Made by a program: the position numbers and the translations under genes. The notes under the pieces were generated by a model, which was not told the origin of the DNA, ran no database searches, and saw only the letters and a program-made list of their open reading frames with translations. This document shows, piece after piece, positions 1 to 11,667 of a stretch of DNA of 11,667 nt (within the stretch, counting starts at the first letter, position 1; each line of letters starts with the position of its first letter). Source of the stretch: Promethearchaeia archaeon (GTDB taxonomy: Archaea; Asgardarchaeota; Lokiarchaeia; Sigyniarchaeales; SOKP01); NCBI GenBank assembly GCA_029856155.1, contig JAHQWL010000009.1, forward strand, positions 1 through 11,667, given 5' to 3'.

Positions 1-561
1 GCTTTCAATCGTTATAAAACTGACGAGGTCATAAAAAAAACCACAAAAATGGCATCAATTGTGGAAGCTTCAGGATACATTCATTGGCCTCGTTTAAAAG
101 ATACCATAGAATTTGCTACAAGAATGGGTTATAAAAAAATCGGATTAGCTTTTTGCGTTGGTTTAAGAAAAGAAGCAAAAAGGATTGCAGAAATTTTAGA
201 TAATTATGATTTTGAAGTATGTTCGGTTTGTTGTAAAACGGGATCACTTGAAAAAACAGAAGTAGGAGTTCCTAAAGAGTTTACAATATTCTCGAAAACG
301 GGATATCCTCTTGGTTTTGTTACATGTAACCCTGTTGCTCAAGCAATGCTATTAAACAAGGCTAAAACAGATTTAAACTTGATAGTCGGTTTATGTGTGG
401 GACACGATATTACTTTTACACAACTCTCAAATGCTCCAGTTAGTACTCTAATTGCAAAAGATAGATCAAATCCACATAATCCTGCAGCAGTTTTATATAC
501 ATCATATGGAGATTCTTATTTTGCGAAAGATGTAAAAATGAGGCGGGAAGAAAAGAAATAA
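1..561 (+). CDS. DUF1847 family putative metal-binding protein, probably 5'-truncated by the window edge
   Basis: Frame 1 is open from base 1 (AFNRYKTDEVIKKTTK precedes the ATG at 49). Family-like motifs: 'PRLKDTIEFATRMGYKKIGLAFCVGL', 'SVCCKTG', 'CNPVAQA', 'GLCVGHD', 'TLIAKDR..HNP'. Confidence 0.85.
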   Translation, partial: AFNRYKTDEVIKKTTKMASIVEASGYIHWPRLKDTIEFATRMGYKKIGLAFCVGLRKEAKRIAEILDNYDFEVCSVCCKTGSLEKTEVGVPKEFTIFSKTGYPLGFVTCNPVAQAMLLNKAKTDLNLIVGLCVGHDITFTQLSNAPVSTLIAKDRSNPHNPAAVLYTSYGDSYFAKDVKMRREEKK

Positions 562-671
562 AATTTTAAGTAAACAAAATTGCACAGAAAATTCTTTTTA
601 GAATTAGATTCAAGAAGGTTTTGAAAGAGAGGATTAAGAAATTTATAATTAAGAAAATAAAAATCAGAATT

Positions 672-1262
672 TTAATAATCTTTCAATATCACATTTTCTT
701 CTTCTTCGTTTGGTATTTCATATTCAGGATAAAAACCTTGATATTCCCTAAATCCTACCAAAATTACTACCATTGAGATAATAATAATGCCAATATAAAC
801 TAACCACTCAAAATCTTTTGAAATAAATCCATGTTCCCATAGTTCATAACTAGAAATAGAAAGATCACCAATCACATTATAATGTCCTGGAAGCATAGTG
901 ATTGTTGTACTTTTGGTAAATTCTTCAATAGATAAATAATAATTAAATGTATATGTGGTATCTGTTGCAGAATGTGTGAAAGAAATTAACCCAGATCTAT
1001 ATCCATCTTCAGTATTAAACACTATAACATCATACTTGTTTTGGATAAGATCGTTTTGTGGAACTGTAAAACTAGCTCTACATAACCAAGGTTCAACCAT
1101 ACAACGTTGCGATTTCCAAACTCTTTCTGTGTTTAGGAGAGGTACAAATATAAAAGGTACAATCAAGAGTCCAACACCTATAATCATAATTATTAGTCCA
1201 AATATTTGGTGTTTTTTCAATCTTTTTAACTTTTGAGACAAGTTTAGTATCTTTTCATACAA
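672..1262 (-). CDS. Hypothetical membrane protein with two TM helices flanking a beta-rich, probably extracellular domain
   Basis: 196-aa ORF. TTG start is 10 nt downstream of AGGTGA (tcacct at 1273-1278). Basic N-terminus, then hydrophobic 'IFGLIIMIIGVGLLIVPFIFVPLL', a second TM 'WLVYIGIIIISMVVILVGF' and an acidic tail. Confidence 0.75.
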   Translation of the reverse strand: MYEKILNLSQKLKRLKKHQIFGLIIMIIGVGLLIVPFIFVPLLNTERVWKSQRCMVEPWLCRASFTVPQNDLIQNKYDVIVFNTEDGYRSGLISFTHSATDTTYTFNYYLSIEEFTKSTTITMLPGHYNVIGDLSISSYELWEHGFISKDFEWLVYIGIIIISMVVILVGFREYQGFYPEYEIPNEEEENVILKDY

Positions 1263-1532
1263 GTCTTTAATATCACCTAATATTACTTTAAGCTTTTACT
1301 AAATGTTCTACCTTGATTTATTAGCACTTTAGAATTTTTTTAGATTTCTTTAGAGTCAAATCAATAAAAAGTTAAATTAGTATATAATTTTTAGAATGCT
1401 TCCTTATTTTGAGTCTAATTTTTCTTGAGAGAAAATGAAGATTGTGGAGAAATTTCTTTATTAGAAGTAAAATTAAATAATAAAGCGAGAAATTAAACAT
1501 TAATAATTAAGAAGAAAAAGATGTGATTCAAA

Positions 1533-3389
1533 GTAAGATATCCAAATAAAGTAATCGAGTTTGTTAATAAGCTCCCTGAGGGGCATTCTGGTTTAAAAAA
1601 GTTAGTTAAGAAAAATTATAAAGAAATAGATTTTGATAAATTGAAACCCTTTAAGCCCGAAAGTGAATTAACAGAAGTACAGAATTTTTATGAGCAAGTT
1701 ATTAATGAAATTTTTTCATCAAATTCAGAAGCTATAGAATTACTTAAGACTTTATCTGTTATAAATACAGAGATAGAAACTAATATTGATTTAAAAAGTT
1801 TAAAAGCTTCCTATAAAGTACTAAATATCGAGATTTCCTTCACTCAATTATTAAATACAGGCTTAATAAAAAAAAAAGAAGGCAAAGAAGATATATATGA
1901 ATTTTCCTCTCCAGAAATTAAAGATGTTTTAGAAACCTTAGCTAATGAAAAGAATCATGACAGAGCTATAAAATACTATAAGAATAAAAAAAAGAAATGG
2001 AAAGTTAATATTTTAGATGATATTGAGTTTCTTTATCATAAAGCAAAACTAAAGCCATCTGAGGAAGTAGTAAATGAATTTTTAACAATTGCCAATAATA
2101 TAGAACAATTTGATTTTAGACATAAAAGATTGATTGATGTTGGACAAGAATTATTTATACTTGAGGATAAATATAAAGCTCCAATTCTAATCGTGCTTGG
2201 AAATTTATTATCTGTCTTGGGTAGTTCTGAAACTGCAGAGAGAATCTTTCTTAATGCCTTAGATATTTTCAAAAATCTGGCGAAAAAATATTACAAAATA
2301 TACCTCCCCTATATTGCTGCGACTCAAAAAAACCTCGGAACACTATATACGGATTTAAAACGTTTTGATGAGGCAGAAAAAGTTTATAGTGATGCCTTAA
2401 GCTCATACAAGGAGTTAGAAAGACAATATTATGATGCGCATTCACCTGGTTTTCATTTTAAAGAGTATGGTAAGATAGAAAAGTCATATATTGATGATCT
2501 TAAGGCATATAACGATATATTAAAGCGATATTATGATATATATATACCCGAGGAGCCCCCTATTACAAGTGAATTTGGAAATGTAGGTATTGATTTAGAT
2601 TTATTAGAAGATATTCAAGATGGAACCATTGATTCTATAGAAAGTTATAAAACACTAGCTAAAATGTCTTATGATATGTATTTATTCGATATTGCTAAAA
2701 CTCATAGTAGTCTTGGACTTATTTATAGTGAATTAATGAGATTTGAAGAAGCAGAAAGGATGCACCTTGAAGCATTAAAGCTTAAAAGAAAAGTTGCGGA
2801 ACATTATCCCGATCAAGTTTTACCTGAGCTTGTCCTTACTTTAATCGATCTCGGTGATTTATATGCTAGCTTAAATAAATTTGATAATGCAGAGCCATTG
2901 TTTAAGGAAGCATTAGAAATTTCTCTCCAATTGGCAGAACAAAATCCAGAAGTATACTTATACAATGTTGCTATTATCCAGAATTCCCTTGGAACTATAT
3001 ATACCAGACTACCGAAATTTGAAGAAGCTGAAAAAATGTATGTTGATGCCTTAAAAATTTTTAAAATTTTTGCAAAAGAAGACCCTAAAACATACAAATT
3101 TAATGTTATTGATGTTCAGAACAACCTTGGCTATTTATTTTTAAATATAAGAAATTTTGAAAGAGCTGAATATTATCTTAATAAAGCATTGAAGAAAGAT
3201 CCTGCCAATAGTGAAATTTTGTATAATATCGCCTCCCTTGAATCTCTTAGAAATAATCATGCAATGGCTTTGGAGATATTAGCAAAAATAATAGCACTTG
3301 ATAAAAATTATATTGAGAGAGCTTTACAAGATACAAAATTTGATGGTCTTAAAGACTTAAAAGAATTTAAAGAATTAACAGGTGAGTGA
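1533..3389 (+). CDS. Tetratricopeptide-repeat protein (kinesin-light-chain-like ~42-47 aa repeats) with an N-terminal winged-helix-like region and a C-terminal TPR cap; start uncertain (track start is TTG 1641)
   Basis: Repeated 'YLPxIAxTxxNLGxLYxxLxRFxEAExxYxxAL' units. C-terminal 'YNIASLES...ALEILAKII......ALQDTKFDGLKD..EF' cap. The frame is open upstream of 1641 back to TGA at 1524-1526. Confidence 0.85.
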   Translation, partial: VRYPNKVIEFVNKLPEGHSGLKKLVKKNYKEIDFDKLKPFKPESELTEVQNFYEQVINEIFSSNSEAIELLKTLSVINTEIETNIDLKSLKASYKVLNIEISFTQLLNTGLIKKKEGKEDIYEFSSPEIKDVLETLANEKNHDRAIKYYKNKKKKWKVNILDDIEFLYHKAKLKPSEEVVNEFLTIANNIEQFDFRHKRLIDVGQELFILEDKYKAPILIVLGNLLSVLGSSETAERIFLNALDIFKNLAKKYYKIYLPYIAATQKNLGTLYTDLKRFDEAEKVYSDALSSYKELERQYYDAHSPGFHFKEYGKIEKSYIDDLKAYNDILKRYYDIYIPEEPPITSEFGNVGIDLDLLEDIQDGTIDSIESYKTLAKMSYDMYLFDIAKTHSSLGLIYSELMRFEEAERMHLEALKLKRKVAEHYPDQVLPELVLTLIDLGDLYASLNKFDNAEPLFKEALEISLQLAEQNPEVYLYNVAIIQNSLGTIYTRLPKFEEAEKMYVDALKIFKIFAKEDPKTYKFNVIDVQNNLGYLFLNIRNFERAEYYLNKALKKDPANSEILYNIASLESLRNNHAMALEILAKIIALDKNYIERALQDTKFDGLKDLKEFKELTGE

Positions 3390-3855
3390 AGTTCTAAAAA
3401 TTAAACTAAAGAAGATCTCTAAACTTAATTTAATATCAATTTTACAATTAGATGTTAAACCAGAACAGAGAAATCTTGTTGCTTCAAATGTAAAATCAAT
3501 AGCAGAAGCTCATTTCAATAAGGATGCTTGGTTTCGAGCGATTTATTCTGATAATGATCCAATTGGATTTGTAATGATCAGTGATTCTTCATTAAAGTAT
3601 AAATCAAATCCAAATCATCAGCCCTCCTATTTTCTTTGGAGATTTATGATTGATGCTAGATATCAAGGAAAAGGATATGGTAAAGAAGCAATAAAATTAG
3701 TAATTAATCATGTTAAAAGTAGGCCAAAGGCAGAAGAACTTCTGTTAAGCCATTCTAAATCAGATGGAAATGCGGGAGACTTTTATAAAAAATTTGGTTT
3801 CGAATATACAGGTAAAGTAATAGATGATGAATTAGTAATGAGTTTAAAATTGTAA
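3382..3855 (+). CDS. GNAT family N-acetyltransferase (spermidine/diamine acetyltransferase-like)
   Basis: Acetyl-CoA motif A 'WRFMIDARYQGKGYG', 'FYKKFGF' and N-terminal 'VKPEQRNLVAS..SIAEA'. Overlaps the end of the TPR gene by 8 nt, suggesting an operon. Confidence 0.9.
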   Translation: MSEVLKIKLKKISKLNLISILQLDVKPEQRNLVASNVKSIAEAHFNKDAWFRAIYSDNDPIGFVMISDSSLKYKSNPNHQPSYFLWRFMIDARYQGKGYGKEAIKLVINHVKSRPKAEELLLSHSKSDGNAGDFYKKFGFEYTGKVIDDELVMSLKL

Positions 3856-3903
3856 AATATTAGTCACTCACTTTAATTCTAATTTTTCTTCATAATTTAA
3901 TAC

Positions 3904-4788
3904 TTACTTGGTAAATGAAGTTTCTAATTCAGATATTACTAATTTCAAATTATCCATGTTTTGATTTACATCATATAATAATTTAATATCTTCTCTTGAC
4001 AATCTAATTTCACTAGCTTTAGCATTTGCTTCCATATGCTCGATCTTAAATGCTTTAGGAATGGTAATAATATTCTCATGATTAATTAACCACGCAATAG
4101 CAATTTGTTGAATAGTCGAGTTATGTGATTTTGCTACTCGATCTAATTTTTCTCTTAACTCTCCTTCTAATTTATGAAAACCACTATGTCCTAAGGGACT
4201 ATAAGCCGTCATAATGATTCCCTCATTTTGATAAAAAGGTAGCGATTTTTTTATATGTTTTTGTCTTGTAACGCTAGCATTTAATTGATTGTTAACCAGC
4301 TCAGTATTTTTTAGATAAGTCTGAGCTTCTTTAAATTGATCTACAGAAAAATTACTTACTCCTATATATCTCACTTTTCCTTCATTTACAAGATCCTCTA
4401 AAATTCTCATTTGTTTCTCTATTGATATTAAAGGAGATGGCCAATGTATAAGATAAAGATCTATTTGCTTAATTCCTAATCTTTTAAGGCTATTATACGC
4501 CGCTTTTTTCATAGTATTATATCTTAAGTGCATTGGAAACAATTTGGTTGTTATAAATAAATCATCTCTATTATATTCAGAAATTACTTGTCCAACAATT
4601 TTCTCTGATGTACCTTTCCCATACATTTCAGCAGTGTCTATATGAGTAATTCCAAGTTCAATACCTTTCCTTATTGATTCCTTCCATTTTTCATAATAAT
4701 CTTTATTTCTAAAACTTTTAATACCCCAAGTACCTTGACCTAGGATTGGAATTTTCTCTCCTGTTTTCCCTAAGTTAATCTTTTTCAA
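3904..4788 (-). CDS. Aldo/keto reductase (YeaE/AKR3F-like)
   Basis: Motifs 'LGQGTWG', 'IDTAEMYG', 'ITTK', 'DLYLIHWP', 'IGVSNF', 'AYSPLG', 'IPKA', with the D-Y-K-H tetrad present. Start moved from 4824 to TTG 4788 (MKKINLGKTG), which follows SD-like AGTGTGA by 5 nt. Confidence 0.93.
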   Translation of the reverse strand: MKKINLGKTGEKIPILGQGTWGIKSFRNKDYYEKWKESIRKGIELGITHIDTAEMYGKGTSEKIVGQVISEYNRDDLFITTKLFPMHLRYNTMKKAAYNSLKRLGIKQIDLYLIHWPSPLISIEKQMRILEDLVNEGKVRYIGVSNFSVDQFKEAQTYLKNTELVNNQLNASVTRQKHIKKSLPFYQNEGIIMTAYSPLGHSGFHKLEGELREKLDRVAKSHNSTIQQIAIAWLINHENIITIPKAFKIEHMEANAKASEIRLSREDIKLLYDVNQNMDNLKLVISELETSFTK

Positions 4789-4980
4789 TTCTATCACACT
4801 TTCTTTTTTAGAAATAAGAAACAATAAAGAACTTTAATTTTGATTGTTAAAATTTATTATAGTCTTGTAGGATTTCATTCAAAATTGATTGCTTTTTTGC
4901 TAATACTTTTATAAAATATAAAGCGATTTATTTCTGAAGATAATTTTAGCTTATTAGGATAATTTTATGTGCTTTAAAAT

Positions 4981-5020
4981 TAAAAATTTAAAATAATTAA
5001 AAATAGAAAAAAGAAATACT
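4981..5020 (-). terminator. Oligo-T tract after the ATPase stop, candidate archaeal-type terminator
   Basis: The minus strand reads TATTTCTTTTTTCTATTTTTAATTATTTT just after the TGA at 5028-5030. Confidence 0.35.
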
Positions 5021-5027
5021 AGATATT

Positions 5028-7175
5028 TCAAATCAAGTCTAATTTATTTTGACAATAAGGACAGTGAAGTGGCAATTCTTCATCACAAGTTTCTAATTCA
5101 TCACTACTGAGAATATTTTTCCAACAAATTAATTTATCTCCTCTTTGAATCATATCTCTACCATGATGTTGGGGAATAATATCTTTTGTTTGACAATTAT
5201 CACAAATAACTAATTTGGCCTCGCTTTCTAACTCTTCAGTTGAAAATTCTTTATATAAGAATCTATACCTAAATATTGTTAAACTATTGAGTAGGACTAA
5301 TAAAGAAACACCCATATCACCTATTCCTACAGCAAGCCAAAGCGTCATAAAACCAAGTACTGTTAATACTGCAAATGAAACTTTAACGATAATAGAAGTC
5401 CAAATATTTTGTTTTATTTTTTTATTAGTTTTTTTCGCAATATCGATGTAGGTAAGTATTTTTTTCAAATCATCACCTATAACAATGATATCCGCAGTTT
5501 CCAATGTAATATCCGTAGCAGAGGCCCCTATTGCGATCCCTAAATCGGATAAAGCTAATGCTGGAGCATCATTTATGCCATCGCCAACCATTGCTACCCC
5601 TTTATATTTCTTTTTTAAATTTTGGATTTCTTGTAGTTTTTGGTCTGGTAATTGTTCACCATATGCTTGATCAATGTCTAAACATGCTCCAATTGTATTA
5701 CATACTCTCTGATTATCACCAGATATCAAAACGGTCTCATAACCTCTCCTTTTTAAACCATTAATTAGAATAGGTGCTGAAACTCTTAAGACATCTCTAA
5801 TTGAGATGATTCCTAATAAATGCTTTTGATTTCCTAGCAGAATTGGTATTGTTCCTGAAGTTTCAATATTTTCCATATCATTCTTCGGAAGGTCGTAGTT
5901 TAACTCTTCAATAAATTTTTGACTCCCTACATAAAACATCTCGCCATCGATTTTTCCTTTTACTCCTTTTCCTTTTATTACTTCAAAATTATCAACAGCT
6001 TGAAATGGAATCTCCATATCTTTAGCTTGCTTTACAACAGCTTTTCCAATGGGATGTTCTGAAAGAGCTTCTAAACTGGCAGCAACACTAATTATATCCG
6101 ATTTATTGGCTCCATTATAAGTATAAATTTCAAAAATCTTTAAATTACCTTCAGTAAGGGTTCCAGTTTTATCAAACGCGAAAACCTCGATATCTTGAAG
6201 CTTTTCAATAAATTTGTTCCCTTTAACTAAAATTCCTTCTCTAGCTTGCTTAGTCAAGGATGCTATATTTGCTAAAGGAGTAGATAGGGTTAAAGCACAT
6301 GGACATGAAACTACTAATAGAACTAATCCACGATAGAACCAATCATAAAAGTTTAGTCCAAATAATGATGGAATAGTCATTACTAAAATGGATGATAAAA
6401 GAATTACAGGAGTATAATATTTTGCAAACTTTTCAATAAATTTTTCGTGATCGCTTTTATTTTGCTGAGCAATTTTCACACTTTCTGCAATTTGAGCTAC
6501 AATTGTATTTGTACTTTCTCTCATAACTTTAATATCTATAAAACTTTCAGAATTTAGGCTAGCAGCAAAAACTTCTTTACCTTCTTCTTTAAAAACCGGA
6601 ATAGATTCTCCTGTAATTGCACTTTCATCAAGATAGGAGCTCCCTTTAATAATAATACCATCTAATGGGACTTTCATTCCAGGCTTTATGCCAACAATAT
6701 CCCCAATTTTTACTTCTTTTGATGGAACATTCACATATCCGCTTTCAGTTTTCAATAAAGCATCATCAGGAGCGAGTTCAAGTAGTTCTTTAATTGCGTT
6801 TCTTGATTTATCGGTTGTTATTTCCTCCAACCTTTCTGCTATTGCATATAATAATAGTGCTGTTGCACCTTCTTGACCATGTAATATGAAAAACGATGCG
6901 ACACCAGCTATCAACATCAATAGATTTGCCGTTATTTTTTTTTCACTCAAATCTTCTATTGCTTCTTTAACAACTCCAGAACTTGAAAGAAAAATTGAGC
7001 CAATTGCCAGAATTTGAGCTATTATTATAATTTCAAATGCGAATTCTAACAAAATAGAAATCCCTAGCAAAATTGCTGCAGGAATAATAAAATACCAGAA
7101 ATTTTCTTCGAAAAAAGATTCTTCTTCTTCCTCTTCTACTTCGCAAAAAGATGATGTACATGCAATAGTTGTAAT
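5028..7175 (-). CDS. Heavy-metal P1B-2-type ATPase (Zn/Cd/Pb exporter, ZntA/CadA-like), about 715 aa if started at ATT 7175
   Basis: Motifs 'TGES', 'SCPCAL', 'DKTGTLT', 'SEHP', 'GDGINDAP'. Lys in 'QNIWTSIIVK' and 'GDMG' in the last TM helices fit P1B-2 specificity. The frame extends 35 codons upstream of 7070 to an ATT 6 nt after AGGTGA. Confidence 0.95.
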   Translation of the reverse strand: MTTIACTSSFCEVEEEEEESFFEENFWYFIIPAAILLGISILLEFAFEIIIIAQILAIGSIFLSSSGVVKEAIEDLSEKKITANLLMLIAGVASFFILHGQEGATALLLYAIAERLEEITTDKSRNAIKELLELAPDDALLKTESGYVNVPSKEVKIGDIVGIKPGMKVPLDGIIIKGSSYLDESAITGESIPVFKEEGKEVFAASLNSESFIDIKVMRESTNTIVAQIAESVKIAQQNKSDHEKFIEKFAKYYTPVILLSSILVMTIPSLFGLNFYDWFYRGLVLLVVSCPCALTLSTPLANIASLTKQAREGILVKGNKFIEKLQDIEVFAFDKTGTLTEGNLKIFEIYTYNGANKSDIISVAASLEALSEHPIGKAVVKQAKDMEIPFQAVDNFEVIKGKGVKGKIDGEMFYVGSQKFIEELNYDLPKNDMENIETSGTIPILLGNQKHLLGIISIRDVLRVSAPILINGLKRRGYETVLISGDNQRVCNTIGACLDIDQAYGEQLPDQKLQEIQNLKKKYKGVAMVGDGINDAPALALSDLGIAIGASATDITLETADIIVIGDDLKKILTYIDIAKKTNKKIKQNIWTSIIVKVSFAVLTVLGFMTLWLAVGIGDMGVSLLVLLNSLTIFRYRFLYKEFSTEELESEAKLVICDNCQTKDIIPQHHGRDMIQRGDKLICWKNILSSDELETCDEELPLHCPYCQNKLDLI

Positions 7176-7181
7176 AGTTTC

Positions 7182-7240
7182 TCACCTATGCAATTATTGG
7201 ATTTAATTCAATTAGAACTTAACATTTATTGAGTATAAAA
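7182..7240 (-). promoter_or_regulatory. Shine-Dalgarno (AGGTGA, 7187-7182) and TATA-like box (TTTTATA, 7240-7234) for the ATPase
   Basis: Both motifs are visible on the minus strand. The spacing is compatible with a roughly 30-nt leader. Confidence 0.5.
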
Positions 7241-7355
7241 GAATGAATCCAAGTATGAACAATATTAATGATTTTTCTATAATATTTTTATTTTATATAA
7301 AAAGTGTTTAAGATAATAATTTACAATAAATATTTTCAAATAAGTAATGTATATC

Positions 7356-8246
7356 TCATTTTATAACGTAAATAAGTTTTTGACCTTCTTCTTCTTCCAG
7401 ATTCAACTCTCGTCTGATAGCATTTCTAACCAAATATCCACCAACATGTAGTATAGAGTCTTTAAGTATAGAATCTTGGTCCATTGAAGCATTACAAGGA
7501 TATGCATGATGTGCCTTGCTTACTCTTTCATTTAAGGAAAGATTACCACTTTTTCCATTTTTAAAATACTTTGATTTTAATTGTTGGCAAACATAATAAG
7601 TACTTCCACATGGAGCACTTTGAATGACACACGTATCTTCGATTGATTCTCCATCCTTACTTAGTAGAAATGAAACAATAGGTTCTCCGATTTTAAAATA
7701 ATTTATAAATTCGTCAATAAAATTATGTTTATTTGTTAAATGAAAACCAATTTTATTATATTCATTTAAATTTTTACTTAAGGAGCAGAAAGGCTTAGGA
7801 AACACTGCTTGAATACCATATTTTTCAAATTCTTCTAATACTTGAACTTGAAGTCCAGCAGGTACCCATTTAGGATCCTCTATTGGGATAATTACAGCTT
7901 TTACTCCACTATCTTTGAGATAATAAGGAAGACCAGAAAGTAAATCTTGATGGATTCCTACAACCATTAAAAAATCAACTTTAGGGAGATTTTTAGGAAG
8001 GTATTCTTCTGGTTCTTCAATAAATTGAGGAACATTTTCTCCTACTTTTTCAAAATAATAAATTGAATTAGAAAAACTCTTAGCATGCTCACGGCATTTA
8101 TCACATTTTACATTTTGCTCTAAATCTTCACATGCTTTACAAAATTCCTCATTATTAATGAGATTTCCTACAAACTTTTGAGTTAGCATCTCTGTATCTG
8201 GTCCAATGCCGTACAGAACTCCTAGTTTATATCTTTTATCAGTCAA
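7356..8246 (-). CDS. DUF166 family protein (Cys-rich, function unknown)
   Basis: Motifs 'PEEYLP', 'IHQDL', 'FPKPFCSL', 'GEP', 'VIQSAPCGSTYYV', 'HHAYPCNASM..D...DSILH.GG', plus N-terminal CxxC-x8-CxxC. TTG start. Confidence 0.82.
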   Translation of the reverse strand: MTDKRYKLGVLYGIGPDTEMLTQKFVGNLINNEEFCKACEDLEQNVKCDKCREHAKSFSNSIYYFEKVGENVPQFIEEPEEYLPKNLPKVDFLMVVGIHQDLLSGLPYYLKDSGVKAVIIPIEDPKWVPAGLQVQVLEEFEKYGIQAVFPKPFCSLSKNLNEYNKIGFHLTNKHNFIDEFINYFKIGEPIVSFLLSKDGESIEDTCVIQSAPCGSTYYVCQQLKSKYFKNGKSGNLSLNERVSKAHHAYPCNASMDQDSILKDSILHVGGYLVRNAIRRELNLEEEEGQKLIYVIK

Positions 8247-8316
8247 TATTAAAATGAAATAAATATGCGTTTTTATTTGTATTTTTAATACCTTATAAAA
8301 AATATATTACTTTAGC

Positions 8317-8328
8317 TGAACATGTTCA
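8317..8328. promoter_or_regulatory. Perfect 12-bp palindrome TGAACATGTTCA, candidate operator upstream of the DUF166 gene
   Basis: Exact self-complementarity in an intergenic region, about 15 bp upstream of a minus-strand TATA-like TTTTTTATAA (8302-8293). Confidence 0.35.
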
Positions 8329-8374
8329 ATTTCATTTAATTTTTAATATAAATGAGATTCTTAAAGGTTGATAC

Positions 8375-8830
8375 TTAATCCTCAAACACAGCCATTGTAC
8401 TTTTGCTCTCTCCTACTCTAACTAGAATCTTTTTATTTTTATATATTTCTTTCATTTTATCATGAATATATTTTGCTAAAAGTTCACTTGTCGTAGCGGG
8501 TAAGGGTAAAAAGAAAATATCCTCTCGGGGGAAAACGTATCGTTTCTTAGATGTCATTACTTCCACAGAATCTTTCTCTTCTCTTATTTCCAATTCATCT
8601 GATTCTGTTGGTATTAAAACATAATGATCCATTGGTTTTACTATAGATCTTAAATTTTCCTTTAGATGAGTAAAATCTACGACAAAATGATTCTCATCAA
8701 GATTATCGCTTATTTCAACATAAACATAATAATTATGACCATGAAGCCTTGTGCACTGAAGAGGGTGTTTTAAGAAGTGACTAGCACTAAATTTAATGTC
8801 AGTTGATTCGACTATTACTTTAAATCCCAT
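8375..8830 (-). CDS. queD: 6-carboxy-5,6,7,8-tetrahydropterin synthase (QueD / PTPS family)
   Basis: Motifs 'FSASHFL', QueD-type CxxxHGH ('CTRLHGHNY'), 'VVDF', 'DH', 'TTSELLA' and a C-terminal Glu 'VGES'. Adjacent to a QueC domain. GGGGG lies upstream of the ATG. Confidence 0.9.
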   Translation of the reverse strand: MGFKVIVESTDIKFSASHFLKHPLQCTRLHGHNYYVYVEISDNLDENHFVVDFTHLKENLRSIVKPMDHYVLIPTESDELEIREEKDSVEVMTSKKRYVFPREDIFFLPLPATTSELLAKYIHDKMKEIYKNKKILVRVGESKSTMAVFED

Positions 8831-9052
8831 AAAAAGAATTCCCCCATTGTTTTTTTATTGGTTTGATTTTTTTGTAATGAATTAGACCTTTGGTATTTTT
8901 ATATTTTATGTTTAGAAACAATAAATATTGTGAGGAGTTTTCATAAAAACTAGATACATTAAATCAGTAAGATAACTTCAATAAAAAATAAACCATATTT
9001 TAAAATAGCTATAAGTTTTACTATTTACAATAAATTTAAAGATGCTCATACA

Positions 9053-10623
9053 ATGGAATACAGAAAATTAGCGATTACTGGAGCCAATGGATATTTAGGG
9101 AAACATACAATAAAGGCAGCGATCCAAAAAGGATGGCAAGTAGTGGGGGTTGTACGACGAGATGATGCGGCTAAAGAAGTGGAATCTTGGGAGCTAAAGC
9201 AGTAATTGTTAAAGATTTCAATCTTGATTCGTTAAAAAATGCTTTTGCAGGTTGTAAAGCAGTCCTACATTTTAGAGGCGTAGTTTGCGGGGCTAAAGAA
9301 CTTTTCGAAAAGGTCAATATTGATGGAATGCGCATTTTAACTGAAGCTGCTCTTGAAACAAAAGTATCTAGAATAATATTTCCTTCAGGTTTGGGAGTTG
9401 ATCGATATGGGGAAGAAGAATGGGCTAATGATGCATATTTCTATTCAAAGAATAAAGCTGAACAAATACTTAAAAATGGAAATGTTCCCTATATAATTTT
9501 TAGACCCTCTTATATCTTAGGACCTAATGATGAATTAATCCCAGAAATGATAGACCAAATTGGGAATGGAATTGTTCAAGTTGCTGGAAATGGTACAATC
9601 CCAATGCAACCTATATATGTTAAAGATGCAATCCATGCTTTTTTAGCTGCGGCTGATGGTGCAGGAGATAATAATCAAATTTTTGATCTCGTCGGACCTC
9701 AAGTCATAACTATGCTTGAATTAATCGATATGGTTGTTCAAAATATGACTGATTTAGGTTTTAATATTCCTCATCCTCGCATAAATACAATAACATTTGA
9801 AGATGCTCCAGAACAACTAGGGATTTGCAAAGAAATGGTTGATGTTATGAAGTGTGATATTACTTCAAATGGTGATATTGCAGCTAAAGCGTTAGGTTAT
9901 AAATTATCAGATCTGGATGAAGCTATAAAAGCAGCAATAGTAGCAAAGATGTTTCCAGATATCAAAGAAAAAGGAGAAAAAGCTATTATTCTATTATCTG
10001 GTGGGATTGACTCTGCAGTTGCTCTCTACTGGGCAAATAATAAAGGTTATGATATAACTCCTATTTCATTTAATTACAATTTCCGACCAGAAAATGAAAA
10101 AAAAGCAGCTTTAAAATTAGCAGAAAGTCTAGATCTAAATCTAATTGAAATCAATATCCCATTTTTAAAAGAATCAATAGATTTGCGCATAGAGGGCCTT
10201 CCTATACCGAGTGCTATTCACGCTCCAGAGGGATTTATACCTTCTCGAAACCTTATTTTCTACTCTATTGCAGCATACTATGCTGATGCTTTTAGTTGTA
10301 ATGTTATAATAGGTGGGCATATATCCGCTGACTCACAAAATTTCCTTGATGCAACACCAGAATTTTTTAATTCTCTTGAGGGACTTATTAATAAGGGAAA
10401 ACACAGTAAAGATAAAACTACAATAAAATTATTATTTCCTTTAGCAAAAAAGACTAAATTAGATGTAGTAAAATTAGCTAATAAATTAAAGGTTCCTTTA
10501 GAATGGACTTGGAGCTGTTATAGTGATGGAGATCAACCATGCGGGACGTGTAGTTCTTGTCGCAAAAGAAGAGAAACCTTTAATAACCTAAGCTATTCTG
10601 ATCCAAAATTTTCTTTACGATAA
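9053..10623 (+). CDS. queC: Fusion of an atypical/extended SDR (NAD(P)-binding, NDUFA9-like) with 7-cyano-7-deazaguanine synthase QueC; interrupted by a one-base frameshift near 9185-9189; 523 aa if corrected
   Basis: 9053-9205 encodes MEYRKLAITGANGYLGKHTIKAAIQKGWQVVGVVRRDDAAKEVES(WELKQ*), carrying TGxxGxxG. ORF 9187-10623 continues with SDR motifs 'YFYSK' (YxxxK) and 'FRPSYILGPND', then QueC motifs 'LLSGGIDS' (SGGIDS at 9997-10014), 'IPSRN' and 'TWSCY-x6-PCGTCSSC'. Confidence 0.88.
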
Positions 10624-10713
10624 TTTCTTTATATTTTTTGAAGGTAAGTTATTAAAACCAAAAAAATTATGATAAATTATAGATTTTCAATAATGGAAAC
10701 ATAATCGAATTAT

Positions 10714-11370
10714 ATGATTAACTCTGAAGAAGTAACTTCAAAGGAGGCAGAGCAAAACATAATTGTAATTTGCCCTACCTGCAACACAAAAAAAGAATTA
10801 AAAATACCCACAAAAATAATTAATCAAGCTAAACAATTAACTACTGTTTCTATACCTTCGGGGACCGTATGTGAACATGGGTTTCAATCTTTTGTAGACA
10901 AAAACTTTAAAGTTCGTGGATATCAAAAAGTAGATTTTGAATTTTCTCATATGGAATTTTTTGAGGGTAGTGGTACTGATTTAGCAGATACAGATGATCC
11001 TACTGCCACACTAAGTTCACAGCAATTGTTTCAAGATATTATAAGTCTATTAAGAAGTTATGTTGATGATAAAGAAATTCTTGGAAGTGGAATGTTTACT
11101 GTAGAAGGGCATGTAGTTTATTCTTCACTTCCTAGTAACACATTATTTTCGATAATAAAAGAATTCGAAGTGAGGAGTGAGAAAAAATTAAGTAACTTAA
11201 AGAAAATGTATCTTGAATTAGAGAATAATCAAAAAATTTGCGCTAGTTATGTTGAAATAAAAGATATACGATTCGCACTAGTGTTGTTCTTTTCCCATAT
11301 TGTAAAATTAGGTATGGGAAATCTTTATCTTAACGATCTGGTAAAAAAAATAAGGGTTTTAGAAAGTTAA
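10714..11370 (+). CDS. Zn-ribbon protein with a C-terminal Roadblock/LAMTOR/MglB-like domain
   Basis: N-terminal 'CPTC...CEH.F..FVDKNFKVRGYQ', an acidic linker, and a C-terminal ~120 aa with 'ILGSGMFTVEGHVVYSSL' and 'VKLGMGNLYLNDLVKKI', matching the Roadblock alpha/beta pattern. Confidence 0.65.
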   Translation: MINSEEVTSKEAEQNIIVICPTCNTKKELKIPTKIINQAKQLTTVSIPSGTVCEHGFQSFVDKNFKVRGYQKVDFEFSHMEFFEGSGTDLADTDDPTATLSSQQLFQDIISLLRSYVDDKEILGSGMFTVEGHVVYSSLPSNTLFSIIKEFEVRSEKKLSNLKKMYLELENNQKICASYVEIKDIRFALVLFFSHIVKLGMGNLYLNDLVKKIRVLES

Positions 11371-11476
11371 ATCATTTTTATATAATTCTCTTTATCAATT
11401 CTTTATAAATAGTTATAAATATGGCTATAATTATGTGTTTTATAGGAATACAAATTTAAACATTCAAAACTAGAAA

Positions 11477-11667
11477 ATGGACATCCATAAGATAAAAATG
11501 AAAATGCTCCAAGATTTAAAGGAGCAAATTCCAGAACTTACAACTGATCAAATTCAAATTTCAGAACTGCCTAGTAAAAAAAATTCTGTAATTAATTTAA
11601 AGTTTGATAAAAAGCCCTCTAAATTACCACAAGAAGTCATAGTTAAAATTTTTAGAACTGAAAATAT
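11477..11667 (+). CDS. 3'-truncated protein, possibly the N-lobe of an APH/kinase-like phosphotransferase
   Basis: Open from ATG 11477 to the window end: MDIHKIKMKMLQDLKEQIPELTTDQIQISELPSKKNSVINLKFDKKPSKLPQEVIVKIFRTEN. 'SKKNSV' and 'VIVKIF' resemble kinase beta2/beta3 strands with the catalytic Lys. Confidence 0.5.
   Translation, partial: MDIHKIKMKMLQDLKEQIPELTTDQIQISELPSKKNSVINLKFDKKPSKLPQEVIVKIFRTEN

Follow-up and report, generated by a model that had tools for sequence, protein, structure and literature searches.

An SDR oxidoreductase is joined to a complete QueC in a 523-aa protein encoded at 9053-10623 (+) of the 11,667-nucleotide stretch of DNA analyzed here (the window), once a one-base gap in the gene is bridged. 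The fusion is real and conserved and is not a chimera: the original prediction allowed that it might be missing from relatives or be an assembly artifact, and we found it in 62 species genomes, all named Asgard (Promethearchaeota-type) MAGs. What is new is that carriers lacking QueE have arcTGT, and the Asgard carriers checked also ArcS, with the fusion as their only QueC. Our reading, held tentatively and at somewhat less than even probability, is that the fusion would supply preQ0, would need no QueE for this and would catalyze an NADP(H)-dependent step. No paper describing an SDR–QueC fusion was found in the literature searched, in agreement with the earlier view that it is uncharacterized.

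The features of the locus are listed in Table 1. The frame from ATG 9053 reads MEYRKLAITGANGYLGKH...VESWELKQ and stops at TAA 9203-9205, and the frame shifted by -1 runs without interruption for 482 aa, from 9175 to a stop codon at 10621-10623. In a DNA alignment with a 95% identical relative (L003), which codes for the intact 523-aa protein P0001, one base is absent from the window, which has GAATC-TTGGG where L003 has GAATCGTTGGG; across this point P0001 reads ...KEVESLGANA.... The gap puts the first 45 codons, including the GxxGxxG motif, in another frame than the remainder, and the bridged product (45 + 478 = 523 aa) is 96% identical to P0001. The TGxxGxxG that had been placed in a frameshifted leader is indeed there, as TGANGYLG in the frame of ATG 9053, where it is accompanied by VRR.

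Table 1. Coordinates of the features at the queD and SDR–QueC locus
Feature	Position	Strand	Basis or content
queD, 6-carboxytetrahydropterin synthase / PTPS family, 151 aa	8375..8830	-	Pfam PTPS, 81 bits
AT-rich divergent intergenic region, 222 bp, common to queD and the fusion gene	8831..9052	.	Sequence
SDR N-terminal part, 44 codons and two bases	9053..9186	+	beta1, GxxGxxG, alphaA, beta2, VRR; frame of ATG 9053
Missing-base site (frameshift relative to intact orthologues)	9186..9187	+	Alignment with L003
SDR remainder, bridged residues 46-300	9187..9951	+	Pfam, PDB and Foldseek matches; invariant residues
Short linker, residues about 301-308	9952..9975	+	pLDDT dip in the AlphaFold2 model
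QueC domain, residues 309-523, and stop codon	9976..10623	+	Pfam, TIGR00364 and 3bl5 matches

Separate from the question of function is whether the gap is an assembly error or whether this copy, and this copy only, is truly a pseudogene or else encodes a protein that is truncated N-terminally and begins at TTG 9187. The missing base sits outside any homopolymer, a start at TTG 9187 would give a 478-aa product without GxxGxxG, and another Asgard locus (L075) also has its halves in different, overlapping frames. We nevertheless consider a pseudogene or truncated form unlikely on balance, as, the gap aside, 482 codons are open and 96% identical to P0001, the gene is the sole QueC of its genome, and the copies found in congeneric genomes are open over long stretches, 540-549 aa in three and 441 aa in one. 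Moreover, the source genome is a MAG of 104 contigs (97% complete, 5.7% contamination), which makes a consensus error at this site plausible. Inspection of 9180-9190 revealed neither a homopolymer nor a slippery heptamer, and programmed frameshifting was rejected because of the missing heptamer and the three uninterrupted full-length copies in the same genus.

Pfam places both domains in the one 482-aa frame, Epimerase/NAD_binding_10 at aa 10-170 and QueC at aa 269-471 (9979-10587); the first part of the Epimerase model (positions 2-36) is found in the 50-aa leader. Downstream of the gap, the SDR part contains Ser112, Tyr129-x3-Lys133 (YFYSK), FRPSY, MQPI, DLVG and a C-terminal lobe with a DVMxCD motif. 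In 101 fused proteins, G10, G13, G16, R35, S112 and K133 are invariant, Y129 is kept in 100, and the cofactor-site and Ser-Tyr-Lys residues likewise vary little or not at all when fused and split SDRs of 30-52% identity are compared. The mean pairwise identity of the Rossmann part (63%) is on a par with that of QueC (60%) in the same proteins and this, together with the invariant residues, argues that the SDR domain is under selection. The domain is assigned to the NADP(H)-binding extended SDRs, in an NDUFA9-like branch with an intact Ser-Tyr-Lys triad, and it looks catalytic and of the NADP type.

The best sequence match of the SDR among solved structures is the NDUFA9/NUEM 39-kDa subunit of complex I (9g83_P, phmmer E 8.5e-18, followed by many other complex-I 39-kDa subunits; also 7o71_E), which has the same fold, GxxGxxG, YxxxK and the NADP-type Arg after beta2. 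NDUFA9 binds NADPH, and catalysis by it is not known. Unlike NDUFA9, the SDR described here is fused to or encoded beside QueC instead of residing in complex I, is only about 20% identical in the structural alignment, and also has an invariant Ser at the catalytic-triad position. Its Foldseek neighbors comprise extended SDRs and NDUFA9, with a TM by target of 0.67-0.75, comparable to that of UDP-sugar 4-epimerases. AlphaFold2 modeled the whole 523 aa with a pLDDT of 95.1 and a pTM of 0.85, and the pLDDT falls to about 80 in one ten-residue block only, the linker; in this model, the SDR packs rigidly on the QueC domain to form one rigid body.

For the QueC domain, we used the feature definitions, including the essential Tyr, of Libby et al. 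2026 for PF06508 cluster 1 (PMC13329287), in which Y35, R99 and Y189 of canonical QueC are essential, as is Y131, with Y131F being partly active. Like the canonical enzymes (B. subtilis 3BL5, E. coli P0AG67), the domain is matched over the full length of PF06508 (1-208 of 210; 164.5 bits, cut-off 22), finds B. subtilis QueC (3bl5, E 6.4e-18), keeps the equivalents of Y35, R99 and Y189, and is linked to queD. Its PP-loop, SGGxDS in canonical QueC, reads SGGIDS (S316, G317, G318, D320 and S321 invariant in the 101 fused proteins), and the four Cys of the zinc site C-x8-C-x2-C-x2-C, here WSCYSDGDQPCGTCSSC, are also invariant, with the Tyr after the first Cys (Y189 in E. coli) kept in 95. VPxRN is present as IPSRN, with P and N invariant, and R kept in 90 proteins and replaced by K in 11. 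Unlike in canonical QueC, about 300 more residues, the SDR, lie N-terminally; YxQxHxxE is absent, the window having YNFRPENE (across the fused proteins Y in 101/101, E in 100/101, Q replaced by L/W/Y/F, and H by P in 95/101); YPDC is absent, FPDA being found in the fusions and NFLDA in the window (F in 98/101, D invariant, C replaced by A/T/S/V); and there is a new conserved His in GGH. The window also has WSCY. The identity of the domain with stand-alone QueCs from other Asgards reaches only 27-32%, its score stays below the cut-off of the NCBIfam equivalog TIGR00364 (142.3 versus 150.3 bits), and most carrier genomes lack queE. We regard the C-terminal domain as a putative Zn- and ATP-dependent QueC of a distinct archaeal subfamily.

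All the motifs named in the original prediction are present in the window, including the departures YNFRPENE and NFLDA. However, these departures are not peculiar to the fusion, since some 110 QueCs without a fusion partner, close to 217 aa long and belonging to Thermoplasmata, Acidobacteriota and Nitrososphaerales, have the altered motifs as well. The departures are the mark of a larger archaeal QueC subfamily, members of which also occur without fusion; its motif set is Y-x-x-R-P..E / PEGxIPxRN / GGH / FPDA / WSCY. The unfused QueCs of Thermoplasmata (P0291, P0351/L130) are 42-50% identical to the QueC domain of the fusion, have YxxRP, GGH, FPDA and WSCY, and are likewise linked to a PTPS gene, but they lack an SDR and have a small cupin between QueC and PTPS (QueC - Cupin_2 - PTPS).

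Two other QueC-like identities were rejected. For the defense proteins QatC and Cap9, the sole PADLOC match was its generic 'QueC' model, whose 93 bits fall short of the Pfam QueC score; the neighboring genes of the fusion had no PADLOC matches, and the Cap9 chain 9nto_B matched the fusion at 1.2e-10, weaker than QueC. Phillips et al. 2012 are said to have found that GAT-QueC of Crenarchaeota is an archaeosine synthase. This protein also carries an N-terminal partner on a QueC-like domain, in archaea and in the archaeosine pathway, but its partner is a class-II glutamine amidotransferase that supplies ammonia, whereas here it is an SDR of the NADP type, and GAT-QueC replaces ArcS, which the genome of the window possesses.

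More than 300 fused homologues (protein clusters) of 515-536 aa have an identical architecture, which speaks against a chance arrangement, and within a sample of the phylum the fusion turned up in a single family, in two of its genera. The SDR also occurs as a separate gene directly upstream of QueC in contigs of Bathyarchaeia, Thermoproteota and other archaea, where it is 36-49% identical over all 300 aa and the two frames are 3-6 nt apart or overlap. The existence of these split forms strengthens the functional link between SDR and QueC. In the QueC tree, the SDR-linked QueCs group in one clade (92/80 support), with fused and split forms intermixed. A single bacterium has QueC ahead of the SDR instead, and its QueC falls on the canonical side of the tree. 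Among 101 sampled genomes of Bathyarchaeia, only two contain the SDR.

The fusion gene stands head-to-head with queD, and this arrangement suggests that the shared intergenic region may act as a promoter; a search of the whole window against Rfam gave no RNA family. QueD scores 73.6 bits against NCBIfam QueD TIGR03367, below the cut-off of 89.25, and is the orthologue of the QueD in canonical QueE-QueD-QueC clusters of a sister genus (208-214 bits; about 65% identity, as read off the alignment by eye). It is the sole PTPS gene of its genome, lies upstream and divergent in 55 of the 62 fusion loci, and is their only generally conserved neighbor; DUF166 and a 218-aa ORF near the fusion represent subclade synteny. 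The split-form loci, when compared, had nothing in common beyond the SDR and QueC pair. In all 25 sampled relatives from the family (own genome excluded), PTPS was present or absent together with QueC (17 with both, 8 with neither), and the relatives without both include three genomes of the carrier genus. On the other hand, many Asgard families have PTPS genes without QueC or QueE, so queD could have another role. SDR+DUF2867 proteins near PP-loop genes in another Asgard family (L024, L025) have a different architecture and were set aside as unrelated to the module.

To our knowledge, all known routes to 7-deazaguanines (queuosine, archaeosine, DNA deazaguanines and toyocamycin-type antibiotics) go via the radical-SAM enzyme QueE. 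The genome of the window has arcTGT, ArcS, a GCHY-1B/MptA-type cyclohydrolase and one QueD, and we found in it no QueC other than the fusion, no match to the QueF family and no QueE. The proteins in it that come closest to Asgard QueE are NrdG and glycyl-radical activases: a 251-aa candidate (C24) picked up with TIGR03365 was discarded as NrdG (TIGR02495, 157 bits), the other weak radical-SAM matches as glycyl-radical activases or SPASM proteins, and TIGR04508 returned nothing. A real QueE (190-380 bits, full length) was found in 17 sister-genus genomes among the 81 family genomes searched, and in only 1 of the 42 genomes of the two carrier genera (G104), which has a second cluster of its own. 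The survey of Asgard genomes that had been proposed thus found the fusion as the only QueC of the carrier genomes checked, beside queD; carriers have arcTGT, and ArcS is also present in both other Asgard carriers checked.

Outside the Asgards, three split-form genomes from Bathyarchaeia/Thermoproteota, one of them a closed chromosome, have arcTGT and the SDR and QueC pair, and neither QueE nor PTPS was found in them. The QueF T-fold (PF14489) had no match in five split-form and related genomes. QueE does occur in two carriers, G209 (Nitrososphaeria) and the bacterium G210, and is probably present in G311, from a distant fused clade. Vut_1 transporters of the YhhQ type are found mostly in those family genomes that lack QueE, among them 15 of the 42 searched from the carrier genera, which makes salvage of a precursor plausible. 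YhhQ transports preQ0 and preQ1, and a role in preQ0 salvage has been proposed for Archaea (PMC5372724).

With arcTGT and ArcS in the genome and no second QueC beside the fusion, the most likely role of the fusion is to supply preQ0, which arcTGT inserts, for archaeosine. QueE is missing from most carriers, from which it follows that their QueC domain is not fed by the canonical CPH4-to-CDG step and that the precursor is made or salvaged by a route not yet described. In the reading we favor, the SDR would perform an NADP(H)-dependent redox step on such a precursor, which might be an imported 7-deazaguanine with its C7 side chain at another oxidation level, or a pterin from the adjacent QueD. 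It would then pass a CDG-type carboxylate directly to the QueC domain, which, using ATP and ammonia, would turn it into the nitrile. PreQ0 as the product, a catalytic role for the SDR and its place ahead of the QueC step are all things we infer. Several observations pull against this. In Asgards, the tight linkage with queD would favor a substrate derived from a pterin, yet the carriers from Bathyarchaeia and Thermoproteota have no PTPS, and queD may do something else altogether; loss of QueE is not universal among carriers; NDUFA9, the closest solved SDR relative, is without known catalysis; and the window's own copy is frameshifted.

A first alternative is that the fusion is an ordinary preQ0 synthase (CDG -> ADG -> preQ0) with the SDR as a non-catalytic, NADP(H)-binding structural or redox-sensing module, comparable to NDUFA9 and NmrA-type proteins, and with CDG being imported or made by an unrecognized analogue of QueE. 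It accounts for the QueC domain, in which the PP-loop, the Zn Cys4 and the equivalents of Y35, R99, N100, D133 and Y189 are kept. Members of the same subfamily are found beside PTPS in Thermoplasmata without an SDR, so the QueC domain alone may be a complete preQ0 synthase, and both the kinship of the SDR with the complex-I NDUFA9 subunits and the position of the fusion as the only QueC in an arcTGT and ArcS genome also fit. It does not readily account for an SDR that is conserved at least as well as QueC, with Ser-Tyr-Lys and NADP-site residues that hardly vary over deep divergence, or for a pair that stays adjacent, closely spaced or overlapping in other phyla. Moreover, it leaves the loss of QueE, or of QueD and QueE, in carriers unexplained, and we know of no precedent for CDG import. 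We therefore regard an ordinary synthase as unlikely.

The original prediction had suggested a non-homologous QueF stand-in, and in its wider form this means that the SDR gives a hydride to preQ0 or to the ATP-activated QueC intermediate, following QueF or carboxylic-acid-reductase logic, with preQ1, an aldehyde or a new deazapurine as product. QueF is an NADPH-dependent preQ0 reductase with a T-fold, and the fusion would resemble it in using NADPH on a 7-deazaguanine if this idea holds, but the SDR is not homologous to it. The NADP-type Rossmann site (VRR) is in keeping with hydride transfer, as is GAT-QueC, which also has an N-terminal partner domain, one thought to supply the nucleophile. 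The QueC motifs proposed to face the substrate are altered, but these alterations are common to unfused QueCs. QueF is missing from G210, the only bacterium with QueC-SDR, which does have QueD, QueE and a bacterial TGT; however, this is a single genome, and QueF is present in each of four Vicinamibacteria whose stand-alone SDR is 30-40% identical to those of the split forms, so that a general replacement of QueF by the SDR was rejected. ArcS, which acts on the nitrile of preQ0-tRNA, is present in the window's genome and in both other Asgard carriers checked. Finally, most carriers lack QueE and hence have no CDG or preQ0 from a known route that could be reduced. The stand-in is thus not supported, and hydride transfer by the fusion in any of these forms appears improbable.

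We rate as decidedly improbable a radical-SAM-independent 7-deazaguanine route made up of QueD and SDR–QueC, in which the one fusion would replace both QueE and QueC. The bound NADP+ of the SDR would transiently oxidize 6-carboxytetrahydropterin, permitting the ring contraction that is normally carried out by QueE, much as sugar rings are contracted by some extended SDRs, and conversion to preQ0 would be completed by the fused QueC domain.

A pterin amide/nitrile pathway unrelated to archaeosine, with the QueC-like domain activating the 6-carboxylate of the QueD product (CPH4 or oxidized 6-carboxypterin) and the SDR as pteridine reductase, would suit queD as the sole generally linked gene, gained and lost with the fusion in the family, the missing QueE, the residues proposed to face the substrate that differ from canonical QueC, and the fact that SDRs include pteridine and sepiapterin reductases, but it is highly improbable, given that split-form carriers have no PTPS, that the domain scores as a full-length QueC in a clade nested among QueCs, and that arcTGT and ArcS would be left without a source of base unless this is salvaged.

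In summary, an Asgard lineage keeps QueD, arcTGT and ArcS and has swapped QueE and QueC for a single SDR–QueC protein, and some Bathyarchaeia retain just the SDR and QueC pair. If the module remodels a scavenged base into preQ0, this would amount to a new route of salvage, connecting tRNA modification in archaea with queuosine metabolites of bacteria; the other possible outcome is that the deazapurine ring is built in a new way. With either outcome, a gap in the known pathway would be closed and hundreds of database entries now called just "QueC" would be corrected.

As listed in the table below, the fusion gene is read in two frames in the AT-rich window (G+C ~30%), and Pfam aligns the 50-residue leader to the opening 36 positions of its Epimerase model. 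The closest relative with available DNA (locus L003) shows 95% DNA identity and encodes an intact 523-aa fusion (P0001). Alignment with this locus showed that exactly one base is absent from the window, between 9186 and 9187 (GAATC-TTGGG versus GAATCGTTGGG), at a site with neither a homopolymer nor a slippery sequence. The bridged window protein is 523 aa long and 96% identical to P0001. This gap is probably an assembly or consensus error rather than a real lesion, since the frame is otherwise undamaged, the genome has no other QueC, and three other fusion copies from the same genus have open frames (540-549 aa). At most, the gap in the window's copy is an artefact; the SDR-QueC fusion itself is not. 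At another Asgard locus (L075:5710-7244), which keeps the usual synteny downstream, the SDR occupies a 338-aa frame that overlaps, in a different reading frame, the 195-aa frame of QueC. This may be another copy in the fused clade that is frameshifted or genuinely split.

Features of the window and pathway genes of its genome
Feature	Position	Strand	Remarks
TPR protein	1641-3389		
GNAT acetyltransferase	3382-3855		
Aldo/keto reductase	3904-4824		
P-type ATPase	5028-7070		
DUF166 protein	7356-8246	-	PF02593, 160 bits; just beyond queD
Leader frame of fusion	ATG 9053 to TAA 9203-9205	+	Rossmann start LAITGANGYLGKH, then VVRRDD
Long frame of fusion	open 9175 to stop 10621-10623	+	offset -1 versus leader; frame reading
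Epimerase/NAD_binding_10	residues 10-170 of long frame		Pfam
QueC domain	residues 269-471 of long frame		Pfam; full length (positions 1-208 of 210), 164.5 bits
218-aa ORF	10714-11370	+	starts 90 nt downstream of fusion, same strand
arcTGT	window's genome		548 aa
ArcS	window's genome		696 aa, TGT+DUF5591+PUA
Cyclohydrolase	window's genome		GCHY-1B/MptA-type
PTPS/QueD	window's genome		one copy, the neighbour of the fusion

A word-indexed search with the fusion matched >300 proteins, of which the best 120 measure 427-570 aa (nearly all 512-570), have the SDR+QueC architecture and share 52-96% identity. Public databases list such proteins as QueC; where names are given, they read "7-cyano-7-deazaguanine synthase" and belong to Promethearchaeota-type MAGs with various NCBI labels. 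Among 151 genomes sampled from the phylum, fused frames of ~520-566 aa were present in 12, from two genera of one family and not counting the window's genome, and a thirteenth carries a shorter frame (441 aa). No stand-alone QueC from these fusion-bearing genomes was among the matches listed, and other Asgards have either a stand-alone QueC of 240-270 aa or no QueC. A scan of species genomes yielded 62 fused loci, with queD upstream and head-to-head in 55. The original prediction that SDR and QueC are joined in one protein is therefore borne out, and the chimera that it had considered as an alternative, with the fusion absent from relatives, does not apply: the fusion is real and old. It had also stated that no characterised SDR-QueC fusion was known, and we found none in the literature searched, nor any description of the fusion, of its split form or of the connection to missing QueE; an SDR fusion is not mentioned by Libby et al. 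2026 (PMC13329287).

Further neighbours are confined to subclades. A DUF166 orthologue occupies the same place in 31 of the 62 loci, and the window's copy scores weakly against the NCBIfam DfsP selenoprotein model. The 218-aa ORF, kept in 29 loci, has no family in Pfam, NCBIfam or PADLOC, and its ESM-Atlas look-alike falls in a cluster of 278 'hypothetical proteins', all from Archaea and mostly Promethearchaeota. Beyond this ORF, relatives carry further conserved ORFs (279, 260 and 244 aa), and in L003 a downstream ORF is weakly Bud32-like. The TPR, GNAT, aldo/keto reductase and P-type ATPase genes of the window appear unremarkable and undamaged.

Six residues never vary among 101 fused proteins: G10, G13, G16, R35 (in the VRR typical of NADP sites), S112 and K133; Y129 is kept in 100. 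These seven residues are also invariant or nearly so when fused and split SDRs are taken together (30-52% identity). The Rossmann part is slightly more conserved than QueC (mean pairwise identity 63% versus 60%). Judged from these residues, the SDR domain looks active and of the NADP type. AlphaFold2, run on the whole chain with the fusion alignment, gave a pLDDT of 95.1 and a pTM of 0.85, which predicts that the two domains are held in a fixed arrangement. Among solved structures, B. subtilis QueC (3bl5) is closest in sequence to the C-terminal half, and NDUFA9-type complex-I subunits are closest to the N-terminal half. The fold of the SDR resembles extended SDRs generally, including UDP-sugar 4-epimerases, ArnA and NDUFA9.

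With the SDR domain as query, an exhaustive HMMER search retrieved stand-alone SDRs of ~300 aa, 36-49% identical over their full length, and a more distant fused clade (33-34%). On the contigs of the two stand-alone SDRs that were traced, a stand-alone QueC comes immediately next, its start overlapping the stop of the SDR. Flank scans found SDR and then QueC, with 3-6 nt between the open frames, in one genome of Thermoproteota and three of Bathyarchaeia, the two genes 2.6 kb apart in a Nitrososphaeria genome, and the reversed order in one uncultured bacterium (G210), where a LOG/SLOG-family protein (PF03641) is divergent from the pair (L107:4513-6879). The maximum-likelihood tree built from QueC domains has a 100/96 branch between canonical QueCs and a second clade, within which the SDR-linked QueCs group together (92/80). 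Fused and split forms are intermixed in this group, so fusion or fission occurred more than once. Architecture, conservation and gene order show that the NADP(H) SDR and QueC are a module, a two-component unit. Two other arrangements were seen: a distant SDR homologue (~30% identity) in four Nitrosopumilaceae genomes, divergent from the cobalamin genes cbiD, cbiG and cbiX and adjoining a SAM synthetase gene (L112:2973-6852; also L109, L111 and L114), and, in another Asgard family, NmrA-type SDR+DUF2867 proteins of ~500-530 aa encoded next to a PP-loop ATPase gene, not QueC (L024:2368-3963 and L025:1595-3100, both minus strand).

Canonical QueC has five motifs (SGGxDS, YxQxHxxE, VPxRN, YPDC and a Cys4 site), with Y35, R99, Y131 and Y189 reported as essential (Libby et al. 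2026, PMC13329287). The fusion retains the PP-loop, Y35, E42, R99/N100, D133, Y189 and the zinc site, whereas it lacks Q37, H39 (Pro), Y131 (Phe) and C134 (Ala) and has an additional conserved His within a GGH motif. The departures noted originally are real, but they are not confined to the fusion, since ~110 unfused QueCs of 205-235 aa (42-50% identity) from Thermoplasmata, Acidobacteriota and Nitrososphaerales carry the same set. Thermoplasmata-type members of this unfused subfamily (L130:6001-9739 and the P0291 contig) show the order QueC, Cupin_2 (111 aa), small PTPS, with FeoB and FeoA between cupin and PTPS in L130; no SDR or radical-SAM gene lies within 6 kb of the clusters on these two contigs. 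Stand-alone QueCs of two other Asgard families (L011, L012, L018, L019 and L023) are a third flavour, with LYGSxE, TFPDN and a first zinc loop 8 residues longer, and one of these families has QueE close by.

The window's genome, 97% complete, combines the fusion with arcTGT and ArcS, and neither QueF nor a second QueC was found in it. It lacks QueE: its best matches to an Asgard-QueE HMM were NrdG and glycyl-radical activases, and no frame in this genome has the QueE N-terminal signature near its N-terminus, as QueE itself does. Across 81 genomes of the family the QueE search was bimodal: 17 sister-genera genomes have a full-length QueE (190-380 bits), and only 1 of 42 genomes from the two carrier genera has one. 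This exception (G104) has, in addition to the fusion, a separate cluster of PTPS, a 229-aa QueE (191 bits) and a divergent 252-aa QueC-like gene (L119, G104:C7:62000-66316), which may be an acquired deazaguanine cassette. The fusion-adjacent queD is orthologous to that of the canonical QueE-QueD-QueC clusters of a sister genus, and PTPS and QueC of either type occur together in the family (17 genomes with both, 8 with neither). Neither QueE nor PTPS was found in three Bathyarchaeia/Thermoproteota genomes that carry the split pair (one a closed chromosome), and all three have arcTGT. There are exceptions to the absence of QueE: in the Nitrososphaeria genome a real QueE adjoins a second QueC, G210 has QueE, QueD and a bacterial TGT, and QueE is probably present in one genome from the distant fused clade. 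YhhQ-type transporters (Vut_1) in the family occur mostly in QueE-less genomes, among them 15 of the 42 searched in the two carrier genera, which fits base salvage (PMC5372724).

The output of the module is most likely preQ0, since the fusion is the sole QueC beside arcTGT and ArcS. Most carriers lack QueE, and some also QueD, so the usual substrate supply is missing; a strictly linked SDR with intact catalytic residues is the evident candidate to perform the chemistry that is lacking. We tentatively favour, at somewhat less than even chances, a redox step by the SDR upstream of the QueC reaction. The module could remodel an imported deazaguanine, in keeping with the Bathyarchaeia carriers and with where YhhQ transporters occur, or, improbably, convert the QueD product without QueE, which fits the queD linkage and the co-loss in Asgards. 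Less probable than an upstream redox step, though the strongest of its competitors, is an ordinary QueC whose NADPH-binding domain takes no part in catalysis. The originally proposed reductive tailoring, or a role for the SDR as a QueF stand-in, would suit G210, which has no QueF match, but it is unlikely given ArcS, the lack of a CDG source in most carriers, and the co-occurrence of QueF with SDR homologues in Vicinamibacteria. A pterin-directed function seems very unlikely. The main new result is the pathway context of SDR-QueC, which serves as the only QueC alongside the archaeosine enzymes arcTGT and ArcS in organisms that mostly lack QueE.
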